In this document: positions 1 through 64,000 of the stretch, piece by piece
Layout of the letters: each line of letters begins with the position of its first letter
How positions within the stretch are numbered: the stretch's first letter is position 1
Source of the DNA: Paludibacter sp.
GTDB lineage: Bacteria > Bacteroidota > Bacteroidia > Bacteroidales > Paludibacteraceae
Assembly (NCBI GenBank): GCA_027450045.1
Contig: DAIDKM010000003.1
Span: forward strand, 29,187-93,186
Length of the DNA stretch: 64,000 bases
Reading direction: 5' to 3'
Notes under the pieces: model-generated
The model's input: the letters and a program-made list of their open reading frames with translations, nothing else
Databases searched by the model: none
What the model was told of the DNA's origin: nothing
Made by a program: the position numbers and the translations under genes

Positions 1-1670
1 GGTTTATGAATCGTCGGATCCATTGCCATATGTTGTAAGTCAGAAGGAGTAGGGTACATGTGGCTGACCATATCGGCCACGCTATTCATTTGCTCGTAAT
101 GTATAGGGCGCGAAGGATCCACTGCTCGTGCATAAGCAGCCATTATAGCGAAATTTTCGCCGTATCCTGCTTCATTCCCTAACGACCAGATGATGACTGA
201 GGGATGGTTTTTATCCCGTGCTATCATCCGTGCCATACGGTCAACACAGGCATTCGTCCAAAGGGGATCGCTGCCTGGAAGAAGTTCTCTTTCGTGCATT
301 CCATGCGACTCTAAATCAGCCTCATCAAGGACGTACATCCCATATTTATCAAAAAGGGCATAGTAACGGGGATCATGCGGATAATGAGACATGCGTACGG
401 TGTTGATGTTCGCTTGTTTTAATAACTTCACATCTTTCTCTATCCATTTGAAATCCACTGCTCGTCCATGATATGGGTCAAAATCCTGCATGTTGACTCC
501 TTTGAGCTTGACCGGAACGCCATTAACCAATAACATCCCGTCTTTGATCTCGATATTTCGGAAGCCAGTCGTTGTGCGTGCTGCCTCCAATACGTTGCCA
601 TTGGAATCCTTCATCACCAATACAACGGTGTAAAGATTGGGAGTCTCTGCCGTCCATTGCCCCGGATTTGGTACTTGTGCATAAAGTTCAGCAATCCCAT
701 CAGTTCCAGCCGGAATGTCGGTTATGGTCTTGGTTTGTGCTATCGGACCATTCCCAACCAATTTGCCTTGTTGATCATATAGGTATGCTTCTACGGTTGC
801 CGGTGGATAATTATCATCACTTGAATTTCGTACCTTAACAGTGATGTGCATCAGTCCGTTTTCATAACGATTATCGAGGCTTGAGCGCACAAAAAAATCT
901 TCCAAATGCTCTTTCGGGGTACTGTACAAATATACCGGACGGAATATGCCACAATATCGCCACATATCCTGATCTTCTAAATAGGAGCCGTCAGACCATC
1001 GATATACTTCCACCGCTAAACGGTTCTTCCCCTTTTTCAGAAACGGTGTCAGATTAAACTCTGCCGGCGTCATTCTTCCTTGACTGTACCCCACTTTTTC
1101 CCCGTTTACCCAAATGTAAAAAGCGCTTTCTACGCCATCAAAATGAATAAAAACTTCTCTTCCATCCCAATCTTGGGGTACTGTAAAGATAGTCAGGTAG
1201 GAACCAACCGGATTATTGTCAGCATTTACCAACGGTGGATGTGCAGGATAATCAGGATGAAACGGATACCGAATATTCAAATAAATAGGTCTGTCGTAGC
1301 CTTCTAATTGCCACATGCTTGGCACCGGTATTTTTGCCCATTTGCTGTCATTGAAGGCTGTTTTGTAAAAATCCTTTGGTCTTTCTGCCGGATTCTTCGA
1401 GAAATGGAAATGCCATTGACCATCTAATGATTGATAATAAGGGGTATGAACCGCCAGTGTACTATCTGCTAAAGCGCTTTGCTGATCAGGATAGTGCATG
1501 AAACTATAGTATGGCGGCTCTTTGTTGATTCCAATTACTTGTGAATTCTCCCAATCGGGCAGAATGTTTTCGCTTTTTTGTGCAAAAACAGAATAGGAAG
1601 CACTTGCAATCATTCCAAATAATAGGAGCGCAAGTGTGTGTGTTTTCTGAAACTTTAAATAATTACGCAT
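1..1670 (-). CDS. GH2 beta-galactosidase (LacZ-like), secreted; 3' part runs off the left edge
   Basis: Not in the ORF track because it is truncated. Manual translation from ATG 1670 (MRNYLKF...VFAQKSENILPDWEN) stays open to position 3. It contains FIHFDGVESAFYIWVNG, AVEVYRWSDGSYLEDQDMWR, NTVRMSHYP, DEADLESHG, RDKNHPSVIIWSLGNE (acid/base) and SHMYP. Confidence 0.93.
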   Translation of the reverse strand, partial: MRNYLKFQKTHTLALLLFGMIASASYSVFAQKSENILPDWENSQVIGINKEPPYYSFMHYPDQQSALADSTLAVHTPYYQSLDGQWHFHFSKNPAERPKDFYKTAFNDSKWAKIPVPSMWQLEGYDRPIYLNIRYPFHPDYPAHPPLVNADNNPVGSYLTIFTVPQDWDGREVFIHFDGVESAFYIWVNGEKVGYSQGRMTPAEFNLTPFLKKGKNRLAVEVYRWSDGSYLEDQDMWRYCGIFRPVYLYSTPKEHLEDFFVRSSLDNRYENGLMHITVKVRNSSDDNYPPATVEAYLYDQQGKLVGNGPIAQTKTITDIPAGTDGIAELYAQVPNPGQWTAETPNLYTVVLVMKDSNGNVLEAARTTTGFRNIEIKDGMLLVNGVPVKLKGVNMQDFDPYHGRAVDFKWIEKDVKLLKQANINTVRMSHYPHDPRYYALFDKYGMYVLDEADLESHGMHERELLPGSDPLWTNACVDRMARMIARDKNHPSVIIWSLGNEAGYGENFAIMAAYARAVDPSRPIHYEQMNSVADMVSHMYPTPSDLQHMAMDPTIHK

Positions 1671-1704
1671 AAGAGATAAGGTAAAAGATAAGTGACAAGT
1701 GATT

Positions 1705-3561
1705 CTATCTTTTTTGTTGTGTGTTTGTTAAGACGTGATTTAGTATGGGTTGCGCTATACCTCGCAATTTGGTTTGAGTAGGGTGATTGAGTTCCAGTAC
1801 CACCACTTCATTATTCCCTTTGTGTAACCATTCGGCAGGGAGATAAAGCGTTTGTTGCGGGCCTACAGACCAGTATCGTCCCAGATTATGCCCGTTTACC
1901 CATACGCAGCCTTTTCCCCACTCTTCCATGTCTAAATAGGTATCCCCAACTTGCGATAGGGTTAATGTGCCTTTTCGCAATAGCGGCTGATTGGGTATAA
2001 CTGGGGAGTTTGTCGACTTTAACAAAGGCATTGCTTGGAAAGGGAATCGGTACATTTGCCATCCCATCAGTTCCTTCTCTTTAAACAATACCTCATGTGT
2101 TATTCCTTTATGATTGTGCAATAAATACGGACCAAAGTTGATTCTCCCAAGGTTTTCAACCAAAATATCCAATACCACTTTCCCTTTTGGCATAATAACG
2201 GCCAAACTATCCTGATTCAATCGACGATCGAGTGTTCCCACTCGTTTCCCATTGATGAAGAGAATGCCATAGTCTCGCAATTGATCAATTTTTAAGATGC
2301 CCTGTGTGCCATCACCATTCAAAACCGTACGGTAAAGCACAAATCCGTAGGCTTGATGCAATTGCTCAAAAGTAAGCGGCGATGGATTTAAAATTGGTAC
2401 AGGTAAAGCACTCATCAGATTTTGTGCTGTCGTAAAATGAATCCATGGAGTGGGTACTGCTTTCTTTGCAGGGGGAACGGCTGGTAACACGGCACCTTTG
2501 GGCAAGTGTTTTTGTATGATTGCACGGAAGGCATAGAACTTTTTCGTCGGATTTCCTGCTTCATCTAAAGGAGCATCATAATCGTAACTGCTTATTTCCG
2601 GTTCGTAAGGAGTACCGTCTTTGTAATTGGCTCCATTCATAAACCCTCGCGTTGTACCTCCATGAAACATGTACATATTGATGGAGATTCCTGCAGCCAG
2701 AACGGAATCTAATCGGGCTGCACTTGCTTCTGCCCCAACCGTGTGATGTGGCGCTCCCCACCAGTCAAACCATCCCGGATACCACTCCGATATAAAATAA
2801 GGTCCTTTCCCTTGATTTACCGAGCGAATCACTTGCTTTACCTTTGAGGGATTGTCTAACCCATTGACAGCCGGTAATAAGCCGGGTAGATGGCCATTCT
2901 CAATGACGGTTGCAGGGTCACAGGTATATAATATGCCATCAAATCCTGCTTTGCGGAACATATCCCGATTCATGGCCAAGTATTCTTTGTCATTAGAATA
3001 GAAACCATATTCATTTTCCACCTGTACCATCAGAATATTACCGCCATGATTAATTTGTAACGGGGCTAATTGTTTGCCTACGGCATCAATATACTCTTTG
3101 TATGCTGCCATATAATGTGGTTCCTTACTTCGCACCACCAAACCCGGAATGTTTTGCAACCAATAGGGATAGCCACCAAATTCCCATTCGGCACACACGT
3201 AAGGGCTGGGACGAATAATAACCCAAAGCCCTTCTTGCTGGGCCATGCGTACAAAGGCTGCTATGTCACGATTGCCCGTAAAATCAAAATGCCCGGGTTG
3301 CGGCTCCTGTTCGTTCCAAAAGACATAGGTACTGATGGTATTTAACCCCATGGCTTTGGCCATCTCCATCCGGCTTCGCCATGCTGCCCTCGGTATGCGC
3401 GTGTAATGCATCTCCCCGGAAATCATTTGCAACGGTTTTCCATCCAATAGAAATACACTGTCGCCTAAAGCAAAAGTGTGCTTGATAGGTTGCTGGGCTT
3501 GGAGAAAAGCAGCACTAACAAAAAATAAAAACAAGAACAATAATACAGAACGGACTTTCAT
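1705..3561 (-). CDS. GH35 beta-galactosidase, signal peptide (probable start MKVRS at 3561)
   Basis: ISGEMHYTRIP, IRPSPYVCAEWEFGG, MVQVENEYG, SEWYPGWFDWWG, NMYMFHGGT, SYDYDAPL and GPQQTLY motifs. Confidence 0.93.
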   Translation of the reverse strand: MKVRSVLLFLFLFFVSAAFLQAQQPIKHTFALGDSVFLLDGKPLQMISGEMHYTRIPRAAWRSRMEMAKAMGLNTISTYVFWNEQEPQPGHFDFTGNRDIAAFVRMAQQEGLWVIIRPSPYVCAEWEFGGYPYWLQNIPGLVVRSKEPHYMAAYKEYIDAVGKQLAPLQINHGGNILMVQVENEYGFYSNDKEYLAMNRDMFRKAGFDGILYTCDPATVIENGHLPGLLPAVNGLDNPSKVKQVIRSVNQGKGPYFISEWYPGWFDWWGAPHHTVGAEASAARLDSVLAAGISINMYMFHGGTTRGFMNGANYKDGTPYEPEISSYDYDAPLDEAGNPTKKFYAFRAIIQKHLPKGAVLPAVPPAKKAVPTPWIHFTTAQNLMSALPVPILNPSPLTFEQLHQAYGFVLYRTVLNGDGTQGILKIDQLRDYGILFINGKRVGTLDRRLNQDSLAVIMPKGKVVLDILVENLGRINFGPYLLHNHKGITHEVLFKEKELMGWQMYRFPFQAMPLLKSTNSPVIPNQPLLRKGTLTLSQVGDTYLDMEEWGKGCVWVNGHNLGRYWSVGPQQTLYLPAEWLHKGNNEVVVLELNHPTQTKLRGIAQPILNHVLTNTQQKR

Positions 3562-3681
3562 AGTTGATCGTTTTTTTAGATAAGTGAGTTTTATTGTCAA
3601 CGCACGAACCAGATTATGCAATAGTATGGTTAGAAAAAATTACAGCGTTTGTGAGATTAGGATACTCCTATTGTATTCACT

Positions 3682-5643
3682 TTATTTTCGAGGAAGTGAG
3701 ATTGAGAATTTGTCGGAACCAGACAGTCTCTTGCTCTTTGATGTTAACAATATTCGATATACATAATCTCTTCCCCAAGCTGTATGTAAACGATCATCAG
3801 GATAAGTCTTTTTTTCAATAGTAACATCAAACTTTTCAGCAGGATAATGAAAATGAAGAACATGATTGTTTATTTGAAAATCAATCATACCTGGCTTCAC
3901 CAATGCAGGTTTTGGGAATGTCATGAATGATAATACGAAAGGCTTCACGAAAGAATCTAAAACATAAGAATCTTCAAGTTCAAAACCGGATGATCTTTTC
4001 AATGTATAGGTTCGTATCCATGTTTTGACATGTGCATTTTCAGGGTAAGCTTTCGCTATATCCAACGAAAATCTGGCAGTTTGTGGATTGTTTTTAAACT
4101 TTACATTTTGTGCTACATATTGTAGTCCATTCTTTTGTAATACTCCGTTAATTGTAGGTAGATTGTGGTATGCCGATTGCATAGTCCATATTTCATAACG
4201 ATGTGAACTAAAAGTTTGCGCTGTATAATCGCCTACACCAACATCAATAAACAAAGGGGTTCCATTATAGTACAATATAAATGATCCGACATCATTATGA
4301 CTGTGACTCCCGGAATCGTGCCCGCCCTTGGCGGCAAAAAAGAATCCGGCGCACGAGCTTTGTACGCTTCTGGCTGTGCACACTTGGATGTCAGGCAACC
4401 AACTATAAGAAAGTAACGGAGCTTTCGGAGATATTTGCTTTAATCCCTGAATAGCCGAAAAAGAGGCAAGAAAATCATAGAGGGAACCATAATCACTTTT
4501 GATAGCTTTTCGATCGTAATGAGATCGTGAAGAAAAATAAGAAGCAAAGCCAAGCATATCAGGATCATTTGTCTGTTTGCCAATATGATATAAAAGTCCA
4601 GGATCAGGAAAGACGGTGGCACTCGCATCTGCAAAATTGACAAAATAGTCGTCACAAATATGTATGCGATAAATATAACGTGCCATTTCGTTGATTTTCT
4701 GATTATGGTACAAATTAATTGCTCCGTTGGATGCACTATATAACAAATCTAAACATTGGAATAAATCACCGGCTGCCCGATTCCAATAATCAGGACCTTC
4801 CTCACAACCACCATCATTCGTGTAAGAATCGATAAAATGATCTAAACTCATTATTGATCTATGCAATGCTACAGCTCTTTTCTCAGGATTTTTCTCCATT
4901 AACAAGATACATGCAAGCCAGTTAGAGTTAATCCATGGATTCCAATTATTTACCGGTCTGTTATTAAATCCCATCCAATCAAAATCCGTTTTCATACAAG
5001 GTTCAAGCATTCTTCTATTCACTTCATCAAACATGCGTTGACGTATGATAGGTGAAACGCTATCTAACTCATCTTTCAATAAATAATATGTCCAGGCAAA
5101 CAAACTAGCGGTTTCGGCATTGAAAAGATCTACAATCTGATCATTCTCATCGGGAAACCCTTTGGTGCTATTTCTATAACTGAGATGAGCCGGAATGCCC
5201 CAAAATGTTTCTTCGCTAGTAGCCCAAATCCCATTAATGATGTCATTTAAAAAACGACCTTTGCCTTCCACTACTTCTGCCATCACGAGAGATGCCAACC
5301 GCTCTCTTCTGCCAAAAATAAGCGATTCATACCTGGTACGATTCCCATTTCGGTAAAAAGATAGAAAATCACTTACAGGCAGTACTTTCCATGGTTTATG
5401 TATCCATTTTTCTCCTTCGGCAATATACGCAGCCTTTAATTGTGGAGAAAGCATTTTATCCCATTGTGTTCGTTGAGCTTCTACAGGAAAAGGATGAAAA
5501 TCCGCTTGTGATTGAATGTGGTTTGTTAAATACTCCATAGTACACAGGCTGGATAGCAGTCGTTTTTGCTCTTGAGCCTGTACCTCATTTAGTAGTATAA
5601 AAGCAAACAAAAATAAAAAAAATGATCTGGGAATTGTTCTCAT
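3682..5643 (-). CDS. Heparinase II/III-like polysaccharide lyase (possibly PL33-type)
   Basis: Signal peptide ending VQA|Q; NNWNPWINSNW, GGCEEGPDYW, FVNFADA, KGGH..SHSHNDVGSF and YHNLPTING, typical of Hepar_II_III-domain proteins. The PL subfamily is inferred only. Confidence 0.8.
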   Translation of the reverse strand: MRTIPRSFFLFLFAFILLNEVQAQEQKRLLSSLCTMEYLTNHIQSQADFHPFPVEAQRTQWDKMLSPQLKAAYIAEGEKWIHKPWKVLPVSDFLSFYRNGNRTRYESLIFGRRERLASLVMAEVVEGKGRFLNDIINGIWATSEETFWGIPAHLSYRNSTKGFPDENDQIVDLFNAETASLFAWTYYLLKDELDSVSPIIRQRMFDEVNRRMLEPCMKTDFDWMGFNNRPVNNWNPWINSNWLACILLMEKNPEKRAVALHRSIMSLDHFIDSYTNDGGCEEGPDYWNRAAGDLFQCLDLLYSASNGAINLYHNQKINEMARYIYRIHICDDYFVNFADASATVFPDPGLLYHIGKQTNDPDMLGFASYFSSRSHYDRKAIKSDYGSLYDFLASFSAIQGLKQISPKAPLLSYSWLPDIQVCTARSVQSSCAGFFFAAKGGHDSGSHSHNDVGSFILYYNGTPLFIDVGVGDYTAQTFSSHRYEIWTMQSAYHNLPTINGVLQKNGLQYVAQNVKFKNNPQTARFSLDIAKAYPENAHVKTWIRTYTLKRSSGFELEDSYVLDSFVKPFVLSFMTFPKPALVKPGMIDFQINNHVLHFHYPAEKFDVTIEKKTYPDDRLHTAWGRDYVYRILLTSKSKRLSGSDKFSISLPRK

Positions 5644-5739
5644 CCTGGCAAATTGTTTAATAGTAGAATTTCAAAATGATGTTATAATGCTTTTGAAAAT
5701 TATTTAGCTGATAATTTATAGCTAAATGTTCAGTGCAAA

Positions 5740-6951
5740 TTAGCGTTTATGCGGGAACAATGGTTCTCCTAAAAGTAGTTTGCGATAGCGCAATAAAGCC
5801 TCAATGTAATAGTAATCAGCATACGATAATGGAACATCTACTTCTGTATGACCAGGTAACGAACCTACGCTATGCATTAATATAAAATCGCCGTTACTTC
5901 CTAATTGTGCCCGAAATACGGGCGACGATAAAGTTCTGATTTGCATTGCTGCAACGTGTAAATATTCTTTAGATGCTTTTTTAGGAACATATTGACTTAG
6001 TTCTATAAAAGCGGAACACATAACGGCTCCTGCCGAAGCATCGCGATATGTATGAGGTATGGCAGGATCATCAAAATCCCAATATGGAATTTTGTCTTTA
6101 GGCAAATGAGGATTATTCAATATGAAAGAGGCAACTTTTTCTGCTTGATCCAAATATTTTGAATTTCCTGTTTTGCGATAACACATGGTATAAGCATACA
6201 ATGCCCATGCCTGTCCGCGAGCCCATGACGATGAATCGGAATAGCCTTGTACCGTTTTATGCGCAATGGCCCTACCTGTGATTGTGTCATACGAAACAAG
6301 GTGAAAACAACTCCCATTGGGTCTGAATTGATTTTCCAATGTCTTATTAGCATGTGAGATAGCAATTTGTTCATACCTTTTATCTCCTGATAAATGTGTT
6401 GCATTAAACATCAATTCAAGATTCATCATATTGTCAATAATCACCGGATATTCCCATTTTGTTCCATTCCAGGAGCGGATGCACCCGACAACCGGATTGA
6501 AGCGGGTGCTTAATGAATGTGCTGCATTTTCTAATACTTTTTTGTATGCTGAATTTCCGGTGATGCGATATCCATTCCCAAAACTGCAGTTGATGATGAA
6601 TCCAACATCGTGAGTGTCAGTTGTGTATTGTTGACTTGCTACTCTTTGTGTAAATGTTTCTGCGTATGATTTCAATTGATTGTCTTTTGAATATTCGTAT
6701 AAATACCAAAGTGATCCTGAGAAAAAACCACTTACCCACCAAGAAGGCGAACAAGTAACTAAGTTTCCTTGTTTATCGATGGTTTGTGGCAATCGTCCCG
6801 GATGATTGAGCATCGTTATTGCCATGAGTGAATCTTGTTTAATGGCAAAATTCAGATTGTGGTCAATTAAAGACAATAAAGATTCGGCCTGGATTTGCCC
6901 AATTGGGATATATAATAATAGCAGTAGCCCCCAAAAATATTTTCTAAGCAT
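5740..6951 (-). CDS. GH88 unsaturated glucuronyl hydrolase
   Basis: WVSGFFSGSLW, HDVGF, VIIDNMMNLE, WARGQAW, DASAGA and YADYYYIEAL motifs. Confidence 0.92.
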   Translation of the reverse strand: MLRKYFWGLLLLLYIPIGQIQAESLLSLIDHNLNFAIKQDSLMAITMLNHPGRLPQTIDKQGNLVTCSPSWWVSGFFSGSLWYLYEYSKDNQLKSYAETFTQRVASQQYTTDTHDVGFIINCSFGNGYRITGNSAYKKVLENAAHSLSTRFNPVVGCIRSWNGTKWEYPVIIDNMMNLELMFNATHLSGDKRYEQIAISHANKTLENQFRPNGSCFHLVSYDTITGRAIAHKTVQGYSDSSSWARGQAWALYAYTMCYRKTGNSKYLDQAEKVASFILNNPHLPKDKIPYWDFDDPAIPHTYRDASAGAVMCSAFIELSQYVPKKASKEYLHVAAMQIRTLSSPVFRAQLGSNGDFILMHSVGSLPGHTEVDVPLSYADYYYIEALLRYRKLLLGEPLFPHKR

Positions 6952-6978
6952 AATAAATTTAATGATTTTATAATTGTA

Positions 6979-9048
6979 TTATTGAAGTTTGAAAGCGCCT
7001 CTTAACCGAATATCACGGGATGACGCAGCCGCATTAACAGTATAAATTCCCGGTAATATTTTCCATGAATGGGATAGGCTATCCCAATAAGATAATGCAC
7101 GGGCATTAAGGGTGATGCTAACATGGACTGATTGACCCGGAGCCAGGTCTACACGTTGAAATCCTTTTAATTGTAAAGGTGGTTGCGGAATATTTGACGT
7201 TGATGGCATTCCAAGGTAAAGCTGGGCAACTTCTGCTCCCGCACGTTTCCCTGTGTTTGTTACCGTAAATCCGACTATAACTGTTTTTGCATGATCAGGT
7301 TTTGAAATTTTAAGATCTTTGTATCCGAAAGTGGTGTATGACAGTCCGAAACCAAAGGGGAACAATGGCTCGATGCGTTTTGCATCATACCAACGATATC
7401 CGACTAATAAATCTTCTGAATAATGAACGGTTCCGTTTATGCCGGGATATTGTTCAGCCGTTTGGGTAGGTAAATCCGTATCTTTTTTTGGAAAGGTGAT
7501 TGGAAGTTTCCCTGAGGGATTGACTATTCCAAATAAAACATCCGCCACAATGTTTCCGTCTTCTTCTCCGGGATACCACGCCTCAAGAATGGCTGATGCT
7601 TTGTCAATCCATGGCATAAGAATTGGACCTCCTGTTTTCAATACGACAATGGCATGAGGATTTGTACTTAATACTGCCTCTGCTAACTCATTCTGATTGC
7701 CACTGAGTGAAATGGAATGGTCCCTCCCTTCTGTTTGTCTATCTCCCAATATCAGAATTGTCACATCAGCATTTTTAACCATGGCAACGGCTTTTGCCAA
7801 ATCCATACCATCATTTATCTGAATTGCCACATTTTTCCCAACTATGGTACGAATGCCGTCATTAGGTGAAATTCTGAGTATTGGATTTACATACGAACTA
7901 CCGCCTCCACCCGTCATAGCTTGCTCAGCAAAGGGCCCAATGAGAGCAATAGAATGAATAGTTTGAGGATTAAGCGGAAGTAAGCCGCTGTTGTTTTTAA
8001 GTAACACAACACCTTCTGTGCCAAGTTTTCTTGCGATTTCGGCATCTTTTTGAACAGGAATGTTTCCTGTTGCATGTAACTTATCCCATACGCCAAAACG
8101 CATCATGGTTCTATACCTGCGAATTAGCTTATCATCTAATAACGACACCGGAATTTTGCCGGCTTCAACAGCTTGTTTGAGTGAATCACCAAAATAAATA
8201 CCTGTCGGCATTTCTAAATCAAGCCCTGCTTTGGCCGAAGGTATGGTGCTGTGAACGGCGCCAAAGTCAGAAGTTATAAAACCATTAAATTTCCATTCGT
8301 GTTTCAGCACTTGGTTCAACAAGAAATCATTTTGACAACAATAAGTCCCGTTGACTTTGTTATAAGCAGCCATTACAGAACCAACATGTCCTTCTTTGAC
8401 TGATGCTTCGAATGCCGGCAAATATATTTCACGAAGTGTTCGTTCCCCTATGATCTCATTAATTTTAAACCGATTTTGCTCTTGATTATTTGCTGCATAA
8501 TGTTTTACATTGGCAATAATTCCACAGCTTTGAATCCCTTTAATTTCAGAGACAGCTATTCGACTTGTTAAAAACGGATCTTCGCCAAAGCTTTCAAATG
8601 TCCTTCCGCCATGGGGTGTGCGTGCTATGTTTACATCTGGTGATTCTAGTAATAAATTTCCCAATAAAACCGACTCACTACCGGCAATCTTGCCATACGA
8701 ATAAGCAGCCTGAGTGTCCCACGCTGCGGCAAGCGATATGGCTGCCGGTAGAGCCGTGGCTTTTCCTTCATGTCCGGGCCCGGCAGGTCCGGCACCGACA
8801 GGTCCATTGCAAACCGTAAGTGCCGGTATTCCTAATCGGGGAATGCCAGGAACAATTCTATATGCAGTGTCATTTCTGATGCCATGTAATTGAGCAATTT
8901 TTTCATCTAATGTCATTTGTGCTACAATTGTGCGGGCTTGTGCATCAAAATCCGAATATGATTTTTGGCCTTTGTTTTCATTTATGCCTTTTAAAACTAA
9001 TGGCATGACCAGGAAAATTCCCATGAAAATACAAAAAAACTTTTTCAT
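6979..9048 (-). CDS. GH3 beta-glucosidase-like glycosidase with FnIII C-terminus
   Basis: GGRTFESFGEDP, KHYAANNQE, GFITSDFGA (nucleophile), NPSGKLPITFP, LFPFGFGLSYT and LKGFQRV. Confidence 0.92.
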   Translation of the reverse strand: MKKFFCIFMGIFLVMPLVLKGINENKGQKSYSDFDAQARTIVAQMTLDEKIAQLHGIRNDTAYRIVPGIPRLGIPALTVCNGPVGAGPAGPGHEGKATALPAAISLAAAWDTQAAYSYGKIAGSESVLLGNLLLESPDVNIARTPHGGRTFESFGEDPFLTSRIAVSEIKGIQSCGIIANVKHYAANNQEQNRFKINEIIGERTLREIYLPAFEASVKEGHVGSVMAAYNKVNGTYCCQNDFLLNQVLKHEWKFNGFITSDFGAVHSTIPSAKAGLDLEMPTGIYFGDSLKQAVEAGKIPVSLLDDKLIRRYRTMMRFGVWDKLHATGNIPVQKDAEIARKLGTEGVVLLKNNSGLLPLNPQTIHSIALIGPFAEQAMTGGGGSSYVNPILRISPNDGIRTIVGKNVAIQINDGMDLAKAVAMVKNADVTILILGDRQTEGRDHSISLSGNQNELAEAVLSTNPHAIVVLKTGGPILMPWIDKASAILEAWYPGEEDGNIVADVLFGIVNPSGKLPITFPKKDTDLPTQTAEQYPGINGTVHYSEDLLVGYRWYDAKRIEPLFPFGFGLSYTTFGYKDLKISKPDHAKTVIVGFTVTNTGKRAGAEVAQLYLGMPSTSNIPQPPLQLKGFQRVDLAPGQSVHVSITLNARALSYWDSLSHSWKILPGIYTVNAAASSRDIRLRGAFKLQ

Positions 9049-9163
9049 TATGAATTAATTAAAGATTGTGGTTTGATTTATTTTACCAATCAGTTTTTAT
9101 TTGATATTACTACTCTTTGTAATAGATATTCAAAAGTATAGATTAAATATATATATTGTCGTT

Positions 9164-10411
9164 TTAATTGATATAATGAAATTCTAAAGCGTGATCTGCT
9201 TTGACGTCTTGTCCTGACCAAACTTTGACAGCAGTCCATGGAGCTGGGGGATCTGTCCAGAAATGATCGTTTGCAGGCAGACCTAATGGTAAAAATATGG
9301 CAGTACACAGATATGAGCTACCTGTTGTAATATAAAATTCAGCCAAATCAGGTTGACTACCATACAACCCGATGTTTAACCATCCGTCATGGGTAAATGT
9401 TGAAGGTGCTTCCATTGTTTTTTTGATGACAGCCGTTAGCGCAGCTCTTACTTGTCCTGGTTTGAGTGATTCAGGAAGGTCGTCTCGTAATGCCATATCT
9501 GATAAGAGTTGAAAAGCGCCTCCACGATATACTATTGATCTGCCTATGACAGGAAATGATCCATCGGCGTTAATCATTCGCTCTTGAATTTCTGCATACC
9601 GTTTATTGATAGCTTCTAATTTTGGCTCAAACCATTTATACCTTTCCGTTTTGGAATCTATTATATGAATAATCGTATATAAATAGGGCTGAATAACATA
9701 GCTGTTATAGTAATTGAGGTCAAATTGCATGCCGTCAGAAAACATGCCATCTCCTGTGTACCAGTGTTCTGAAAATTCTCTAATGCCGTAATCAATTCGG
9801 ACAGGATCAAATGGCAACCCATATTTACAAAAAAACGATTCAATCATTCCACTAAAAAGAAGCCAATTCGTGTATACGGGTACAGTGGATCTAGTTAATT
9901 TTAATGCTGTTACAACTTGATTCTTGACATTTTGATCTAAATGTTCCCATAACCATGGTGCACGAATCAAAGCTAACGCGAAAAATGATGCATCTACCAA
10001 AGGTTGTCCTCCTGTCCATAATAAGTAATCTTTTGCCTGAGGATTTACTGCATTTGCAATGGCTTTTAACGCCCATGCTCTGTATTGATTCCGCAAGGCT
10101 ATCTCTTTATTTGATCCACCTTCTCCGTTTAGCCATGGGGCAATCCCGCTGAGAGTTCGTCCAAAGGCTTCTAAATATGCTGATTTAGTTCGTTGCTGTG
10201 GATTGTCTATTGCTTTAGACAATATTATCGGCATTTTTTCTTTTAACTGATCATTTGCAAGATTATGCATAACCGGCCTTGCAATTTTGTCCATGTAGCT
10301 TAACCAAATCTGCCGATTCGCTTCTGCTGTGGAATCCGGGTTTGTCTGTGACATAATCGGGGAAAATGAGCAAAAGAATAAAACTGATAATAGGGCAATA
10401 GCTTGTTTCAT
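9164..10411 (-). CDS. DUF2264-family protein (GH154-like, putative beta-glucuronidase); probable start MKQAI at 10411
   Basis: YLEAFGRTLSGIAPWL, NWLLF, WYTGDGMFSDG, YNSYVIQP, GRSIVYR and YITTGSSYLC motifs; signal peptide. Confidence 0.8.
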   Translation of the reverse strand: MKQAIALLSVLFFCSFSPIMSQTNPDSTAEANRQIWLSYMDKIARPVMHNLANDQLKEKMPIILSKAIDNPQQRTKSAYLEAFGRTLSGIAPWLNGEGGSNKEIALRNQYRAWALKAIANAVNPQAKDYLLWTGGQPLVDASFFALALIRAPWLWEHLDQNVKNQVVTALKLTRSTVPVYTNWLLFSGMIESFFCKYGLPFDPVRIDYGIREFSEHWYTGDGMFSDGMQFDLNYYNSYVIQPYLYTIIHIIDSKTERYKWFEPKLEAINKRYAEIQERMINADGSFPVIGRSIVYRGGAFQLLSDMALRDDLPESLKPGQVRAALTAVIKKTMEAPSTFTHDGWLNIGLYGSQPDLAEFYITTGSSYLCTAIFLPLGLPANDHFWTDPPAPWTAVKVWSGQDVKADHALEFHYIN

Positions 10412-10567
10412 AACAGTGGTGACAATTGAATTGTGAAAACAAATAAGTATTTCTATTCGATGGTAAGCCTTTTCTCTCAAAAAGTTCGTTGAAGAAGTCT
10501 TCTGTTTTTGTATAAAATAATGCAAGGTAGTCTATACCCTAATTCACTTTATCTCAACTACAAAAAA

Positions 10568-10611
10568 TCAGATGGAGGATTTATCGTCTGATGACTCAAT
10601 CCTCCATCTGA
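10568..10611 (-). terminator. Stem-loop / intrinsic terminator after susD
   Basis: Perfect 14-bp inverted repeat TCAGATGGAGGATT...AATCCTCCATCTGA followed by a T run on the minus strand. Confidence 0.8.
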
Positions 10612-10622
10612 AAAATTAGGGT

Positions 10623-12254
10623 TTAATAACCGGGATTTTGTTGCAAAGTAGCATCTTTGTTAAGATCAATTTCAGATTGTGGTATAGGTAATAACATTTT
10701 GTTCATAGAAGTACTATCTAATCCAACAATTGGATGTGGACAATTAGCATCCTGGTTTAATCGCAATGCTCTTTTTGCCAATATGTTGACTCCCATTTCT
10801 TCGCCTACGCGCATCAAGGTCATTCTCCGATTTTCTTCTGCTAACAATTCCCGAGCTCTTTCATCAAGAATAAAATTGATGTTTATTTGCGATGCTGATA
10901 CAAGTGGCGCATTTGCTCTTGTACGAAGCACGTTGATGGAAGCGGCTGCATCAGCATAATGTCCTTCCTGACACTGGGCTTCTGCTAAAAGTAAATAGGT
11001 TTCGCCCAAACGCATCAGGATAAAGTCTTTCCACATGCCATAGCCGAATACATCATTTGGATCAAATTGTCCCCATTTCATTGTTTGAGGGCATATTTTA
11101 TAAACGGTATCGGCTCCTGCATAAGGGACAGGTTGTCCGTATGTGGCAGGATAAGCAGGATCATTATACCAATATCTTCGGTGAATATTGTACTTGGAAT
11201 TACGCATATCTCCCTGAGGATATAGTCCATACAAGACCCAGTTATTTAATCGCAATCTGGCTAAACTACGTCCGCCTAACGAATCGCAAATGGCAAGTCC
11301 TTTTATATTATAATAGGCAGCTCCCCAAACCCTTCGTTGTTGAGGATATCCAGTGGATCCACCAACTACTGTACTGGGATTTTCTTGTTGTAGCACCCAA
11401 ATTGCCTCTGTATTTCCTTGACTTCTTCGCTCGTTGCCATAAATAAACATATCATGAAAAGCATCCCCGGGTTGAGTAGCTTTAATTCCATAGCGATTTG
11501 TTACTAAGCTAAACAGTCCACTATTAATAATATTTTTGCACTGTGTTTCTGCATCACTATATTTTCCCATTCTCAAATAGGCTGTTGCCAACAGTTGTTG
11601 TGCTGCTGCTTGATTGACCCTTTCTTGATTTGCTACATGATTGACATCGGGTAAATAAGTAGAAGCATAAACCAAATCTTTTACAATCAATGCGTTCACA
11701 GAATCAAGCGGTGCACGTACAAAATTAGTTTGAGGACCTGTTACCGGCTTGGTTACCAACGGAACCCCTCCAAACAAGGTTGCTAATTTATTATAGGCAT
11801 AAGCCCTGAAAAACCGTGCCTCTGCATCAATTTTATTTTTCCCTGTTTGTGACAATCCTGTGACATTGGGAGACTCAATAGAAGTAATAATGTTATTGGC
11901 ATTATTAATCATTTGATACTGTAAGCTCCATGCTTCAGAAGCTGCTGCATCGGTTGATATCAACAAACTATAATTATAATATGGAATCTCTATCCCTTCC
12001 TGATTAGGAGTAGAATATGCGATATCGGTGCCGACTTGCCAAACACTAACCCATCCTTGGTGATTAGTCCATGTGTACCAATAACTTAATTGAGTGTATA
12101 AGCCCACTAAAGAAGCTTGAAATCCCAATGAATCGGTCAATGTTGATGGAGCGTAACTTGAGAAATTCTTTTCGTTGAGAAAAGAGTTGTTGCAAGAAAC
12201 AAATGTTTGCGCCATCAAGAACAAACAAAATACTGAAATAAATATATTTTTCAT
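10623..12254 (-). CDS. susD: SusD/RagB-family glycan-binding lipoprotein
   Basis: Lipobox FVSC; AEARFFRAYAY, LFGGVPLV, LMRLGETYLLLAEA, ILDERARELLAEENR and LLPIPQSEIDLN...QNPGY. Confidence 0.95.
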   Translation of the reverse strand: MKNIFISVFCLFLMAQTFVSCNNSFLNEKNFSSYAPSTLTDSLGFQASLVGLYTQLSYWYTWTNHQGWVSVWQVGTDIAYSTPNQEGIEIPYYNYSLLISTDAAASEAWSLQYQMINNANNIITSIESPNVTGLSQTGKNKIDAEARFFRAYAYNKLATLFGGVPLVTKPVTGPQTNFVRAPLDSVNALIVKDLVYASTYLPDVNHVANQERVNQAAAQQLLATAYLRMGKYSDAETQCKNIINSGLFSLVTNRYGIKATQPGDAFHDMFIYGNERRSQGNTEAIWVLQQENPSTVVGGSTGYPQQRRVWGAAYYNIKGLAICDSLGGRSLARLRLNNWVLYGLYPQGDMRNSKYNIHRRYWYNDPAYPATYGQPVPYAGADTVYKICPQTMKWGQFDPNDVFGYGMWKDFILMRLGETYLLLAEAQCQEGHYADAAASINVLRTRANAPLVSASQININFILDERARELLAEENRRMTLMRVGEEMGVNILAKRALRLNQDANCPHPIVGLDSTSMNKMLLPIPQSEIDLNKDATLQQNPGY

Positions 12255-12278
12255 ATTATTCTGATTTTAATAATGTCA

Positions 12279-15200
12279 TTATTTAAGGGAAACATTAAGA
12301 CCAAATACCACAGACCGTGCATTGGGATAATTATTAGTCCAACTGATGGAGCCATTATTAGTCGTAACGCCTCTCATTAAATAATTATCTTCCGGATCCC
12401 ATCCAATCCATTTGGTAAATGTATAAAGGTTTCTTCCACTGACATACAAAGTTAAGTTCTTAAACAACGTATGTTCTAATAGTGCCGGAGTGAAACTATA
12501 ACTCAAGGTCACATCTTTGATACGCGTGAAACTATTATCACATGGATACCCGTATCCGTATGTGTTATTATATGCAAGTGAAGGGCGTGTATTACTCATA
12601 TTGGCTGGAGTCCAGTACCCGACTGCTGCCGGTGTATTTCTTCTGCCTTGCTCATCGGCATAATTCAAATCAGGATTATTTTTTAGAGAACCTTGTGATG
12701 TCTGAATAAAGAAACTTAAGTGGAAACTCTTATATTCAAAGGTATTCGTGATCCCGCCTGTCCATTTTGGAGCAGTTTGGCCTAAAATAACTTTATCATT
12801 TGCATCAATCTTTCCATCACCATTTACATCCTTAAATTTCAAATCACCTGGTTTTGCATTGTATTTGGCAGCTTCAGTGGCTTCACTTGTTTGCCAAACA
12901 CCAAGCATCTTGTAATCATAGATCACTCCGAGCGGAGATCCGATAAACCACCGATTCCCGATATCGCTTGTTTTGTTCCCGTATAAATCCAGAATTCTGT
13001 TCCGATTCGTACTAAAAGTAATGCCCATAGACCATTTAAAGTCATTGGTGGAAATATTCACACTATTCAGCGTAACATCAATTCCTTCGTTACTTAATTT
13101 GCCTAAATTGTCCCAAACCGATGAATAACCGGTGATTACAGGAATATTCCGTTTCATTAGCAGGTCAGTCGTGCGCTTATCATAAACATCAACAGATCCA
13201 TTAATCCGTGCATTCAAGAATGAAAAATCCAACCCTACATTTGCTCCCGTAGTAGATTCCCAATGAAGATTTTCATTGCCCAAAATGCTAGATAGAACAC
13301 CAATCTGAGTGAGTCCATTAAAAGGATAGATTACACTGCCATCACTTGTTTCTGTCTGATTTACTCCAATAGCCATATTGCCAGTTGTACCGTAGGAAAC
13401 ACGCAATTTAAGTTGGTCTAAGAAGTTTCTGTAATTGCTCATAAATTTTTCACTTGCTATATTCCAACCCAAAGCTATCGAAGGGAAGGTTCCGTATTTG
13501 GAAGTGTTGGCCCCAAAAGCCGAATAACCATCACGCCGAGCCGTAGCTGTCAATAAGTAACGATTATCATACGAATAGTTTAGACGTCCCATTTGAGAAG
13601 CCATAGTGTACTGACTGGCAGATGAGCTTACGGATGGTGTTGATCCGGCTCCTAAATTATTATAGGTTAAAAGATCATTGATAAAGCCGGTTGCATTAGC
13701 TCCATCTGCAAAATAATTATTTTGTTGAGCGCTATACAAACCGGTAAAATCAATATGATGTTTTCCCCAATCCTTTGTATAAGTCAGTATGTTTTCGATA
13801 ATCCATAACGTTGTTTGCGTATCACTTATTGATGCTTGTCCTCCAACCGTGCTATTTGCATTTCTTCCGGTATAAGTTGCAGCGTGCGTGGGGTTATAGT
13901 CATATGAAGCATTTAATCTGTACTTTAGCCCTTTGATATATGGAATATCAAGTTCAGCAAAGAAATTGCCGTTTATATCCGCACGTTCATCAACATTTGA
14001 TTGATACAACCCAATCATAGGGTTTGTATATAACAATTCAGGATACATCGGATAAATTTGATATTGACCTGTGGTTGAATTCATTAATTGTCCATAAGGG
14101 CTCATAGCGGATGCGTTCAATAAGTTTACCCTCCCTCCGTTATAGTTGTTAGACATCAAGGATAAGTTGACTCCTGTTCTTAAATAACTTGTCACTTTAG
14201 CTTCAAGATTCGAACGAATACCTGCTCTGCTATAATTATATCCTTTAACTACTCCTTTCTCGTTGGTATAGTCTCCTGAAATGTAATATTTTATATTGTC
14301 AGCACCTCCGGAAATAGACAGATTGTGATCTTGTATGATACCGGTTTGTGTTGCCTCTTTAATCCAGTCCATAGTTTTTCCAGCATTATAGTTGGCGACT
14401 TCATATAAATTGGGGACTGGGCTTGTTTGTTTTTGCCCTGTTTCAGACATGTAATCGGCATATTTCTGTACATATTCAGCGCCATTTCTTGGTTGTAAAA
14501 CATGAGCAATGTCTTCCATTCCTCCATAAGCAGAATATGAAATTACAGGCTTCCCTGAGACTCCTTTTTTCGTAGTGATAAGGATGACCCCATTAGATCC
14601 TCGTGTTCCATAAATAGCAACGGACGAAGCATCCTTTAATATTTCCATAGAAGCGATATCATTGGGATTGATGTAATTCAAACTGCCTTGAAATGGGATC
14701 CCATCCACGATAATTAACGGGCTGGTGTTGGCATTGATAGAATTAGCCCCTCTAATCGTAACGGAAGGTGTACTTCCTGGAACAGCGGATGTTTCTGTTA
14801 TCGAGACCCCTGCCACTGCTCCTTCGAGGGCATTCAAAGCATTTGTCACTGGAATTTTTGAAAGTCTGTTAGCGGATACTGATGTGACCGATCCGGTAAT
14901 GTCACTCTTCTTTTGCGTTCCATACCCTACTACTACTACTTCGTTCAGGTTTTGGGCATTAGGGGTAAGTTTAATGTTCATAAAATCGCTGGTGGGTTTC
15001 ATGTCTTTTGACAAATACCCCATGTAAGTAACAGCTAATAAGGCATTGTTTGGTACTTCCATTGAAAATCTGCCATTCACATCGGTAATAGTTCCTTTTG
15101 CTGTGCCTTTGATAATTACATTTGCGCCAATCAATGCATCTCCTGTATTGGCATCGGTCACTACGCCTCTCACATGTTGATCTTGTGCATGCAATGTTGC

Positions 15201-15302
15201 AAAGCCTAAAAGCATAAAGCTTAGAGCAAAAAACATTCTCAAAAATTGTTTGGGTTGCATGGTGAGATGTCTCTCCATGCTGAAAATCCATTTCATTTTC
15301 AT
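12279..15302 (-). CDS. susC: SusC/RagA-family TonB-dependent transporter (exact start uncertain among several Met)
   Basis: LNEVVVVGYGTQKKSDITGSV, INPNDIASMEILKDASSVAIYGTRGSNGVILITTK, PGDLKFKDVNGDGKID; C-terminal YPNARSVVFGLNVSL. Confidence 0.96.
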   Translation of the reverse strand: MKMKWIFSMERHLTMQPKQFLRMFFALSFMLLGFATLHAQDQHVRGVVTDANTGDALIGANVIIKGTAKGTITDVNGRFSMEVPNNALLAVTYMGYLSKDMKPTSDFMNIKLTPNAQNLNEVVVVGYGTQKKSDITGSVTSVSANRLSKIPVTNALNALEGAVAGVSITETSAVPGSTPSVTIRGANSINANTSPLIIVDGIPFQGSLNYINPNDIASMEILKDASSVAIYGTRGSNGVILITTKKGVSGKPVISYSAYGGMEDIAHVLQPRNGAEYVQKYADYMSETGQKQTSPVPNLYEVANYNAGKTMDWIKEATQTGIIQDHNLSISGGADNIKYYISGDYTNEKGVVKGYNYSRAGIRSNLEAKVTSYLRTGVNLSLMSNNYNGGRVNLLNASAMSPYGQLMNSTTGQYQIYPMYPELLYTNPMIGLYQSNVDERADINGNFFAELDIPYIKGLKYRLNASYDYNPTHAATYTGRNANSTVGGQASISDTQTTLWIIENILTYTKDWGKHHIDFTGLYSAQQNNYFADGANATGFINDLLTYNNLGAGSTPSVSSSASQYTMASQMGRLNYSYDNRYLLTATARRDGYSAFGANTSKYGTFPSIALGWNIASEKFMSNYRNFLDQLKLRVSYGTTGNMAIGVNQTETSDGSVIYPFNGLTQIGVLSSILGNENLHWESTTGANVGLDFSFLNARINGSVDVYDKRTTDLLMKRNIPVITGYSSVWDNLGKLSNEGIDVTLNSVNISTNDFKWSMGITFSTNRNRILDLYGNKTSDIGNRWFIGSPLGVIYDYKMLGVWQTSEATEAAKYNAKPGDLKFKDVNGDGKIDANDKVILGQTAPKWTGGITNTFEYKSFHLSFFIQTSQGSLKNNPDLNYADEQGRRNTPAAVGYWTPANMSNTRPSLAYNNTYGYGYPCDNSFTRIKDVTLSYSFTPALLEHTLFKNLTLYVSGRNLYTFTKWIGWDPEDNYLMRGVTTNNGSISWTNNYPNARSVVFGLNVSLK

Positions 15303-15812
15303 AATTTGATTTTAATTATATGTTAACAAATAAAGCCAGTTTTCTGATTCTTTGAATCAGGATATTAACAGAGGTGTTAGCCTCAAAGGGTCGGGTTCAA
15401 AATGTTTCTTGTACAATCATTTTACATAAAGTATTTTACATAAGCAATTTGATTTAAGAGTTAATAATATCGATTAATCTTCGCAGTTTGAAGGTGCTTC
15501 TTTAGTAATTAGTTTGCTGTGACTTTAAGGACTAATTTTTTATCGCTTTTTGACGAAACTGTTGATTCTTGAGAAAAGAAAAAAGAAATTGATCGAGACC
15601 TTGTGAGGTAATATTGTTCTTTTTGGATTCAGAATAATATCCTAGGAGGTTTATTATTCACTAACATCAAGTTGCTATTCTTGCTATAACTTAATGAAGT
15701 GAGCAATCTTAAGATATAAACAACAAAGGAATTGTGGTTTTTCATAAGATATTAAAATTAGATTGTTAATGAAAATACTGAGATGAGACAAATAGAAATT
15801 CATCTCACATTG

Positions 15813-15820
15813 CAAATGTA
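15813..15820 (-). promoter_or_regulatory. Bacteroidota -7 promoter box, candidate susC promoter (~500-nt leader)
   Basis: TACATTTG on the minus strand matches TAnnTTTG. Confidence 0.55.
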
Positions 15821-15839
15821 AGATGAATAACCCATCACT

Positions 15840-15873
15840 TGTGGGGGAAATTCAGTCAGAATGAGGGGGTAAA
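15840..15873. promoter_or_regulatory. Direct repeat, candidate HTCS binding site
   Basis: TGTGGGGGAAAT (15840) and TGAGGGGGTAAA (15862), 22 bp apart and 9/12 identical, just upstream of the -7 box in AT-rich DNA. Confidence 0.5.
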
Positions 15874-15916
15874 ATAACTAATTTGAATTAACAAAAGTGG
15901 CGCTAAATCTTGATTA

Positions 15917-18900
15917 TCAATGAGTCAAATCTTCATCATTCAAAGATGAGTTCAATTTCATGTATTCTGATGGGGACACTTTATATTGTTCCTTGAAAGA
16001 GTTTCTAAAATGCTTAAGATCGTTGAAACCGACCATATAAGCCACTTCGGAAACAGTATACGATTGTGAACGGAGCATTTGCGCCGCTTTTTTCAGACGG
16101 ATTCCCCGTATAAATTCTACAATTGTAAAGCCGGATAGCGCCTTTAATTTGCGGTATAAGGCAGAATGACTCATGTTTAATTCTTCCGCAAGAAATAGTG
16201 CATCAAATTTTTCATTTAAAATATTTCTTTCTATGATCTCGATAACATCTGAAATGAATTTTTCGTCTTTTAATCCGAGTTGTACCTCTTCAGGTTGAAA
16301 TAATAAACTCCGAGAGATATGTTCTGCTAAAAGATTCCGAGATTTGATCAGATTATGAATTCTTGACGCTAATAATGAAGTACTGAACGGTTTTGTAATG
16401 TAAGAGTCGGCACCGATTTCATATCCCTCAATTTTATACTGAAGGGTATTTAATGCGGTAAGCATAATAACCGGGATATGGCAAGTTTTGAGGTCTGATT
16501 TCACTCTTTTACACAGCTCCAACCCGTCCATTTTAGGCATGATTATGTCAGTGATGATAATATCAGGAAGAAATTTGATAGCTAACTTTAGTCCCATTTC
16601 ACCGTTTGATGCCTCTAAAATTCTAAATTCTTCCACGAATGAATCTTTAATATAGGACATAATATCATCATTGTCTTCAACCACTAACATGATTTTTTTC
16701 TGACTATTTTCTTGTGACGATATGTCCGGTTCAGATGGTTCAGAAGCGACCTTTCCGCTTTCAAATGTGAGCATGGTATTCATGTTTGGAGTTGGTTTAT
16801 CTCCGTCGTTGAAGATTTGATCTTGAGAAAAATGATGATTCCCCCGTAATAAGGTGACCGTAAAACAAGAGCCTTTGCTCAATTCACTCTCAACAGAAAT
16901 ATCCCCTTTAAGAAGCAGAACCAGGTTCTTTGTTAAGGCAAGCCCTATACCATAACCCTGTGCTTCTTTCACCTCCTCAATACGATAGTACTGATCAAAT
17001 ATATTTTGTTTATGATCTTCTGAAATGCCAACGCCGGTATCTCTCACTTTTATCATAACAACTTCATTGCCATTGGCAATACCACACGTAAGTTCGAGAG
17101 ATACCTTCCCTCCTTCATGCGTATATTTATAGGCATTTGATAAAAGATTATTCAAAATAATGACAATTTTTTCCGGATCGTACCATAAATCTACTTCACC
17201 AGCACACGTCTCAATAACAAACTCAATGTTCTTGTGAGCGAAGAGTGGGTTGAATGAATAATAAACTTCATTGAGCAAGCTTGCAATGTTACCTCTAATA
17301 ATTCTGAGTTTCATTTCGCCGGCCTCTACCTTTCTAAATTCGAGCAACTTATCTATTAAGTTAAGCAATTGATTCGAGTTTCTGTGTATGAGCATCAATT
17401 TACGTACGATGGGCGCTGTTAGTTTTGATTCGCTGAGTAAATCTTCAAGCGGCCCAATAATTAGCGTGAGAGGGCTACGAAATTCGTGGGTAATATTTGT
17501 GAAGAATCGGAGTTTTTCCTGGTTCAATTGAGATTCTTTTTGTCTTGTGATTTTCTCGAAAAGAAGGTTTTGTTTCAAAAGACTCTTCTGCTGATAATAT
17601 TTATAAATACGAAATATGATTCCCAACAGAAAAACAAAATAGATCAAATATGCCCACCAGGTTTCCCAAAAAGGAGGCAGTACATTAATTACCAGAGAAG
17701 TATAAGCGCTCCCCCAATCTTTGGGGATATTGGTTGCTTTAACCATGAAAACATAACGCCCTGGCTTTAAATTTCGATAGGTTGCAATGCGTTCATTTCC
17801 GGTATAATTCCAGGTATTATCAAGTCCTTGCATCATGTAGGCATATTGAATTTTGTCTGGAGTTTGGTAATTAAGAGCAGAAAAAACAAGGGTAAAAAAA
17901 GATTGTTTGTAATTCAATGTGATCTCCCGTGTATTGATAATATTGCGCGATAGCGGGCTATCAGGGAATTGATCCGATCGTATGTTCACGCTTTTGTTAA
18001 AGAGTTGAAAATCGACAATGTGAACAATGGGGTATAAAACGGTTTTCCTCACTCTTTCAGGAGCAAAATAGCATAACCCGTACATGTTTCCAAAATACAT
18101 GATGCCTCCTGAAAATAAAGCCGATCCATCAGCAAATTCTCCGGCTGGAAGGCCATCCTGAATGTCATAATTGATAAAGTACTTTTTTTGCAAGGAAAAG
18201 CAGGAAATCCCTTTAATAGTACTGAGCCAAATATTTCCCGATTTGTCCTCAAGGAGCGCTTTTATGTTATCATTGGCTAACCCGTTATTTTCGCCATAAT
18301 TCTTAAAACTATTGTGGCTTGGATCATAAAGACTTAACCCTCCTCCATAGGTTCCAATCCATATTCTCCCTATATGATCCTGGATAATAGAAAAAACAGT
18401 ATTATTCCCAAGACTGCATGTATCATTTGAGTTGTGTAAAAAATGAGTGATTTCTGATGTTAATCGTTTGATATAATAGACTCCGGTTCTATAGGTCCCT
18501 ATCCAATAATTACCGGCTTTATCTTGTATCATGGCTCTTACGCTCGCTACGGTAAGTCCCCATTTACGCATTATAGAATTATTAAACGTATGGTTTTTAA
18601 TAGAAAACAAAGATAACCCTCCTCCATTTGTTCCCACCCATATTTTATGTTGAGCATCTTCGTAAATAACGCGAACATCATTATTCGGAAGGCTGGTTGA
18701 ATCATCCGGTATATTTTCATAATGTGTAAATCCGCCAGTTTTTGGATCATATCGATTCAACCCGCCAATGTAAGTTCCAAACCATAAATTACCTTCCTTG
18801 TCTTTTAAAGCACTTAAGACAGCATTGTCACTTAACGAACGAGGATTTTTATCCGAATGTTTGAATACTCTAATCTTGCCGGAGGAAGGGTTATATTCAT

Positions 18901-20101
18901 TAATGCCACCTCCATCCGTCCCAATCCATATATTGCCTTGATTATCATCACATATCCCCCATAATTTATGATAAGAAAGCCCGGGTTTGTTGTTTTTACT
19001 CTGATCTATGGTTAAGAATTGATCGGGAGTTCCACTGATAAAATTAATTCCACCTTTATATGTTCCGATCCATATATTATTGTCTTTGTCCTGATACAAA
19101 ACTTGTACGGTAGAATACGATAATCCGGTTTCATCATCCGACTCATAGATGTTTTGAAAAATAGCACGATCTGGATTCTCAATCATAGCAGCATTCAAAC
19201 GAAATTTACTAATTCCTCCAGTTTGTGTCCCAACCCAGATGACGCCTTCCTTGTCTTGTATAATGTTTCTCACAATATTGGAACTGAGACTGCTCGGATC
19301 ATTTGAGTGGTGGACAAAAGTGATAAACTTTTTAGTATTCTTCTCGAAAAGACTAAGTCCTCCATTTGTGCCGATCCATAAATTGTGATTCCGATCTTCA
19401 AAAATCACATTAATGATATTTGAGGGGATTGAGTTAGTCCTTTGTTGACCCTGTTTATAACAAAACACTTGATTCCTCCTGATATCATAAGCATAAAGAC
19501 CAGCATCTTGAGTCCCTATCCAAAGGATGCCGTAACTATCCTCCAGCAAAGCCGAAATCCTCCCATCGTTAAAGTGAGCATCGCAGCCCGGAACGTTCAT
19601 AATATGTGTAAAATGTGCGCTTTTCAGGTTGAAATAGGAGACTCCTCCTCCATTCGTCCCAATCCATAGATTGCCATCATTCGATTTTGTGATCTTAGAA
19701 ACTAAGTTGTTATTGATACTGAAGGTATTATGGTCGTTGTGCGTGAAGTGGATAAACCGGTCTTTATCATAATCATAGAGATTCAATCCGTTATTTGTAG
19801 CTATCCATAGTTGGTTGGATCCTGGTTGCTTATAAAGATCAGATATAAAATTATCAGAAATGGTGTTTGGATCGTGAGTGTCATGTCGAAACACGGTAAA
19901 CTTATATCCGTCATACCTGTTTAATCCGTCTTCTGTGGCAAACCACATAAATCCGTTATTATCTTGTACAATAGCATTTATGACAGAATTGGATAATCCC
20001 TGATACGTGGATATTTTTTTAATTATTAATGGAGATGGTTGTTGCCCAAATACAAACTCTTGTATCATAAGCAATATGGCAACTACGATAATTCTTTTCA
20101 T
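15917..20101 (-). CDS. Hybrid two-component system sensor-regulator (HTCS)
   Basis: Repeated Reg_prop propeller motifs (WIGTxxGG), Y_Y_Y domain, TM helix, HisKA FFTNITHEFRSPLTLI, HATPase, REC (DIIITDIIMPKMDG) and AraC HTH. Confidence 0.97.
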   Translation of the reverse strand: MKRIIVVAILLMIQEFVFGQQPSPLIIKKISTYQGLSNSVINAIVQDNNGFMWFATEDGLNRYDGYKFTVFRHDTHDPNTISDNFISDLYKQPGSNQLWIATNNGLNLYDYDKDRFIHFTHNDHNTFSINNNLVSKITKSNDGNLWIGTNGGGVSYFNLKSAHFTHIMNVPGCDAHFNDGRISALLEDSYGILWIGTQDAGLYAYDIRRNQVFCYKQGQQRTNSIPSNIINVIFEDRNHNLWIGTNGGLSLFEKNTKKFITFVHHSNDPSSLSSNIVRNIIQDKEGVIWVGTQTGGISKFRLNAAMIENPDRAIFQNIYESDDETGLSYSTVQVLYQDKDNNIWIGTYKGGINFISGTPDQFLTIDQSKNNKPGLSYHKLWGICDDNQGNIWIGTDGGGINEYNPSSGKIRVFKHSDKNPRSLSDNAVLSALKDKEGNLWFGTYIGGLNRYDPKTGGFTHYENIPDDSTSLPNNDVRVIYEDAQHKIWVGTNGGGLSLFSIKNHTFNNSIMRKWGLTVASVRAMIQDKAGNYWIGTYRTGVYYIKRLTSEITHFLHNSNDTCSLGNNTVFSIIQDHIGRIWIGTYGGGLSLYDPSHNSFKNYGENNGLANDNIKALLEDKSGNIWLSTIKGISCFSLQKKYFINYDIQDGLPAGEFADGSALFSGGIMYFGNMYGLCYFAPERVRKTVLYPIVHIVDFQLFNKSVNIRSDQFPDSPLSRNIINTREITLNYKQSFFTLVFSALNYQTPDKIQYAYMMQGLDNTWNYTGNERIATYRNLKPGRYVFMVKATNIPKDWGSAYTSLVINVLPPFWETWWAYLIYFVFLLGIIFRIYKYYQQKSLLKQNLLFEKITRQKESQLNQEKLRFFTNITHEFRSPLTLIIGPLEDLLSESKLTAPIVRKLMLIHRNSNQLLNLIDKLLEFRKVEAGEMKLRIIRGNIASLLNEVYYSFNPLFAHKNIEFVIETCAGEVDLWYDPEKIVIILNNLLSNAYKYTHEGGKVSLELTCGIANGNEVVMIKVRDTGVGISEDHKQNIFDQYYRIEEVKEAQGYGIGLALTKNLVLLLKGDISVESELSKGSCFTVTLLRGNHHFSQDQIFNDGDKPTPNMNTMLTFESGKVASEPSEPDISSQENSQKKIMLVVEDNDDIMSYIKDSFVEEFRILEASNGEMGLKLAIKFLPDIIITDIIMPKMDGLELCKRVKSDLKTCHIPVIMLTALNTLQYKIEGYEIGADSYITKPFSTSLLASRIHNLIKSRNLLAEHISRSLLFQPEEVQLGLKDEKFISDVIEIIERNILNEKFDALFLAEELNMSHSALYRKLKALSGFTIVEFIRGIRLKKAAQMLRSQSYTVSEVAYMVGFNDLKHFRNSFKEQYKVSPSEYMKLNSSLNDEDLTH

Positions 20102-20231
20102 GGTTTTCAGTGGGTAATGTCAAAGTTTGTATGAGGTCAATCAGATTAAATGAGGATTGTGGAGTAGTAATCTAATAATCAGTGTAATATGAATCGGTGA
20201 AAGGTAAAATATAAAATAACAATTATAGTGG

Positions 20232-20239
20232 CAAATATA
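20232..20239 (-). promoter_or_regulatory. -7 promoter box for the HTCS gene
   Basis: TATATTTG on the minus strand, with TTTG about 22 nt further upstream (20262-20265). Confidence 0.6.
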
Positions 20240-20325
20240 ATTCTTTTATCGCCATGTACCTCAAAGGAATGGCATTTCATGCCTGCTTTCCTCAAAATAA
20301 AGCAATTACTGATTTTCGGCTGATA

Positions 20326-20493
20326 TTATTGCAACCTCACAAAAGTTTGGATTGTTTCTCTTTGTTCTGCTAATGTCCTTTTCTCTCTTTTTGCAGATAC
20401 CCAATCATAAATCTGACTGATCAGATGTTCTCGTTGCTTCTTTTTGTTCTCCGACTTTATCCGCTCTTTCTTCGTAGTTGGTTCATATTTCAT
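20326..20493 (-). CDS. Small charged ORF (55 aa), hypothetical or gene remnant
   Basis: Manual translation MKYEPTTKKERIKSENKKKQREHLISQIYDWVSAKREKRTLAEQRETIQTFVRLQ*; below the ORF-track cutoff; no family recognised. Confidence 0.3.
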   Translation of the reverse strand: MKYEPTTKKERIKSENKKKQREHLISQIYDWVSAKREKRTLAEQRETIQTFVRLQ

Positions 20494-20512
20494 GCGAAGC
20501 TTGGTATAGGAT

Positions 20513-20567
20513 AATACCTATATAAAACCTATCTAATACGTATATGAAACCTATATAATACCTACTT
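20513..20567. repeat. 11-bp degenerate tandem array (5 units, core CCTATA)
   Basis: AATACCTATAT AAAACCTATCT AATACGTATAT GAAACCTATAT AATACCTACTT, preceded by an inverted TATAGG. Confidence 0.8.
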
Positions 20568-20696
20568 AAATAAAAAGGTATTATCTACGTATCACTTACA
20601 TATTTTATTCATTTCAGTTATATAATTGCTTATACCAAGATATAGAGATGAATTGGAGGAATAGTGAATGAGCAACAAAGATTCGTTACAAATGGT

Positions 20697-20704
20697 TACC
20701 TTTG
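20697..20704 (+). promoter_or_regulatory. -7 promoter box for ruvB
   Basis: TACCTTTG 22 nt upstream of the ruvB ATG. Confidence 0.7.
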
Positions 20705-20726
20705 CACTCTGAAAGCTAACTGACTG

Positions 20727-21749
20727 ATGGAAACTTTTGATATTCGAGACTCTCAATTAAAAAACGAGACAGACAAAGAGTATGAGAATGCTTTGCGTCC
20801 GCTTACATTTGCTGATTTCAGTGGTCAAAACAAGATTATTGAGAACCTTTCCATTTTTGTGCAGGCTGCGCGTATGCGTGGGGAATCGTTAGATCATGTG
20901 TTGTTGCATGGCCCTCCCGGGCTGGGCAAGACAACGCTTTCGAATATAATTGCCAATGAGTTGGGTGTTGGATTCAAAATCACTTCGGGGCCGGTGCTTG
21001 ACAAGCCGGGCGATTTGGCAGGGCTGCTTACTTCGTTACAGCCTAACGAGGTGCTTTTTATCGACGAGATTCATCGCCTCAGTCCAATTGTCGAAGAGTA
21101 TCTCTATTCGGCCATGGAGGATTATCGCATTGATATTATGATCGATAAAGGGCCAAGCGCGCGTTCCATTCAGTTATCAATCAACCCATTTACTTTAGTT
21201 GGGGCTACTACGCGGAGTGGTTTGCTGACCAGCCCGTTGCGGGCGCGTTTCGGCATTAATTTCCATTTGGAATATTATGATGACTCCGTGTTGGTCACCA
21301 TTATTCAACGATCGGCAAAAATTCTGCATGTTTTATGTTCGCACGAGGCGGCTTCCGAAATTGCTTCGCGAAGCAGGGGAACTCCCCGTATTGCCAATGC
21401 TTTGTTGCGGCGGGTGCGCGATTTTGCGCAAGTGAAAGGCGATGGAAACATTGACCACGACATTGCTATTTTTGCTCTTGAAGCACTGAATATAGATCAA
21501 TATGGCTTGGATGAGGTCGATAATAAAATCTTACTGACGATTATTGATAAGTTTCAGGGTGGTCCGGTAGGCCTTTCGACCATTGCGACGGCTTTGAGTG
21601 AGGATCAAGGTACGATTGAGGAGGTCTATGAGCCTTTTTTGATTAAAGAAGGATTCTTGAAACGAACTCCACGCGGGCGAGAGGTTACCGATCTTGCTTA
21701 CCAGCATTTAGGAAGATCGAGGCAAGGAGAACAATCGTTGCTGTTTTAA
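20727..21749 (+). CDS. ruvB: Holliday junction branch migration helicase RuvB
   Basis: [51 protein letters not shown] and RTPRGR. Confidence 0.98.
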
Positions 21750-21796
21750 TGAAAGCTATTATTTATCTTGAAAAATAAGTTGAGAAACAATCATCG

Positions 21797-23287
21797 ATGA
21801 GTAAATTAGTAAAATTAGCCAAGGATACAGCGATTTATGGTGTGAGCAGTATAGCGGGTAAAGTGTTGAACTGGCTCTTGGTGCCACTTTATGCGTATAT
21901 ATTAACGAATACGGCTGATTATGGGATTGTTACCAACTTGTATGGTTGGACGGCATTGTTGCTGGTGGTGCTGACTTATGGGATGGAGACCGGATTCTTC
22001 CGGTTTGCCAACAAAAAAGAGAATAACGCGGATGAGGTGTATGGCTCGTCATTGTTGAGCGTAGGGTCAACCTCTTTGGCTTTTGCTGTTCTTTCGTTGG
22101 TTTTTGCCGTCCCGTTTGCCAATATGATGGGGTATCATAAACATCCTGAATACATTGCCATGTTGGGGGTAGTGGTGGCTATGGATGCTTTCAGCGCCAT
22201 TCCGTTTGCCTATCTTCGTTATAAGAACCGTCCTTACATGTTTGCAGGGTTGAAAATGGTGATGATTTTTGTCAATATCCTCTTCAATCTTTTCTTTTTG
22301 ATCGGTTGTCCCTGGCTTCAACGCCATGCTCCGGGTACAATTGCCTGGTTTTATCGTCCTGATTATGGCGTGGGATATATTTTTGTGTCCAATTTGATTT
22401 CTACCATTGTTGCCACACTTTGTTTATTGCCGTTTGTCATTCATGTCAAACTTCGTTGGAATTGGCCTTTATTGAAGCAGATATTGACTTATTCCGCGCC
22501 TCTTTTATTATTGGGAATTGCCGGCATTATGAATCAAACCATTGATAAAATTTTGTTTCCGGTCATTTATCCGAATCATGCTGAGGCCATGAGGTTGTTG
22601 GGTATTTACGGCGCTAACTCCAAGATTGCCATGGTGATGATGATGTTTACGCAGGCGTTCCGGTTTGCATACGAGCCTTTTGTTTTTGCGCAACATAAAG
22701 ACAAGAGTAGCAAACAAGCCTATTCGGATGCTATGAAATACTTTATTATTTTCGCGTTGATATTGGTGTTGTCGATGACGTTTTATATTGATGTGTTGAA
22801 ATATATCATCGGGCCGGAATACCGAAAAGGCCTGACCGTGGTGCCTATTGTGCTGGTTTCTTACCTGTTTCAAGGCATCTTTTTCAATCTCTCTTTGTGG
22901 TATAAACTGATTGATAAAACCATCTATGGTGCGATTTTTTCGGGAATCGGTTTTATAATCACCTTGTCGTTGAATATCTTATTAGTCCCCAAGTTGAATT
23001 ATTTCGGGTCGGCGTGGGCGGCATTTTCGGCTTATTTTGTAATCGTGTTGATCTCTTATTTCTACGGACAAAAATATTTCCCCATCAACTATCAACTGAA
23101 AGTGATCGGAAAGTATTTTTTGTTAGCAGGAATCCTTTTTGTCTTGGGTTGGTTTGTGACATTCCATATTACGCTTATCACGATGGCTTTCAGAACCGTA
23201 TTGCTTGCCATTTTTATCTGGTATGCGGTGAGACATGATTTGCCATTGGCTAAATTGCCGTATATCAATAAATTAGTTAAAAAATGA
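21797..23287 (+). CDS. Wzx-like / MOP-superfamily polysaccharide flippase
   Basis: Multiple TM segments; KDTAIYG, YGMETGFFRF and FRFAYEPF; the usual ruvB neighbour in Bacteroidales. Confidence 0.85.
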   Translation: MSKLVKLAKDTAIYGVSSIAGKVLNWLLVPLYAYILTNTADYGIVTNLYGWTALLLVVLTYGMETGFFRFANKKENNADEVYGSSLLSVGSTSLAFAVLSLVFAVPFANMMGYHKHPEYIAMLGVVVAMDAFSAIPFAYLRYKNRPYMFAGLKMVMIFVNILFNLFFLIGCPWLQRHAPGTIAWFYRPDYGVGYIFVSNLISTIVATLCLLPFVIHVKLRWNWPLLKQILTYSAPLLLLGIAGIMNQTIDKILFPVIYPNHAEAMRLLGIYGANSKIAMVMMMFTQAFRFAYEPFVFAQHKDKSSKQAYSDAMKYFIIFALILVLSMTFYIDVLKYIIGPEYRKGLTVVPIVLVSYLFQGIFFNLSLWYKLIDKTIYGAIFSGIGFIITLSLNILLVPKLNYFGSAWAAFSAYFVIVLISYFYGQKYFPINYQLKVIGKYFLLAGILFVLGWFVTFHITLITMAFRTVLLAIFIWYAVRHDLPLAKLPYINKLVKK

Positions 23288-24408
23288 TTATTGGGTATGA
23301 TGCAAAGCGTGCCTTTTGGAATCGTCGCGGGTTGGGGAACTTTAGCCGCGATTTGATTCGCTTGATGGAGCACTATTTCCCTGAAAATCAGTATCTGCTG
23401 TTTACTCCCAAACGGCAAGGCGCACCTTTTTTACCTGATAGTAATGGCGCAAAGGCTATTCAACCTACTGCAACGTTTGATAAATTGGTGCCGGCTTATT
23501 GGCGTTCGGTGGGGATGGTTCGTGATATAAAACATCAGCAATTGGACATTTATCATGGGTTGAGTCAAGAGTTGCCTTATGGCATTCGTTCTACCGGAGT
23601 TAAATCTGTCGTGACGATTCATGATGCGATCTTTGTGCGTTATCCCGAATTGTACGATCCAGCTTATCGTTATATTTTTACTCGAAAAAACCGCTACAGT
23701 TGTCGTGTCGCCAATCGTATTGTGGCGATCAGTGAGCAGACAAAGCGTGATTGCATAGAGTTTTTTGGTGCGGATGAAGCGAAGATTGATGTGGTGTATC
23801 AAGGGTGTAGCTCCATTTTCAGGAATGAGGTAACATTGGATGAAATGGCAGCGGTACGAAAAAAGTATGGTTTGCCACAACAATTTCTGTTATCTGTCGG
23901 CGCTATCGAAACGCGCAAAAACATGGGGGTGATCTTAGATGCGATGCATCAAGGTAAAATTGATATGCCCTTGGTCATTGTTGGCGGCATTACATCATAT
24001 TTGACAGAATTGCATAAAAAGATAAACTTTTATTCTCTTGACAGTCAAGTTGTTTTTCTTCATAAGGCTACTTTTACGGATTTTCCGGCCATGTATCATG
24101 CAGCCTCTTGCATGATTTACCCGTCTTTGTTTGAAGGATTCGGATTACCCATTTTGGAGGCGCTTTGTACCGGTACACCGGTGATTACGTCACAAGGTGG
24201 TTGTTTCGAAGAGACAGGCGGTGATGCAGCGCTTTATATCGATCCGATGGATGCGGACGAGTTGGCCGATGCTATTCAGCGTGTTTTGTCCGATTCCCGA
24301 TTAAGAAAGGAAATGATCGACAAGGGCTTGCAACATGCTGAATTATTTGCCGACGAGCAGGTTGCTCACAACATGATGCGGGTTTATTCGAACCTAATGA
24401 AGGAATAA
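23284..24408 (+). CDS. GT4 (GT-B fold) glycosyltransferase
   Basis: IGYDAKRAF..RGLGN, VVTIHD, VGAIETRKN and YPSLFEGFGLPILEA; overlaps the flippase stop (ATGA). Confidence 0.9.
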   Translation: MIIGYDAKRAFWNRRGLGNFSRDLIRLMEHYFPENQYLLFTPKRQGAPFLPDSNGAKAIQPTATFDKLVPAYWRSVGMVRDIKHQQLDIYHGLSQELPYGIRSTGVKSVVTIHDAIFVRYPELYDPAYRYIFTRKNRYSCRVANRIVAISEQTKRDCIEFFGADEAKIDVVYQGCSSIFRNEVTLDEMAAVRKKYGLPQQFLLSVGAIETRKNMGVILDAMHQGKIDMPLVIVGGITSYLTELHKKINFYSLDSQVVFLHKATFTDFPAMYHAASCMIYPSLFEGFGLPILEALCTGTPVITSQGGCFEETGGDAALYIDPMDADELADAIQRVLSDSRLRKEMIDKGLQHAELFADEQVAHNMMRVYSNLMKE

Positions 24409-25343
24409 TGTCTTCACACACTTCAAATGAACTAACTCCATATCCTCCGGTTTCTATTGCTCTTTGCACGTACAATGGAGCTGCTTTTTTGGCTCAACAA
24501 TTGGAAAGTATTTTGAGCCAAACCTATCCGAACATTACTGACATTGTGTGTGTTGATGATTGTTCGACTGACGAAACCCTCTCTATTTTACACCAGTTCG
24601 CTCTTCGTGATGGCAGGATTCGCATTTTTCAAAACAGCCGTAATCTTGGATATATCCGTAATTTCGAGAAGGCTATGGGTTTAACACATGAGCCGCTTAT
24701 CGCTTTGTCGGATCAAGATGATCATTGGTATCCTGCAAAAATAGAACGATTGGTAGCCGCTATCGGAACACATTTGTTGGTTTATTCCGATTCTGAATAC
24801 ATCAACGAACAAGGCGAAAAAACAGGGCAAAAACTCTCTGATTATCGTAAGTTAGGCATGGAAATGAATGTCCTCAATCTGGCGTTGTTTAATGTTGTGG
24901 CAGGCCACACTATGATGATCAGAAGAGAGTTATTTGCGCAATCTATTCCGTTTCATACAAAAATCCCTCATGATTACTGGTTGGCATTCCAGGCAGCCAA
25001 GTCCGGTTCTATCGGGTTTGTTGATGAAGCATTGGTGGGTTATCGACAACATACTACCAATGTTTTAGGCGCTATTGGTTCAAAAAATAAGAATAAAAGT
25101 AACGTATTAGCTCAAACCCACGAACGGTTAACTGCCTTTTCTGATAGTTTACAGGGTGTCAATGTCAAACATCAAGCTCTTTTAAAGAATCTTTCTTCGT
25201 TTTATGTTGATCTTTCCTGGCAGAAACGGATGCGTAAAGTGGGTTTTTTCTGGAAACATCAACATGAATTATTGCAGGCGAAAAGACGGAATAATCTCCG
25301 CAAACGTTTCTACTGCATTCAAATGTATTGGCGAACCACGTAG
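24408..25343 (+). CDS. GT2 glycosyltransferase
   Basis: SIALCTYNGA, VDDCSTD, LSDQDDHW, VAGHTM, HDYW and YRQH. Confidence 0.9.
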   Translation: MSSHTSNELTPYPPVSIALCTYNGAAFLAQQLESILSQTYPNITDIVCVDDCSTDETLSILHQFALRDGRIRIFQNSRNLGYIRNFEKAMGLTHEPLIALSDQDDHWYPAKIERLVAAIGTHLLVYSDSEYINEQGEKTGQKLSDYRKLGMEMNVLNLALFNVVAGHTMMIRRELFAQSIPFHTKIPHDYWLAFQAAKSGSIGFVDEALVGYRQHTTNVLGAIGSKNKNKSNVLAQTHERLTAFSDSLQGVNVKHQALLKNLSSFYVDLSWQKRMRKVGFFWKHQHELLQAKRRNNLRKRFYCIQMYWRTT

Positions 25344-25359
25344 CCTTATCTCTCCATTA

Positions 25360-26349
25360 TCACGGTTTTTCCTTGTAAATGACACCCAACAGGGTTTGTC
25401 CCACGGCTAATAAAGTAGTTCGATCAATGTTGGCCATCGTGTCGTGGGTAGTATGCCAATAAGAAGCGAATCCCGTAGGACTGTTCAGATCTTCCTGAAT
25501 GATGTCGATGCAGGGAATGCCTGCTAATCGATTGACAAATACATGGTCGTCGGTGATGGCGCCGCCATCCTGATCGACAAAGAAGGCAGAAAACCCATCC
25601 TCTTTAGCTTGATTCCACACTTTCGCCACTATGTCAGGTGCATTGTTCATTGACTCTTGTTCTTTGTAGAATGTGGCGTTTGGAGCACCAACCATGTCTA
25701 ATAGAATGCCAAAGCGTGCATGATAATTGGCCGGTTCGAGGTGTGTCGCCCAATATTGAGTGCCAAGGCACCATGAATTTTCATCCTGAGCGCCTTTGTA
25801 AAAATCGGGAGTGCCGTCATCTTCCGAGTCAAGGAAAATGATGTCGACGCCTACCGTAGGTTGTTGTTGGCTTAGTTGCCGTGCAACTTCCATCAAAACA
25901 CCAACGCCGCTTGCTCCATCGTTTGCTCCCAGAACAGGTTGATGATAATTGGCCGGATTTGGATCGTGGTCGCAATAAGGGCGACTATCCCAGTGCGCAC
26001 AAAGCAATATACGTGTTTTAGCGGCGGGATTAAAGCTCGAAATGATGTTATTTGAGTGAAGAATGGTTCCATCGTAAGCCTTCAGGTCTGCTTTTTGTTG
26101 AATAACCTTGGCGCCGAAACGTTCCATTTGATTTACTAAATACGCGCCACATTCGTCGTGTGCTTTCGTATTTGGTACACGAGGCCCGAAGTCCACTTGT
26201 GTTTTCGTGTAAAGATACGCCGAATCGGCATTGAATTGAGGAATGTTGAGCATGGTTTCCTTGCTTGCTTGCTTATTCGATTTTGCGGCTGACGAACAGC
26301 TACTCAAAGCTAAAATAGCTATAATCAGGCTGAAAGGGAATAGTTTCAT
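25360..26349 (-). CDS. M28-family lipoprotein, probable glutaminyl-peptide cyclotransferase
   Basis: Lipobox LSSC; FGPRVPNT, LCAHWDSRP, GANDGASGVGVL, DSED, LLDMVG, ITDDH, PCIDII and YWHT. Confidence 0.8.
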   Translation of the reverse strand: MKLFPFSLIIAILALSSCSSAAKSNKQASKETMLNIPQFNADSAYLYTKTQVDFGPRVPNTKAHDECGAYLVNQMERFGAKVIQQKADLKAYDGTILHSNNIISSFNPAAKTRILLCAHWDSRPYCDHDPNPANYHQPVLGANDGASGVGVLMEVARQLSQQQPTVGVDIIFLDSEDDGTPDFYKGAQDENSWCLGTQYWATHLEPANYHARFGILLDMVGAPNATFYKEQESMNNAPDIVAKVWNQAKEDGFSAFFVDQDGGAITDDHVFVNRLAGIPCIDIIQEDLNSPTGFASYWHTTHDTMANIDRTTLLAVGQTLLGVIYKEKP

Positions 26350-26360
26350 AATGAGAATGA

Positions 26361-27854
26361 TTAGAATTTATATTGTAAAGTGACACGAGAATCAAATGTG
26401 GCATACGTTACGTTCGGGTAGTAAAGATAATGAGCAATGCGGATAAACCGGCGCTGTTCGATCAATAAACTGAGCGAATGAGATAATATTAAATTAAACG
26501 TCGGTGTGATGATAAAAAGGTTGCTGTGCCCTTTGTTGCCTTCGGTGTTGAGGTAATCGTTTTGTTGTTCCGTTAAATTCGCAAGATCCAAGCCAGACGG
26601 ATATCCTTTGAAGGTGTACAAGTTCAGATTGTAAAGTTGAATGCTAAATTGACCTATATGTTGCATCTTCATGCTTGCATCCAGATTGATGCTAAAGCCT
26701 TGTCCCATGTTATATTGCCTTTCAGGAAGGTTAAGGTGATCGGTATATGCAGCTCCTAACAGCACGATATTTGCAAAGCTTTTTACCACAAATTGCATCT
26801 GTTTATCGTCCGTGTTGAGACGATAAAGCATACCCGGCCCGAAAGAAACCGTTTCGGCAACCTGATAAGGTTTGATATGAGAGCCGCTCACGTAGATGGG
26901 GTCGGAGTCGTAGAAATTGAAATGTTGATAAAGACCCAGCACCATTTCCTGATCACGCGGTAACTCTACATGATGTCCCCATATCAGCCCAATAGCATTC
27001 GCAGTGTTCAAAACCGGTTGTTTTCCGCCAAGATTAAATTCCAAGTTGAAAGTAAACCAATCATAAGGCTGAAAATTCGATTGATCAAAAGGATCACCGT
27101 AGTTTGTTCTCAGTCCAAATGCAAGGCCATAACTGCCTTGAAACAGGTGGCTGCGCTCTGAGATAAAACGACCGCCCCAATTCACTTCAAAATGAACGGG
27201 TGTGGATAGTAGAAATTCATTAGAAGGATGATGAATCACGCGAAAGGCTTCCCCCGAAACAATGCGGTTGAATTCAACCATAGGAGCAAGAACGAAGCCG
27301 GCCAATTCGTTGAACACACGAGCGGATCCCACTTTGCTGTCGTCGTATACCGCACTCGATAAACGATAAAGAATTTCACCCAACATTTCCCCTCCAAAGG
27401 TTGTTGCCAAAAAATCGTTTGTTGATGGTGGTTGTGTTTCCATGAAACCTTCCCACATCAAACTACCACCGGCTGAAAATGGAAGCGATTGCCAAAAATT
27501 CATTCCATTGGCACGAGCTGCTGTAAACGATAAACTCCCATCGTAAGGGTGCATGAAGAGGTTGGTTGACATGTTGTCGTTATCCCATAGAAAGCCGGCT
27601 TTTAGGTTTTGCTGCATGGAGGATAAACTAATTTTGGCAAACCCCTGACCGCTTACATAATCAACTCCCCAAACTGACATATTGAGACCAAAAACTTCAG
27701 CGGCAGCGACAAGAGGTCTTTTCTTCAGCGCATCGACTTTATGTTGAATGCTATCTTCGTACATAGGTAGGTGGTACTTTACCGAGTCAGGCACTTGTGA
27801 GTAGCCCAATTCAATAAAGCCGGAAAATAAAATAACCCACGTCCCTCGTAACAT
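26361..27854 (-). CDS. DUF3943-domain outer-membrane protein (probable start MLRGT at 27854)
   Basis: WDNDNMSTNLFMHPYDGSL..AARANG and PSTNDFLATTFGG..LGE; beta-barrel-like aromatic C-terminus (LQYKF). Confidence 0.65.
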   Translation of the reverse strand: MLRGTWVILFSGFIELGYSQVPDSVKYHLPMYEDSIQHKVDALKKRPLVAAAEVFGLNMSVWGVDYVSGQGFAKISLSSMQQNLKAGFLWDNDNMSTNLFMHPYDGSLSFTAARANGMNFWQSLPFSAGGSLMWEGFMETQPPSTNDFLATTFGGEMLGEILYRLSSAVYDDSKVGSARVFNELAGFVLAPMVEFNRIVSGEAFRVIHHPSNEFLLSTPVHFEVNWGGRFISERSHLFQGSYGLAFGLRTNYGDPFDQSNFQPYDWFTFNLEFNLGGKQPVLNTANAIGLIWGHHVELPRDQEMVLGLYQHFNFYDSDPIYVSGSHIKPYQVAETVSFGPGMLYRLNTDDKQMQFVVKSFANIVLLGAAYTDHLNLPERQYNMGQGFSINLDASMKMQHIGQFSIQLYNLNLYTFKGYPSGLDLANLTEQQNDYLNTEGNKGHSNLFIITPTFNLILSHSLSLLIEQRRFIRIAHYLYYPNVTYATFDSRVTLQYKF

Positions 27855-27861
27855 GTTGCAA

Positions 27862-29007
27862 CTATTTTGTGTGTAAAATGTTAGGCAAAATAATACCAAT
27901 TTCTGCCATTGGCTTCCATTGTATAGTTCTATCGCCAAAAAAATAATTTCTGGCAGCATAACCACCGGATGCAAAAAGCGATATTCCTTTTGGAAAAGCA
28001 TATTCTGCGTTGATTCTCATCTCTCGCGAAAAGCCGCTATCACCATGAGACGAGGAAAAGAACAGCAGGTAGCTAATACCTAAATCACTACTTAAAATGA
28101 CATGGTCTATCTTATGATAAACTCCTAAACGATAAAAAATAAGACCTGATGACTCATAACGTATCGGATCGTAAGGCGTTCCAAATCCAACCATAGAGTA
28201 GGTCAAACGATTCATAAACCGAATACCTACATTATAAGTTGACACATTGCTCCAATACAGAACAGGCCGTACTTGTGTTTGTGGAGAAACGGATACTAAT
28301 CCGATTTTGACGGCATTGGTGTCAGCTGAATAATTGACTATGCCAATTTGCGCCCCTTGTAAATGTTGTGTAAAGTTTAATATACCAATTTGTATGCCGG
28401 ATAATGAAGTTGCATAATTGGCTATCCCTGCCACTTGAACTCCTTGTATGTCATGCAGTCCGAAATTAACGATTCCTGCCAACTGGACAGAAGGATGTGA
28501 TGAATTTACCACATTAAATCCTGCTGCAATTTGCATTCCCCTGAGTGTTCCTCCAACCACATTCATAAATCCTGCCACTTGAATTCCTTCTAAATCGGTG
28601 ATTTCAATATTTTGAATGGCAGATGCTTGCATACCGTGAAGGCTCCATCGGTTGATATTCATAAGGCCGCTTGTGGCTAATCCTGTAAATGGACCTCTTT
28701 GGATGTTATAAAGTCCGGCAAATGAAAACCCTTTGGCGGTGCTGTCAATTCTTGAGTAAATTCCGGCAATTTGGATGCCGTTCATTTCTCCATAGTTAAT
28801 GCCATTAAAGAGATTGAAAGAAAACCCTTGCAATGAACTTATCTTTGATTCGGGTAGTCCTAACGAAAACCATACCGGCTGATGGTGGGAAAACGGCAGT
28901 GTTGCAAAGGGATCCCAAATAGATAGGTTGACTGAATGGCTGCTTTGCTGAGCCAAGCAGCTGATAAAAAAAGACAGTAAGGCCAGTGTAATGGTTGTTC
29001 GCTTCAT
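27862..29007 (-). CDS. LA_2272-like repeat surface protein
   Basis: Signal peptide, about 9 repeats of ~15 aa of G[IVM]Q[IV]AG..N type, then a beta-rich C-terminal domain. Confidence 0.65.
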   Translation of the reverse strand: MKRTTITLALLSFFISCLAQQSSHSVNLSIWDPFATLPFSHHQPVWFSLGLPESKISSLQGFSFNLFNGINYGEMNGIQIAGIYSRIDSTAKGFSFAGLYNIQRGPFTGLATSGLMNINRWSLHGMQASAIQNIEITDLEGIQVAGFMNVVGGTLRGMQIAAGFNVVNSSHPSVQLAGIVNFGLHDIQGVQVAGIANYATSLSGIQIGILNFTQHLQGAQIGIVNYSADTNAVKIGLVSVSPQTQVRPVLYWSNVSTYNVGIRFMNRLTYSMVGFGTPYDPIRYESSGLIFYRLGVYHKIDHVILSSDLGISYLLFFSSSHGDSGFSREMRINAEYAFPKGISLFASGGYAARNYFFGDRTIQWKPMAEIGIILPNILHTK

Positions 29008-29158
29008 GTAACGAAAACTTAGGAGACAAAGTTACTTCATTTTGCTTTGTTTGATGATTCTGACAAAACGGATGGAAGCTGAAATATCTCTTTTCCCTGT
29101 TTCAGGATGGTGTATTCCAAGGAATAGGCTATCTTTGTTGTTCAAATTAATTGCCAAT

Positions 29159-29893
29159 ATGAATTCGATGGTTGTATTATTAAAAAAGGAATTTGCTAAT
29201 TTCTTCAGCTCTGCCATAGGTTATCTTGTGGTAGGTGTTTTTCTGACACTCACCGGTTTATTCCTTTGGGTGTTCCCCGGTAATTACAATATTCTTGATT
29301 CGGGCTACGCTCAATTGGATGGCCTGTTTTCGTTAGCGCCGTGGCTCTATCTTTTTCTGATTCCGGCAATCACGATGCGTTTGTTTGCGGAAGAAAAGCG
29401 ATCGGGCACGCTCGAATTACTTTTCACCCGACCCATTACCAAATGGAACATTGTGTTGTCGAAATATTTGGCGGGCATGTTGTTGGTTGCTGTTTCATTG
29501 CTCCCAACCATTGTTTATTTTATCTCGGTTTACTATATGTCCGATCCGATTGGTAATATTGATGTAGGAGGGTTTTGGGGGTCTTACATTGGACTCTTTT
29601 TGCTTGCATCGGTCTATGTGGCTATCGGCCTTTTTGCTTCATCGTTGAGCGACAATCAAATCACTGCATTTATATTGGCAGTAACCCTTTCATTTGTTTT
29701 TTATTTCGGGTTTGATTTAGTGGCCTCTTTATCGCTTTCGGGGGCAAAACAAATGGCGATTGCCGCTTTGGGAATTAATAAACACTATACCTCCATGAGT
29801 CGTGGAGTGATCGATAGTCGCGATGTTGCCTATTTCCTTAGCGTGATTGGTTTGTTCTTGCTGGCTACGCGATGGAGGATTCGTGCGAAATGA
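29159..29893 (+). CDS. gldF: ABC-2 permease, GldF family (probable start 29159 or 29168)
   Basis: KKEFANFFSS..GYLV, AITMRLFAEEKRSGTLELLFTRP, GSYIGL, LSDNQI and HYTSMSRGVIDSRD. Confidence 0.8.
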   Translation: MNSMVVLLKKEFANFFSSAIGYLVVGVFLTLTGLFLWVFPGNYNILDSGYAQLDGLFSLAPWLYLFLIPAITMRLFAEEKRSGTLELLFTRPITKWNIVLSKYLAGMLLVAVSLLPTIVYFISVYYMSDPIGNIDVGGFWGSYIGLFLLASVYVAIGLFASSLSDNQITAFILAVTLSFVFYFGFDLVASLSLSGAKQMAIAALGINKHYTSMSRGVIDSRDVAYFLSVIGLFLLATRWRIRAK

Positions 29894-30054
29894 CAATAGA
29901 AACGGCAAGGTTGAAAGCGAAAGGGGTTAAAGCCGGAGGGATTGGAGGATGCAATCACAAGGCAATGGACAATAAGTAACTGTAATCCGGAAAGATACAG
30001 ATTTGAAGCGGCACATTGTAAATACCTAAACTGTCAATCGATTAAAGTTCGATG

Positions 30055-30897
30055 TTATTTCATTGCTTTAAAGCTCATGTCTAAGCTTTTGACAGAATGG
30101 GTTAGCGCTCCCACCGAGATGTAATCGACGCCGCATTCAGCATAAGCGCGAAGGGTTTCAAAGATAATGCCTCCGGATGATTCTATTTCGTAACGTCCAT
30201 TAATCATTGCCACTCCTTTGCGTGTTTGTTCGATGGAGAAGTTATCGAACATGATACGATCAACACCTCCAATTTCAAGCACTTGTTCAATCTCTTTGAA
30301 ATTGCGCACTTCAATTTCAATTTTCAATGATTTTTCATGCTTGGCTAAATAGTCTTGAGCGGCAAGAATGGCTTTTTGAATGCCACCGGCAAAGTCCACA
30401 TGATTATCTTTCAGGAGAATCATATCATATAAGCCGATACGATGATTGACACCACCGCCAATGCGTACGGCTTCTTTTTCCAAGAGCCGTAATCCCGGCG
30501 TTGTTTTTCGCGTATCGAGAACTTTCGTTTTCAATCCTTCCAATTGTTTGGCGTAGTGACGTGTCGTAGTTGCAATACCGCTCATTCGTTGCATGACGTT
30601 TAGCATCACGCGTTCCGTTTGCAATAAGGAAAGAACTTTCCCTTCAACTATAAATGCCACGTCGCCAATATTCACTTCTTGTCCGTCTTGAATGAATGTA
30701 GTCATTTTGAGTTGATCGTCGAAAGAAGAGAATATCTTCTTAGCTACTTCAACGCCTGCCAAGACTCCTTTTTCTTTGATAATCAGTTGTGATTTTCCTT
30801 CAGCAGTTTCGGGAATACATGATAGCGAAGTGTGATCGCCATCCCCAATGTCTTCTTTTAACCAAGTGATAATCTGCTGTTCTAATTGCTTATCCAT
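30055..30897 (-). CDS. nadC: Quinolinate phosphoribosyltransferase
   Basis: EDIGDGDHTS, LDTRKTTPGLR, NHRIGLYD..LLKDNH, IEIEV, IMFDNF and DYISVGALTHS. Confidence 0.97.
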   Translation of the reverse strand: MDKQLEQQIITWLKEDIGDGDHTSLSCIPETAEGKSQLIIKEKGVLAGVEVAKKIFSSFDDQLKMTTFIQDGQEVNIGDVAFIVEGKVLSLLQTERVMLNVMQRMSGIATTTRHYAKQLEGLKTKVLDTRKTTPGLRLLEKEAVRIGGGVNHRIGLYDMILLKDNHVDFAGGIQKAILAAQDYLAKHEKSLKIEIEVRNFKEIEQVLEIGGVDRIMFDNFSIEQTRKGVAMINGRYEIESSGGIIFETLRAYAECGVDYISVGALTHSVKSLDMSFKAMK

Positions 30898-30902
30898 TCG
30901 AT

Positions 30903-31298
30903 TTATTCGATTTTGAGTTGATAAATGCGGAAATTTCCGCTGTCATTTTTCAAAAACACATTGATTCGGTATGATGCAGATGGAGAAATTAATTTACCTA
31001 TGATAAACATACGATTCCCCCGTTCTCCCTGGTGGAGCACTTCAAACCCTGAGACGTGCTTCTGGTTTATAAATCCGGATAGCACTGTTTTGACTGCATT
31101 TCTATTTTCACTACTATTTCCATCGGGTAAAGTTAATTCAACGTCATCTGTAAAAAGACCCGAAAGCATTTCTACGTTTTGCGTGTTGAATGCGTTCGAT
31201 ATCGTTTTGCTGAGGTTGTCCGAAGTTTGTGCTTGGCATGACGGTGTGAGAAAAATTGAAACACAAACCAACATAAAAAAGCGATTCAGATGTCTCAT
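30903..31298 (-). CDS. Small secreted DUF4783-like (NTF2-like) protein; probable start MRHLN at 31298
   Basis: Signal peptide CQA|Q; FTDDVELTL, FEVLHQG and YRINVFL pattern; the usual nadC neighbour. Confidence 0.6.
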   Translation of the reverse strand: MRHLNRFFMLVCVSIFLTPSCQAQTSDNLSKTISNAFNTQNVEMLSGLFTDDVELTLPDGNSSENRNAVKTVLSGFINQKHVSGFEVLHQGERGNRMFIIGKLISPSASYRINVFLKNDSGNFRIYQLKIE

Positions 31299-31387
31299 TC
31301 TATTGAATTTTATTTTTGCAAAGGTACTCACTTTATAAGGCAAACGCAACGGTTGTCAATGGAATCGGGTTTTGAGAGTTGAGGGTA

Positions 31388-33511
<2,124 letters not shown>

Positions 33512-33529
33512 TTATGAATGGTCAATGCG

Positions 33530-34036
33530 TTAGTTTGTCTTGTAAGTGAATTTTACTTTGCTCAGATCTTCGTTTGCCTTCACGATTTTCTTTTTCAATC
33601 CCTCTTTATAATCCATCAGCCTTGTTTGTAAAGACTCATCGCCATTTGCAAGAATTTGAACTGCTAATAGAGCCGCGTTCATCGAAGCATTGATGCCAAC
33701 CGTTGCCACGGGAATACCCGGAGGCATTTGCACAATGGCAAGAAGTGCATCCATTCCGTCGAGTGAGGCATCGATTGGCACCCCAATGACGGGTAGTGTC
33801 GTCATGGAAGCGATAACGCCCGGCAAATGTGCAGCCATACCTGCGGCAGCTATAATGACTTTGATGCCTCTTGCGTTTGCCTGTGTTGCAAATTGTTCCA
33901 CTTCTTTGGGTGTGCGATGTGCCGATAACGCGTTCATTTCAAATGGAATTTGGAATTCATCCAGCAGCGAAGCTGCTTTTTCCATAATGGGTAAGTCGGA
34001 AGTGCTTCCCATGATGATACTTACAATTGGCTTCAT
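33530..34036 (-). CDS. purE: N5-CAIR mutase
   Basis: IIMGSTSDL, SAHRTP, AAGMAAHLPG and VQMPPGIPVATV. Confidence 0.97.
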   Translation of the reverse strand: MKPIVSIIMGSTSDLPIMEKAASLLDEFQIPFEMNALSAHRTPKEVEQFATQANARGIKVIIAAAGMAAHLPGVIASMTTLPVIGVPIDASLDGMDALLAIVQMPPGIPVATVGINASMNAALLAVQILANGDESLQTRLMDYKEGLKKKIVKANEDLSKVKFTYKTN

Positions 34037-34130
34037 GTTTTTGTTTTAATATATTGTGAATTAATGGAATATTGTTTTGATTAATATGATATTTGGCATC
34101 AACGAATATACGACTTTTTTTATAAAACAC

Positions 34131-34163
34131 AAAAACCCGTGCGGTAAAGCTGCACGGGTTTTT
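34131..34163. terminator. Intrinsic terminator after the kduI-kduD-DUF4861 operon
   Basis: AAAAACCCGTGC-N9-GCACGGGTTTTT perfect inverted repeat with T tracts on both strands. Confidence 0.85.
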
Positions 34164-34182
34164 TGAAAGATTATAAAGACTC

Positions 34183-35307
34183 TTATTGCAAAGTGACTTG
34201 TAAGGGGTTTTGAAGTTTTTGGCTGAACTGTTGTATATAGTCGAACCACGCCTGATCAGATGAAAATCCCCATTTGCTCCAACCTGCGCCAAAATAATAG
34301 GTAAATTGTTGTTGAGGAAGATATGGCTCAATGGCCAATAAATGATCATCTTGTACTTTAACTGATGCAATGGTTTCAGGAACTACAACACCAATGTAAT
34401 CTCTTCCTTCAGGAACCCCGGCATCGGAAGTAGCTGTTTCGGCATAAGCAATGTATCCTGCTTTTTGATCCGATTTCATCACGCCTTTGTTGGCATGAAG
34501 CGTAATGCCAGTTGCTACCTGGAAATTTGGCGGTAACGTTCCTTCGTATGTTACATAGCCTTTATTGAGCTGAGAACCTGCATCTAAAGAAATGGTCAAT
34601 TTCTCTTTCAAAAACGTTTTGCCTACCTGAACGGAGTCATAAGTAAGAACGAAGGTGGTCCGTAACGGCCCGTTCTCAATTACTTTCCATGTAGAATAAT
34701 GATTGCCAACCCATAACGTGGTGTCGGTATAAGGAGCTATACCACCTGCGCCCAGAGTATGAGCTACTTTGTAACAATCTAATCCTTGTCCGTGATCGAT
34801 ATGATACGGTTTCCCGTTAGCATCATCCCGATAAAATTTATTGACAATCAGAGAATCAGTCCGTTTTAGCCAGACATCCACTCCATTGCTTGGATTTTCG
34901 TCAGCCAAGGCTGGCCCATACATCCGATAGGCAATGCGATCATTTTCCCATGCGAAATCGTCTTTCCTCTCTGGAACATACCGTCCAAATGTCATAGGTG
35001 CAAATGTTTCCGGTTTCCCGATACGAATGGTATAATCCGAAGTACCATTTGCTTTTACAGTAGCAAGAAAAATAACGGAAATGCTGTCGGCTTCAATTTG
35101 ATAAGGAATTTGTTTCCCGTTTTGGTCAACGATTACAAATTGTTGTTTATCACTAAGCTGCAATTTTTGTGTAATGTTTTGCAACGGCACTGACACAATT
35201 TCATTAGTTCGGTCGAGATTGATCGGATTCGTAACCACCACTTTTAATGACTTCGTACAGGATGTCAACAAAAGGATGGACACAAAAAGGAAAGCAAGTT
35301 TTTTCAT
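34183..35307 (-). CDS. DUF4861-family lipoprotein
   Basis: Lipobox LTSC; FVPERKDDFAWEN-like motif YVPERKDDFAWENDRIAYRMYG, GVDVWLK, YHIDHGQGLDCY and YYFGAGWSK. Confidence 0.75.
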   Translation of the reverse strand: MKKLAFLFVSILLLTSCTKSLKVVVTNPINLDRTNEIVSVPLQNITQKLQLSDKQQFVIVDQNGKQIPYQIEADSISVIFLATVKANGTSDYTIRIGKPETFAPMTFGRYVPERKDDFAWENDRIAYRMYGPALADENPSNGVDVWLKRTDSLIVNKFYRDDANGKPYHIDHGQGLDCYKVAHTLGAGGIAPYTDTTLWVGNHYSTWKVIENGPLRTTFVLTYDSVQVGKTFLKEKLTISLDAGSQLNKGYVTYEGTLPPNFQVATGITLHANKGVMKSDQKAGYIAYAETATSDAGVPEGRDYIGVVVPETIASVKVQDDHLLAIEPYLPQQQFTYYFGAGWSKWGFSSDQAWFDYIQQFSQKLQNPLQVTLQ

Positions 35308-35331
35308 AATCAATGGATTTAGTATGTTGAT

Positions 35332-36114
35332 TTAATTTGGTTGTTTCCCTATGTATGCCAGAATGCCTCCATCCACGTAAAGCACATGCCCGTTGACAAA
35401 ATCGGAGGCACCGGATGCTAAGAAGATGGCAGGCCCTTGTAAATCTTCCACCGTTCCCCAACGGCCTGCCGGTGTGCGTCCAATGATAAAGTTGTTGAAT
35501 GGATGGCCTTCTTCGCGAAGCGGTGCAGTTTGTGGTGTTTCAATATAGCCGGGGCCAATGCCGTTGACTTGAATGTTGTACATGCCCCACTCGCAAGCGA
35601 GGTTACGTGTCAGCATTTTCAAACCGCCTTTTGCAGCAGCATAAGCCGAAACCGTTTCACGGCCTAATTCACTCATCATGGAGCAAATATTGATGATTTT
35701 GCCTGCCCCCTTTTTAATCATTCCGGGTGCTACTGCCTTTGAAACAATAAATGGGCCATTCAAATCAATATCAATGACCTGACGAAACTCTTTTGCCGTC
35801 ATTTCAATTGCAGGAATGCGTTTGATGATGCCGGCATTATTGACTAAAATATCAATAACTCCGACTTCTTGTTCAATCTTTGCAATGTGCTCATTCACCT
35901 GATCTTCATTGGTAACATCGAATACATAGCCATGTGCTTTAATGCCGCTTGCTTTGTATTCTTCCATGCCTTTGGCAACTAATTCAGCGTTTATGTCATT
36001 AAAAACAATGGTGGCTCCAACGGATGCCATTGCTTTTGCCAATGCCATTCCGATGCCGTAAGAAGCGCCTGTAATAAGGGCTATTTTCCCTTCTAATGAA
36101 AAGTTATTCAGCAT
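35332..36114 (-). CDS. kduD: SDR oxidoreductase, KduD/gluconate 5-dehydrogenase type
   Basis: TGASYGIG, NNAGIIKRIP, YAAAKGGL and GRTPAGRWG; directly downstream of kduI. The symbol is assigned from context. Confidence 0.8.
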   Translation of the reverse strand: MLNNFSLEGKIALITGASYGIGMALAKAMASVGATIVFNDINAELVAKGMEEYKASGIKAHGYVFDVTNEDQVNEHIAKIEQEVGVIDILVNNAGIIKRIPAIEMTAKEFRQVIDIDLNGPFIVSKAVAPGMIKKGAGKIINICSMMSELGRETVSAYAAAKGGLKMLTRNLACEWGMYNIQVNGIGPGYIETPQTAPLREEGHPFNNFIIGRTPAGRWGTVEDLQGPAIFLASGASDFVNGHVLYVDGGILAYIGKQPN

Positions 36115-36156
36115 AATCTATTGTTTTGATATGGAAATTATTTGTTTGAAAGTCAT

Positions 36157-36999
36157 TTATCGCAGATCGGTTGTTTTGAAAAAATCCTGATCGCCGTAAT
36201 CCAGGTTTTCACCACCCATGCCCCAAATAAATGTATAATTTGAAGTGGCTGTACCAGAGTGGATTGACCATGCAGGAGAAATGACTGCATCGTCGTTTTG
36301 TAACCAGATGTGTCTCGTTTCGGTGGGTTCTCCCATGAAATGACATACTGCATTGCCTTCCGGTACTTCAAAATAGAAATAGGCTTCCATGCGGCGGTTG
36401 TGCGTGTGTGCCGGCATTGTGTTCCAAACGCTGCCGGTGCGAAGTTCGGTCATCCCCATTTGCAACTGACAGGTAGGAAGTACTTGGTTGACAATCATTT
36501 TGTTGATTACTCGGTGATTGGCTTCTTCAAGTGACCCCATTTCGACAACCACAGCCTCTTTTTTTGTGATTTTCTTGTCGGGATAAGTCTGGTGTGCCGG
36601 CGCTGAATTAAAATAGAACTTTGCCGGTTGATTTGGATCAATACTCTCAAAAGTTAGTTCTCTGTCACCCATGCCAACATACAGAGCTTCTTTATAGCCG
36701 AGTTCATAGGTAGTATCGGCCATAGTCACACGGCCACTACCGCCCACGTTAAAGATGCCAAGTTCGCGTCGGGAAAGGAAAAAGGGCATTTTAAGCGGAT
36801 CAATGGCCTCTAATGGGAGTTTTTCGTTTACAGGATAGGATCCTCCTACGATCAACCGATCGTGAAGGGTGTATACCATCGTGGTTTGGTTGGGTACAAA
36901 AAGCGGACTGATGAGGTGTTCTTTGCGTAATCGTTTTGTATCGTAGTGTTTTACATCTTCAGGATGTGCGGCATAACGCACTTCGTACGTAGTTTTCAT
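36157..36999 (-). CDS. kduI: 5-dehydro-4-deoxy-D-glucuronate isomerase
   Basis: RRELGIFNVGG, CQLQMGMTEL..GSVWNTMPAHTHNRRMEAYFY, SWSIH-like AWSIHSG and WGMGGEN. Confidence 0.96.
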   Translation of the reverse strand: MKTTYEVRYAAHPEDVKHYDTKRLRKEHLISPLFVPNQTTMVYTLHDRLIVGGSYPVNEKLPLEAIDPLKMPFFLSRRELGIFNVGGSGRVTMADTTYELGYKEALYVGMGDRELTFESIDPNQPAKFYFNSAPAHQTYPDKKITKKEAVVVEMGSLEEANHRVINKMIVNQVLPTCQLQMGMTELRTGSVWNTMPAHTHNRRMEAYFYFEVPEGNAVCHFMGEPTETRHIWLQNDDAVISPAWSIHSGTATSNYTFIWGMGGENLDYGDQDFFKTTDLR

Positions 37000-37022
37000 C
37001 TGTTTCTATTTATTTTATTTTG

Positions 37023-37064
37023 TCAGATGGAACTCTCCCGTCTTGACGGGATTCGTTTCATTGA
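37023..37064 (-). repeat. REP-like palindrome, copy 1 (kduI leader)
   Basis: Minus strand TCAATGAAACGAATCCCG-TCAAGA-CGGGAGAGTTCCATCTGA; matches 55131-55171. Confidence 0.6.
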
Positions 37065-37127
37065 GTCTGTTTTAAGGTGTGATGTTGTTAGTTTTAGATA
37101 ACGCAAATTTAATTGGTTATCCAAACG

Positions 37128-37135
37128 CAAAGATA
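37128..37135 (-). promoter_or_regulatory. -7 promoter box for kduI
   Basis: TATCTTTG on the minus strand. Confidence 0.6.
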
Positions 37136-37292
37136 AGGGCAATATTTTGTAAATGATACAGATTGGAGAGATTCCATGATTTTTTATGATTCCATAGATG
37201 TTTTCGGTCTGAGCGTGGAAGGCAAATAATAATACATTGTTATATTTAACAATATTAAAGGTTGTCCTTGTGTTAAATGTGCACGGAATGAG

Positions 37293-37300
37293 TATATTTG
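37293..37300 (+). promoter_or_regulatory. -7 promoter box for the TetR gene
   Basis: TATATTTG 24 nt upstream of ATG 37325. Confidence 0.65.
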
Positions 37301-37324
37301 TGCAATATTTATAACCCAATTATC

Positions 37325-37954
37325 ATGGCTTCTTTAGCTTCAATCACAGGACAAAAAACACGCGATATGCTGGTAGAAGTGGCACGCATGCTTTTTGCGA
37401 AATGGGGGAAAGATAACACCACCATGAACGACATCGCCAATGCCTCAAGCAAAGGCCGTCGTACGCTCTATTCCTACTTTCAAAGTAAAGACCAAATTTA
37501 TTTGGCGGTTATCGAACAGGAGCTCAATATCTTAAATAATAAACTTCAGGAAGTTGTAGCTCGTGACCTGCCTGCCGATCAGAAATTGACCGAATATATC
37601 TTCACGCGGTTGGATGCCGTGAAAGAGTCCATTACACGAAACGGTACCTTGAAATCAGACTTCTTTCGCGATATTCAGGAAGTGGAACGGGTGCGCCGTC
37701 GTTTTGACGTAAAAGACATTCAGCTGTTGGAACAAATTTTTGAAGAAGGCAAGCAAACCGGATATTTTAATTTGCACAACACTGAATTGTCGGCTCAGAT
37801 TTTCCATTATGCCTTACGCGGTATTGAAGCTCCATATGTCAGCGATAAAATGAGCGAACGTATGAAATATAACAAACGCTTTATTATCAATGCTTTTATG
37901 CGTGGTATTTTGGTTAAAAAAGATCACATGCAGCCGTCTTTGGCATCCATGTAA
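37325..37954 (+). CDS. TetR/AcrR-family transcriptional regulator
   Basis: N-terminal HTH: TRDMLVEVARMLFAKWG...TTMNDIA...GRRTLYSYFQSKD. Confidence 0.9.
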   Translation: MASLASITGQKTRDMLVEVARMLFAKWGKDNTTMNDIANASSKGRRTLYSYFQSKDQIYLAVIEQELNILNNKLQEVVARDLPADQKLTEYIFTRLDAVKESITRNGTLKSDFFRDIQEVERVRRRFDVKDIQLLEQIFEEGKQTGYFNLHNTELSAQIFHYALRGIEAPYVSDKMSERMKYNKRFIINAFMRGILVKKDHMQPSLASM

Positions 37955-37987
37955 TCTTTTTATTTTCCATAAAACAGGATGGCCTTT

Positions 37988-38809
37988 TTATTGCTGACGT
38001 TGTCGAATCACTTCATATAGCAATATGCCGGTGGCTACCGATACGTTGAGCGATCCGATACTTCCAAAAATAGGAATTGAAACGGTTTCGTCACACATTC
38101 TTTCTATTTCCGGCGAAATACCCACATCTTCAGCTCCCATGATGAATGCCGTTGGTTCATTATAGCTTACTTCAATGTATTTTTTTGTCGCCTTCTCGGT
38201 GGTTCCAATGATTTTCAATCCTGAATTTTTCAGATAACGAACTGCGTCCATCAACTGATTTTCGCGACAAACAGGTACAAGATGCAATGCTCCAGCCGAC
38301 GTTTTCACTGCATCTGCATTGGCTGCTGCACTTCCACGTGACGGGACAACGATGGCATCTACGCCTGAACATTCGCAGGTTCGGGCAATGGCGCCAAAAT
38401 TGCGCACATCAGTAATGCCGTCTAAAACGACGATTAGTGGAGTTCGACCTTTTTCGTAAAGTGTTGGAATGATGTCGGCAATTTGTTGGTATTCAATCGC
38501 AGCAACAAAAGCTACAACGCCTTGATGGTTTTTTTGTGTTAAGCGATTGAGTTTCTCAACCGGAACGCGTTGAACCGGAATGTTTTTATCTTGCAATGCG
38601 GCAAAGAGTTCTTTTGCCAAGTCGCTTTGCAATTCATTTCGAATCAATATTTTGTCGATTTCCTTTCCGGCTTCAATGGCTTCGAGAACAGAACGAATGC
38701 CAAAAATCATGTCTGTTTCAGGACTTTTGGGTGGATAGAATCGGGCGCCATCTTTTTTTGCGGGATGTAATATCGGGTTACGTTTTGGTTGATAGGGATT
38801 TCTTTCCAT
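37988..38809 (-). CDS. rlmB: 23S rRNA (Gm2251) methyltransferase, SpoU family
   Basis: NHQGVVA, LDGITDVRNFGAIART, KTSAGA, MGAEDVG and SLNVSVA. Confidence 0.93.
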   Translation of the reverse strand: MERNPYQPKRNPILHPAKKDGARFYPPKSPETDMIFGIRSVLEAIEAGKEIDKILIRNELQSDLAKELFAALQDKNIPVQRVPVEKLNRLTQKNHQGVVAFVAAIEYQQIADIIPTLYEKGRTPLIVVLDGITDVRNFGAIARTCECSGVDAIVVPSRGSAAANADAVKTSAGALHLVPVCRENQLMDAVRYLKNSGLKIIGTTEKATKKYIEVSYNEPTAFIMGAEDVGISPEIERMCDETVSIPIFGSIGSLNVSVATGILLYEVIRQRQQ

Positions 38810-38842
38810 AATGTTGTTTTGTAAATAATTGAATGGGTATGT

Positions 38843-39757
38843 TTATGCGTGAAGATACAATCCGTCAAAGGCTAAGCGAGTGTTTGAGAAAATGGCTTGT
38901 GCTTCTGCCAGAAGATCTTCAATATGATCGTAGCGCGCTGAATAGTGCCCTATTATGAGTTGTTTTACGTGGGCATCACGGGCAATCTCTGCTGCTTGTT
39001 GCGCGGATGAGTGACCTGTGGCTTTTGCCCGAACAATGTCTGTATGCAAAAAAGTAGCTTCATGATACAAAAGGTCAACGCCTTCAATCCAGGGGATAAT
39101 GCGTTTACTGAAAGCTGTGTCAGAGCAGTAGGCATATCTTTTCGGAGGTGTTGCGGGTCGTGTTAATCGTTCATTTGGAATTACAGTCCCATCTTCGGTA
39201 ATAAAGTCAGCTCCTTGTTGAATAAACGGGATTTCTTTTAGTGGGATATGGTAAAAATCAATCATTTCGCGAATGATGTGACGTGGTTTCTCTTTTTCTT
39301 CAAAAAGAAATCCGCAGGAAGGAACGCGGTGTTTTAGCGGAATCGAAAAGACGCGTAACGAACGATCTTCATAAATTAATACGTGTTTTCTTGGGTCAAT
39401 CGATTCAAAAATAACTTTATAACTCATCTCTGCGCAGTAATAATCGATTTGAGGCTGGAGCATTTTTTCTAAATCGGGATGTGCGTGAATCACTAAATCG
39501 GCAGTGCGGCCTACCATACCGAGTGATGAAATGAGTCCGATCAATCCAAAAACGTGGTCGCCATGCAAATGAGAAATGAAAATATGGTTCAATCGTGTAG
39601 GCTTTATCTTGAACTGCCTCATGCGAATTTGAGTTCCTTCCCCGCAATCGATCATAAACATTTTCTCACGGAAATGGACTATTTGTGCGGTTTGAAATCG
39701 CTCAATCACCGGCAATGCGGAATTACAACCCAAAATTGTCACGTTCATCGATTCCAT
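38843..39757 (-). CDS. rnz: Ribonuclease Z
   Basis: ILGCNSALP, IDCGEGTQ, SHLHGDH, YAYCSDT, LLYHEATF, GHSSA and IGHYSARY. Confidence 0.95.
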   Translation of the reverse strand: MESMNVTILGCNSALPVIERFQTAQIVHFREKMFMIDCGEGTQIRMRQFKIKPTRLNHIFISHLHGDHVFGLIGLISSLGMVGRTADLVIHAHPDLEKMLQPQIDYYCAEMSYKVIFESIDPRKHVLIYEDRSLRVFSIPLKHRVPSCGFLFEEKEKPRHIIREMIDFYHIPLKEIPFIQQGADFITEDGTVIPNERLTRPATPPKRYAYCSDTAFSKRIIPWIEGVDLLYHEATFLHTDIVRAKATGHSSAQQAAEIARDAHVKQLIIGHYSARYDHIEDLLAEAQAIFSNTRLAFDGLYLHA

Positions 39758-39839
39758 GCGGCAAAATAAAAACGAAAACCTCTCGGCTTTCAGGATTGAG
39801 TTGTTGAATAGGGTTCTCCTGAGAAACTATCAAATGGAG

Positions 39840-41015
39840 TTACTTCTTTTTCTCGTATTGAAAAACTCCTTTATCGCTTCGAATGGTTAAATGAGCATGA
39901 TCGGAAGCCTTGACTCTACCGATGATTTGCGCATCCACATTGTATTTTTCGGAGATGATGATGATTTCTTCTGCCCATTCGGGCGATACAAAGATTTCCA
40001 TCCGATGACCCATGTTAAAAACCTGAAACATTTCTTTCCAATCGGTTTTCGATTCTGCTTGTATCATCTCGAACAGAGGTGGAACCGGAAATAAATGATC
40101 TTTAATGACATGTAAATTCTCAATAAAATGAAGCACTTTTGTTTGTCCGCCTCCCGAGCAATGCACCATGCCGTGAATGTGAGAACGATATTTTTTGAGA
40201 ATGTCCCGAATAATAGGAGCATAGGTACGGGTAGGGGAGAGCACTAATTTTCCTGCATCAATACCCAGATCGGCAATGGTGTCAGTCAATTTTTTACTGC
40301 CGGAATAAGCTAATCCCGTTGGTAAGTTGTTGTCATAGCTTTCGGGATATTTTTCAGCTAAATAGTAAGCAAATAAATCATGTCGTGCAGAGGTTAATCC
40401 GTTGCTACCCATGCCGCTGTTGTAGCCGTCTTCGTAGGATGCTTTTCCACTTGATGAGAGTCCCACGATCACATCGCCGTCTTTAATAAGGTGATTGGAA
40501 ACCACCTCATCACGACGCATGCGTGCCACTACGGTACTGTCGACGATAATGGTGCGTACCAGATCGCCCACATCGGCTGTCTCACCACCGGTTAGATAAG
40601 CATTTATACCTTGTTTTCTAAGTGATTCCAATAATGATTCAGTACCGTTGATAATTTCACCGATTACTTCGCCCGGAATGAGTTGTTTGTTCCGTCCAAT
40701 AGTTGATGATACTAAAATATTGTCAGTGGCGCCAACGCACAGCAAATCGTCGATATTCATGATCAACGCGTCTTGTGCAATGCCTTTCCAAACAGAAACG
40801 TCGCCGGTTTCACGCCAATAGAGGTAAGCTAATGATGATTTGGTGCCGGCACCGTCCGCGTGCATGATGTTGCAGTAGTTGGGGTCGCCTCCGAGAATGT
40901 CGGGAATGATTTTACAAAATGCTTTTGGGAAAATCCCTTTGTCCAAATTACGGATCGCGTTGTGTACTTCTTCTTTGGTTGCCGAAGCGCCGCGCAGATT
41001 GTATTTGTCGCTCAT
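39840..41015 (-). CDS. purM: AIR synthase, Bacteroidota type (probable start MSDKY at 41015)
   Basis: MHADGAGTK, MNIDDLLCVGA, GGETADVGD, HCSGGGQTK and FNMGHRME. Confidence 0.92.
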   Translation of the reverse strand: MSDKYNLRGASATKEEVHNAIRNLDKGIFPKAFCKIIPDILGGDPNYCNIMHADGAGTKSSLAYLYWRETGDVSVWKGIAQDALIMNIDDLLCVGATDNILVSSTIGRNKQLIPGEVIGEIINGTESLLESLRKQGINAYLTGGETADVGDLVRTIIVDSTVVARMRRDEVVSNHLIKDGDVIVGLSSSGKASYEDGYNSGMGSNGLTSARHDLFAYYLAEKYPESYDNNLPTGLAYSGSKKLTDTIADLGIDAGKLVLSPTRTYAPIIRDILKKYRSHIHGMVHCSGGGQTKVLHFIENLHVIKDHLFPVPPLFEMIQAESKTDWKEMFQVFNMGHRMEIFVSPEWAEEIIIISEKYNVDAQIIGRVKASDHAHLTIRSDKGVFQYEKKK

Positions 41016-41231
41016 TGAAGTGATATTTAAAATGTGCTCATCAATTTGTCTCCAAAGGTACTTCTTTTTTGGCAAATTAAATAAACTACCCTTTCCTTTT
41101 TTTTGTAAATCGGGAATGAGTCGTGCAGCTATATTATTGATTCAAAGTGACTTTATAATTCCTTGTTGGCGTCAATGCAAAGCTACGCTCTCTGACTATA
41201 ATCTTGCTTATATTGATATAAAAATAGCGTC

Positions 41232-41852
41232 TTACAGCTTTTGTGCCGAAAGGAAGAAAATCGGAAATTCCTTCACGATGCCATTGTCTAATTGCCGTTT
41301 TACTGTAAAGCACGGTTCGTGTTGACATTTTACAAAACCTGCCCGTTGCACGTCACGGCAGAGAAGTTCTATGTCAATCCCATTGTGAAAAGCAGGGATT
41401 CCTCCTGCATGAAAAGAACCGTCTTCGGGATATAAATCGGCAATGACGACATATCCATTCGGGCGCAACATGTCATTGAAGCGTTTCAAAACTAATGGTA
41501 TATCGGCTACATGATGCATCGCCATTTGAGTGAATATCAGATCAACCTGTTGCTCTTCGTAAGGTGATTTTTCTAAATCGCACAAGAGCGTTTCAAAGTT
41601 CTGCACACCGGTTTGTGCAATCTTCTCCGTGATCACCTGAAGCATTTCCGGAGAACTGTCCATGAGAATGATCTTTTTCAGGTCATCTTTCAACAGAAAA
41701 CTGAGGATGCCGGTACCTGCCCCAAATTCAAGTCCGATCATGTCGGGTTGCAGAGTGATGCGTTGTTTTAGTAGATTAGAAATGACTTGAGAACGTTCCC
41801 AATGCACGGGGCGATCGTCCCATGTGGATGCCGCTTGATTAAATGAATTCAT
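41232..41852 (-). CDS. Class I SAM-dependent methyltransferase
   Basis: LEFGAGTGIL motif I, DSSPEML, MAMHHVAD and LRPNG. Confidence 0.88.
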   Translation of the reverse strand: MNSFNQAASTWDDRPVHWERSQVISNLLKQRITLQPDMIGLEFGAGTGILSFLLKDDLKKIILMDSSPEMLQVITEKIAQTGVQNFETLLCDLEKSPYEEQQVDLIFTQMAMHHVADIPLVLKRFNDMLRPNGYVVIADLYPEDGSFHAGGIPAFHNGIDIELLCRDVQRAGFVKCQHEPCFTVKRQLDNGIVKEFPIFFLSAQKL

Positions 41853-42100
41853 ATATGATTTGCTTGATGTATTATTAACAAAGATAGGGTGGAAAGCCTC
41901 TGAATCGAAGCCTGGTAATCTTATTTAATCTCCTTTTTATAATCGTAGTGTGTTCGATGGCTTCAAGTCCTTATATGATCAAGTGATAAAAAAAGAGGGA
42001 ATTTCCATACTCAATCGGATTTTTAAGCAGTATCTTCGCATCATAGCGCTGTGAAGTATGATTCATGATAACTTATTGTCACCCATTAAAACTTACAATT

Positions 42101-42898
42101 ATGTTTGAAGAAGATGACGATGATTTAGAACGGTCGGAATTTGAAATCTGGTACGATGACAATCGCAATTATTTCTTACGTGACGCTACAGATATTGTTG
42201 AGCCATCGGTAGAAATTGAAGCTTTTTATATCGGTGTGTATTGCCCTGTCATGCAAGACTTAGCCCCAGCAATTCGCCAGTTGTTGGTAAAGCAATATCC
42301 CATTATCGCAACTGAATTCCGTCCTGCAGTATTGCAAGCTATAGAACGAAGAATTGAGATCACAGGACATGCATTTTTGCTCTATCTTTTCGATTTGGTA
42401 CAAGATCAGAAAGAAGGCGTCAACCTGCCTGAGAAGTATCCTGATTTTGAAAAATGGAGAGTCGCTTATCTGACCTTGCATAAGCCATACAAATTCGACG
42501 AATCGTTCTTTGATCAATTTTCGTGGCTGACTGATGCGCAAAAAAAGGAGTTCATGGAGGAATCTCGAAAGGAAGAAGAAGAAAAATTCAACTGGAAAGA
42601 TAAACGGAAATACGACTTTATTGACATGCTTCAGCGCATTGTCCTCAGGTATTACAAAGAAATCATGGATTTTGAAGCTGATCAGTGGGTTGTTTACTCT
42701 TCGTTAATAACCAACGAATATGTTGATTACAGGATTCGCTTTGAGCATTATGTAACCTTTATTGAATACGAGTTTCCTGAAGAAGATTTGTATATTAGTT
42801 ACAGCGAATTTAGCAAGAAATTTCATCAACGTTTTAACGAACGATGGGGAAAAGAGCAGCAGTTACGAGAAAACAATGCGGAGGGATTGAAAGATTGA
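42101..42898 (+). CDS. Acidic hypothetical protein (probable start MFEED at 42101)
   Basis: Long ORF with protein-like composition; no family recognised. Confidence 0.7.
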   Translation: MFEEDDDDLERSEFEIWYDDNRNYFLRDATDIVEPSVEIEAFYIGVYCPVMQDLAPAIRQLLVKQYPIIATEFRPAVLQAIERRIEITGHAFLLYLFDLVQDQKEGVNLPEKYPDFEKWRVAYLTLHKPYKFDESFFDQFSWLTDAQKKEFMEESRKEEEEKFNWKDKRKYDFIDMLQRIVLRYYKEIMDFEADQWVVYSSLITNEYVDYRIRFEHYVTFIEYEFPEEDLYISYSEFSKKFHQRFNERWGKEQQLRENNAEGLKD

Positions 42899-42974
42899 TT
42901 CAATAGACCATTTAGATATTTTGTCATTTGCTTTTTTTTGACCTCCATAAAGAACCAAACGGGCTTTTTATTCG

Positions 42975-42982
42975 TATATTTG
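42975..42982 (+). promoter_or_regulatory. -7 promoter box for sod-ftn
   Basis: TATATTTG. Confidence 0.55.
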
Positions 42983-43101
42983 TAAAAGATAATTCAGTTA
43001 AAGCAGGTTTTTATGATGAAGAACAAATATCCATAGAATGCTTTGATACAATTTATTAGAATAAACAATCAGTAAGAACAAATCATTAATTATTTTCTGT
43101 T

Positions 43102-43677
43102 ATGAAACATGAACTTCCGGCGCTGCCCTACGCAACCAATGCCTTAGCGCCAAAAATCAGCCAACAAACTATTGAACTTCACTGGGGTAAACATGCCCAA
43201 ACGTATGTAAACAACCTGAATAACTTGATACCGGGAACTCCTTTTGAACATGCTTCTCTTGAGGATATCATTCTAAAAGCTGAAGGTCCTATTTTTAATA
43301 ATGGAGCGCAAACGTGGAATCATATTTTCTACTTTACCCAATTTGCATCGGTCCCCAAAGCAAAACCGGAAGGAAAATTGGCAGAGGCTATCGACAAAAG
43401 TTTTGGTTCCTTTGATACGTTCAAAGAACAATTTTCAAAAGCAGCCGTTGGTCTTTTCGGCTCAGGATGGGCTTGGTTAGTGAAAAAGGCTGACGGCTCG
43501 CTTGAGATTGTTCAGGAAAGCAATGCCGGTAACCCATTGCGAAAAGGAATGACACCTATTCTGACTTGCGACGTTTGGGAGCATTCCTATTACGTTGATT
43601 ACCAAAATCGCCGTGCCGATTATGTAGCTATTTTCTGGGATGTTTTGGATTGGAAAGTCATTGAAAGCCGTTTCTAA
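43102..43677 (+). CDS. sodB: Fe/Mn superoxide dismutase, Fe-type signature
   Basis: HWGKHAQTY, NNGAQTWNH (A-Q signature of Fe enzymes), FGSGWAWL and DVWEHSYY. Confidence 0.93.
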   Translation: MKHELPALPYATNALAPKISQQTIELHWGKHAQTYVNNLNNLIPGTPFEHASLEDIILKAEGPIFNNGAQTWNHIFYFTQFASVPKAKPEGKLAEAIDKSFGSFDTFKEQFSKAAVGLFGSGWAWLVKKADGSLEIVQESNAGNPLRKGMTPILTCDVWEHSYYVDYQNRRADYVAIFWDVLDWKVIESRF

Positions 43678-43699
43678 AAGCGCTTAAAAATCATCGCTT

Positions 43700-44215
43700 A
43701 TGATAAATCAGGAGATCGAAAAGAAATTGAACAAGCAAATCAACCTTGAATTTTGGTCGTCTCAATTGTATTTATCAATGTCTGCTTATTTCTCGGCCAA
43801 AGGGTTGCCCGGATTTGCACATTGGATGTTCATTCAGTATCAGGAAGAGGTGACACATGCGCTGAAATTCTTTAATTACCTGATTGAACGTGGGGGAAAA
43901 GTCATTTTGACACCTATCGCCGCAGTCAACACAGAGTGGGCTGCGACCCTCGACGTTTTCATGGAGACTCAAGCTCACGAAAAAGAGGTAACGGAGAGAA
44001 TCTATCAACTTGCCGATACGGCCATTGCCAACAGGGATCACGCGACGCAAAGCATGTTGCGTTGGTTCATTGACGAGCAAGTGGAAGAGGAAGCCAATGT
44101 ACAAGCCATTATTGACACACTCAATTTAGTACAGGACAATGGTTATGCCATCTACGGCCTCGATAAAGAATTGGCGACACGTGTCTTTGTCGATTCCACT
44201 CAAACAGCTCCGTAA
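43700..44215 (+). CDS. ftnA: Non-heme ferritin
   Basis: QINLEFWSSQLYLSM, EEVTHALK, HEKEVT and WFIDEQVEEE ferroxidase residues. Confidence 0.93.
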   Translation: MINQEIEKKLNKQINLEFWSSQLYLSMSAYFSAKGLPGFAHWMFIQYQEEVTHALKFFNYLIERGGKVILTPIAAVNTEWAATLDVFMETQAHEKEVTERIYQLADTAIANRDHATQSMLRWFIDEQVEEEANVQAIIDTLNLVQDNGYAIYGLDKELATRVFVDSTQTAP

Positions 44216-44285
44216 CTGATTTTGAATGAATACAAATGGCTCGCTTATCCTTTTTAGAATGTCAAACAAACAATATTAAACAGGT

Positions 44286-44319
44286 AAAAGTGCATAAAAA
44301 CAATATTTTATGCACTTTT
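44286..44319 (+). terminator. Perfect 14-bp inverted repeat (terminator or operator)
   Basis: AAAAGTGCATAAAA-ACAATA-TTTTATGCACTTTT followed by more T, 20 bp before the next ATG. Confidence 0.6.
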
Positions 44320-44339
44320 TTTAATATACAATATTTCAA

Positions 44340-46721
44340 ATGAAGCAGATTGTTCTCTCCATTCTTATTCTTTTTATCGGCTGCATATTTACCCAAGCTG
44401 AGAACCATTATTCTATCAAAGGGGTTGTTATTGATAAAACAACCCGTTCGCCTATTCCGTATGCCAATGTAATTATTTGGAACAGTTCGAAAGGCACAAC
44501 TACTGATTCGATAGGGAACTTTACAATAACCAATGTATTGCCCGGAACGTATCGATTACAAGCTACTTACATTGGTTATGCTACTAATACTACTCCCGAA
44601 TTCTTAGTGATAAATAACAAGAGTTTTGAAACCATTGAGTTGGAGGAAACAGGAAAAACATTGAAAGAAGTAGAAATCAAAGGAGTTGCCGGGCCATTTC
44701 GTAAAAGTGCAGAAAGTCCTCTTTCGATGCGAGAAATAGGGTTTACAGAAATCGAGAAGAGCGCAGGCTCTAATCGCGATATCTCCCGTGTTCTTGAATC
44801 CTTTCCGGGAGTTGCTTCTTCACCTGTCGGGTATCGAAATGATTTAATCGTACGTGGAGGAGGTCCTTCGGAAAATAGTTATTACATCGAAGGGGTGGAA
44901 GTGCCAACCATAAATCATTTTGCAACACAGGGAGCATCTGGAGGTCCTGTTGGTATCTTGAATGCGGAACTGATAAGCAATGCTGATTTTTATTCGGGAG
45001 CTTTTCCTGCCAACAGAGGAAACGCATTGAGCGCCATCTTAAATATAAAGTTAAAAGATGGTTCACCTACTTCTCACAACTATAGTGGCGTCGTGGGTTC
45101 TTCCGATCTTGGATTTAATACCGATGGCCATATTGGTAAAAAAATAACCTATCTCTTTTCGGCGCGTCAATCGTATTTGCAATATTTATTTAAAGCATTG
45201 AAGCTGCCTTTCTTACCGACTTATGTTGATAGTCAATTCAAAGTAAACATTAAATTCAACAAACATAACCAACTAACTTTATTAGGGTTAGGCGCTATTG
45301 ATCGCATGACACTTAATACAGATACTGCAGGACAAACCGATGGAAATAAATATATAGTTGCGACGTTGCCTATTATTTCGCAAAACACCTACACCGTAGG
45401 AGGTGTGTACAAACACTTTGTCGGTAATAATGTGCAAACGATCGTGTTGAGTCATGATTATTTTGAAAATAAGAACCTGAAATATCAGGATAACATTACA
45501 AATCCTAATAATGTCGTTTTAAATTATGATTCGTATCAAGCGGAGACAAGATTTCGTTTTGAGAATAGCAGCACCCTGAATGCTTTTCGTTTGGATGAAG
45601 GTATTCATGCAGAAATGGATCATTACTTCAACCAAACATCCCAACAGGTGTTCAGCAATGGAAATGCTTTCTTGCTTAACTACCTTACGCAGCTATCGCT
45701 TATACGTTGGGGAATCTTCGCAACAGGAACGTATAAAAGTCCCGATGAACGATTAACCCTTGCGATAGGTATTCGCACCGATGCTAACAACTACTCTTCG
45801 TCAGTGAATCAATTGTTGGGACAATTTTCGCCCCGTTTCTCTGTGTCATACAGACTGTTGCCTAAATTTTATATCAATGGAAATGTGGGCAGTTATAATG
45901 AACTCCCACCCTATACCGTTTTAGGCTACAAAAACAATGCAAATCAATTAGTAAACGAGCAGAATGATGTAAAATATCTTTTATGCAATCAGATGGTTGT
46001 TGGAGTTGAGCAACACCCAACCGACTATATCCGACTTTCTTTAGAAGGATTTTACAAACAATACCTGAATGGATTGATGTCGATTGCCGATTCTATCCCT
46101 TTGGCATCCGAAGGCGCTGATTATAATGTATATGGAACTCAAAGTGTAAATTCGACTGCAAAAGGAAGAGCTTACGGAATGGAGGCTTTAGCTCGCTGGT
46201 TTGGGTTTCAGCATCTCAATTTTATTCTCGCTTACACGTACGTGAGAAGTGAATACATCAGTCCGAAGACTGGGAACTATATTCCCTCATCATGGGACAA
46301 TCGCAATCTTTTTACCCTGACAAGTAACTATCAATTTCCAAGAAACTGGGCATTGGGCTTAAAATTCAGAGCCATTGGTGGATCGCCTTACACCCCTTAC
46401 GATTATGCAAAGTCGTCACTCAAAATTGCATGGAATGCACAAGATCGGCCCTATCTCAACTATGCGTTGTACAATACCCAACGACTTGCTACTTTTACAG
46501 AATTGGATTTACGAGTTGATAAAACCTATTTCTTTAAGAATTTGATGTTTGGGTTTTATATCGACATACAAAATGCACTAGGTACAACATATCGTGAAGC
46601 CCCTGTTTTATATAGCACTGGTGTTACTGATCCTACCGATCCTTCCCGCTATGTGATGAAATCATTACAACCGACAAGTGGGACCATTCTTCCATCCATA
46701 GGAATTATGGTTGAATTTTGA
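44340..46721 (+). CDS. TonB-dependent receptor with N-terminal carboxypeptidase-regulatory-like domain
   Basis: Signal peptide; plug DISRVLESFPGV, NDLIVRGGGPSEN and NHFATQG; C-terminal GIMVEF. Confidence 0.88.
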   Translation: MKQIVLSILILFIGCIFTQAENHYSIKGVVIDKTTRSPIPYANVIIWNSSKGTTTDSIGNFTITNVLPGTYRLQATYIGYATNTTPEFLVINNKSFETIELEETGKTLKEVEIKGVAGPFRKSAESPLSMREIGFTEIEKSAGSNRDISRVLESFPGVASSPVGYRNDLIVRGGGPSENSYYIEGVEVPTINHFATQGASGGPVGILNAELISNADFYSGAFPANRGNALSAILNIKLKDGSPTSHNYSGVVGSSDLGFNTDGHIGKKITYLFSARQSYLQYLFKALKLPFLPTYVDSQFKVNIKFNKHNQLTLLGLGAIDRMTLNTDTAGQTDGNKYIVATLPIISQNTYTVGGVYKHFVGNNVQTIVLSHDYFENKNLKYQDNITNPNNVVLNYDSYQAETRFRFENSSTLNAFRLDEGIHAEMDHYFNQTSQQVFSNGNAFLLNYLTQLSLIRWGIFATGTYKSPDERLTLAIGIRTDANNYSSSVNQLLGQFSPRFSVSYRLLPKFYINGNVGSYNELPPYTVLGYKNNANQLVNEQNDVKYLLCNQMVVGVEQHPTDYIRLSLEGFYKQYLNGLMSIADSIPLASEGADYNVYGTQSVNSTAKGRAYGMEALARWFGFQHLNFILAYTYVRSEYISPKTGNYIPSSWDNRNLFTLTSNYQFPRNWALGLKFRAIGGSPYTPYDYAKSSLKIAWNAQDRPYLNYALYNTQRLATFTELDLRVDKTYFFKNLMFGFYIDIQNALGTTYREAPVLYSTGVTDPTDPSRYVMKSLQPTSGTILPSIGIMVEF

Positions 46722-46810
46722 GAAGATGAGATGCAAACAAGGAGAAAATAAAGCCAGAAGTGATAGGAATTAGGGAAGATCAGCGGTTATAGCATGGATG
46801 ATTTGATAAA

Positions 46811-49800
46811 TTAATTTGGAACGGTTACGCTTACCACGTGTTTATTCGGAACATAACACAAATAAGCGGATACAGAATAGCCCATTTGTTCGATTAATTG
46901 TTTATAATGCAGCACCTGATCATGATGCTGCGTATTGGGAACGCCAAATTTATAATCAATGACCAGCACGTTGTCTTTATCGAAAACAACCCGATCTGGC
47001 ACATACGAATCTCCATCTGGCGTAAAGATAGCCACTTCATTCAGCGATTTCAGCGCAGGCGCAAACCAGTCACGTGTTTCAGGAATCGACCAGAAGTCGG
47101 CTAACATGCGTTCCACCTCAGTCTTCTCTCCCTGCGTTATGCGCCCAGAGCGTTCCAAATCGGCAACCACCTGATTTGCCTCATCAACATGTTGAATACG
47201 TCGCAGCACATCATGCATCAACAGCCCATAGTTAAGGCGCGATGGTTTGTCCGTGGTTTTTTGTTCCCAGAAATCTTTTGAATGAAACTTTACATCCAAC
47301 ACGCGATCGTGCGTAGAAGGCTGTCCATACGAATACGTCACTCTGTTTGTTTGAATGACTTCCTGTTTCGTTTGCGGGCAACTTCCCAATTCAAGGCGTA
47401 ATTGTTGTTCATCCCAGGCTGACGCTAACGAAATGTTTGGCGAGAGGTCTTCTGCCGAAGAGTCAACTTCATGTTCCTGTACAATACAATGATAAAGCAA
47501 AGACGAAAAGGTAGCAACTTCTTTCTCTGTCTTTTTGGGGCAAGGAGCAAACACCAGGAGCGCTTCTTTGGCGCGTGTCATTGCCACGTAAGCCACATTC
47601 AAGCTATCGATGAGGGTTGATGTCTTTTCTTCCAAATAATCACTTACAAAAATCGTATCAAGCAATTTTGAATTATAATTGATTGGCACTAAGGGTAATT
47701 CATCAAAAGGTTTGCTATTTGGTTCGCACCACAGCATCGCTTGCTGTTTATCCAATTTCCAATCGGTGAAAGGGAATACCACCACTTTGAACCCGAGTCC
47801 TTTCGACTTATGAATGGTCATCACGCGGATAGCGTGTGAAGATTCAGGCGAAGGAACTCTTTTCCGGGAGCCTTTGTCGTCCCACCATGCCAAAAAGGCA
47901 TCGATACCCATTGACTCCGAAAGCGAGAAATGATGCACCCAATCTTGAAATGCCTGCAAGAAAACAGCCTCTGTGTCAACTTTTGAAAAAGGTAGTAACC
48001 CGATAAGTGATTCCGTAAGCTCAAACAACGACCCATTACGTCCCTCTTTCACACAGCGCAAAACGGCTTGTTCAAACACTTCAAAATTAATACGTTGTTC
48101 TTCGCTTGGCAAAAAATAGGCAGTGACTTCAGCGCCCGATGCAATGTCATCGGAAATTTGAAAAAACAGCATGGCAATCTTTGCCCGTAACATAGCATCG
48201 CCGGGATGAAGTACATATCGCATAAGCAACACAAGCAACTGCACCGACTGCGCATTCCCAATAATCAAGGCCTCATCGGAAATTACATCGTACGAATAGC
48301 CAGTCTTTGCGTGTTCACTGTTTTGATACTGGAGCAGATAATTCACAATTTCAGTGGCTTCCACATTGCGTCTCACTAAGATAGCCATATCTCCGGGTTT
48401 GTAGCCGGCATCCTGCCATTTTTCGATCCATTCCACTAAACGTTCCAAAACCGCTTCGCGATACGCTTTCCCCTGTTCATCAATAAACTGGATGGTCACA
48501 CTGCCTTCCATTGCCGTATCAGGACATTGCTGTGCTATTTTATTGTAAGCATGGGTTATTTTGTCATATAAAGGCGCTATTCGCTCATCGTCAGTCCTGT
48601 TTTCAGGAATTAAGCCGCTCACCTGTTGCTGCAAGAACCCTGAAGCAATGGAAAAGAAGGTATTGTTGAAATTGACAATAGCGCGACCACTCCGCCAATT
48701 TTCATTTAAATACACTTCATGAATATGATCTGTGCCCACATCATTAAAAAGCTGTTTGTCGAGCAATTCCCAATTTGAATTACGCCAACGATAAATGCTT
48801 TGTTTAACGTCGCCTACCACAAGATTTTCGTTGCCGGAAGCCAAACTGTTCAATAGTAATGGTCGGAAGTTGAGCCATTGCAAATCGGACGTATCCTGAA
48901 ACTCATCTAACAATAGATGATGAATGTTCACCCCGATCTTTTCAAACACAAAGGGGGTATCGCTTCCATCCACAATTCTTGCCAAGAGTTCCGTCGTATC
49001 CGTTATCAATAACCTGTGCGTTTCGTCCGATTCAAGGCGTATTTGCTCATCAATATCCATTAGAATTCCCAATGCGTAGAGCTGTTTAAGTATCGTTTTA
49101 GCTGTCGCGTATGCACGATAGTGTATTTCAAAATGTTGTAAAATAGCTCCGATTGTATCATTAAGTCCTGTAAAGTAAAGAGATTCAATAAGCTCTTTTT
49201 GGGGCGTTGTTTTGGTAGTCCATTCACTGATTTGATTGTAGAGTTTAATGAATGAATTGGTTGGCGTTGAAATGTCTTTTCGGGCAAATTTCAAAAGCAC
49301 GGCAAAAGGACTTCTCGATTGTCCCTTAAAATCATATATCGTCAGTCCCTGTTTTTCTATGAGTTGCAACGCATGTTCAGCCTTTTGTGCCAACTGATGT
49401 TCAAAAACCGAAGTGATTTTTGTTAATGTAGTTTGATACGTCTCCAAAAACGTTTTATCAAGCAATTTTGCACGAATCAACGGGAACTTCTTTTTGAAAT
49501 CTTCTTTGAATAGTTCTTGCGCCAGGGTGCGAAGCTGGTATTTCAAATTCCATTTCTTCCCTTCTTCAATCTGGTTCGTAGTTAATCGCATTAACCAATC
49601 AAAAAGCTGTTTGTCCTCTTTCGAGTCAAGACGGGATAGCAAATCGTCAATTGCCTTATCTAAGATTTCCTCTGTTTCAATTTCAATGGAATAGCCGCCA
49701 TGCAAGCCGATTTCGCGGGCAAAATTGCGAAGCACTTGTTGAAAAAAGCGATCAATCGTGCTGACGGCAAAAAATGAATAATCGTGCAGAATCTCTTTGA

Positions 49801-50074
49801 GTAGCTGTTCTGCCCGTTGATTGATTTGTTGTGCATTCCAGGTGTATCGTAGCATCAATTCATTCCGAAAGTGGGATGATGCCCCACGCGCCAACCGATC
49901 AAGCTCATCTACGATGCGCAACTTCATTTCATCCGTTGCCTTGTTCGTGAACGTAACGGCTAAGATGCGGCGGTGCGCACCCGACTGGCGGTCATCAAAA
50001 AGCATTTGAATGTAATGTTGCGTCAGGCGAAAGGTTTTGCCTGAACCAGCCGATGCACGATAAAGCTGAAGCAT
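46811..50074 (-). CDS. UvrD/AddA-like helicase with C-terminal PD-(D/E)XK nuclease
   Basis: YRASAGSGKT, AVTFTNKAT, LLDEFQDT, VGDVKQSIYRWR, ENWRS, MTIHKSKGL, YVAMTRA and PDRV...IDYKFG. Confidence 0.92.
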   Translation of the reverse strand: MLQLYRASAGSGKTFRLTQHYIQMLFDDRQSGAHRRILAVTFTNKATDEMKLRIVDELDRLARGASSHFRNELMLRYTWNAQQINQRAEQLLKEILHDYSFFAVSTIDRFFQQVLRNFAREIGLHGGYSIEIETEEILDKAIDDLLSRLDSKEDKQLFDWLMRLTTNQIEEGKKWNLKYQLRTLAQELFKEDFKKKFPLIRAKLLDKTFLETYQTTLTKITSVFEHQLAQKAEHALQLIEKQGLTIYDFKGQSRSPFAVLLKFARKDISTPTNSFIKLYNQISEWTTKTTPQKELIESLYFTGLNDTIGAILQHFEIHYRAYATAKTILKQLYALGILMDIDEQIRLESDETHRLLITDTTELLARIVDGSDTPFVFEKIGVNIHHLLLDEFQDTSDLQWLNFRPLLLNSLASGNENLVVGDVKQSIYRWRNSNWELLDKQLFNDVGTDHIHEVYLNENWRSGRAIVNFNNTFFSIASGFLQQQVSGLIPENRTDDERIAPLYDKITHAYNKIAQQCPDTAMEGSVTIQFIDEQGKAYREAVLERLVEWIEKWQDAGYKPGDMAILVRRNVEATEIVNYLLQYQNSEHAKTGYSYDVISDEALIIGNAQSVQLLVLLMRYVLHPGDAMLRAKIAMLFFQISDDIASGAEVTAYFLPSEEQRINFEVFEQAVLRCVKEGRNGSLFELTESLIGLLPFSKVDTEAVFLQAFQDWVHHFSLSESMGIDAFLAWWDDKGSRKRVPSPESSHAIRVMTIHKSKGLGFKVVVFPFTDWKLDKQQAMLWCEPNSKPFDELPLVPINYNSKLLDTIFVSDYLEEKTSTLIDSLNVAYVAMTRAKEALLVFAPCPKKTEKEVATFSSLLYHCIVQEHEVDSSAEDLSPNISLASAWDEQQLRLELGSCPQTKQEVIQTNRVTYSYGQPSTHDRVLDVKFHSKDFWEQKTTDKPSRLNYGLLMHDVLRRIQHVDEANQVVADLERSGRITQGEKTEVERMLADFWSIPETRDWFAPALKSLNEVAIFTPDGDSYVPDRVVFDKDNVLVIDYKFGVPNTQHHDQVLHYKQLIEQMGYSVSAYLCYVPNKHVVSVTVPN

Positions 50075-50112
50075 AGAAGAAATGTTTGGCTACAAAGATA
50101 GTACAAAACAAA

Positions 50113-50141
50113 AAAGGACTTACCGTGTGAAGTAGTCCTTT
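50113..50141 (-). terminator. Intrinsic terminator after the Ser/Gly-rich gene
   Basis: AAAGGACT-N13-AGTCCTTT followed by a T run on the minus strand, 3 nt after the stop codon. Confidence 0.7.
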
Positions 50142-50144
50142 GCG

Positions 50145-50891
50145 TTAAAGTTTTGCGGATTGGCTCTTTTCTTTTTTTGTTTTTCGGTATTGTCTTGCAG
50201 CATAACCAAATGCAAAAAACAGCATCGGCCATGTGCCATCGCCAACAGGCATTGGTTCGCTGGGATCATTCAACCATCCATCACCGTTGTAGTTGCCATT
50301 ATTTCCTGTAGTGCCACCTTCATTGGTTCCTGTATTTGATGTTCCTTGTCCGTTGACAGCCGTCACTAGGCTGCTTTGAGGAAAGCCTACTGCAAACATA
50401 GCAAATCCGCCGGCAGAAGAGATTCCACCACTTGAAGAAGAACCACCTCCGGAACCGCCGCCTCCAGATCCACTCATACTGCCACCACCACCGATGGCAG
50501 CATTGCTTGCAAACTGAAAGGATAACCCTGAAGAGGCCTGAGGAGAAGACGCAGATGTTGTGCTGCCCGACATGGATGAACCAGATGATGATGTAAAATT
50601 CCACATGGAAGATGCACTGGAGCCTCCGCTATTATTTACAATGGGGTGGTGTGTTGTGACAATGCCGGAACCTTGATTAAAATCGTTATAATGATACAAT
50701 TGTCCGGCGTTTCCCCCCTGAATTGTAATGGGAGTTGGCGCGCTCGATCCTCCCATGAAAAGGCTCTTCAAAAACCGTAAGATAGGAGACAAAGATTGAT
50801 CGCCTTTATATGTCACAGAATAACCATTCATGCTGTTCAGTAGAAACAACAGCAGAATAAAGCAGAATCGATATTTTAGAAGCAATTTCAT
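50145..50891 (-). CDS. Secreted Ser/Gly-rich low-complexity protein with a PEP/PID-CTERM-like tail (probable start MKLLL at 50891)
   Basis: Signal-like N-terminus, S/G tracts, C-terminal PSEPMPVGDGTWPMLFFAFGYAARQYRKTKKEK; own -7 box at 50922-50929. Confidence 0.7.
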   Translation of the reverse strand: MKLLLKYRFCFILLLFLLNSMNGYSVTYKGDQSLSPILRFLKSLFMGGSSAPTPITIQGGNAGQLYHYNDFNQGSGIVTTHHPIVNNSGGSSASSMWNFTSSSGSSMSGSTTSASSPQASSGLSFQFASNAAIGGGGSMSGSGGGGSGGGSSSSGGISSAGGFAMFAVGFPQSSLVTAVNGQGTSNTGTNEGGTTGNNGNYNGDGWLNDPSEPMPVGDGTWPMLFFAFGYAARQYRKTKKEKSQSAKL

Positions 50892-51238
50892 CAATGTCAA
50901 AAAATGCAGTATTATCTTGTGCAAATATATGATTATTAGCAATATGAATAATCAAAACGATTATTACTACTGGAATAACTTTATGCTGTGCTAATATACA
51001 ACTAAACTCTAAATAATTTACAAAGGTAATTCTTTTATGAGGAAGTTTCAAATACAAAAATGTTTTTAACTTCTTTGCATCAATCATTTAAAGAAAAAAT
51101 TAGTCTCGGTATTTTATTCAAGAACAGTTTCAAACGAATCAAGCAGCTTGTTGGAAAAGTCGCAAATATACAATAGCTTTGCACAGAAATAGAGAAATGA
51201 GACACCAGATACATCTGAATCATAAAAATCAATTCGCC

Positions 51239-52117
51239 ATGCTATCAAGACAAACCAAGCTGAAAGGCCTGTTCTTCATTGTGGGATTATTGTTGATAAG
51301 TTGCGGGAATTCCGATCAACAAAAGGCACAAGACTATCTCAACAAAGCACAAGTGTATTATAATCAAAGCCATTACAATCAAGCTAAACTTGCTTTAGAT
51401 AGCATTAGTATCCTTTTTCCACAGTTAATTCCTATGCGTCAGAAGGCGGATACCATGATGTATAAAATTGAACTGCAAGAAGCCAAAAGAAATTTGCAGT
51501 ATGCTGACAGCGTTTTGGTGGTGAAGCAACAAATTGTTGATTCATTGGCACATCCGTTTTCCTATTCAAAAGATACAAAATATGATGAGATAGGTCAATA
51601 CACATATAAAGCTCAACAAACTACAGCCGATGCCACACGCACTTTTCTGAAACCAACTATTGATGAAACCGGAGTGCTAACGATTATGAGCATCTATTGT
51701 GGCGCTCCAATCGGACACACCACAGTGAAAGCCTCCACAAACGGTGTTTTTGCCGAAACCCTTCCTGCTGCTAAAGGCGACTGTTTCAGTTATTCAAATC
51801 TGGGGAAAACATGGGAAAATGTGAATTTTACTGGAAAAGCCATCAATGGTTTAGTGACTTTTATTGGCAACAATGTAAAATTGCCTATAACCATTTCATT
51901 GGAAGGTGGGAAACGAACGGTGAGTTATTTGATGCAACAAAAAGATAAAGAAGCTATTGCACATGCGTACTATTTATCGGAAGCGCTCAAAGAAGTTCAA
52001 CAATTAAAATTGAGTGTGTTACAAGCAAAACAAACCATTGTCATCACAAGCGGGCATCTCCATTTGGATGCCCGAACGATTTTGCAAACTGTCGAAGGAA
52101 AAACGACAATCAATTAA
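51239..52117 (+). CDS. Hypothetical lipoprotein with a TPR-like N-terminus (probable start MLSRQ at 51239)
   Basis: Lipobox LISC, helical [20 protein letters not shown] segment; -7 box TAGCTTTG at 51174-51181. Confidence 0.7.
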
Positions 52118-52988
52118 TCCGCATCTTAGCAGCCAGCAACGTATTTTTCAACAATTCAACCCGTGTCATTGGGCCGACACCACCCGGCACAGGAGTTATG
52201 AAAGAGCATTTCGGAGCCACCTCGTCAAACTTTACGTCGCCGGTAAGTTTCCATCCACTTTTTGTTAGAGTAGAAGGCACGCGGGTAGTCCCCACATCAA
52301 TCACTACCGCGCCGGGTTTCACCATGTCAGCTTTCACAAATTCAGGTTGACCGATCGCTGCAATGAGAATATCGGCCTGACGACATATTTCGGCAATGTT
52401 CTTTGATCGGCTGTGACATACCGTTACGGTAGCATCGCCCGGATAGTTTTTTTGCATCATCAATCCTGCAACCGGTTTCCCGACAATGTTGCTGCGTCCG
52501 ATGACGACGCAATGTTTTCCGCTTGTTTCAATCTTATAGCGTTTCAATAATTCCAAAATGCCCGCGGGTGTTGCTGAAACTAATGAAGGGAGTCCAATTA
52601 AGGTTCGGCCCATGTTAATCGGATGGAATCCATCCACGTCTTTATTCGGGTCTATGGCTTCGATGATTCTTTGTTCGTCAATATGCTTAGGCAAGGGAAG
52701 CTGCACAATAAAACCGGTAATCGACGCGTCTCGATTTAACCGATCGATGGTGCCTAACAGTTCTTCTTCCGTCACATCGTCTTCATAACGAATCAAAGAC
52801 GATTGGAAGCCAACCTCCTGACAATCGGTTATTTTACTTGCCACATACGTTTCGCTACCGCCATCGTGACCCACTAAAATAGCGACTAAATGAGGCGCCG
52901 TTTCGCCATTTGCTTTCATGGCAAGCACTTCCTGTGCAATTTCTTGTTTGATTTGCGCTGAAATCAATTTTCCATCAATAAGCTGCAT
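52110..52988 (-). CDS. folD: Methylenetetrahydrofolate dehydrogenase/cyclohydrolase
   Basis: [34 protein letters not shown] and [11 protein letters not shown]. Confidence 0.97.
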
Positions 52989-53027
52989 AATGATATGAGG
53001 ATTTAATTAAACATTCAGAAAACAAAA

Positions 53028-53060
53028 AAGACCGATTGAATTCAGATTCGAAGCGGTCTT
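53028..53060 (-). terminator. Probable terminator between panB and folD
   Basis: AAGACCG...CGGTCTT stem with an inner GAAT/ATTC pairing, followed by a T tract on the minus strand. Confidence 0.55.
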
Positions 53061-53087
53061 GTAAAGGTAACACAAGCAAACAATCGA

Positions 53088-53909
53088 TTAGTATTGTTCT
53101 TTTGCGTTGGGAAAATCGCCTGATTTCACATCATTTGAATAATGTTGCACTGCATCAAACATGATGGTGTGCAAATCGGCATAACGACGTAAAAAACGGG
53201 GAGAAAAACCGTTGGTCATACCCAACATATCGTGAATAACGAGTACCTGTCCATCCACCTGACTGCCTGCTCCAATACCGATGATGGGAATCTTAAGTTC
53301 TGAAGCTACTTGCGCTGCTAGGGTTGCCGGAATCTTTTCCAAAACAATGGCTGAGCAACCTACCTCTTCGAGCAGGTGTGCATCGGATACCAAACGTCTT
53401 GCTTCTTGCTCTTCCCGGGCACGAACGGTGTAGGTGCCAAACTTATTGATGGATTGTGGGGTTAATCCCAAGTGTCCCATAATGGGAATGCCGGCAGAAA
53501 GAATTCGTTTCACGGAATCTAAAATCTCTTCGCCTCCTTCCAATTTCAAACAATCGGCGCCGGTTTCTTTCATAATGCGAATGGCCGATGCTAAGGCAAG
53601 TGTCGAGTTTCCCTGATAGGAACCAAAAGGCATGTCCACTGCGACCAAAGCTCTTTCCACAGCTTTCATTACCGAGCGCCCGTGATAAATCATTTCGTCG
53701 AGTGTCATAGGCAAGGTTGTAATATTACCGGCAATCACGTTCGAAGCCGAATCACCCACTAAAATCACATCGATCCCGGCTTGATCAACGATCTTAGCCA
53801 TGGTGTAATCGTACGCCGTTAGCATGGAAATTTTCTCCCCACGCTCTTTCATCTCAAAAAGACGATGTGTCGTCACTTTCCGAATTGGTTCAGCAGCATG
53901 TACAGACAT
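53088..53909 (-). CDS. panB: 3-methyl-2-oxobutanoate hydroxymethyltransferase (probable start MSVHA at 53909)
   Basis: [35 protein letters not shown] and IGIGAG..DGQVLV. Confidence 0.97.
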
Positions 53910-54272
53910 AAAAAATAGGTATAATAATGAGCTGCAAAGGTACAACAGAAAGTAAGATTGTCGAAAGAAATCTCAGCAATTTTCATTGAAACAAATTCAA
54001 AAGAATAAATTCTCATGGAACAAAACCTGACAATTTATAAAGTAAGAAGATGATTTTGAGTTGCTATTTGTCCTGTTTTACCATGTTGTTGAAAAGGTTG
54101 TCGGCATCCGGCTAAAATCTTGTTTTGTTGTGATGCCTTTATTTTCGGAAATAAAGATAGGAATCCAATACCTCCCAAACAATATGTACACGTCCATATA
54201 CTTACATTAAATCCCCATAGGAATCGATCAAAATCCTCTACGTTAACATGAAAACCTATAGGATTTCCGCTA

Positions 54273-54393
54273 TTTGTTTAGGCCTTCTATAGGATTTCTA
54301 TAGGAATTGTATAGGGTATGTATAGGGTTTATGTAGGACAGCTATAGACCAACCATACTCCAGCCATACTCTACCAATAGACCAGCTGTTGGA
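54273..54393. repeat. 11-bp degenerate tandem array (about 11 units, core TATAGG)
   Basis: TTTGTTTAGGC CTTCTATAGGA TTTCTATAGGA ATTGTATAGGG TATGTATAGGG TTTATGTAGGA CAGCTATAGAC CAACCATACTC CAGCCATACTC TACCAATAGAC CAGCTGTTGGA; palindromic CCTATAGG at 54255-54262. Confidence 0.8.
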
Positions 54394-54742
54394 TGAGTTT
54401 TCTGTTCTCACTTTGACAAATCAACCATCTTGTTTCGCGATGTAAGCTATAAACTGATTGTTATAGAATTTGAAGCAGTCGCAGGCATCAAAATCCTTCT
54501 TGAAGTCAACCATACGATAAAACATAATCAATTTGGCGTTCGTTGCATTGTGAATACAAAAAAGTTATGTATTTTTGTTGTCTCAATAATCAGGCTAAAA
54601 AAGGCATTTCAAAACACTGAACGTTTGTTCCCTTGATCTTCTCATTGACCTAACAGATGGATGGGTAAAGACTATAAACTTCCAATATACATTAAGATCA
54701 AATGATAAACTGAAAAAGTCATCTTTAAATATTTATCAAATC

Positions 54743-55120
54743 ATGAACATTCCCGAAAATCTTTATTACACTCCCGAACACGAATGGTTACGCGTTGAAG
54801 GAGAAACCGCTTTTGTTGGTATAACCGACTTTGCACAAAGCGAATTGGGCGAAATAGTATTCGTTGATATCACAGCTGTTGGCGAAACATTGAAAGCCGG
54901 CGCTACCTTTGGCTCCATCGAAGCAGTAAAAACCGTTTCAGATCTGTTTATGCCTGCAAGTGGAAACGTGATTGAAATGAATGCGAAACTAAATGATCAT
55001 CCTGAATTGGTCAATGACGATCCCTATGGTGAGGGGTGGATTATTAAAACAACCCTGACTGATTCGTCAGAAATTGCCAAATTGCTTACTGCTGAAAAAT
55101 ATAAAGCGCTGGTCGGATAA
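54743..55120 (+). CDS. gcvH: Glycine cleavage system H protein
   Basis: [33 protein letters not shown] (lipoyl-Lys) and NDDPYGEGW. Confidence 0.97.
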
Positions 55121-55130
55121 AAGAGCTGCA

Positions 55131-55171
55131 TCTATGAAGCGAGTCCCGATTTTCGGGACGAGTTTCATGTG
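55131..55171 (+). repeat. REP-like palindrome, copy 2
   Basis: TCTATGAAGCGAGTCCCG-ATTTT-CGGGACGAGTTTCATGTG; 30 of 36 non-loop positions match copy 1. Confidence 0.6.
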
Positions 55172-55216
55172 TCCTTCGTGTTGAAAAAATATATGTTCAC
55201 ATGAAAACGATCCTCA

Positions 55217-57637
55217 ATGAGTTATTCTTTTATCCATCGTTTGTTATTGGTGTGTTGTCTTGTTTTGATTCCATTAATCGGACTGACACAAAACGAACAA
55301 ATCATTGTAGGACAAATCATTGATCGTAAAAATCAACAACCCGTTAACAACGCAACGATCTGTTTTGAAAAAACCCTCATTGTAGCTCACAGCAACAATG
55401 AGGGCTATTTTTTTTTAAAAGGAGATGGGAATGGCGCTCGGTTAGCGGTTTCGGCAAATGGCTACAAAACCAGATTAATACGCATCAAACGAAACCGAAG
55501 TGCTTCCATTAACCTCGAACTTACCCCACTGCCTGCTTCAGCGCTCCCATTGGAACCGGTAACAGAAGATGCACTTTCAAAAGCGATTGTTGAACAAGTA
55601 ATTCAGCATAAACCAATTAACAACCCCGAAAAAGGATATCAACCTTCTACCGAATCGGAAAGACTAAAAGCTTATGCCTACAATATACCAAAAGGTTGGA
55701 TTCACGGTCAAGAAGTTGCTAAAGCGGCTACCTTGTCACTCGATTCACTTTACACACTACCTCTTTTCACGGCAGATAAAGTTTATCGCCAGCCGACATT
55801 TCCATCGGTGAGAGAAGACAAAGAATTGTTCTTCAACAAAGAGCTGACGATTTTGCCTGTCAACAAAGAGTACATGCAAAAATTAGTCGGACTATTTCTG
55901 CCGCATCAAAACTTTTATGACAACCGAGTGGTGATTTCCGGCAACTATTTTATAAGCCCTATTGCGAACGATGCGTCACTGCATTATAGTTATTTCTTAA
56001 AAGATAGCACGTTGGAACAAGGGCGCAAAATATATACCATCGGTTTTCAGCCAAAACGCAAGGGGGAATTTTTACTCAAAGGTAGTTTATCTGTCGATTC
56101 AGCTACGTTTGCCCTTACATCCATCACTGTGAGTTTGCCACGCACCATTGCCATTAATTTTGTGCATTCGATCACTATTCAACAAACATTTGCCTTTGAG
56201 CGAGGCGCGTGGTATTATCAAAAAATCAATAATTTACTTGTGCTGGATATAACGTCGATTGGTATTTTTGCACAAAAGCCACTCCAGGTTATCATAAGTA
56301 AAAACCTGCTTTTTGCACCTCCGGAAACAAACAATGACGACTTGACCATGCTTGACAAGGAGCGACGCAGCTCCTTAACAGAACCAACCAACGATTCTCT
56401 TTATCAGCGTTTAGGAAGATTTAATGACACTCATTTTATGAAATGGGCAGCCTGGACAACCGATTTCTTCATGTATCAATATGCTCACGTCGGGAAAATA
56501 GATATTGGTCCGTATAATACGCTTTATCACAATAATGTCGTGGATGGTCCCATGTTAGCTTTCGGGATGCGAACAAATCAATCGCTTTGGAAACGGTTTA
56601 GCATTGGCGGCAATGGCGGATATGCTTTTCAGGATCACAGTTGGAAATTTGGCGGCAATGCACTCTATCGGTTGCCTACCCGGCATTTTCAACAAGTTGA
56701 CATAAGATACGATAAAAACGCCTATCAAACAGGGTTTAATGAAGATATTTTTTTGGTGAGTGAAGGCAAAGTTTCGCCCAATGGGGATGATGCTTTTGCC
56801 TCTTTATTGCGTTATACCCCTGACACGGTCATCAACGAGATAGCTTCGTGGCGTTTCCGCTATCAGCGCGAATGGACACGTGAATTCAAAACTACCCTCA
56901 CGCTCTTTGATAACCGCATCTATTCCAACAAATACATTCAGTTTATCCGTGATGGTTCTCAAGTGGAGAGCTTTCTGCAACGGGGAGCGAAAATAGACTT
57001 TCGTTTTTCCCGCGATCAATTGATCTGGGACAATTGTTTTGACAGGCGCTATTTATCAAATAAATATCCAGTGTTTCACGTCCAAATTGAGGGCGGCAAT
57101 TTTCAGTTCAATCAAACAAACGGAGACTATTTGAAATTAATTGGAACGGTTAATCATACGATCTCATTCGAAGGAGGAACTATTTTCTATGTGGCTGAAG
57201 CCGGTTATATTTTGGGGAATGTGCCATACCCCTTACTTTCAATTGCCCGGGGAAATGAAACGTATGCGTTTTCCGATTACAACTTTAATTTAATGAATAA
57301 TCTGGAGTATGCCGGTGATAAATATGTACATTTGCATGTGCATTATTACTCATCAGGCCTGCTACTCAACAAGATTCCGGTCATTAAAAAGCTTGGTTTG
57401 TTAGAGTCCTTCTCTTTGAAAGTAGCTGAAGGTGGATTGCGTGATGATCACAACGAACTGATGGCGCTGCCTCAAGGCATGCAGTCAGTAGGCACAATAC
57501 CGTATGTCGAAGGAGGTGTCGGCATCTATAATATTTTGAGTTTCATCGGCGTTGAATCGGACTGGCGCATAACGCACCGCAACGATCCAAAAGCAAACAA
57601 ATGGGGAATACGCGTTTTCTTCTACATAAGTCTCTAA
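55217..57637 (+). CDS. DUF5686-type outer-membrane protein with carboxypeptidase-regulatory-like N-domain
   Basis: N-terminal IVGQIID...SNNEGYF; ISPIA...HYSYFLKDS, GNVPYPLL..ARGNET and PYVEGGVGIYNIL. Confidence 0.7.
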   Translation: MSYSFIHRLLLVCCLVLIPLIGLTQNEQIIVGQIIDRKNQQPVNNATICFEKTLIVAHSNNEGYFFLKGDGNGARLAVSANGYKTRLIRIKRNRSASINLELTPLPASALPLEPVTEDALSKAIVEQVIQHKPINNPEKGYQPSTESERLKAYAYNIPKGWIHGQEVAKAATLSLDSLYTLPLFTADKVYRQPTFPSVREDKELFFNKELTILPVNKEYMQKLVGLFLPHQNFYDNRVVISGNYFISPIANDASLHYSYFLKDSTLEQGRKIYTIGFQPKRKGEFLLKGSLSVDSATFALTSITVSLPRTIAINFVHSITIQQTFAFERGAWYYQKINNLLVLDITSIGIFAQKPLQVIISKNLLFAPPETNNDDLTMLDKERRSSLTEPTNDSLYQRLGRFNDTHFMKWAAWTTDFFMYQYAHVGKIDIGPYNTLYHNNVVDGPMLAFGMRTNQSLWKRFSIGGNGGYAFQDHSWKFGGNALYRLPTRHFQQVDIRYDKNAYQTGFNEDIFLVSEGKVSPNGDDAFASLLRYTPDTVINEIASWRFRYQREWTREFKTTLTLFDNRIYSNKYIQFIRDGSQVESFLQRGAKIDFRFSRDQLIWDNCFDRRYLSNKYPVFHVQIEGGNFQFNQTNGDYLKLIGTVNHTISFEGGTIFYVAEAGYILGNVPYPLLSIARGNETYAFSDYNFNLMNNLEYAGDKYVHLHVHYYSSGLLLNKIPVIKKLGLLESFSLKVAEGGLRDDHNELMALPQGMQSVGTIPYVEGGVGIYNILSFIGVESDWRITHRNDPKANKWGIRVFFYISL

Positions 57638-57701
57638 TTGGTTGGTTGAAAAAGAAAGTCTGATATTTCACTCTTTTTAAAAGCTATAATGGATTTACAC
57701 C

Positions 57702-58154
57702 ATGCACCGATATCATCATTTCTTTGCTAAAACCGGAGTTGGAGTGCTCTTGCTGGGCTTGCTCTTCGGATGCAACACCAACACGACCACTATTCCGCTT
57801 GCTCCGGTACAACTACAAGTCAACTTGCTTCAGGCAACAAATCTCACTGCCATTGGATCGACGGAAAGTTACATCACACCAAGCACTGGGTTAGAATATC
57901 TTGGTTATGGTGGTATTTTGGTGGTACACACGTTAAGTGACAATTATTGTGCCTTTGATTTAGCATGTCCATATGAAGCGCAGCAAACTGTCCGTGTGGT
58001 AGTTCAACCTGACTTAACCGCCAAGTGTCCTGTTTGCGGATCGGTATATCGCATCATGGATGGAACGGGTTGGCCAATCAGCGGGCCGACCAGACATAAA
58101 CTGAAGCAATACAATGTTTATCCAAATGGTTATGAGCTGAATATAACAAACTAA
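57702..58154 (+). CDS. Rieske-fold-like lipoprotein
   Basis: Lipobox LFGC; GYGGILV, AFDLACPYE, AKCPVCGSVY and G.PISGP...LKQY. Confidence 0.65.
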   Translation: MHRYHHFFAKTGVGVLLLGLLFGCNTNTTTIPLAPVQLQVNLLQATNLTAIGSTESYITPSTGLEYLGYGGILVVHTLSDNYCAFDLACPYEAQQTVRVVVQPDLTAKCPVCGSVYRIMDGTGWPISGPTRHKLKQYNVYPNGYELNITN

Positions 58155-58303
58155 TGGAAGATTCTCAAAATAGATTTAAGTACCCAAGAGAATAACGTAG
58201 AGGTTACGGGAAGATAAGAAGTTAATGAAGCAATGGCAATGGAATTCGAGAGAAAACAGACCTTAAATAGCAACTCAGCACATTATCTCATTATCAAATC
58301 AAG

Positions 58304-58708
58304 ATGGAACGAAGGGATTATTTAGAACGTGAAATAGAAAAGATGCATGCCGTAATTCAAAAGATTTTCGGGCTGCGTGTTGACAAGCCTGAAGAAGCCA
58401 GAGAATTGATTTCGACAGAAATGAATCTTTATTTTCATGTCTCGCCACCTTCTTTGGACGCTATGAGCGATGACGAATTTGTACAGTACATCCACCCGCT
58501 AAAAATCTATGCGCTGAACTTTTTAGGAGACTTACTCTTTGCATCCGTCGACCTTGAGAAACCACTCTCCACAACCGACAAAGAATCTTTGCGCAGGGTA
58601 TTGATTATCTGGGATACATGGGAGCTGAAAACAAAGACATTGGATTGGGAGAAACTGGCGTTGAAACAGAAAATAAAGGATTTGATTTCTCCTTCTGAAT
58701 CCGCATAA
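58304..58708 (+). CDS. Hypothetical helical protein
   Basis: 134-aa ORF starting MERRDYLEREIEKM; no family assigned with confidence. Confidence 0.65.
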   Translation: MERRDYLEREIEKMHAVIQKIFGLRVDKPEEARELISTEMNLYFHVSPPSLDAMSDDEFVQYIHPLKIYALNFLGDLLFASVDLEKPLSTTDKESLRRVLIIWDTWELKTKTLDWEKLALKQKIKDLISPSESA

Positions 58709-58713
58709 GGTTG

Positions 58714-59160
58714 CTATAAATTGTGATGCAACATTCGGAATTTAGCCATCTCTTCGTAAGGCGTCTCGGGTAATCCGAAATTGCAATAGGGATGAATGCT
58801 GATGCCTCCGCGCGGTAGAAACAGTCCGGTCACCTCAATGTATTTTGGATCCATCAACCGAATCATATCTTTCATGATAATATTCACGCAATCTTCGTGA
58901 AAATTGCCATGATTCCGAAAACTGAATAAATAGAGCTTCAGGCTTTTACTTTCCACCATTTTCTTTGCAGGCAGGTAATCAATCAGAATAGTCGCAAAAT
59001 CAGGTTGCCCCGTTATGGGACAAAGTGTTGTAAACTCAGGACATTGAAACCGTACCCAGTAATCGTTTTCAGGATGCTTGTTGTCAAAGGTTTCCAGCAC
59101 CGAAGGATCGTATGTTGTGGGAATTTCCGATTTTTTGCCAAGATGTTGTAAGGATTCCAT
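58714..59160 (-). CDS. queF: preQ0 reductase, type I (probable start MESLQ at 59160)
   Basis: [33 protein letters not shown] and F.PRGGI. Confidence 0.96.
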
Positions 59161-59215
59161 GATGAAGATGTTGAAAAAGTGAGCGATATATGATGACGTG
59201 TGAGGCAATTTAACT

Positions 59216-59899
59216 TTACCCGACTTCCTTAATTCTCCAGATGCTGTATGAGATTTCGCGATCGATAATATCCGTATTTTCTTTTCGCTTGATATAAATC
59301 ACCACGCGTTGCGTGACAGGCAGGATGATAATTTCGTACATGATTTTCAAAAAGGCCTGCGTAATGATCATCATGATCAATTGGTGAAACGATAAGATGG
59401 CGAAAAAGGCAATCGAAATAAAGATAGCGGAATCAGCGCTTTCGCCCACGATGGTGGAAGCGATGGCGCGTAACGAAAACTTAGCGCCATTCATGGCACG
59501 CTTCATTTTGCTCATTACATACGCGTTTAAGAAAGAGCCGACTAAAAAAGCCGACAAACTGGCAACCGCAATGCGGGGTGTTTGTGTCAGAACATGCGAG
59601 AATGCCGCTTGACCCGACCAAAAAGGAGCGGGAGGCAAAGCAACCGCAAACTGATAAAACAACACTGCGAAAAAGTTCATCCCGAAAGCCAGCCAAATCA
59701 TTAGTCGCGCTTTACGAAATCCCCATACTTCGGCAATGCAGTCGTTGATGATATAAGTCAGCGGAAATAAGAAGATGCCGGCAGGCACGGCAATAGCGCC
59801 TAACATGACAATTTTGAAAGCTACTAAATTGGAAATCAACAAACACGTGGTGAAGACCACCGTCATGAATAGAAAAAGAGGAGAAAGCGGATTTTTCAT
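59216..59899 (-). CDS. yhhQ: Queuosine precursor transporter, YhhQ/VUT family (probable start MKNPL at 59899)
   Basis: [29 protein letters not shown] and [10 protein letters not shown]; next to queF. Confidence 0.9.
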
Positions 59900-59901
59900 T
59901 G

Positions 59902-59932
59902 TCTTGTTTTTTACGTGGTTACCAAGAACACG
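59902..59932 (-). ncRNA. preQ1 class I riboswitch
   Basis: Minus strand CGUG-U-UCUUG-GUAAC-CACG-UAAAAAA-CAAGA. P1 is CGUG/CACG, the loop has GUAAC with the ligand-pairing C, there is an A-rich tail, and the pseudoknot is UCUUG/CAAGA. It lies upstream of yhhQ-queF. Confidence 0.85.
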
Positions 59933-59970
59933 GATCGTAATCGATCGATGAATAGTCAATTAAAAACGGG

Positions 59971-60052
59971 TGGGCAGTGATGGATTCGAACCACCGTAGG
60001 CGTCGCCAGCAGATTTACAGTCTGCCCCATTTGGCCACTCTGGTAACTGCCC
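59971..60052 (-). tRNA. tRNA-Tyr(GTA), CCA not encoded
   Basis: GGGCAGT/ACTGCCC acceptor stem, D arm AGTGGCCAAA, anticodon arm GCAGA-CTGTAAA-TCTGC, long variable arm, GGTTCGAATCC T arm. Confidence 0.96.
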
Positions 60053-60070
60053 GTTTTCTATAAAGGAGTG

Positions 60071-60078
60071 CAAAGATA
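60071..60078 (-). promoter_or_regulatory. -7 promoter box upstream of tRNA-Tyr
   Basis: TATCTTTG 18 nt upstream of the tRNA 5' end. Confidence 0.7.
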
Positions 60079-60087
60079 CCGAAAAAA

Positions 60088-60576
60088 TCAGAGATTCCGC
60101 TTGAGATGCACCATTTTAATGGCTGTTATGGCAGCTTCGTCGCCTTTGTTGCCATGAATGCCTCCTGCACGATCCAACGCTTGCTGCATGGTGTCCGTGG
60201 TCAATAACCCAAATATCACCGGAATATCTTGCGAAACATTGAGTTGTGTCACTCCTTGTGTGACGCCCTGACAAACGTATTCAAAATGAGGCGTGCCGCC
60301 GCGAACAACGGCTCCAAGCACAATAACAGCATCGACAGAACACTTTTCGACCAATAGTTTTGCTCCATATACCAATTCAAAGCTTCCAGGTACATGGTGA
60401 ATGACAATTTGATCGGGTGTGACGCCTGCTTTCTGAAGTGTTGCGTAAGCTCCATCCAACAAATTCTCGGTAACCTGAGGATTCCATTCCGATACGACTA
60501 TGCCGAAGCGCATGTTATCGGTCGGTGGGATAGATGATGAATCGTATGTTGAGAGGTTATGATAAGCAGTTGCCAT
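60088..60576 (-). CDS. ribH: 6,7-dimethyl-8-ribityllumazine synthase
   Basis: [36 protein letters not shown] and HGNKG.E. Confidence 0.97.
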
Positions 60577-60674
60577 ATAAAATCTGATTTGACGAATGGT
60601 AAAATCAAGCGCAAAATAATAACTGCCCCAAAAAGATTGAAGCAGTCATTTAAACGATGTGATTCAAAATCTCT

Positions 60675-61367
60675 TTATTTAGCTAAAGCTGTAGCACGAC
60701 CGATATAACGATCAATGTCGGAAGCTTCCTGGCTTTGAGCATATTGATCTTTTATTTTAGTGTAAACAGCCAGTGCGTCTTTATATTTTCCAAGGCTCTC
60801 GTAAGCAACGCCGGCCTTTTTCAGATAGATTGGACTCACCAAATCATTCTTCGAATCAGCCGCTTTCAGGAAGTATTTAATGCCTTCTTCAGTTTGACCC
60901 AGATTGACGTAGCAATCACCGATTAATCCGATTGCAGCATACGATTCGTTTATGTCGTCGGCATCAAATTTCTTCAAATAGTGGATGGCGTTTTTGTAAT
61001 CACCTAAATGATAGTAGCAAATACCCGCATATACATTGGATAATCTTGCTGCTTTTGTCCAGCTGTATTCGTCAATAATACCTTTGAATCCGATACATTG
61101 ATCCGTGCCATCGCCGTTTAAGGCTACCTGAAATGAATCGACGGCAAAATAGTTTTGGCAAACAGCCAACTTTGCATTAGCTTGACTCTCTCTCGGTACT
61201 AAGTACCAGTTGCGCAAGGCTAAAACAGCCAGCACAATCAGCACGACAACACCAACGGCATAAATAATTTGTTTTTGATATTTCTCGATAAAAATCTCCG
61301 ACCTGGTCAATACATTTTCAACGTTTTGCAAATTATCGGGTGTGCTATTAGACTTCTTGGATGCCAT
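60675..61367 (-). CDS. Membrane-anchored TPR protein
   Basis: Single TM helix, then TPR-like helices (YAGICYYHLG, LKKAGVAYESLG). Confidence 0.8.
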   Translation of the reverse strand: MASKKSNSTPDNLQNVENVLTRSEIFIEKYQKQIIYAVGVVVLIVLAVLALRNWYLVPRESQANAKLAVCQNYFAVDSFQVALNGDGTDQCIGFKGIIDEYSWTKAARLSNVYAGICYYHLGDYKNAIHYLKKFDADDINESYAAIGLIGDCYVNLGQTEEGIKYFLKAADSKNDLVSPIYLKKAGVAYESLGKYKDALAVYTKIKDQYAQSQEASDIDRYIGRATALAK

Positions 61368-61584
61368 ACGGTTTGAATTTTAAAAAATAGAAACGATAGT
61401 TAGGAGCGCAAAATTACACATTTCTCGGCAATTAGAAAAACATTCCCTGCAATTTTTGCAACAAATCACTTTCTATTACACAAAGAGTTGTTGTTTAGGT
61501 TTTTGAATTGTCTTTGAGAGGATGTTCTTTTGATCCTGTTTCGATACGTCATTGGCTGTTCTAGCAAAAACGCCGTTGACGTGC

Positions 61585-62667
61585 TTAATCTAAGCTCAAA
61601 TAATCATAATGCACAAAAGGGCGTTGTCCTTTTTTTCCCATCAATTCACGGGCGACATCTGCATCGTATTGCACTTTGCCAACCCCGATGGGAATCCCGT
61701 TTTCATCGGTTAGGCGCACAATGTCGCCTTCTTCAAAGTCGCCTTCAATGTGCGTAATGCCAACAGGAAGGAGGCTGTTGGCTTTTGTTTTGTCGAGCAA
61801 CGCTTCGACGGCGCCATTATTCAGCATGACAGTTCCTTTGGCGAAATCCTCGCTGTGTGCAATCCATTTTTTGATGCTCGATATTCCTTTATCGGAGGGA
61901 CTGAAGCGGGTGCAAAGCGTTTTTCCCGGGTGAGCCAGAAGATTAACCAATACATTCTCGCGTTTGCCGTTGGCGATCATGACCGTAATTCCTTCGGATG
62001 CTACTTTTTGAGCAATAGAACATTTTGTCCCCATGCCGCCACGTCCAAACGTTGACTTTTGATCTGAAATATAAGAAGCTAAATCCACATCATCCGGTTT
62101 GACTTCCCGAATCAACTGGGCATGGCCTTCGGATGGATTTCCGTCATAAAGCCCGTCCACGTTGCTGAGAATGATCAATGCTTCCACGTCCATCATAGTT
62201 GCCATCAGTCCCGACAATTCGTCATTATCGGTAAACATCAGTTCGGTGACGGAGGTTGTATCGTTCTCATTGACGATGGGAATCACTTTGTTTTCGAGCA
62301 TCACCCGAATGCAGTTTTGTTGGTTCAGGTACAACGAACGGGAGCTGAAGTTTTCTTTTGTCGTCAGAATCTGACCACATGCAATGCCTTGTTCGCGGAA
62401 AAGCTCATAATACCGGTTGATTAGCTTGGCTTGTCCCACAGCCGAAAAGAGCTGGCGTGCCGACACTTCATCCAGCTTTTTCATCGGTTGAATCTCTCCG
62501 CGACCTGATGCCACGGCGCCAGAAGAGATGAGAATCACTTCGACGCCAGCACGATGCAAAATAGCTACCTGATCAACCAACGAAGAGACGCGCGTCACAT
62601 CGAGACGACCGTCAGCGCGTGTCAGGACGTTACTACCAATTTTAACCGCAATTCGTTTATATCCCAT
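61585..62667 (-). CDS. proB: Glutamate 5-kinase with PUA domain
   Basis: VKIGSNVL, SSGAVASG, AVGQ, PIVNEND, DNDELS, GRGGMGTK and C-terminal VHYD. Confidence 0.96.
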   Translation of the reverse strand: MGYKRIAVKIGSNVLTRADGRLDVTRVSSLVDQVAILHRAGVEVILISSGAVASGRGEIQPMKKLDEVSARQLFSAVGQAKLINRYYELFREQGIACGQILTTKENFSSRSLYLNQQNCIRVMLENKVIPIVNENDTTSVTELMFTDNDELSGLMATMMDVEALIILSNVDGLYDGNPSEGHAQLIREVKPDDVDLASYISDQKSTFGRGGMGTKCSIAQKVASEGITVMIANGKRENVLVNLLAHPGKTLCTRFSPSDKGISSIKKWIAHSEDFAKGTVMLNNGAVEALLDKTKANSLLPVGITHIEGDFEEGDIVRLTDENGIPIGVGKVQYDADVARELMGKKGQRPFVHYDYLSLD

Positions 62668-63079
62668 TTGGCAACCATTTTAGTTTATTTTCCTGCTTAG
62701 CTTAGCGAATGCAAAGTAAGTAAATTTTGCGATAGGTTGGTGAATGACTGTGTATGAACAAATGGCTAATCGGCGATTTCATTTTTCTATCAACCCTTAT
62801 TTTCTAGCAAACTGGAATCCAGTGTGGTTTGCACTCACAATCAGTTTCAAACGGTTGATATTTCCAGTCCAAATTGCGGCTATCGCCGAAAACTTGAACT
62901 ATTCAATCTGCCATGCTTGCGCCATCAGGGGTTTGAATCTCTCTGCACGACAAAGGCAAATCCTGCTCCGGATATGCTTTTTTTGTGCAATGCAACTGCT
63001 ACAGGTACTAATTTCGTTTCAAAACAACCTAACCTTTTCTGGAACCTTCATGGAATAAAAAGGAAGAGGCTCTGAGATA

Positions 63080-63727
63080 TTAAAATTTCAAGCCAGCTCT
63101 GACTGATAATGATCCAGCCGTCCCATGAACATCTTTCGTAGTTTGATAATCATGATATTGTGCATTTTGCATATTGTATCCAGCCATAAAGAATAATACC
63201 GTTTTCTTAGTCAGATAAATATCCATCCCGAAAGAAGGCTCGGCCATAAATCCATACATATTTCTTAAATCACCTTGCCCGATATCAAAAGCATAGCCGA
63301 TATTCCCTGCCACAAATGGAGAAACAAGTCCTTTCGACAAAGTTATTTTTACTTGTAAGAATAATGGCAACAAAATATTACCTCCATAATTATCAAAATC
63401 ATGTGACGTTACATCATAGTACATTGATGATTCATTAGGAAAATAAACAGGAGAATAGTTATATAGTCTCATTTTGTTACATAAAGCGTTGGCATACCTG
63501 GCTCCAATCCCAACTCCTGCAAAAATGTATTGATTAAGTCTGACGCCATTTATCATATCAATTTCATAGGAGCTCTTGGTGAATTCATCTAACCCGATAA
63601 ATACTCCGGCCTCAAAAGACTTTTCATAACTAACCTGAGCTTTTATATAAGAACAACTTATCATTATCGAAAAATAGTTGCTATAAAGCGCCAGGATTCT
63701 TTTAATCGCGTCCCTCTGGTTTTGCAT
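63080..63727 (-). CDS. Outer-membrane beta-barrel-like hypothetical protein (start uncertain)
   Basis: Alternating beta-strand pattern (FAGVGIG, LPLFLQ, PFVAGNIGY, FFMAGYN) and C-terminal VRAGLKF. Confidence 0.65.
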   Translation of the reverse strand: MQNQRDAIKRILALYSNYFSIMISCSYIKAQVSYEKSFEAGVFIGLDEFTKSSYEIDMINGVRLNQYIFAGVGIGARYANALCNKMRLYNYSPVYFPNESSMYYDVTSHDFDNYGGNILLPLFLQVKITLSKGLVSPFVAGNIGYAFDIGQGDLRNMYGFMAEPSFGMDIYLTKKTVLFFMAGYNMQNAQYHDYQTTKDVHGTAGSLSVRAGLKF

Positions 63728-63739
63728 CGGGCGATGCGA

Positions 63740-63854
63740 TTATATCGAACGATTCGACAGCCTAATGTCGGATGCCCCGACAGCCTAATATCGAACGATT
63801 CAACAGCCTAATGTCGGATGACCCGATAGCCTAATATCGGATTGCCCTATATTT
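63740..63854. repeat. 23-bp tandem array of mini-palindromes, A-B-A-B-C order
   Basis: TTATATCGAACGATTCGACAGCC / TAATGTCGGATGCCCCGACAGCC / TAATATCGAACGATTCAACAGCC / TAATGTCGGATGACCCGATAGCC / TAATATCGGATTGCCCTATATTT. Confidence 0.9.
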
Positions 63855-64000
63855 ATGCCGTTACATTCAGTACATAATCGAAGGTATAAGAACGAGGCTC
63901 TTTCAACAAGTGTGACGTTGATGAATACTGAGTTGTAATGGTCAGTTTGTAATCGCCGGAGGCCAAACCTGCCGGTACCACGAAGGTGATTTTGGAGGGA
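63853..64000 (-). CDS. C-terminus of a DUF4469-like (Ig-fold) protein; 5' part lies beyond the right edge
   Basis: Manual translation PSKITFVVPAGLASGDYKLTITTQYSSTSHLLKEPRSYTFDYVLNVTA*; the PS.L...P...G.Y.L...TQY....LLKEPR pattern recalls DUF4469. Confidence 0.7.
   Translation of the reverse strand, partial: PSKITFVVPAGLASGDYKLTITTQYSSTSHLLKEPRSYTFDYVLNVTA

What the first reader, a model, noticed from the sequence alone, without database searches (positions are those of the whole stretch)
50145..50891. Stand-alone Ser/Gly-rich secreted protein with a PEP/PID-CTERM-like sorting tail
Seen: signal peptide, about 150 aa of S/G/T/N low complexity, then P-S-E-P-M-P-V-G-D-G, a short hydrophobic stretch (TWPMLFFAFGYAA) and a basic cluster (RQYRKTKKEK). 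It has its own promoter box and terminator. Known: motif + TM + basic tail is the layout of LPXTG and PEP-CTERM signals; the Bacteroidota PID-CTERM type reads roughly P[IV]DGG...GY. Inference: a PVGDG variant processed by an exosortase-like enzyme, anchoring a probably O-glycosylated disordered surface protein. No exosortase is in the window.
Basis: partly seen in the sequence, partly recalled or inferred. Interest (0 to 1): 0.62.

Follow-up and report, generated by a model that had tools for sequence, protein, structure and literature searches.

The report
Disordered secreted protein with exosortase-type tail
This gene makes a floppy, serine/glycine-rich exported protein whose last 35 residues are an unannotated cousin of a catalogued but unstudied bacterial sorting tag (PID-CTERM). 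A membrane protease encoded elsewhere in the same genome probably cuts that tag.

Summary
Window 50145-50891 (-) is a real 248-aa gene: signal peptide, about 160 aa of G/S/N/T-rich disorder, then PSEPMPVGDG, TWPMLFFAFGYAA and RQYRKTKKEK.

No curated model recognises the tail; PID-CTERM (NF046080) gives no hit. A profile of the tail finds the same layout on small secreted proteins in 99 of 151 genomes of the family (Paludibacteraceae). It also finds at least 781 protein clusters worldwide. In the 147 best, P[VIL]GD lies 25-43 aa from the C-terminus.

Profile-profile comparison links the tail to true PID-CTERM tails (96.8%, same P-x-G...G-Y register).

The genome does encode an exosortase-family enzyme outside the window (contig C37). 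It passes TIGR04178, has invariant Cys/Arg/His, and scores best to XrtX but far below cut-off. Tail and enzyme co-occur: 80 of 82 tail-positive genomes have the enzyme (Fisher p=2e-13), and presence varies together within three genera.

Not supported:
- Paralogous tails in this genome (only one exists).
- The Bacteroidota O-glycosylation sequon (absent).
- Any link to an EPS locus.

Cleavage is inferred, not shown. Verdict: a divergent, uncatalogued variant of the PID-CTERM/XrtX kind.

The parts
50145..50891 (-). Whole gene: 248 codons plus TAA stop (P0001)
   Evidence: Translation. 13 homologues at 46-95% identity, aligned in A1. Conserved synteny FolD / divergent lipoprotein / this gene / AddA-like helicase. 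RNA contig over 50565-50777.
50922..50956 (-). Bacteroidetes-type promoter, TTTG-N23-TATATTTG; the -7 box ends 31 nt upstream of the ATG
   Evidence: Pattern search (9 matches in the window against 4.1 expected, so suggestive only). It lies downstream of the alternative TTG start at 50942, which favours ATG 50891 as the start. Homologues also start at MKL.
50823..50891 (-). Signal peptide, residues 1-23 (MKLLLKYRFCFILLLFLLNSMNG)
   Evidence: Read directly from the sequence. Helix at 3-23 in the AlphaFold model. The hydrophobic N-terminus is conserved in full-length homologues. The cleavage site was not predicted with a dedicated tool.
50592..50822 (-). Conserved N-terminal region of the mature protein, residues 24-100 (YSVxYxGDxSxSPILRFLKSLFxG ... 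GIVTTHH ... MWNF)
   Evidence: Invariant and near-invariant columns in A1. Short predicted helices at 36-45 and 68-74. Also conserved in more distant same-genus orthologues (AEYRGDQSRSPFMRFLHNLFWGG).
50271..50756 (-). G/S/N/T-rich disordered passenger, residues 46-207
   Evidence: Composition G 23.5%, S 21.6%, N 8.6%, T 8.0%. pLDDT below 50 throughout residues 46-207.
50148..50279 (-). C-terminal sorting-type tail, residues 205-248 (GWLNDPSEPMPVGDGTWPMLFFAFGYAARQYRKTKKEKSQSAKL)
   Evidence: Nearly invariant among orthologues. It is the only tail-profile hit in its own genome. It matches a class of at least 781 protein clusters.
50238..50249 (-). Signature motif P215-V-G-D218
   Evidence: P and D are invariant and G is at least 90% conserved in 147 global representatives. 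The motif reads PVGD in 66, PIGD in 63 and PLGD in 16, always 25-43 aa from the C-terminus. It aligns with the P-I/V-G of PID-CTERM tails.
50196..50234 (-). Hydrophobic segment, residues 220-232 (TWPMLFFAFGYAA), with Pro at +7 and Gly-Tyr at +14/+15 from the motif Pro
   Evidence: AlphaFold helix at 220-247. Pro at +7 in 117 of 147 and an aromatic at +15 in 142 of 147 class members.
50166..50195 (-). Basic cluster, residues 233-242 (RQYRKTKKEK), predicted to be cytoplasmic
   Evidence: Read from the sequence. A K/R cluster is conserved in all orthologues and class members.
50105..50141 (-). Hairpin plus U-run after the stop codon (probable intrinsic terminator)
   Evidence: RNA fold gives -11.2 kcal/mol, z = -2.44, with 3 of 200 shuffles as good. 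Not listed by the consensus scanner.

Best explanation
The gene encodes a Sec-exported, intrinsically disordered Ser/Gly-rich protein. A C-terminal transmembrane helix first holds it in the inner membrane, with the Lys/Arg cluster on the cytoplasmic side. Its last ~35 residues are a tripartite sorting signal: the signature P-[VI]-G-D, then a helix with Pro at +7 and Gly-Tyr at +14/+15, then a basic cluster. This signal is a divergent, uncatalogued relative of the NCBIfam PID-CTERM domain.

The most likely processing enzyme is the 208-aa XrtX-like exosortase encoded on another contig of the same genome (G000 C37:3578-4204, +). It is a polytopic membrane cysteine protease with Cys106, Arg147 and His166. 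It would cut at or next to the PVGD motif on the outer face of the inner membrane. It would then either release the passenger or, by analogy with sortase and archaeosortase A, join the new C-terminus to an unknown acceptor.

In this genus the enzyme has this one protein as its only recognisable substrate.

Shown here: the anatomy, the conservation, the relation to PID-CTERM, the enzyme's presence and catalytic residues, and the genome-wide co-occurrence.

Inferred: cleavage, the cut site, the acceptor and the final location.
For: Anatomy and conservation:
- Sequence features confirmed.
- The tail is nearly invariant in 14 orthologues while the passenger drifts.

The tail as a class:
- The same tail sits on otherwise unrelated small secreted proteins, 1-8 per genome, in 99 of 151 genomes of the family.
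- It is found in at least 781 clusters among 1.84 billion representatives.
- In the best 147, P[VIL]GD lies 25-43 aa (median 30) from the C-terminus in 145.
- Pro at +7 in 117 of 147 and an aromatic at +15 in 142 of 147.

Relation to PID-CTERM:
- hhalign against tails of tiny Bacteroidales proteins gives 96.8%, E = 2.6e-10, in the same register.
- Of 8 such proteins tested (6 of them among the 13 aligned), one passes NF046080 (30.8 bits against a cut-off of 26) and three score 23.7-25.3.

Enzyme:
- TIGR04178 scores 58.2 bits against a cut-off of 23. The best subtype is XrtX.
- N144, R147 and H166 are invariant in 78 orthologues. C106 is also invariant, though the way sequences were selected required it.

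Co-occurrence in the family, at tail E <= 1e-3:
- 80 genomes have both, 2 have the tail only, 33 have the enzyme only and 36 have neither; p = 2e-13.
- Of the two exceptions, one is a 62%-complete MAG and the other is a TM-only match inside an 864-aa ORF.
- Presence and absence vary together within genera g211, g213 and g238.
- All 8 genomes of the own genus have one tail protein and one enzyme.

Independent lineages of the order:
- 32 of 38 tail-positive genomes have the enzyme, against a 41% background; odds ratio 10, p = 7e-9.
- In G213 a gene for a PID-type mini-protein (23.7 bits to NF046080, just under its cut-off) ends about 100 bp before the exosortase gene.
Against: - No experiment on any PID-CTERM/XrtX pair exists; 0 papers mention PID-CTERM.
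- The enzyme and this gene are on different contigs. In 76 exosortase loci only one weak tail hit lies within 6 kb.
- 33 family genomes have the enzyme but no detectable tail, so the enzyme may have other substrates, or the tail model may miss divergent ones.
- The co-occurrence statistics are not corrected for phylogeny.
- The hydrophobic segment here is short and interrupted by Arg233.
- The tail fails the curated PID-CTERM model. The enzyme fails the XrtX cut-off. The XrtX-associated protein NF046082 is absent.
Confidence: 0.62

Rival explanations
1. Plain bitopic membrane protein. The C-terminal helix is a permanent inner-membrane anchor that is never cleaved. The P-x-G-D motif is conserved for another reason, such as helix capping or contact with a partner. 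The co-occurrence with the exosortase would then reflect shared ancestry.
For: - The TM helix plus a positive-inside cluster is enough on its own to anchor the protein.
- No cleavage data exist for this class.
- The enzyme gene is unlinked.
- 33 genomes carry the enzyme without a detected tail.
Against: - An invariant short motif at a fixed distance from the helix and from the C-terminus, on unrelated passengers, is the hallmark of processed sorting signals (layout as described by Haft, bioRxiv 10.1101/2023.06.07.544157).
- Tail and enzyme are gained and lost together within three genera.
- The association repeats in other families of the order.
Confidence: 0.2
2. The tail is recognised by machinery other than the exosortase, for example a T9SS-linked or other membrane partner. 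The class would serve as membrane-anchored accessory proteins of large type IX-secreted adhesins. The Microbacter protein would be a stand-alone derivative.
For: - Outside Microbacter, tail-protein genes lie directly downstream of genes whose products end in a T9SS sorting domain. 15 of 17 upstream C-termini hit TIGR04183.
- In G044 the three upstream proteins are 1740-2589 aa, with Ig-like, Listeria-Bacteroides repeat, fn3 and LTD domains.
Against: - The window's gene has no T9SS cargo gene beside it. Its neighbours are a divergent lipoprotein gene and a helicase gene.
- A T9SS link would not explain the tight co-occurrence with the exosortase.
- The two ideas are compatible: the protein could be an exosortase substrate that also partners T9SS cargo.
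Confidence: 0.12
3. Not a functional protein-coding gene: a chance ORF in low-complexity DNA.
For: There is no family annotation. The middle of the protein is low-complexity.
Against: - The ORF is kept in 13 relatives down to 46% identity, with a conserved N-terminal region and tail.
- It has conserved synteny.
- It has its own promoter-like box and terminator-like hairpin.
- A transcriptome contig covers part of it.
Confidence: 0.02

Closest known systems
PID-CTERM protein-sorting domain (NCBIfam NF046080), on tiny Bacteroidales proteins
   Same: - Extreme C-terminal tripartite tail.
- P-[IV]-G at the start, a small residue at +4, G-Y at +14/+15 and a Lys-rich end.
- The profiles align at 96.8% probability.
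- Carrier genomes are enriched for a small XrtX-like exosortase.
   Different: - The curated model gives no hit on this protein and touches only 1 of 147 class representatives.
- The motif here is P-[VIL]-G-D with Pro at +7, and an acidic/Pro-rich lead-in replaces the GGGA lead-in.
- The carrier is 248 aa with a ~190-aa disordered passenger, rather than a 60-100 aa protein with almost no passenger.
Exosortase X (XrtX, NF046081) with its associated protein (NF046082)
   Same: - XrtX is the best-scoring subtype for the genome's exosortase.
- Same size class (~170-210 aa), the same core signature (TIGR04178), and Cys/Arg/His present.
   Different: - Scores 59 bits against a cut-off of 170.
- The associated protein is absent from the genome.
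- The gene sits in housekeeping synteny (tsaD in 59 of 76 loci) and not next to its substrate.
PEP-CTERM / exosortase A (EpsH) systems of Proteobacteria and Cyanobacteria
   Same: - The same enzyme superfamily and the same signal logic (motif, TM helix, basic cluster).
- Substrates are dispersed in the genome, as described by Haft.
   Different: - No PEP-CTERM model hit.
- The enzyme scores 24.5 bits to TIGR02602 against a cut-off of 105.6.
- There is no EPS locus around the enzyme.
- There is one substrate here rather than dozens.
PGF-CTERM / archaeosortase A of Haloferax volcanii
   Same: It is the only member of the superfamily with experimental proof of tail removal coupled to lipid attachment (as summarised). 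This makes it the mechanistic model for what may happen here.
   Different: It is archaeal, has a different motif, acts on an S-layer glycoprotein substrate, and its enzyme is of a different subfamily (23.8 bits against a cut-off of 75).

Membership tests
PID-CTERM sorting domain (NCBIfam NF046080) | Scores at or above the curated cut-off (26 bits) of the PID_CTERM model | tested here: not met
   - hmmscan of the whole protein and of the 51-aa tail at E <= 10 gives no hit.
- A six-frame search of the genome with NF046080 finds only an unrelated 12-bit match on C7.
PID-CTERM sorting domain (NCBIfam NF046080) | Tripartite tail (signature motif, TM helix, basic cluster) at the extreme C-terminus of a protein with an N-terminal signal peptide | tested here: met
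   Residues 215-242 lie 34 aa from the end. Signal-peptide-like N-terminus.
PID-CTERM sorting domain (NCBIfam NF046080) | Detectable homology of the tail to PID-CTERM tails | tested here: met
   - hhalign of A3 against A7 gives 96.8%, E = 2.6e-10 over 35 columns, with P-x-G and G-Y in register.
- Caveat: the A7 tails were first found with the A3 profile.
- Of 8 such proteins tested against NF046080 (6 of them in A7), one passes (30.8 bits) and three score 23.7-25.3.
PID-CTERM sorting domain (NCBIfam NF046080) | Carrier is a tiny protein (about 60-100 aa) with almost no passenger | tested here: not met
   This protein is 248 aa with a ~190-aa passenger. PID-type carriers seen here come from 77-120 aa open frames.
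XrtX system (NF046081 exosortase X plus NF046082 associated protein) | Exosortase scoring at or above 170 bits to NF046081 | tested here: not met
   59.3 bits. Other Bacteroidales small exosortases, including one adjacent to a PID-type mini-protein gene (23.7 bits to NF046080), also score only 66-82 bits.
XrtX system (NF046081 exosortase X plus NF046082 associated protein) | XrtX-associated membrane protein (NF046082) present | tested here: not met
   No match at E <= 1 in the 98.8%-complete genome.
Exosortase/archaeosortase superfamily (TIGR04178, PF09721) | Signature-region model above cut-off for a gene in the same genome | tested here: met
   TIGR04178 scores 58.2 bits against 23. PF09721 scores 25.9 against 25.7 on the protein.
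Exosortase/archaeosortase superfamily (TIGR04178, PF09721) | Conserved Cys, Arg and His (proposed catalytic triad; Haft) | tested here: met
   C106, R147 and H166 are invariant in 7 orthologues and in 78. In the larger set, C106 was required by the selection pattern; R147, N144 and H166 were not.
Exosortase/archaeosortase superfamily (TIGR04178, PF09721) | Co-occurrence of the enzyme subfamily with its sorting signal across genomes | tested here: met
   - 80 of 82 tail-positive family genomes have the enzyme (p = 2e-13).
- 32 of 38 in other families of the order (p = 7e-9).
- Not corrected for phylogeny.
Exosortase/archaeosortase superfamily (TIGR04178, PF09721) | Enzyme-dependent removal of the tail | not testable with these tools
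   Needs C-terminal mapping in wild type against an enzyme mutant.
PEP-CTERM / EpsH exosortase | PEP-CTERM model hit on the tail; 8-TM EpsH-type enzyme; EPS locus context | tested here: not met
   - No PEP-CTERM hit.
- TIGR02602 scores 24.5 bits against 105.55.
- The enzyme's neighbours are tsaD, a TamB-like gene and murC, not EPS genes.
T9SS C-terminal sorting domain cargo | TIGR04183 / PF18962 domain at the C-terminus | tested here: not met
   No hit on the protein. Such domains are on the upstream neighbours of related tail proteins in other genera, not on this protein.
Bacteroidota general O-glycosylation substrates | Sequon D-[ST]-[AILVMT] in an exported region (established knowledge: Fletcher, Coyne, Comstock and colleagues) | tested here: not met
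   No sequon in P0001 or in 12 of its 13 homologues. The single instance lies in the cytoplasmic end of P0012.

The most novel reading that the evidence does not exclude
P[VIL]GD/PID-type tails may mark a large, unrecognised class of ribosomally made, disordered 'stub' proteins. Small XrtX-like exosortases would process these and couple them to an envelope acceptor. The products would serve as adaptors or anchors for giant type IX-secreted adhesins, which are encoded immediately upstream in most genera. That would physically link two sorting systems (exosortase and T9SS) that have been treated as separate. The Microbacter protein, with its long Ser/Gly passenger and no adjacent T9SS gene, would be a derived stand-alone form, for instance a surface coat or spacer. 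It would also be the sole substrate of its enzyme, which makes the pair a clean minimal model for finding out what exosortases attach proteins to.
Probability: 0.15. Interest if true: 0.75.

Novelty: new variant of a known kind. Interest (0 to 1): 0.45.

Why it matters
Exosortases are widespread, but their chemistry is unknown in bacteria: neither the cut site nor the acceptor has been established. PID-CTERM/XrtX exists only as database models, with no paper.

This locus belongs to a sister class that those models miss, with at least 781 clusters, mainly in Paludibacteraceae. In this genus the system is reduced to one enzyme and one substrate, and a cultured relative (Microbacter margulisiae) carries the orthologue. 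That makes the question 'what does a bacterial exosortase do to its substrate?' directly testable.

For annotation, a P[VIL]GD-CTERM model and an XrtX-like subfamily model would give names to many 'hypothetical proteins'. The recurrent pairing of such tail proteins with giant T9SS adhesin genes in sister genera hints at cross-talk between two sorting pathways.

Tried and rejected
- **Family scans of the protein and its tail.** Pfam and NCBIfam gave nothing, apart from a 12.7-bit chance match to Acyl_transf_3.
- **Paralogous tails in the own genome.** The tail HMM on all six-frame ORFs finds only the gene itself. A generic screen for 'hydrophobic stretch plus K/R at the C-terminus' gave 79 ordinary membrane proteins with no shared motif, and its hydrophobicity threshold even missed the target.
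- **Exosortase-substrate adjacency.** Only 1 weak hit in 76 loci. The enzyme has no EPS-type or other functional operon around it; its neighbours are tsaD, a TamB-like gene and murC.
- **Other named sorting systems.** PID_CTERM, XrtX-associated protein, XrtF, PEP-CTERM, LPXTG and T9SS CTD were each tested and not met.
- **Literature.** 0 papers mention PID-CTERM.
- **Consensus terminator scan.** It missed the hairpin after the stop; folding shows it.
- **AlphaFold.** It gave a low-confidence model (pLDDT 44.6) that is useful only to show disorder and the two terminal helices. I therefore made no fold search.
- **O-glycosylation.** Rejected for lack of the sequon.
- **Longer TTG start at 50942.** Rejected because it lies upstream of the -7 box and because homologues start at MKL.
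Full report
**1. Observation**

Window 50145-50891 on the minus strand translates to 248 residues plus a TAA stop.
- a hydrophobic N-terminus with a basic start (MKLLLKYRFCFILLLFLLNSMNG);
- a stretch (residues 46-207) that is 23.5% Gly, 21.6% Ser, 8.6% Asn and 8.0% Thr;
- PSEPMPVGDG (210-219), TWPMLFFAFGYAA (220-232) and RQYRKTKKEK (233-242).

AlphaFold2 on a 14-sequence alignment gives mean pLDDT 44.6. It models helices only at 3-23, 36-45, 68-74 and 220-247, and pLDDT is below 50 for residues 46-207. The protein is therefore a signal peptide, a disordered passenger and a C-terminal helix.

A Bacteroidetes-type promoter pattern (TTTG-N23-TATATTTG) lies at 50956-50922 (-), and its -7 box ends 31 nt before the ATG. 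A hairpin with a U-run follows the stop (-11.2 kcal/mol, z = -2.4).

A longer ORF from TTG 50942 is unlikely. It starts upstream of the -7 box, and homologues begin at the MKL start.

**2. A real, conserved gene**

A search of 5.8 billion proteins gave 13 homologues at 46-95% identity. None carries a Pfam domain, and the named ones are 'hypothetical protein' from Microbacter.

In the alignment (A1):
- The N-terminal ~75 mature residues are conserved (YSVxYxGDxSxSPILRFLKSLFxG...).
- The tail is nearly invariant (GWL[NP]DP[SG]EP[ML]P[VI]GD[GA]TxPM[LM]xFA..Y).
- The middle of the protein drifts.

Synteny is conserved: FolD, then in the two relatives examined (not in the window) an MFS transporter, a divergently transcribed 277-312 aa lipoprotein with no family, this gene, and a 1087-aa AddA/RecB-like helicase.

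A 213-nt contig from a mine-drainage metatranscriptome, with 3 differences, covers 50565-50777. This is modest evidence of transcription. DNA carry-over cannot be excluded.

**3. No curated family fits**

Pfam and NCBIfam scans of the protein and of the tail alone found nothing meaningful at E <= 10. A six-frame search of the genome with it does not touch this gene.

**4. The tail is not repeated in this genome, but it defines a class**

A tail HMM against all six-frame ORFs of the 2.96-Mb genome finds only the gene itself. A broader profile also finds just one.

Across 151 genomes of the same GTDB family the picture is different. By record titles these are Paludibacter, Microbacter and other Paludibacteraceae.
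- A profile of 25 tails (A3) hits 99 genomes, with 1-8 hits each.
- Nearly all hits are at the end of 100-275 aa open frames.
- The proteins read out have an N-terminal signal-peptide-like segment, an unrelated low-complexity passenger, and then the tail.
- The tail has an acidic/Pro-rich lead-in, P-[VIL]-G-D-[GA]-x-x-P-[LM]-L-L...A..Y, and a K/R cluster.

Against 1.84 billion cluster representatives the profile finds 781 proteins at E <= 1e-3. In the best 147:
- P and D of the motif are invariant.
- The motif reads PVGD in 66, PIGD in 63 and PLGD in 16, and lies 25-43 residues (median 30) from the C-terminus in 145.
- Protein length is 50-273 aa, median 129.
- Pro is at +7 in 117 and an aromatic at +15 in 142.
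- Only 1 of the 147 touches PID_CTERM at E <= 0.01, and none of the other curated C-terminal domains is hit convincingly.
- The only named members looked up are 'hypothetical protein'. One is from a Paludibacteraceae MAG; two JGI entries name no organism.

**5. Relation to PID-CTERM**

In other families of the order the A3 profile picks up much smaller proteins (77-120 aa frames). These have the form signal peptide, Pro/Gly-rich stretch, then GGGAP[IV]G[GDS]GL..LL.LGAGYG.KK.

Of eight tested, one passes the curated PID_CTERM model (30.8 bits against 26) and three score 23.7-25.3, just under it.

A profile-profile comparison of our tails (A3) with 13 such tails (A7) gives 96.8% probability, E = 2.6e-10. 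P-x-G and the G-Y at +14/+15 fall in the same columns.

The A7 set was first found with A3, so this result is not fully independent. The one pass and three near-cut-off scores to NCBIfam's own model are independent of A3.

I conclude that the tail is a divergent sister of PID-CTERM and not a member by the curated test.

**6. The enzyme**

The window holds no exosortase, but the genome does. C37:3578-4204 (+) encodes a 208-aa protein. Its scores are:

| Model | Bits | Cut-off |
|---|---|---|
| TIGR04178 (exosortase/archaeosortase signature) | 58.2 | 23 |
| PF09721 | 25.9 | 25.7 |
| XrtX (NF046081), best subtype | 59.3 | 170 |
| XrtF | 39.5 | 90 |

.

WGCT (Cys106), N144-x-x-R147 and H166 are invariant in 7 orthologues and in 78. 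In the larger set, Cys106 was required by my selection pattern; the others were not. Cys, Arg and His are the proposed catalytic triad of this superfamily (Haft, bioRxiv 10.1101/2023.06.07.544157, read).

The XrtX-associated protein NF046082 is absent from the genome.

A scan of GTDB genomes found 112 relatives of the enzyme, almost all in records titled Paludibacter, Microbacter or Paludibacteraceae. The enzyme's neighbours are housekeeping genes: tsaD in 59 of 76 loci, a 1500-aa ORF that looks TamB-like by eye (no domain search was run) in 25, and murC in the own genus. They are not EPS genes. Tail proteins are not nearby; there is 1 weak hit in 76 loci.

**7. Co-occurrence**

In the same 151 family genomes the enzyme is present in 113. 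With the tail called at E <= 1e-3 the table is:

| | Enzyme present | Enzyme absent |
|---|---|---|
| Tail present | 80 | 2 |
| Tail absent | 33 | 36 |

Fisher p = 2e-13.

The two 'tail only' genomes are a 62%-complete MAG and a TM-only match inside an 864-aa ORF.

Six genera lack the enzyme altogether. None of them has a tail hit better than 1e-4.

Three genera (g211, g213, g238) contain both enzyme-plus-tail genomes and genomes with neither. All eight genomes of the own genus have exactly one enzyme, and seven of them exactly one tail protein (one has three profile matches).

The association repeats in other families of the order, which are independent lineages. XrtX-like enzymes of ~200 aa occur in 122 of 297 genomes there. 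Of 38 genomes with a tail or PID-type hit, 32 have the enzyme (odds ratio 10, p = 7e-9). In G213 the gene of a PID-type mini-protein (23.7 bits to NF046080) ends about 100 bp upstream of the exosortase gene, and that enzyme also scores only 82 bits to XrtX.

These tests are not corrected for phylogeny. The 33 enzyme-only genomes show that the tail model is incomplete or that other substrates exist.

**8. Mechanism proposed**

- The protein is exported through Sec via its signal peptide.
- The C-terminal helix holds it in the inner membrane, with the K/R cluster inside.
- The XrtX-like exosortase recognises P-V-G-D at the outer face and cuts there.
- The passenger is then released, or its new C-terminus is joined to an unknown acceptor, as in sortase A and archaeosortase A.

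The features and the co-occurrence are shown. Cleavage, the cut site, the acceptor and the final location are inferred.

The Bacteroidota sequon D-[ST]-[AILVMT] is absent from this protein and from all but one homologue, and in that homologue it lies in the cytoplasmic end.

**9. Rivals**

- A permanent, uncleaved membrane anchor remains possible (about 0.2).
- A role tied to type IX secretion is suggested by sister genera. There the tail-protein gene follows, on the same strand and within about 100 nt, a gene whose product ends in a T9SS sorting domain. 15 of 17 upstream C-termini hit TIGR04183. In G044 the three upstream proteins are 1740-2589 aa adhesin-like proteins.
- The window's gene is not in such a cassette, and this idea is compatible with exosortase processing.

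**10. Earlier notes of this scan**

I consulted these after reaching the reading above. They describe PID-CTERM mini-proteins beside XrtX-like exosortases and behind T9SS cargo genes in other Bacteroidales genomes. They agree with what I found and pointed me to NF046082, which I then tested. They are AI notes and I do not count them as independent support.

**11. Verdict**

It is wrong or unsupported in detail: the tail is not a member by the curated model, there are no paralogues in this genome, and there is no glycosylation sequon.

It is a new, uncatalogued variant of a database-known but experimentally unstudied system. Its particular value is that here the system is reduced to one enzyme and one substrate, in a genus that has a cultured species.

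Noticed in passing
L011, L013, L014 and L181-L183 (genome G044); L020-L043 (other Paludibacteraceae): In sister genera the small P[VIL]GD-tail genes sit directly downstream, on the same strand, of genes for giant T9SS-secreted adhesin-like proteins. In G044 these are 1740, 1758 and 2589 aa, with Ig-like, Listeria-Bacteroides repeat, fn3 and LTD domains. 15 of 17 upstream C-termini match the T9SS type A sorting domain. This suggests a link between exosortase-type and type IX sorting.
   Followed up: partly
Global class representatives P0015-P0161 (alignment A5): 41 of 147 tail proteins carry a GPR[KR] motif about 20 residues (range 12-37) upstream of P-x-G-D. It might be a second processing or recognition site. 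The window's protein lacks it.
   Followed up: no
Tail proteins of several genera (L056, L059, L062, L069, L070; window residues 24-28): Many class members share a short [AS]-V-[NDT]-Y motif right after the predicted signal-peptide cleavage region (window: YSVTY). Both ends of these otherwise unrelated proteins are therefore constrained.
   Followed up: no
window 51179-52117 (+): The divergently transcribed neighbour encodes a 312-aa putative lipoprotein (LLISCGNS lipobox) with no Pfam or NCBIfam family. It is kept next to the target gene in Microbacter relatives as a 277-291 aa protein. It may be functionally linked or merely syntenic.
   Followed up: partly
window 46811-50074 (-): The downstream gene encodes a 1087-aa UvrD/RecB-like helicase-nuclease (AddA/RecB-type; best NCBIfam match 'RecB-like helicase' at 267 bits, below cut-off). 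It has a Cas4-like nuclease end and is separated from the target gene by the terminator-like hairpin.
   Followed up: no
G000 contig C37 (locus L008) 2381-3578 and 4352-6244: About 1.2 kb upstream of the exosortase gene has no ORF of 90 aa or more. Downstream lie a 299-aa P-loop ATPase and a 329-aa ORF that are not part of the tsaD/murC synteny seen in relatives. They may be an inserted two-gene module.
   Followed up: no
Order-wide genomes G001-G300: Small (~200 aa) XrtX-like exosortases occur in 126 of 301 Bacteroidales genomes (90 of 208 genera). The three further enzymes tested (from G213, G181 and G160) score only 66-82 bits to XrtX, far below its 170-bit cut-off, as does the window genome's own (59 bits). 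If that holds more widely, most of this clade is uncatalogued by the subtype models.
   Followed up: partly
window 49700-51400: Near-identical DNA is found mainly in mine-drainage, mine-tailings, landfill and wastewater metagenomes. The source organism is a Microbacter-like MAG from such a habitat.
   Followed up: no

Follow-up and report, generated by a model that had tools for sequence, protein, structure and literature searches.

Short repeated units are known from several bacterial settings. In the parC centromere of plasmid R1, ParR binds to ten iterons of 11 bp, bacterial minisatellite or VNTR loci such as those of the MIRU type are intergenic tandem arrays in which strains differ by whole units, and the REP/BIME-type elements of enterobacteria are short, non-coding, dispersed, intergenic elements with a mosaic and palindromic structure. 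In Streptomyces, the PHO boxes of PhoP are operators composed of 11-nt direct repeat units that serve a regulator of the OmpR/PhoB family (PMC2275107), and the PATC minisatellites of C. elegans are 10-bp-periodic (bioRxiv 10.64898/2026.08.08.743475). The nearest described element to the locus reported here is BrickBuilt of Porphyromonas gingivalis, a MITE that contains a 23-nt minisatellite (PMC4596501). Full-text literature searches yielded no description of 11-bp-period arrays in Bacteroidota, and since a survey of short tandem repeats ends at 9-bp units (PMC12699852), the 11-bp class falls between microsatellite and minisatellite surveys.

Here, we analyzed a 64-kb stretch of DNA (the window) that PanB comparison places in Paludibacteraceae, near Microbacter and Paludibacter MAGs, and that recurs in metagenomes of mine drainage, landfill and groundwater. 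Two 11-bp arrays are found in it (Table 1). Array 2, at 54283-54392, is a non-coding run of ten consecutive 11-mers in one register between panB and gcvH, in which units of the TATAGG type come first and are followed by TATAGA, CATACT and AATAGA variants. TAGG ends at 54282, 54293, 54304, 54315, 54326 and 54337, six times at one offset; the cores of the strong half are TATAGG four times and TGTAGG in the fifth slice, and the units of the degenerate half hold (T/C/A)ATA at a constant offset. A previous sequence-only reading of this DNA described six TAGG at one offset and then shifted units without loss of register, which our analysis confirmed up to 54392. It counted about 11 in-phase 11-mers; array 2 is counted here as ten units. 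On the minus strand, units read TAAACCCTATA, CATACCCTATA, CAATTCCTATA and GAAATCCTATA.

Table 1. Positions of the two arrays and their associated features in the window, and identity of spacer segments to the diverged strain L202.
Feature	Position	Strand	Details
Array 1	20511..20565	+	five 11-bp units: ATAATACCTAT, ATAAAACCTAT, CTAATACGTAT, ATGAAACCTAT, ATAATACCTAC
Dispersed hairpin element holding array 1	20510..20603	+	about 94 bp; excess metagenome depth, several flanks
Bacteroidetes-type -7 box TACCTTTG, candidate	53935..53942	-	faces panB; about 340 bp from array 2
Conserved flank	54207..54249	.	84% identity to L202, against 43-59% in adjoining spacer
Palindrome GAAAACCTATAGGATTTC	54250..54267	.	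inverted unit abutting direct unit; 12-nt arms, 92% complementary
Linker	54268..54282	+	one degenerate unit, TTTAGG end; 54277-54304 fits the pattern with 1 mismatch
Array 2, strong half	54283..54337	+	five 11-bp slices, TAGG core ending each
Array 2, degenerate half	54338..54392	+	five in-phase units: TATAGACCAAC, CATACTCCAGC, CATACTCTACC, AATAGACCAGC, TGTTGG...
Bacteroidetes-type -7 box TATTTTTG, candidate	54570..54577	+	faces gcvH; about 180 bp from array 2
panB promoter			identity to L202 95-98%
Array block	54207-54381		identity to L202 77-93%
Block around gcvH -7 box			identity to L202 77-84%
gcvH-proximal end of spacer			identity to L202 86%
Rest of spacer			identity to L202 43-59%

Within the window, the periodicity was borne out both by Tandem Repeats Finder and by autocorrelation against shuffled controls. 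Lag-11 identity over 54283-54392 is 0.66, compared with 0.21 at lags 10 and 12; among 2000 shuffles, no lag exceeded 0.46. With Tandem Repeats Finder, the segments 54285-54338 (4.9 copies) and 54349-54371 were assigned period 11 and 54272-54326 was assigned period 22, and both periods were detected again at 20511-20564 in array 1. A lag-11 scan of all 64 kb passed the threshold only at 20510-20576 and 54263-54375, and the pattern TATAGG-N5-TATAGG-N5-TATAGG, allowing up to 3 mismatches, has 8 matches in the window against 0.02 expected, all of them inside the two arrays. With head-to-tail tandem units and significant periodicity, array 2 is a minisatellite. A separate 23/46-bp tandem array is present at 63742-63842 (Tandem Repeats Finder scores 113 and 175), the sole place in the window to pass a lag-23 scan; the minus-strand ORF beside it (63080-63727) has no Pfam match at 1e-5.

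Comparison of strains showed how the array changes. PanB is identical to that of the window in four assemblies. The spacer of one of them is identical to ours, L204 and L205 have exactly one unit fewer (the missing unit being CCTATACAATT on the minus strand), and the diverged strain L202 has two extra units, making 12 in phase. All 12 begin with (T/C)ATA, and three adjacent ones are identical TATAGGAATTG units. The degenerate half of L202 reads TATAGATCAGC, TATACTCCAGC, TATACTCCAAC, CATACTCTACC, TATACTCTGGC, which shows the drift of array 2 to be the graded decay of one TATAG-type unit. The 11-bp deletion allele was also present in contigs from three metagenome runs, and metagenome contigs break at array 2. 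The known alleles thus comprise 9, 10 and 12 units; length changes only by whole 11-bp units and variant units spread locally. This whole-unit difference between strains makes array 2 a VNTR and supports the earlier proposal that the repeat family is kept up by local duplication, which also agrees with the identical adjacent units of L202 and with the unit family common to both arrays. Units may be gained and lost through replication slippage or unequal recombination. We consider it very probable that array 2 is a slippage-driven 11-bp minisatellite belonging to a dispersed, lineage-specific repeat family.

Whether the array does anything for the cell is a separate matter. It could be a neutral or selfish minisatellite that occupies a long permissive spacer, binds no partner and leaves the host unaffected, and its polymorphic copy number agrees with this, as does its fate in close relatives. 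In the Microbacter species L122 (93% PanB), the panB/gcvH pair is kept and the array is absent from the orthologous spacer, in which nothing is alignable past the promoter. In L129 (98% PanB), panB has another upstream neighbor, gcvH is not adjacent, and the array is replaced: about 950 bp of non-coding DNA upstream of panB (L129:1450-2400) contain short "word" repeats unlike array 2, with a duplicated module of about 390 bp that consists of CAATTGA heptamer runs, TTCCCTAT/TGCCTAT word arrays and GC-rich hairpins. The absence from L122 and the presence of other repeats in L129 indicate that any function of array 2 is dispensable or short-lived.

Several observations do not fit well with neutrality. 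In the array 2 unit, variation is concentrated in the columns of the 5-bp spacer, with almost none in the ATAG core (z = 2.83, p = 0.0006), so that a 4-6 bp core has stayed fixed as the 5-bp spacer drifted. No indel breaks the register over 10-12 units. The whole panB/gcvH spacer is 67% identical to that of L202, with four conserved islands (Table 1), and the array block is far better kept than nearby spacer. In the panB coding sequence, 93.7% identical between the two strains, 50 of the 52 differences are at third codon positions. Conservation of the array block is about that of synonymous sites or slightly better, with a faster turnover in the remainder of the spacer. Constraint is thereby suggested but not proven, since repeat homogenization can mimic it. 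For the spacer as a whole (53910-54742), the identity of 43-59% in most parts is far below what panB third positions predict (~18% differ), which implies a turnover faster than point mutation alone explains.

The surroundings of the array point in the same direction, in that a palindrome and further half-sites are conserved, which is also difficult to reconcile with a neutral repeat. The palindrome described earlier just left of array 2 was found as the core CCTATAGG at 54255-54262, inside GAAAACCTATAGGATTTC and 20 bp left of the array, and GAAAACCTATAGGATTTC is conserved in three strains. Its TAGG end lies 20 bp before the TAGG end at 54282, and the palindrome is therefore outside the 11-bp register. 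The conserved flank holds another half-site, CCCCATAGGAATC (54212-54224). In L202, the palindrome is complete at this second site as well (TCCTATAGGA), and the two are 42 bp apart.

With one core per helical turn, half-sites would be lined up along a single face of the DNA. From the CCTATAGG palindrome and the units with a perfect TATAGG as starting points, a sequence-specific protein might extend head-to-tail into the weaker units of array 2 and would thereby form an architectural nucleoprotein structure within the long spacer, with no dedicated operator for panB or gcvH. Alignment of half-sites on one face could be the reason why the array has persisted and has been retained better than the spacer near it. 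Together with the one-turn period and the conserved palindrome, the fixed core and its variable spacers fit such an arrangement, as does the relative conservation, and a nucleoid protein that binds here is plausible. We put forward a protein-binding lattice only tentatively, as something closer to doubtful than to probable, and the neutral or selfish repeat is nearly as likely. The best overall explanation, a slippage-driven minisatellite that presents one-face binding sites to a putative protein, has in our judgment about an even chance of being correct.

If a protein does bind, another proposal would be a gene-specific operator, in which an OmpR/PhoB-type or similar winged-helix regulator occupies the 11-bp repeats and controls panB, gcvH or both. 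The neighbors of array 2 are housekeeping genes (folD, panB, gcvH, the gene for a DUF5686 protein, queF and ribH), with no mobile-element genes among them. The Bacteroidetes-type -7 consensus is TAnnTTTG, and by their match to it the two boxes in Table 1 are putative promoters; the one facing gcvH is within a conserved island (54490-54596) and the region of the one facing panB is 95-98% conserved in L202. Array 2 is therefore located between two divergent candidate promoters, and its 11-bp direct repeats with a conserved 6-bp core, strong units preceding weaker in-phase ones, resemble PhoP units (PMC2275107). However, a fixed, promoter-adjacent position shared by orthologs is lacking: the two -7 boxes are 180 and 340 bp away and the array is missing from the orthologous spacer of L122. 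The hexamer is not enriched elsewhere in the window (24 TATAGG against ~20 expected, 9 of the 24 within the arrays), and members of the family are also found in convergent gaps, which have no promoters. A dedicated panB/gcvH operator is thus unlikely.

Both arrays are located in unusually long gaps between divergent genes, as the sequence-only reading had it, and the two gaps are the longest in the window (833 and 625 bp; median 70 bp). The third-longest gap, 15303-15916 (614 bp, between co-directional genes), has small 14-bp and 7-bp repeats, and the highest predicted curvature peak of the window (~15542) is in it. Array 2, between divergent candidate promoters in the longest gap, could be a mechanical element that acts without protein, its phased curvature or flexibility pinning supercoils or insulating the divergent units. 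The repeat length approximates a single helical turn, one half of each unit is AT-rich and the other GC-rich, and PATC of C. elegans offers a eukaryotic precedent (bioRxiv 10.64898/2026.08.08.743475). Nevertheless, a wedge model places array 2 at the 92nd percentile of curvature in the window (array 1 at the 99th), with an end-to-end ratio within the range of shuffles, and the wider family has no preference for divergent gaps. The curvature of array 2 being unexceptional, we rejected an intrinsically curved DNA element, and we regard a protein-independent mechanical role in general as very unlikely.

A role at the RNA level, as a small RNA, leader or terminator made of repeats, was likewise considered. 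A local hairpin is possible between 54250-54261 and 54287-54298, and array 1 forms a long hairpin. Against this, neither strand of array 2 folds better than shuffled sequence (z = -0.95 and +0.54), the panB/gcvH spacer has no match in Rfam 15 either at the gathering threshold or at E <= 1, and the wider family shows neither strand bias nor general hairpin potential (see below). Four metatranscriptome runs gave fragments of gcvH only, in contigs too shallow to judge transcription. An RNA role is unlikely in the extreme. Other readings were set aside: a replication origin (no DnaA-box cluster), a plasmid or phage origin (no match in plasmid or phage collections), and an iteron origin or partition site, on both of these grounds and because of the housekeeping neighbors. 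Small ORFs were also discarded, there being no conserved ORF at either array; a 34-aa ORF to the right of array 2 is frameshifted in L202.

The unit family of array 2 also exists as a dispersed hairpin element, namely the one that holds array 1. The resemblance proposed earlier between the reverse complement of array 2 and an array at 20.5 kb was upheld, since array 2 units match those of array 1 (TAAAACCTATC, TAATACCTATA, TGAAACCTATA) at 7-10 of 11 positions and the common family is roughly WAAAWCCTATA on the minus strand. The two arrays show no similarity of flank, leader or tail. The element at 20510-20603 has 10-bp inverted ends (GATAATACCT at 20510-20519 and AGGTATTATC at 20576-20585), while array 2 has only an internal palindrome, and it folds into a long hairpin (z = -3.3 and -4.4). 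Depth of metagenome contigs over the element is about 5-10 times higher, with several different continuations, whereas array 2 has neither excess depth nor a second context in those contigs. The element is 88-89% identical (E 1e-21 to 1e-23) to the center of a 218-bp element (L407, L408), which is itself 94.5% identical between two unrelated contexts in other metagenomes (L407/L409 and L408) and has no terminal inverted repeats at its ends. Dispersed copies with a common leader and tail, as in BrickBuilt, are therefore seen for array 1 only and not for array 2. That array 1 behaves as a dispersed element is also what a selfish repeat would be expected to do.

Some further observations concern the array 1 side. 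A lysine-rich 55-aa ORF (20326-20493, minus strand) starts 18 bp from array 1; it has no homolog among 5.8 billion protein clusters and no Pfam family, and is therefore probably not a gene. Searches of genome contigs with a 20-mer of array 1 gave chance coding matches only, and exact look-ups of RuvB and its neighbor returned no record. In the htpG-side spacer that carries an array-1-type element (L407:11380-11750), there are separate two- to three-copy 11-bp duplications, TTTGTTCTATA, AAGGTTACGAT and GTAACATAGGA, whose sequences are unrelated.

To place these arrays in a wider frame, one genome per species was scanned for three TATAGG cores at exact 11-bp spacing, which gave at least 120 loci; the class-level figures that follow rest on the matches listed by pattern scans and on 8-kb loci. 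Among the matches listed, 87-94 of 120 loci are labeled Bacteroidota, as are about 49 of 76 genomes. Bacteroidota make up about a tenth of the species in the scanned collection. A control core of the same composition, GGATAT, also gave at least 120 loci, with 60 of 120 in Bacteroidota among the matches listed and with families of its own. This control indicates that TATAGG is not special and that 11-bp arrays are common in Bacteroidota, and it weakens the case for TATAGG as a unique phylum-wide motif. The TATAGG families include TATAGGAYGAA in Bacteroidaceae and Prevotella (at least 18 loci in one genome, with conserved leader and tail modules), TATAGGGACCT in Chitinophagaceae and TATAGGATRGT in a Bacteroidales MAG. 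The TATAGG pattern is also present in 80 viral contigs.

The Bacteroidaceae and Prevotella elements are mosaics, in which a leader ..CCCTCCGCCAAGCCCnnTAAACACTACC..TTTCGAAGGTTTTA is followed by 4-6 TATAGGAYGAA units, in-phase CCTACAAACTA/CCTCCAATCCC units, a TTAATCATTAACCC module and a GAGCCATAG..CTATGGCTC hairpin. Examples among loci L001-L120 are L018, L030, L070 and L110 (CAVEIE01) and L022, L034 and L037 (CAVEFV01). The same mosaic element fills a bin labeled 'Firmicutes bacterium CAG:95', which suggests that this bin is mislabeled or contaminated.

Eleven-bp arrays are common in the intergenic DNA of Bacteroidota irrespective of neighboring genes or gap type. Among the TATAGG matches listed, 120 of 123 arrays are outside ORFs, and the 90 that could be classified divide into 20 divergent, 16 convergent and 54 tandem gaps, the same split as the spacer-length background (20%, 17% and 62%). 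The association with divergent promoters suggested by the sequence-only reading was thus not sustained, and the divergent setting of arrays 1 and 2 probably reflects merely that those gaps are the longest. The arrays listed have no strand bias relative to neighboring genes (33 vs 21), all-against-all clustering of ORFs from the 120 listed TATAGG loci found no recurrent neighbor gene, and only 25% of family members have hairpin potential of z < -2. Inverted cores are 4-5 times enriched in the flanks of class arrays, with no fixed phase. Occupation of any gap type in proportion to its length, with no strand bias and no recurrent neighbor, is the distribution expected of a neutral or selfish repeat, which the unrelated unit sequences across the class favor as well.

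The period itself is not confined to this family. For the other arrays in these loci, the period distribution has peaks at 7 and 11 (19 at 11, 1 at 10 and 3 at 12). Periods of 7, 10-11 and 21-22 are common in an unbiased sample of 541 kb of Bacteroidales DNA from around panB, where period 11 is modest at 3 arrays. Exact two-copy duplications in that sample have no 11-bp peak, and a birth bias for 11-bp duplications was accordingly rejected. Since the cores of other Bacteroidota 11-bp arrays are unrelated, one cognate protein cannot explain the class, and the 11-bp period could have a cause independent of sequence. It is conceivable, although rather improbable, that intergenic arrays of arbitrary units are created or preserved throughout the phylum by a process that gauges helical turns irrespective of sequence, that they act as nucleoid or topological organizers, and that the 11-bp arrays are the one-turn form of 21/42-bp period-locked arrays. 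Candidates would be a chromosomal protein that oligomerizes in steps of 11/21 bp, or a ruler-like mechanism of duplication or repair.

If such arrays bind protein or act topologically, they would represent an unrecognized layer of chromosome organization in Bacteroidota, where few nucleoid proteins are characterized, and array 2, with alleles of 9, 10 and 12 units, is a compact and naturally polymorphic test case. If they are products of slippage only, they are still useful as strain markers and also explain the breaks of metagenome assemblies in these spacers.

Set beside known systems, array 2 shares with parC of R1 the number and length of its direct repeats, about ten of 11 bp, arranged in two blocks of about five, and ParR occupies its iterons in the manner that the protein-binding lattice would imply for array 2. 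Unlike parC, array 2 is chromosomal, in a housekeeping context, with no parM/parR-like genes nearby, no plasmid match and no promoter between its two blocks. Compared with VNTR loci of the MIRU type, its unit is much shorter (one helical turn), has a fixed core and a variable spacer, and is linked to the abundance of arrays with this period throughout the phylum. As in REP/BIME elements, array 1 and the Bacteroidaceae elements join hairpins with other short modules, but there is no link to a RAYT-type transposase, and array 2 consists of direct repeats with no significant hairpin.

The PHO boxes of PhoP resemble array 2 in their 11-nt period, in their core and variable spacer and in their succession of good and then weaker in-phase units, and PhoP-type proteins bind head-to-tail on one helix face (PMC2275107), a mode of binding that would also be that of the lattice proposed for array 2. 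Operators of this type, however, are located on or beside promoters, comprise 2-6 units and show conservation as a regulon, whereas array 2 has 10-12 units in variable number at a distance of 180-340 bp from the -7 boxes, and L122 lacks it. BrickBuilt differs in its unit of 23 rather than 11 bp and in having no sequence similarity to the arrays, and array 2 has no detectable leader, tail, terminal inverted repeats or second copy. Even so, BrickBuilt and array 2 are both found in Bacteroidales, are strictly intergenic, are composed of tandem units without spacers and gain or lose whole units between strains. The flanks of BrickBuilt are conserved in some copies and in others are lacking altogether, and a conserved leader and tail are likewise present in array 1, in the L407/L408 element and in the TATAGGAYGAA elements.

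Follow-up and report, generated by a model that had tools for sequence, protein, structure and literature searches.

A tRNA-Tyr promoter as the probable promoter of a riboswitch-led yhhQ-queF operon in Paludibacter/Microbacter-like Bacteroidales

In the stretch of Paludibacter sp. DNA analysed here (64,000 nt, hereafter the window), a tRNA-Tyr(GUA) gene with its promoter box stands directly ahead of a predicted preQ1 riboswitch and the queuosine salvage genes yhhQ and queF. As the best explanation, and with moderate confidence, we propose that the ancestral promoter of the ribH-linked tRNA-Tyr also drives yhhQ-queF in this Paludibacter/Microbacter-like bacterium. Judged from motifs and gene order, the tRNA and the riboswitch-led mRNA are probably co-transcribed from this one promoter, and it is simplest to regard as coincidental that the tRNA is itself a substrate for queuosine.

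Results

The minus strand carries the entire arrangement, in the order ribH > -7 box > tRNA-Tyr(GUA) > spacer > aptamer > yhhQ > queF. The gene order and the identities of the elements, as proposed in an earlier note on this DNA, were all recovered at their coordinates on that strand:

60088..60576, minus strand: ribH (lumazine synthase), the upstream neighbour (PF00885, 3.7e-54)
60071..60078, minus strand: -7 promoter box TATCTTTG (TAnnTTTG), by pattern match
59971..60052, minus strand: tRNA-Tyr(GUA) gene (ARAGORN; Rfam RF00005, 56.6 bits)
59933..59970, minus strand: tRNA trailer and mRNA leader, 38 nt
59903..59932, minus strand: predicted preQ1-I type II-like aptamer (comparative evidence, 91 loci)
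59216..59899, minus strand: yhhQ (COG1738/Vut_1), 227 aa, putative queuosine precursor (preQ0/preQ1) transporter (Pfam and TIGRFAM profiles)
58714..59163, minus strand: queF (unimodular QueF, preQ0 reductase / preQ1 synthase), 149 aa, ATG at 59163

The YhhQ product matched PF02592 (Vut_1; 7.6e-50, 169.7 bits against a cut-off of 27.2) and the TIGR00697 equivalog (107.5 bits against 50.95), and its homologues are annotated as queuosine precursor transporters; the gene is predicted to encode a COG1738 transporter, with a putative specificity for preQ0/preQ1. QueF matched the TIGR03139 equivalog (170 bits against a cut-off of 86.9) and PF14489 (1.4e-32), and queF directly follows yhhQ in all the listed loci with called genes. 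No further queuosine gene was detected among the 10 size-matched ORFs checked in the window.

The tRNA-Tyr gene and its promoter box

A tRNA-Tyr with the anticodon GTA was placed by ARAGORN at 60052..59969, with a class II long variable arm, a G1-C72 pair, the discriminator A at 59971 and the anticodon G60018 U60017 A60016, of which G60018 is the wobble base. Queuosine-substrate tRNAs belong to only four families, those with GUN anticodons, and tRNA-Tyr is among them. The gene does not encode CCA, the discriminator being followed by CCC and then G. Across the Paludibacter/Microbacter-like loci with this arrangement (the tRNA-Tyr clade: the window and 12 fetched loci, about 11 distinct), the tRNA sequence is almost unchanged and differs in the variable arm alone.

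The box, TATCTTTG at 60078..60071, lies 9 nt past the ribH stop codon and 18 nt ahead of tRNA-Tyr, and the description of a single -7 box upstream of the tRNA holds, this being the sole TAnnTTTG on the minus strand within 56895-60271. This motif is the consensus for the Bacteroidota -7 box (PMC7366714, PMC6847099). The window contains 83 such boxes, where shuffling gave 67 +/- 8, and at a density of about one per 1.5 kb per strand a box would fall by chance within the 30 nt before the tRNA in about 2% of cases. The box was found 14-19 nt upstream of tRNA-Tyr in all the clade loci measured (11/11) and precedes it in L097 and L098 as well; in the outgroup Dysgonomonas (L100) a box again precedes tRNA-Tyr, at a distance of 17 nt, and the same box stands ahead of the tRNA-Tyr of Tannerella (L102). 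A sigma-ABfr promoter has a TTTG at -33 in addition to the -7 box; on inspection of the sequence upstream of the window box no TTTG was seen at that position. In F. johnsoniae, too, a genome-wide analysis failed to recover the -33 motif (PMC7366714).

The leader of yhhQ

In the predicted aptamer, CGUG (59932..59929) pairs with CACG (59917..59914) to form a P1 of 4 bp, L1 is UU, and P2 is formed by CUUG (59926..59923) and CAAG (59906..59903), with U59927-A59902 as a possible extension. L2 is GUAAC and closes with the type II 'AC' (A59919, C59918), L3 is UAAAAAA (59913..59907), and the AUG lies 3 nt past the aptamer. An 'AC' immediately 5' of the P1 3' strand is the type II signature, in which the C pairs with the ligand (PMC11625349). 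No second aptamer was found within the 64-kb window.

The same H-type pseudoknot, with a short P1, a loop-to-tail P2 and an A-rich L3, was parsed in 91 of 91 Bacteroidales yhhQ leaders by means of a purpose-written regular expression, which leans towards the model. P1 was CGUG/CACG in 89 loci, CGAG/CUCG in L076 and AGUG/CACU in L077, both double substitutions being compensatory, whereas P2 occurred as CUUG/CAAG (n = 47), CUAG/CAGG (n = 33), CCAG/CAGG (n = 4) and GUUG/CAAU (n = 2). L3 was UAAAAAA in 85/91 loci, L2 ended in AC in all 91, and the distance from the aptamer to the yhhQ AUG was 0-11 nt in all loci. Pairs were counted from the segment parse, because MAFFT alignments of the aptamer misplaced the P1 5' strand of Bacteroides-type sequences.

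The riboswitch identity proposed for this leader rests on comparative evidence and finds no match in Rfam. The PreQ1 model (RF00522) gave 9.9 bits on 79 nt of the window, against a gathering threshold of 39 (E = 6.9), a scan of 401 nt returned no PreQ1 match at gathering or at E <= 10, and gathering was reached by none of 20 other Bacteroidales loci. These scores, together with a P1 of only 4 bp that is near-invariant, so that the power of covariation is low, speak for a reading in which the element is no preQ1 sensor and serves Bacteroidales yhhQ only as a conserved element for translation initiation or stability. Such a reading is very improbable, however, since the class I type II architecture is matched point by point, including the universal 'AC', the P1 double substitutions are compensatory, several P2 pair types occur, and preQ1 riboswitches are known regulators of this gene family (PMC5372724, PMC11625349). 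Type I preQ1-I riboswitches have been reported in Bacteroidota, and the distribution of type II is similar (PMC11625349). The Bacteroidales yhhQ-queF leader appears to contain a conserved preQ1-I type II-like aptamer with putative ligand binding.

Distribution and origin of the arrangement

Outside the tRNA-Tyr clade, the comparison set comprised 78 genome-collection loci and 5 outgroup loci (L088, L093-L096). A synteny survey across Bacteroidota had been suggested in the earlier note; among the Bacteroidales loci compared here, the layout was kept in the Paludibacter/Microbacter-like clade and was absent from the 78 + 5 others, none of which had a same-strand queuosine-substrate tRNA near yhhQ-queF. 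Within the clade, the linkage persists at YhhQ identities down to 71%, with a spacer turnover of 22-88 nt and insertions upstream of the tRNA. Of the 78 yhhQ loci outside the clade, 70 had a TAnnTTTG in the 100 nt upstream of the aptamer, at a distance of 6-77 nt, and the nearest outgroup loci without the tRNA (L088 and L093) have their own TATCTTTG 10 nt ahead of the aptamer. In contrast, the nearest box in the window, L001 and L002 is 138-153 nt from the aptamer, upstream of the tRNA, and the nearest box of the clade loci lies upstream of tRNA-Tyr with one exception. The anatomy of the locus, its conservation and the distribution of the motif can be regarded as established.

The order ribH > tRNA-Tyr was also found in Microbacter (L089, L097), Dysgonomonas (L100) and Tannerella (L102). 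In the latter two genera it reads ribH > box > tRNA-Tyr > tRNA-Gly, and the Dysgonomonas tRNA-Tyr/tRNA-Gly operon closes with a canonical terminator (an 11-bp hairpin plus T7); TPR-ribH > tRNA-Tyr > yhhQ is common to Microbacter and the window. Read from gene order, the older layout is ribH > promoter > tRNA-Tyr > tRNA-Gly > terminator, and the 3' flank of ribH is the ancestral tRNA-Tyr site, where tRNA and promoter stood before the link with yhhQ. The fused layout has a single origin and looks like a one-off relocation beside an old tRNA gene. The window shares the aptamer-yhhQ-queF module with the standard Bacteroidales yhhQ-queF locus (70/78), and the ribH-linked tRNA-Tyr, with a box 14-19 nt upstream, with the standard ribH > tRNA-Tyr > tRNA-Gly > terminator locus (L100, L102). 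Unlike both, its clade fuses the two units, the module being without its own box and the tRNA-Gly and terminator being gone from this site.

Other elements occupy the position before the aptamer elsewhere: in a Tannerella MAG (L036) a tRNA-Ala(CGC), which does not receive queuosine, and in four Odoribacter loci an ORF of ~100 aa. The aptamers of these loci are in promoter-less internal positions, which fits a translational switch that needs no primary 5' end.

The spacer between tRNA and aptamer

Between the discriminator A59971 and P1 of the aptamer the spacer measures exactly 38 nt (59970..59933), and the absence of a second TAnnTTTG from it, as previously described, was confirmed even with one mismatch allowed. 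The spacer is made up of CCC, G, a U5 tract (59966..59962) and a small hairpin adjoining the aptamer, the P0-like GAUCG-AUUA-CGAUC at 59946..59933, which is retained via G-U changes in L081-L083. The U5 tract, which directly follows the acceptor stem, was noted before; most clade members have a tract of U5-U9 behind the tRNA, but the tract is missing in 3/11 clade loci (L002, L084 and L085). Its position directly after the window tRNA could cause substantial termination, an observation that counts against a shared promoter. No hairpin-type terminator was found between tRNA and aptamer, where the scan flagged only the weak P0 hairpin; on this T-rich strand the scan over-calls, with 9 hits where 2.4 were expected. 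Folding the precursor thermodynamically was uninformative (z = -0.11). Pairing of the leader AAAAC with the trailer GUUUU, to which attention had also been drawn, is possible in the window but requires a 4-nt ACCC bulge, and it was rejected as a defining feature because, beyond the closest relatives L081-L083, it is absent from the rest of the clade.

Clade spacers are 22-88 nt long and had no canonical box in 11/11 loci measured; over the 13 clade loci the one exception is Microbacter margulisiae (L097), whose spacer has a canonical TATTTTTG at 13 nt from the aptamer. The spacers of L081-L083 contain the one-mismatch TTTATTTG. Both motifs count against a shared promoter, and an internal promoter is conceivable in some members on their account. 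One-mismatch boxes occur in clade spacers at the background rate (5/404 positions against 0.8%).

It is possible, though unlikely, that the locus consists of two transcription units, the tRNA transcript ending at the U-rich tract just past the acceptor stem and yhhQ-queF having a promoter of non-consensus or alternative-sigma type, located in the spacer or the 3' half of the tRNA. Bacteroidota promoters may depart from TAnnTTTG, most clade members have the U tract, the role of terminator hairpin could fall to the closed acceptor stem, and the spacers of L097 and L081-L083 contain the canonical and the one-mismatch box, respectively. Against this, a canonical box is missing from the spacer in 12/13 clade loci, the near-matches are at background frequency only, three loci lack the U tract altogether, and no GC hairpin immediately precedes the tract. 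The shortest spacers (22-24 nt, in L087 and L089) are too small for -33 and -7 elements and therefore leave no room for a separate promoter outside the invariant tRNA. Boxes upstream of the tRNA combined with spacers down to 22 nt make co-transcription likely, and the single precursor RNA of the earlier note is likely by motif (a box upstream of the tRNA, none in the spacer and no hairpin terminator). Read-through from ribH is possible too, because its stop codon is 9 nt from the box and no terminator intervenes.

Search of RNA data

Eight metatranscriptome runs compared with the window or L083 yielded fragments of yhhQ and queF and no contig over the tRNA-aptamer junction, and junction words were found in no RNA run searched. 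Matches to the tRNA did occur among RNA contigs, in other contexts, where tRNA-Tyr is followed by tRNA-Gly. One contig of X27, from an unsampled relative, includes the box and the tRNA together with 35 nt of its trailer, and is possibly DNA carry-over. Junction-covering contigs from X4 and X50 were rejected as RNA evidence; they are probably DNA, because their coverage is low and even and the type of run is not stated.

Discussion

Under the shared-promoter explanation, RNA polymerase would start a few nt past the TATCTTTG box and transcribe the tRNA, and some polymerases would pass the 38-nt U-rich spacer, with neither a hairpin terminator nor a second promoter, into the aptamer, yhhQ and queF. 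The processing enzymes, ligand binding and translational control that follow are predicted steps. RNase P would cleave the tRNA 5' end, and a cut of the RNase Z type is proposed after the discriminator, with CCA added later, because CCA is not encoded; RNase Z matures CCA-less tRNAs by cutting at this point (PMC8549757). The trailer starts with CC, partly like the CCA anti-determinant of RNase Z, which counts against this step. Processing would free the tRNA and leave a 5'-monophosphate mRNA beginning with the aptamer. When preQ1 is abundant the pseudoknot would fold, the A-tract docking on P1 and CAAG pairing with the loop, and would bury the A-rich region from -4 to -17 that SD-less Bacteroidota use for initiation, so that yhhQ translation would be blocked. 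Adenines at -3, -6, -12 and -13 favour initiation in these bacteria (PMC6847099), and the corresponding positions of the window fall inside L3 and P2. In evolutionary terms, a promoter-less aptamer-yhhQ-queF module would have settled 3' of tRNA-Tyr, replacing the tRNA-Gly and terminator, and the salvage genes, reliant on the tRNA promoter, would thereby have held the fused layout in place.

The earlier note went further and held that tRNA supply is coupled to the supply of its modification. In that case the co-transcript would have been selected for tying the output of a queuosine-substrate tRNA to the machinery for its modification, with the riboswitch adding feedback and salvage capacity following demand from the tRNA promoter, which we consider an improbable reading as a whole. 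That the tRNA belongs to one of the four GUN families speaks for it, as does a linkage that has outlasted the divergence of YhhQ, the turnover of the spacer and the insertions upstream of the tRNA. With a single origin, however, the prior for a GUN neighbour is about 10% (a rough estimate, not computed), and tRNA-Tyr and its promoter were already behind ribH before yhhQ arrived; the same position is taken by a non-queuosine tRNA-Ala in the Tannerella MAG and by an ORF in Odoribacter, the 78 other and 5 outgroup loci are without a same-strand queuosine-substrate tRNA nearby, and promoter dependence alone accounts for retention. The claim of coupling, which draws on one evolutionary event in which tRNA-Tyr predates the link, is unproven. 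Slightly more doubtful still is a selected feed-forward design, in which a growth-rate-controlled tRNA-Tyr promoter would set the level of yhhQ-queF mRNA in proportion to that of the queuosine-substrate tRNA, RNase Z would make its riboswitch-led, 5'-monophosphate end and the aptamer would trim translation to the precursor pool; if true, it would place a tRNA, a sensor of its modification precursor and the salvage genes on one precursor RNA.

Tandem tRNA and protein genes are known from the thrU-tyrU-glyT-thrT-tufB operon of E. coli and Salmonella (PMC6134099), where, as in the window, a promoter is followed by tRNAs, including tRNA-Tyr, and a protein gene of related function, and where, as in the proposed window transcript, the tRNAs must be excised from an mRNA-bearing transcript. 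In the tufB operon the tRNAs number four and no metabolite-sensing riboswitch comes between them and the mRNA, whereas in the window a lone tRNA stands 38 nt ahead of an aptamer; co-transcription was experimentally characterised for tufB and is inferred for the window. With the preQ1-I type II riboswitches (RF00522) of Thermoanaerobacter tengcongensis and Bacillus subtilis (PMC11625349) the window shares a small H-type pseudoknot, with a short P1, a P2 between loop and 3' tail, an A-rich L3, the 'AC' before the P1 3' strand and queuosine genes downstream. It differs in that its P1 has only 4 bp, its score with the Rfam model is far below threshold, and its platform is predicted to bury an A-rich, SD-less initiation region, not a Shine-Dalgarno sequence. 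The E. coli type III preQ1-I riboswitch (PMC10622847, PMC5372724) has a target in the same family, the COG1738 preQ0/preQ1 transporter yhhQ, and is likewise a class I pseudoknot by the start codon with translational control, for which the window counterpart is predicted, but it is of another aptamer subtype, sequesters the SD, has its own promoter and no upstream tRNA. We rate the window layout as a lineage-specific form of known tRNA-mRNA operons, not as a proven regulatory design.

Whatever the outcome for co-transcription, the blindness of Rfam to the Bacteroidales yhhQ-queF aptamer represents an annotation gap that includes gut Bacteroides. Also regardless of proof of the co-transcript, the origin of the fusion is traceable to a relocation that placed the module in the flank of ribH-tRNA-Tyr, through which the operon would have lost its own promoter and become dependent on that of the tRNA. 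If the co-transcript is real, it would be a natural example of an mRNA under riboswitch control whose 5' end is made by tRNA 3' processing, the excised tRNA being a substrate of the pathway served by that same mRNA. It would also offer a compact system in which to study how the strength of a tRNA promoter, processing by RNase P/Z and a translational riboswitch act together in the Shine-Dalgarno-less Bacteroidota.

Organization of the locus

Every element from ribH through queF was found on the minus strand of the window, and the tRNA, promoter box, aptamer, yhhQ and queF, located by searches or by sequence reading, had the coordinates and gene order claimed in the earlier note.

Features of the tRNA-Tyr and yhhQ-queF locus ("box", a match to the Bacteroidota -7 promoter box TAnnTTTG)
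60576..60088, minus: ribH (DMRL_synthase, 3.7e-54), ending 9 nt before the TATCTTTG box
60078..60071, minus: TATCTTTG box, 18 nt upstream of the tRNA-Tyr start
60052..59969, minus: tRNA-Tyr(GUA) (ARAGORN; Rfam tRNA, 56.6 bits)
59966..59962, minus: U5 tract, within the 38-nt spacer from tRNA to aptamer (up to CGUG at 59932)
59946..59933, minus: small hairpin GAUCG-AUUA-CGAUC, abutting CGUG at 59932
59932..59903, minus: leader element
AUG at 59899, minus: yhhQ (Vut_1, 7.6e-50; TIGR00697, 107.5 bits)
52-nt gap after yhhQ, minus: queF (TIGR03139, 170 bits)

The tRNA reads as a bacterial class II tRNA-Tyr: its variable arm is long, bases 1 and 72 are G1-C72, and A59971 is the discriminator. The gene lacks an encoded CCA, the discriminator being followed by CCC G. 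Two plus-strand ORFs convergent with queF (57702-58154, 150 aa; 58304-58708, 134 aa) had no Pfam match, nor did the 134-aa ORF, whose stop lies 5 nt from that of queF, match NCBIfam. Small unannotated ORFs adjoining a DUF5686 protein occupy equivalent positions in the Microbacter loci L089 and L097. Elsewhere in the window, ORFs 27862-29007 (minus, 381 aa) and 63080-63727 (minus, 215 aa) matched no Pfam family at E <= 1e-5.

A preQ1 aptamer-like leader precedes yhhQ

Starting at 59932, the RNA sequence is CGUG-UU-CUUG-GUAAC-CACG-UAAAAAA-CAAG-ACA-AUG. The Rfam PreQ1 model (RF00522) gave no match at gathering in the window and none at E <= 10 on 401 nt; a 79-nt search scored 9.9 bits against a gathering threshold of 39, with the alignment limited to the tail, and 0/20 other Bacteroidales loci, including Bacteroides and Phocaeicola, matched. 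However, in a comparison set of 80 genome loci with YhhQ relatives, 8 metagenome loci and further contigs, the same element was present 0-11 nt before the AUG in every fetched locus that includes the yhhQ leader (about 2940-3000 in L003-L080). Parsing of 91 loci into pseudoknot stems P1 and P2 and loops L2 and L3 yielded P1 as CGUG/CACG in 89, with double, compensatory changes in L076 (CGAG/CUCG) and L077 (AGUG/CACU) and no uncompensated change. P2 was CUUG/CAAG (47), CUAG/CAGG (33), CCAG/CAGG (4), CUAG/CAAG (3), CCAG/CAAG (2) or GUUG/CAAU (2); L3 was UAAAAAA in 85, and L2 ended in AC in 91/91. AC before the P1 3' strand is the type II class I signature; type I occurs in Bacteroidota, and type II is similarly distributed (PMC11625349). 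Since yhhQ is also a known preQ1 riboswitch target (PMC5372724), we conclude from this comparative evidence that the element is a putative class I type II-like preQ1 aptamer missed by the Rfam model, and infer ligand binding; the riboswitch proposed in the earlier note is thus backed by the 91 loci, although not by its Rfam score. Rfam-based annotations of gut Bacteroidales probably lack these yhhQ-leader riboswitches.

The GUUG/CAAU variant of P2 is common to L088 (about 2470-2503) and L032 (576-615); in L088 the 3' strand of P2 runs into the AUG (CAAUG), so that the start codon would belong to the pseudoknot.

The aptamer tail and P2 span positions -4 to -17 relative to the yhhQ start. Initiation in Shine-Dalgarno-less Bacteroidota is promoted by adenines at -3/-6/-12/-13 (PMC6847099), and because the tail and P2 region includes such adenines, the expression platform is likely translational, acting by occlusion.

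Distribution of the tRNA linkage and promoter positions

Of the 80 species-representative loci, only L001 and L002, the closest relatives (YhhQ identity 78-79%), have a tRNA-Tyr immediately upstream on the same strand. Further loci of this type came from look-ups in metagenomes and contigs: L081-L085, L087, L089 (Microbacter sp.), L090 (Paludibacter jiangxiensis), L097 (Microbacter margulisiae) and L098. Every member of this Paludibacter- and Microbacter-like clade, with YhhQ 71-91% identical to that of the window, has the layout; no tRNA was found upstream in the nearest outgroup L088, L093 and L094 (73% identity; folD upstream) or in L095 and L096 (60%). Because the layout is confined to the clade and the outgroups lack the tRNA, it appears to have arisen once, as a trait of about family level, and is not general among Bacteroidota.

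A box was detected 6-77 nt before the aptamer in 70/81 loci (the 80 plus the window), all outside the tRNA-Tyr clade (70/78). For the window, L001 and L002 the closest box is 138-153 nt from the aptamer, upstream of the tRNA, and in 11 clade loci a box precedes the tRNA by 14-19 nt. No canonical box occurred in the spacers of these 11 loci (22-88 nt), with one-mismatch matches at background rate; the 38-nt spacer of the window likewise lacks the second TAnnTTTG that the earlier note had found missing. The shortest spacers (L087, 24 nt; L089, 22 nt) cannot accommodate a second promoter without extending into the invariant tRNA, and in outgroup L088 a separate TATCTTTG lies 10 nt upstream of the aptamer. 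The exception is L097, where a canonical TATTTTTG (3621-3628, 13 nt before the aptamer) sits in a tandemly duplicated T-rich GAT(A/C)TTTTT element of the interval between tRNA-Tyr and aptamer; this box may act as an additional promoter within the unit, one that is specific to M. margulisiae.

Other upstream partners were also observed. In L036 (Tannerella MAG, 2704-2970), TAnnTTTG is followed by tRNA-Ala(CGC), 148 nt without a box, the aptamer and yhhQ, an independent tRNA-led version whose tRNA is not a queuosine substrate. In Odoribacter L040, L041, L048 and L061 (about 2560-2970) an ORF of roughly 100 aa ends 25-80 nt ahead of the aptamer and TAnnTTTG is absent over 300-400 nt; here the riboswitch seems to be internal to an operon. 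These are further promoter-less contexts: the aptamer would evidently work in internal positions, and its upstream partner evidently need not be a queuosine-substrate tRNA.

Termination, processing and transcripts

A terminator scan of the window revealed no GC hairpin with U tract between tRNA and aptamer. A U tract follows the acceptor stem in most clade members (missing in L002, L084 and L085) and could terminate a fraction of the transcripts. Pairing of leader AAAAC with trailer GUUUU, as suggested earlier, can form in the window and L081-L083 if 4 nt are bulged out; conservation does not extend past these loci. For tRNAs without an encoded CCA, RNase Z-type cleavage behind the discriminator precedes the addition of CCA (PMC8549757); this cut is expected here, since no clade member encodes CCA, and would leave an aptamer-led mRNA with a 5' monophosphate.

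Public runs were searched with the window and L083, and eight metatranscriptome runs were mapped. Fragments of yhhQ and queF were recovered at low depth, indicating that the genes are expressed; no contig from the eight runs crossed the tRNA-aptamer junction, and junction words occurred in none of the RNA runs searched. Metatranscriptome contigs from X11, X19, X28 and X46 (mine drainage, peat), matching window 59970-60061 or L083 2349-2431, carried an identical or near-identical tRNA-Tyr, then AAATAATTATT and a second tRNA (GCGGGAATAGCTCAGTCGA...), which would represent a further copy of tRNA-Tyr within these organisms or else the Tyr-Gly pair belonging to relatives. A 183-nt contig of an unsampled relative from RNA run X27, matched on L083 2349-2438, covered the tRNA and its TATCTTTG box, reaching 65 nt upstream of the gene and 35 nt into the trailer, and reflects either upstream read-through or DNA carry-over.

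Origin and significance of the arrangement

Look-ups centred on ribH revealed the order TPR-ribH, TACCTTTG, tRNA-Tyr and tRNA-Gly(UCC) in L100 of Dysgonomonas (3509-5025) and L102 of Tannerella (2999-4515). A canonical intrinsic terminator (11-bp stem + T7) comes after tRNA-Gly in L100, and both loci continue with a tyrosine-recombinase/integrase gene, so this tRNA flank is apparently a mobile-element integration site. In the window, as in L081-L083, L089 and L097, the order is TPR-ribH, box, tRNA-Tyr and aptamer-yhhQ-queF. Because ribH, box and tRNA-Tyr are shared with these outgroups, the tRNA and its promoter are older than the yhhQ linkage. The 3' flanks of tRNAs are known rearrangement hot spots; a promoter-less salvage module probably came to lie in that of tRNA-Tyr, where the outgroups have tRNA-Gly and the terminator. 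After such a fusion, separating yhhQ-queF from the tRNA promoter would silence them, which alone would explain retention despite spacer turnover and insertions upstream of the tRNA (L090, L098).

Judged from sequence, co-transcription of tRNA-Tyr with yhhQ-queF is reasonably probable; a selected functional coupling of the tRNA with its modification supply is unlikely. The closest known systems are the tRNA-mRNA operon thrU-tyrU-glyT-thrT-tufB (PMC6134099) and preQ1-I-controlled yhhQ (PMC10622847, PMC5372724). The apparent novelty lies in the arrangement of one tRNA, a riboswitch and then salvage genes serving the modification of that same tRNA, for which no precedent was found in the literature searched and which seems confined to one Bacteroidales lineage. 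The arrangement is of moderate interest, and cultured Paludibacter and Microbacter strains make it testable.

What the first reader, a model, noticed from the sequence alone, without database searches (positions are those of the whole stretch)
63740..64000. 23-bp tandem array of covarying mini-hairpins fused to the stop codon of a DUF4469-like gene
Seen: five 23-mers with constant flanks TAATRTCG and CGAYAGCC around a variable 7-nt core, in A-B-A-B-C order (46-bp higher-order period). Unit A folds as TCGAA/TTCGA and unit B as TGTCGG/CCGACA, so pairing is kept with different bases; later copies are more decayed. The array starts at the stop codon of the partial ORF and ends 12 bp before the ATG of a beta-barrel gene. 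From memory, DUF4469 Ig domains occur fused to HU-like DNA-binding domains in Bacteroidales. Inference: a module of a DNA-binding protein plus its iterated sites or structured 3' RNA, possibly a mobile or phase-variable cassette carrying the barrel gene.
Basis: partly seen in the sequence, partly recalled or inferred. Interest (0 to 1): 0.72.

Follow-up and report, generated by a model that had tools for sequence, protein, structure and literature searches.

The report
Hairpin repeat array trailing HU-DUF4469 genes
A run of 23-base mini-hairpin repeats sits right after the stop codon of a Bacteroidales HU-like/DUF4469 gene, and similar 22-24-base arrays follow most genes of this large, function-unknown family, which points to a nucleic acid partner that can be tested.

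Summary
On the minus strand, five 23-nt units (63742-63856) begin at the stop codon of a partial HU-DNA_bdg + DUF4469 gene. Each unit is a TAGGCT linker, a 15-nt palindrome and AT. Stems differ but stay paired (79% of cells paired vs 66% in shuffles, 0/500 shuffles as high).

The array is not a local oddity. Every orthologue I fetched without reference to repeats carries a 23-nt array or its remnant after the stop. Identity ranges 69-92% and hosts include Microbacter, Gaoshiqia and Mangrovibacterium. The ATTAGGCT-like linker is largely kept while stems change. Of 19 family members sampled blind, including paralogues at 24-38% identity (4FMR type, six in Parabacteroides distasonis), 15 have clear 22-24-nt arrays, 2 are borderline and 2 have none. 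Among about 195 unrelated ORFs, none does.

Unit number varies between strains (5 vs 7). In wetland metatranscriptomes an orthologue's transcript runs through its array and ends about 50 nt beyond it.

Best reading (confidence 0.45): a gene-linked structured 3'UTR array, probably a multivalent binding platform for the encoded protein. A double-stranded DNA operator or centromere-like array is the main rival.

The "ATG of the barrel gene" comes from a strain-specific 205-bp deletion. The mobile cassette idea is not supported. I found no prior description.

The parts
63853..64000 (-). 3' end (48 codons plus TAA) of an HU-DNA_bdg + DUF4469 (HU-HIG, Ig subclade) gene. The gene runs off the window end.
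   Evidence: Translation ...PSKITFVVPAGLASGDYKLTITTQYSSTSHLLKEPRSYTFDYVLNVTA*. DUF4469 E = 8e-15 on the 68-aa version from L002. The full 246-aa gene at the same locus in L022 has PF14848 + PF14734 and matches 4FMR over its full length.
63834..63856 (-). Unit 1: a decayed 23-nt unit (aTAAAT-ATAGGGCAATCCGAT-AT) that contains the stop codon.
   Evidence: In 23-nt register with units 2-5; 14/23 identical to unit 2 (my count from the sequences). The same position is a well-formed unit in L032 and L031.
63811..63833 (-). Unit 2 (type B): TAGGCT-ATCGGGTCATCCGAC-AT
63788..63810 (-). Unit 3 (type A, with a U-G wobble): TAGGCT-GTTGAATCGTTCGAT-AT
63765..63787 (-). Unit 4 (type B): TAGGCT-GTCGGGGCATCCGAC-AT
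63742..63764 (-). Unit 5 (type A): TAGGCT-GTCGAATCGTTCGAT-AT
63719..63741 (-). Degenerate terminal unit or hairpin (..AATCGCATCGCCCGATGCAAAA, stem GCATCG/CGATGC). Its 3' half contains the ATG of the fused ORF.
   Evidence: It corresponds to the last unit TAGCGT-ATCGCACGATGCGAT-AT in L031 and L032. This reading comes from direct inspection of the sequence and is less certain.
63657..63666 (-). Single surviving copy of the 10-bp direct repeat TAATGATAAG: the junction of a 205-bp deletion relative to the L002 allele.
   Evidence: L002 has the repeat at 441 and 646; the window has one copy. Contigs of runs X1, X3 and X4 carry the undeleted form (loose ends at 63657/63667). L001 spans the junction as the window does.
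63080..63727 (-). Downstream ORF (215 aa here): a short non-conserved ORF fused by the deletion to a 205-aa putative outer-membrane protein gene. It is not part of the conserved module.
   Evidence: No Pfam or NCBIfam family. Present after the array only in L002 and L037.

Best explanation
The array is a gene-linked minisatellite that forms the 3' untranslated region of the HU-like/DUF4469 mRNA.

Shown:
- It starts at the stop codon.
- In an orthologue it is transcribed together with the gene, and the transcript ends about 50 nt beyond the array.
- Its units keep a 6-7-bp stem and a roughly 3-nt loop through compensatory changes.
- The 8-nt linker (A)UUAGGCU is largely retained in orthologues whose other flanking sequence is unalignable by eye, with variant forms in some lineages.
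- Unit number changes in 23- or 46-nt steps between strains.
- 22-24-nt arrays follow most genes of the family and essentially no other genes.

Inferred:
- The RNA folds into a row of stem-loops separated by single-stranded linker motifs.
- This row works in cis as a barrier to 3'-to-5' decay, as REP elements do.
- It also works as a multivalent binding platform, most simply for the HU-like protein encoded immediately upstream, which would give autogenous control or a cognate ribonucleoprotein.
- Each paralogue has its own private repeat sequence. Copy number set by replication slippage would tune the strength of the effect.

Covariation:
- On 92 unique units chosen by linker only, 79.3% of cells pair versus 65.6% in shuffles (0/500 shuffles as high). 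Sliding the partner gives 22-40%. There are 112 cells changed on both sides versus 49 expected, and 6 of 7 pairs show compensatory types.

Structure rather than sequence:
- Different palindromes sit in one array: GTCGA/TCGAC next to ACCGG/CCGGT in L006, L009 and L029; GACGG and ACCGG in L025; ATAGG and ATAGTGC in L037. This fits selection on structure better than one sequence-specific dimer.
- G-U outnumbers A-C mismatches on the sense strand at the inner pairs, 64:30.
- Most arrays fold well below shuffled sequence, with z between -2.3 and -9.5.

Transcription:
- Wetland metatranscriptome contigs run from the CDS through the whole array of orthologue L012 and stop at 2080/2083/2083 in three runs. 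Depth is zero at 2142-2500 in runs X23-X26 and from 2092 to about 2424 in X27-X30.

Linkage:
- All 7 orthologues fetched by protein identity alone (69-92%) have a 23-nt array or a remnant of one after the stop.
- 10 of 12 distant paralogues do too (two exceptions).
- Of 239 ORFs in the same loci, the only other 3' flanks with period 21-25 repeats are neighbours sharing these arrays, AraC-type genes upstream of the HU gene, and the Tannerella-type arrays.
- The array is retained where the next gene is convergent (L040, L044, L059). It therefore belongs to the HU gene and not to a downstream promoter.

Literature:
- Burroughs et al. 2017 (PMC5499826) argue from the 4FMR structure that the Ig domain fills the DNA cleft, and that these versions may bind RNA or protein.
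Against: - There is no RNA data for the window's own organism.
- Contigs carry no strand information.
- Sense and antisense folding energies are similar.
- The outermost pair (7-21) shows more A-C (24) than G-U (15), so it is not under pairing selection.
- A palindromic double-stranded DNA operator recognised by a dimer, co-evolving with the protein, would also change both half-sites together. The outer GTCG...CGAC half-sites are shared by units A and B in this window.
- Two paralogue arrays (L059, L061; period 22) have no hairpin potential (z about 0). Periodic presentation of a motif, not the hairpin, may therefore be the common denominator.
- Two family members lack arrays (L070, L071).
- No intrinsic terminator follows the array in this lineage.
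- Binding by the encoded protein rests only on linkage.
Confidence: 0.45

Rival explanations
1. Double-stranded DNA site array. The units are iterated dyad-symmetric binding sites for dimers of the adjacent HU-like protein. That would make a private operator, nucleation site or centromere-like locus placed next to its own gene, as sopC lies after sopB on the F plasmid. Protein and site would co-evolve in each paralogue.
For: - An array of palindromes sits directly after the gene for a DNA-binding-fold protein.
- Each paralogue has a different repeat.
- The period is conserved at 22-24 bp even in the two arrays that have no hairpin (L059, L061). This suits spacing of bound proteins.
- The outer half-sites GTCG/CGAC are shared by A and B units.
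- Changes on both half-sites mimic covariation.
- The A-C:G-U ratio at pair 7-21 shows no RNA signature.
- Arrays persist beside decayed gene remnants (L004, L005, L015, L021).
Against: - Unrelated palindromes co-exist within single arrays.
- 23 bp is not an integral number of helical turns.
- In 4FMR the Ig domain occupies the DNA cleft (PMC5499826).
- No ParA-like partner and no plasmid context were seen.
- The array lies inside the transcript.
- Sense-strand G-U exceeds A-C at the inner pairs.
Confidence: 0.25
2. Leader or intercistronic control element for the next gene. The array would modulate read-through, processing or promoter activity into the downstream gene, which is often a surface-protein gene. 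The HU-like protein would act as the local regulator.
For: - Downstream same-strand neighbours are SusC/TonB receptors (L058, L061), a fimbrillin (L065), a T9SS protease (L042) and the outer-membrane protein here.
- In P. distasonis only 40-60 nt separate the array from the next start codon.
- T. denticola TDE_2259 (same architecture) is co-regulated with the adjacent bspA gene (PMC12724145).
- BrickBuilt repeats have promoter activity (PMC4596501).
Against: - The array is kept where the neighbour is convergent (L040, L044, L059).
- It is also kept where a strong terminator follows it (L010, L038, L042).
- The L012 transcript stops about 50 nt after the array, with no read-through.
Confidence: 0.13
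3. Functionless minisatellite or MITE-like selfish repeat of the BrickBuilt kind. It would be seeded by a hairpin at the gene's end, maintained by slippage and concerted evolution, and merely inherited with the gene.
For: - Copy number is unstable.
- Units nearest the gene are decayed.
- The same TAGGCT-type arrays occur after unrelated genes in Tannerella-like genomes (L006, L009, L013, L029).
- P. gingivalis has a 23-nt minisatellite.
Against: - The array persists across orthologues whose other non-coding flank is unalignable by eye, with the linker largely conserved.
- It is present in paralogues down to 24-38% identity but in about 0/195 other 3' flanks.
- There are at most 2 loci per genome in a scan of 185,579 species genomes.
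- No terminal inverted repeats or leader/tail sequences were seen.
- None occurs in viral contigs.
Confidence: 0.12
4. Recombination anchor. The conserved 3' array would serve as a homology block for gene conversion or cassette exchange of the DUF4469-coding 3' end, as the Sma/Cla repeat does in Neisseria pilin loci (comparison from my own knowledge).
For: - Truncated 3' gene fragments lie directly next to arrays in other loci (L024, L031, L015, L021, L004 group).
- The family shows lineage-specific expansion and rapid divergence (PMC5499826).
Against: - The fragments look like decayed pseudogenes with deletions and are not recognisable at protein level.
- This orthologous group is conserved (67-99% identity), not hypervariable.
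- Arrays of different paralogues share no sequence, so they cannot pair with one another.
Confidence: 0.05

Closest known systems
REP/BIME elements of enterobacteria, including REP325/naRNA4, which works with HU (from my own knowledge: Newbury 1987; Liang 2015; Qian 2015)
   Same: Both are short imperfect palindromes clustered in 3' untranslated or intercistronic regions, and both are transcribed with the upstream gene. REP elements stabilise the upstream mRNA, and REP elements within about 15 nt of a stop codon affect translation termination. One REP cluster yields an RNA that acts together with HU.
   Different: REP elements number hundreds per genome, sit after many unrelated genes, often alternate in orientation, and are linked to RAYT transposases. 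Here there are at most 2 loci per genome, and the units are strictly direct, tandem and spacer-less with a 23-nt period. They are tied to one protein family, and each paralogue has its own sequence.
BrickBuilt minisatellite/MITE of Porphyromonas gingivalis (PMC4596501)
   Same: Both occur in the order Bacteroidales, have a 23-nt tandem unit without spacers, are intergenic, and vary in unit number between strains.
   Different: The BrickBuilt consensus AGAYCATARTATCCTCTCRTRTG is unrelated. BrickBuilt has leader and tail segments with IS5-like terminal inverted repeats and 19 dispersed copies, and its neighbours are not HU-DUF4469 genes.
Partition centromeres placed after their binding-protein gene (sopC after sopB on F: 43-bp tandem units, each with an inverted repeat; from my own knowledge)
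   Same: A tandem array of units, each holding a short inverted repeat, lies immediately downstream of the gene for a nucleic-acid-binding protein. Each system has a private sequence.
   Different: There is no ParA/SopA-type ATPase, the context is chromosomal, stems vary within one array, and the array is transcribed as a 3'UTR. Binding has not been tested.
HU-HIG clade, Ig-fused subclade (Burroughs et al. 2017, PMC5499826; PDB 4FMR)
   Same: The gene is a member: N-terminal modified HU domain plus C-terminal DUF4469 Ig domain, in the Bacteroidota lineage.
   Different: That paper reports almost no conserved gene-neighbourhood links and does not mention downstream repeats. This orthologous group is also well conserved (67-99%) rather than rapidly diverging, and it lacks the glycine-rich tail seen in the P. 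distasonis and Bacteroides paralogues.

Membership tests
HU-HIG / DUF4469 protein family (the gene) | C-terminal DUF4469 Ig-like domain (PF14734) | tested here: met
   E = 8e-15 on the 68-aa C-terminus; 1.2e-29 on the full-length L022 protein.
HU-HIG / DUF4469 protein family (the gene) | N-terminal modified HU domain (PF14848 / PF18291) | tested here: met
   PF14848 at 5.4e-24. PF18291 scores 22.5 bits, just under its cut-off of 26.2, in L022 and passes in L025. This domain lies outside the window and was read from the same locus in L022.
HU-HIG / DUF4469 protein family (the gene) | Full-length similarity to the solved member 4FMR | tested here: met
   phmmer E = 3.3e-29, residues 14-237 against 11-234.
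REP/BIME | Extragenic imperfect palindromes in the 3' flank of genes, transcribed with them | tested here: met
REP/BIME | High copy number, dispersed after many different genes | tested here: not met
   One array in the 64-kb window. There are 6 loci, at most 2 per genome, in 185,579 species genomes for the exact linker/stem pattern.
REP/BIME | Association with a RAYT (IS200/IS605-like) transposase | not tested
   None was seen in the flanks fetched. Whole genomes could not be scanned.
BrickBuilt MITE | 23-nt spacer-less tandem unit with copy-number variation | tested here: met
BrickBuilt MITE | Unit consensus AGAYCATARTATCCTCTCRTRTG | tested here: not met
   The unit here is TAGGCTRTCG-N7-CGAYAT.
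BrickBuilt MITE | Leader and tail segments ending in terminal inverted repeats | tested here: not met
   Flanks of arrays in different lineages share nothing except the gene's 3' end.
Partition centromere (sopC/parS-like) | Tandem units with inverted repeats next to the binding-protein gene | tested here: met
Partition centromere (sopC/parS-like) | Partner ParA/SopA ATPase gene and a plasmid or origin-proximal context | tested here: not met
   Upstream neighbours are AraC-type regulators or unrelated genes.
Partition centromere (sopC/parS-like) | Specific binding of the protein to the repeats | not testable with these tools
   Needs EMSA or ChIP.
CRISPR array | Repeats separated by unique spacers | tested here: not met
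   Units abut head to tail with no spacers.
Intrinsic terminator | GC-rich stem followed by a U tract | tested here: not met
   Units are followed by AUUAGGCU. No terminator-like site was found on the sense strand in L002. Transcripts of L012 pass through the array.
Any Rfam family | Covariance-model match | tested here: not met
   Only two chance-level hits (E = 1.9 and 6.9), both outside the array.

The most novel reading that the evidence does not exclude
Each HU-DUF4469 (HU-HIG, Ig-type) protein of Bacteroidota is paired with a private 22-24-nt repeat array encoded at the end of its own gene, and the protein binds that array as RNA or as structured DNA. The family's large lineage-specific expansion would then be an expansion of cognate protein/nucleic-acid address pairs. 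These would be a previously unrecognised class of self-addressed ribonucleoprotein or local regulatory modules, many of them sitting in front of surface-protein operons.
Probability: 0.3. Interest if true: 0.88.

Novelty: new variant of a known kind. Interest (0 to 1): 0.76.

Why it matters
HU-HIG/DUF4469 proteins are among the most expanded protein families specific to Bacteroidota, with up to about 22 copies per genome (PMC5499826). One member has a solved structure, but no ligand or function is known for any of them. They were reported to have almost no conserved genomic associations.

This work finds a non-coding element that follows their stop codons in 15-17 of 19 blindly sampled genes, from Microbacter to Parabacteroides and Phocaeicola. 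That gives the family its first conserved partner. The open question of what these proteins bind becomes a bench test: protein against its own array, as RNA, single-stranded DNA or double-stranded DNA.

The element is also a natural example of a multi-hairpin 3'UTR with tunable copy number. Bacteroidota lack Hfq and ProQ (my own knowledge), and their post-transcriptional control is poorly mapped.

Practically, these arrays break short-read assemblies. Several contigs here end in them. They would also make useful strain markers.

Tried and rejected
- **Look-up of the downstream ORF.** An exact-sequence look-up failed. The ORF turned out to be a deletion-fusion allele. The proB look-up gave the neighbouring contigs instead.
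- **Rfam.** Nothing was found.
- **Identity with BrickBuilt.** Rejected on sequence, flanks and neighbours.
- **FopS/GibS sRNA families of Bacteroides.** These are unrelated: a single-stranded 5' end plus a terminator.
- **CRISPR reading.** Rejected because there are no spacers.
- **Phage or plasmid origin.** The 13 viral-contig hits to TAGGCT-N17 x3 are unrelated 23-mers.
- **RNA evidence for the window's organism.** Only DNA metagenomes hold it, from mine drainage and landfill. Metatranscriptomes of the same study gave nothing.
- **RNA evidence for other loci.** L010 is absent from the wetland RNA runs. At the gene-less remnant array L011, RNA contigs flank the array but none spans it, which is inconclusive.
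- **tblastn with the HU domain alone, to find non-Ig paralogues.** This returned only the query itself.
- **tblastn for gene remnants beside L004-type arrays.** Nothing was found at E < 1e-3. At DNA level, however, the leader ...TATGTACTGAATGTATCGGC resembles the window's ...TATGTACTGAATGTAACGGC.
- **AlphaFold model of the 'barrel' protein.** The single-sequence model is unusable (pLDDT 27.7), so the beta-barrel label remains untested.
- **Strand discrimination by folding energy.** Sense and antisense energies are similar.

Full report
**1. The observation**

Both genes at this end of the window lie on the minus strand. The partial ORF ends ...YTFDYVLNVTA-TAA at 63853-63855. From 63856 down to 63742 there are five head-to-tail 23-nt units. 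TRF reports period 23 (76% matches) and period 46 (94% matches), and the repeat finder places four copies in exact register.

On the coding strand each unit reads TAGGCT, then a 15-nt palindrome, then AT. Two stem types alternate: A = GTCGAA-TCG-TTCGAT and B = GTCGGG-GCA-TCCGAC. The unit that holds the stop codon is the most decayed. The core motif is confined to this spot in the 64 kb, and no Rfam family matches.

**2. The gene**

The window cuts the gene. The same locus in a metagenome contig (L022) gives the whole 246-aa protein. It has HU-DNA_bdg (PF14848, 5e-24) plus DUF4469 (PF14734, 1e-29), and it matches PDB 4FMR over its full length (3e-29). This is the Ig-fused subclade of the HU-HIG clade described by Burroughs et al. 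2017 (PMC5499826).

Its homologues form a tight orthologous group of 244-250 aa at 67-99% identity. Members are named by sources as Microbacter (92%), Paludibacter, Gaoshiqia and Mangrovibacterium. The window's organism occurs in mine-drainage and landfill metagenomes.

**3. The array is conserved with the gene**

I used two independent routes.

(a) Pattern scans for the repeat itself gave 6 loci in 185,579 species genomes and 27 loci in metagenomes. In many non-identical loci the array sits directly after a DUF4469 ORF ending ...LKEPR..F(D/E)Y(V/L)LNV. The orientation is always the same. One example is a divergent gene (65% identity) whose stems are GACGG/CCGTC.

(b) Seven orthologues were fetched purely by protein identity (69-92%). 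All have 23-nt arrays after the stop, or in one case a degenerate remnant:
- L037: TAGGCT-ATAGGATCATCCTAT alternating with TACCAT-ATAGTGCGGTGCTAT
- L038: TAGGCT-GATAGACCTTCTATC
- L040: GAGGCT-GTGGAGACCTTCCAT alternating with CCGGCT-ATGGAGGTGTCTCAT
- L041: TAAGCT-GTGACACTGTCTCAC
- L042: TAGGCA-GTGGAGAGTCTCC
- L044: TAGGCT-GCGGGTTTGTCTCGC
- L043: two weak units plus an inverted copy

An (A)TTAGGCT-like linker survives in most of them, with variant forms in L040, L042 and L037. By eye, nothing else in the 3' flank is alignable. The stems are replaced by different but still complementary sequences.

**4. Covariation**

I took 92 distinct units, selected only by their linker. For the 7-pair model, 79.3% of cells pair, against 65.6% in column shuffles (0/500 shuffles as high) and 22-40% when the partner is slid. 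There are 112 cells changed on both sides against 49 expected. Six of 7 pairs show compensatory types, for example pair 9-19: CG 54, GC 15, UA 4, AU 2.

Three caveats apply:
- The units are related by descent.
- The outermost pair is not maintained: in the wider set of 135 units it shows A-C 24 and G-U 15.
- A palindromic DNA operator co-evolving with a dimeric protein would also change both halves together.

**5. The link extends to the whole family**

I searched with the 4FMR sequence and looked up three Bacteroides/Phocaeicola-type paralogues. All three carry 22-23-nt tandem repeats after the stop.

A tblastn search of PLSDB gave seven more paralogues at 24-38% identity. Six are in one Parabacteroides distasonis genome and one is in Fulvitalea. 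All six P. distasonis genes have period-23 arrays (one of them period 24) starting 0-40 nt after the stop. Most contain hairpins, for example TTTAGGG/CCCTAAA, GGTAA/TTACC and CATGA/TCATG. The Fulvitalea case is weak and lies after a terminator.

Two genes on unverified faecal 'phage' scaffolds have only single hairpins and no array.

The tally for genes sampled blind to repeats is 15 clear, 2 borderline and 2 without, out of 19. In the same 366 kb of loci there are 239 ORFs of at least 150 aa. The only other 3' flanks with period 21-25 repeats belong to genes convergent on these same arrays, to AraC-type genes lying upstream of the HU gene, and to two Tannerella-type loci.

Repeat sequences are unrelated between paralogues. 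What is conserved is the position, the period and, usually, the hairpin. Two arrays (L059, L061; period 22) have no folding potential.

**6. RNA or DNA**

Orthologue L012 is present in wetland metatranscriptomes. Contigs from seven runs cover the gene. In five of them contigs enter or cross the array. In one (X29) a single contig runs from 1500 through the whole array (1896-2034). Contigs end at 2080, 2083 and 2083 in three runs, at a T-run, and depth is zero at 2142-2500 in the first four runs and from 2092 to about 2424 in the other four. The array is therefore inside the 3'UTR there.

Other points in favour of selection on a single-stranded fold:
- Unrelated palindromes are mixed within one array (L006, L009, L029, L025, L037).
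- G-U exceeds A-C at the inner pairs on the sense strand, 64:30.
- The array is retained where the next gene is convergent (L040, L044, L059).
- Terminators follow the array in L010, L038 and L042.

Points against, or neutral:
- Folding energy does not distinguish the strands.
- The period is conserved even without hairpins.
- There is no RNA for this organism.

I therefore put the RNA reading at about 0.45 and a DNA-site reading at about 0.25. That the encoded protein is the binding partner is inferred only from the family-wide linkage and from the structural argument of Burroughs et al.

**7. Dynamics and local detail**

Unit number differs between near-identical loci: window 5 vs L002 7 (+46 bp), L012 vs L017 (+23 bp), L013 vs L029, and L025 vs L036. 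Higher-order 46-nt periods are common. Metagenome contigs from the same sites carry L037-type stems at this locus.

Compared with L002, the window lacks 205 bp between two TAATGATAAG repeats. This segment holds the native start (MKKPLYIIVLIM...) and the upstream region of the 205-aa outer-membrane-like gene. In the window, a short non-conserved ORF starting 14 nt after the array is fused in frame to that gene.

That gene follows the array only in the Microbacter lineage, so it is not part of the module. Its beta-barrel nature could not be tested.

**8. Comparison and novelty**

The element works most like REP/BIME clusters in 3'UTRs. It resembles the 23-nt BrickBuilt minisatellite in form, and sopC-type arrays in its placement after a binding-protein gene. 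It fails defining features of each: copy number and dispersal, sequence and terminal inverted repeats, and a ParA partner (see the membership table).

In the searchable literature I found no description of repeats linked to DUF4469/HU-HIG genes. The one functional paper that touches a family member (T. denticola TDE_2259, PMC12724145) notes only its co-regulation with the adjacent bspA gene.

I rate the element a new variant of a known kind: a gene for a binding protein with an adjacent cognate-looking repeat array. Interest is high because it gives a large orphan family a testable partner.

Noticed in passing
window 63657-63666 (junction); 63080-63727 (-): The window and L001 carry a 205-bp deletion between two TAATGATAAG direct repeats. 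It removes the native start codon and upstream region of the 205-aa outer-membrane-like gene and fuses a short non-conserved ORF (MQNQRDAIKRILALYSNYFS) to it. Most contigs in four metagenomes carry the undeleted form.
   Followed up: yes
L022 752-815; L037 5794-5860; L042 2857-2915; L063 1375-1425: There are two to three direct repeats about 21 bp apart (e.g. CTGATTCGTCAAAA) roughly 50-175 nt upstream of the HU-DUF4469 start. The upstream gene is an AraC-type regulator in L037, L038, L040 and L063, and a response regulator in L042. These look like ordinary operator sites for that regulator. AraC - repeats - HU/DUF4469 - array is a recurring arrangement.
   Followed up: partly
window 20511-20564 and 54272-54338: Two intergenic arrays of an 11-bp-phased CCTATA/TATAGG motif (about 5 copies each) were found. 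One lies between a hybrid two-component sensor gene and ruvB, the other between panB and gcvH. Their meaning is unknown.
   Followed up: partly
L006 (oriented 1598-1643); L009 3264-3332; L013; L029: The same TAGGCT-type 23-nt hairpin arrays occur in sense orientation after unrelated genes in Tannerella-like genomes, always as a GTCG..CGAC unit followed by ACCGG..CCGGT units. Copy number varies between samples (L029 has 6 units; L013 has 2-3 clear ones). So the element can exist away from the HU gene.
   Followed up: partly
L004, L005, L008, L011, L014, L018, L020, L030; also L015, L021/L035, L024, L031: Arrays sit beside decayed or truncated DNA remnants of the DUF4469 gene's 3' end (e.g. ..TATGTACTGAATGTATCGGC..) with no intact gene. 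These arrays are conserved across several Paludibacter lineages. Paludibacter-type arrays begin with one inverted unit that creates a 14-16-bp palindrome around AGCCTAAT.
   Followed up: partly
L012 2314-2361 and 2426-2545 (also L017, L019, L023, L027, L028); L025 3500-3623: Further tandem repeats of other periods (21, 29-30 and 43 bp) lie a few hundred bases downstream of the 23-nt array. The 29-bp repeat region of L012 is itself represented in metatranscriptome contigs, at depths of about 10-57 across runs X27 and X29.
   Followed up: no
L038 about 6950-8230: The 1.5-kb gap after the Gaoshiqia array contains about three copies of a long (roughly 450-bp) repeat rich in GC hairpins (e.g. GCGGTTTCCGGACCGCG). 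L043 has similar short hairpin motifs after its degenerate array.
   Followed up: no
L058, L061, L065, L042, L063, L066: HU-DUF4469 paralogues are often followed on the same strand by large surface or outer-membrane protein genes: SusC/TonB receptors, a fimbrillin and a T9SS-tailed protease. T. denticola TDE_2259 lies next to bspA. The Bacteroides and Parabacteroides paralogues end in a glycine-rich acidic tail (..GGGGDSESPDEI, ..SENPLG) that the window's orthologous group lacks.
   Followed up: partly
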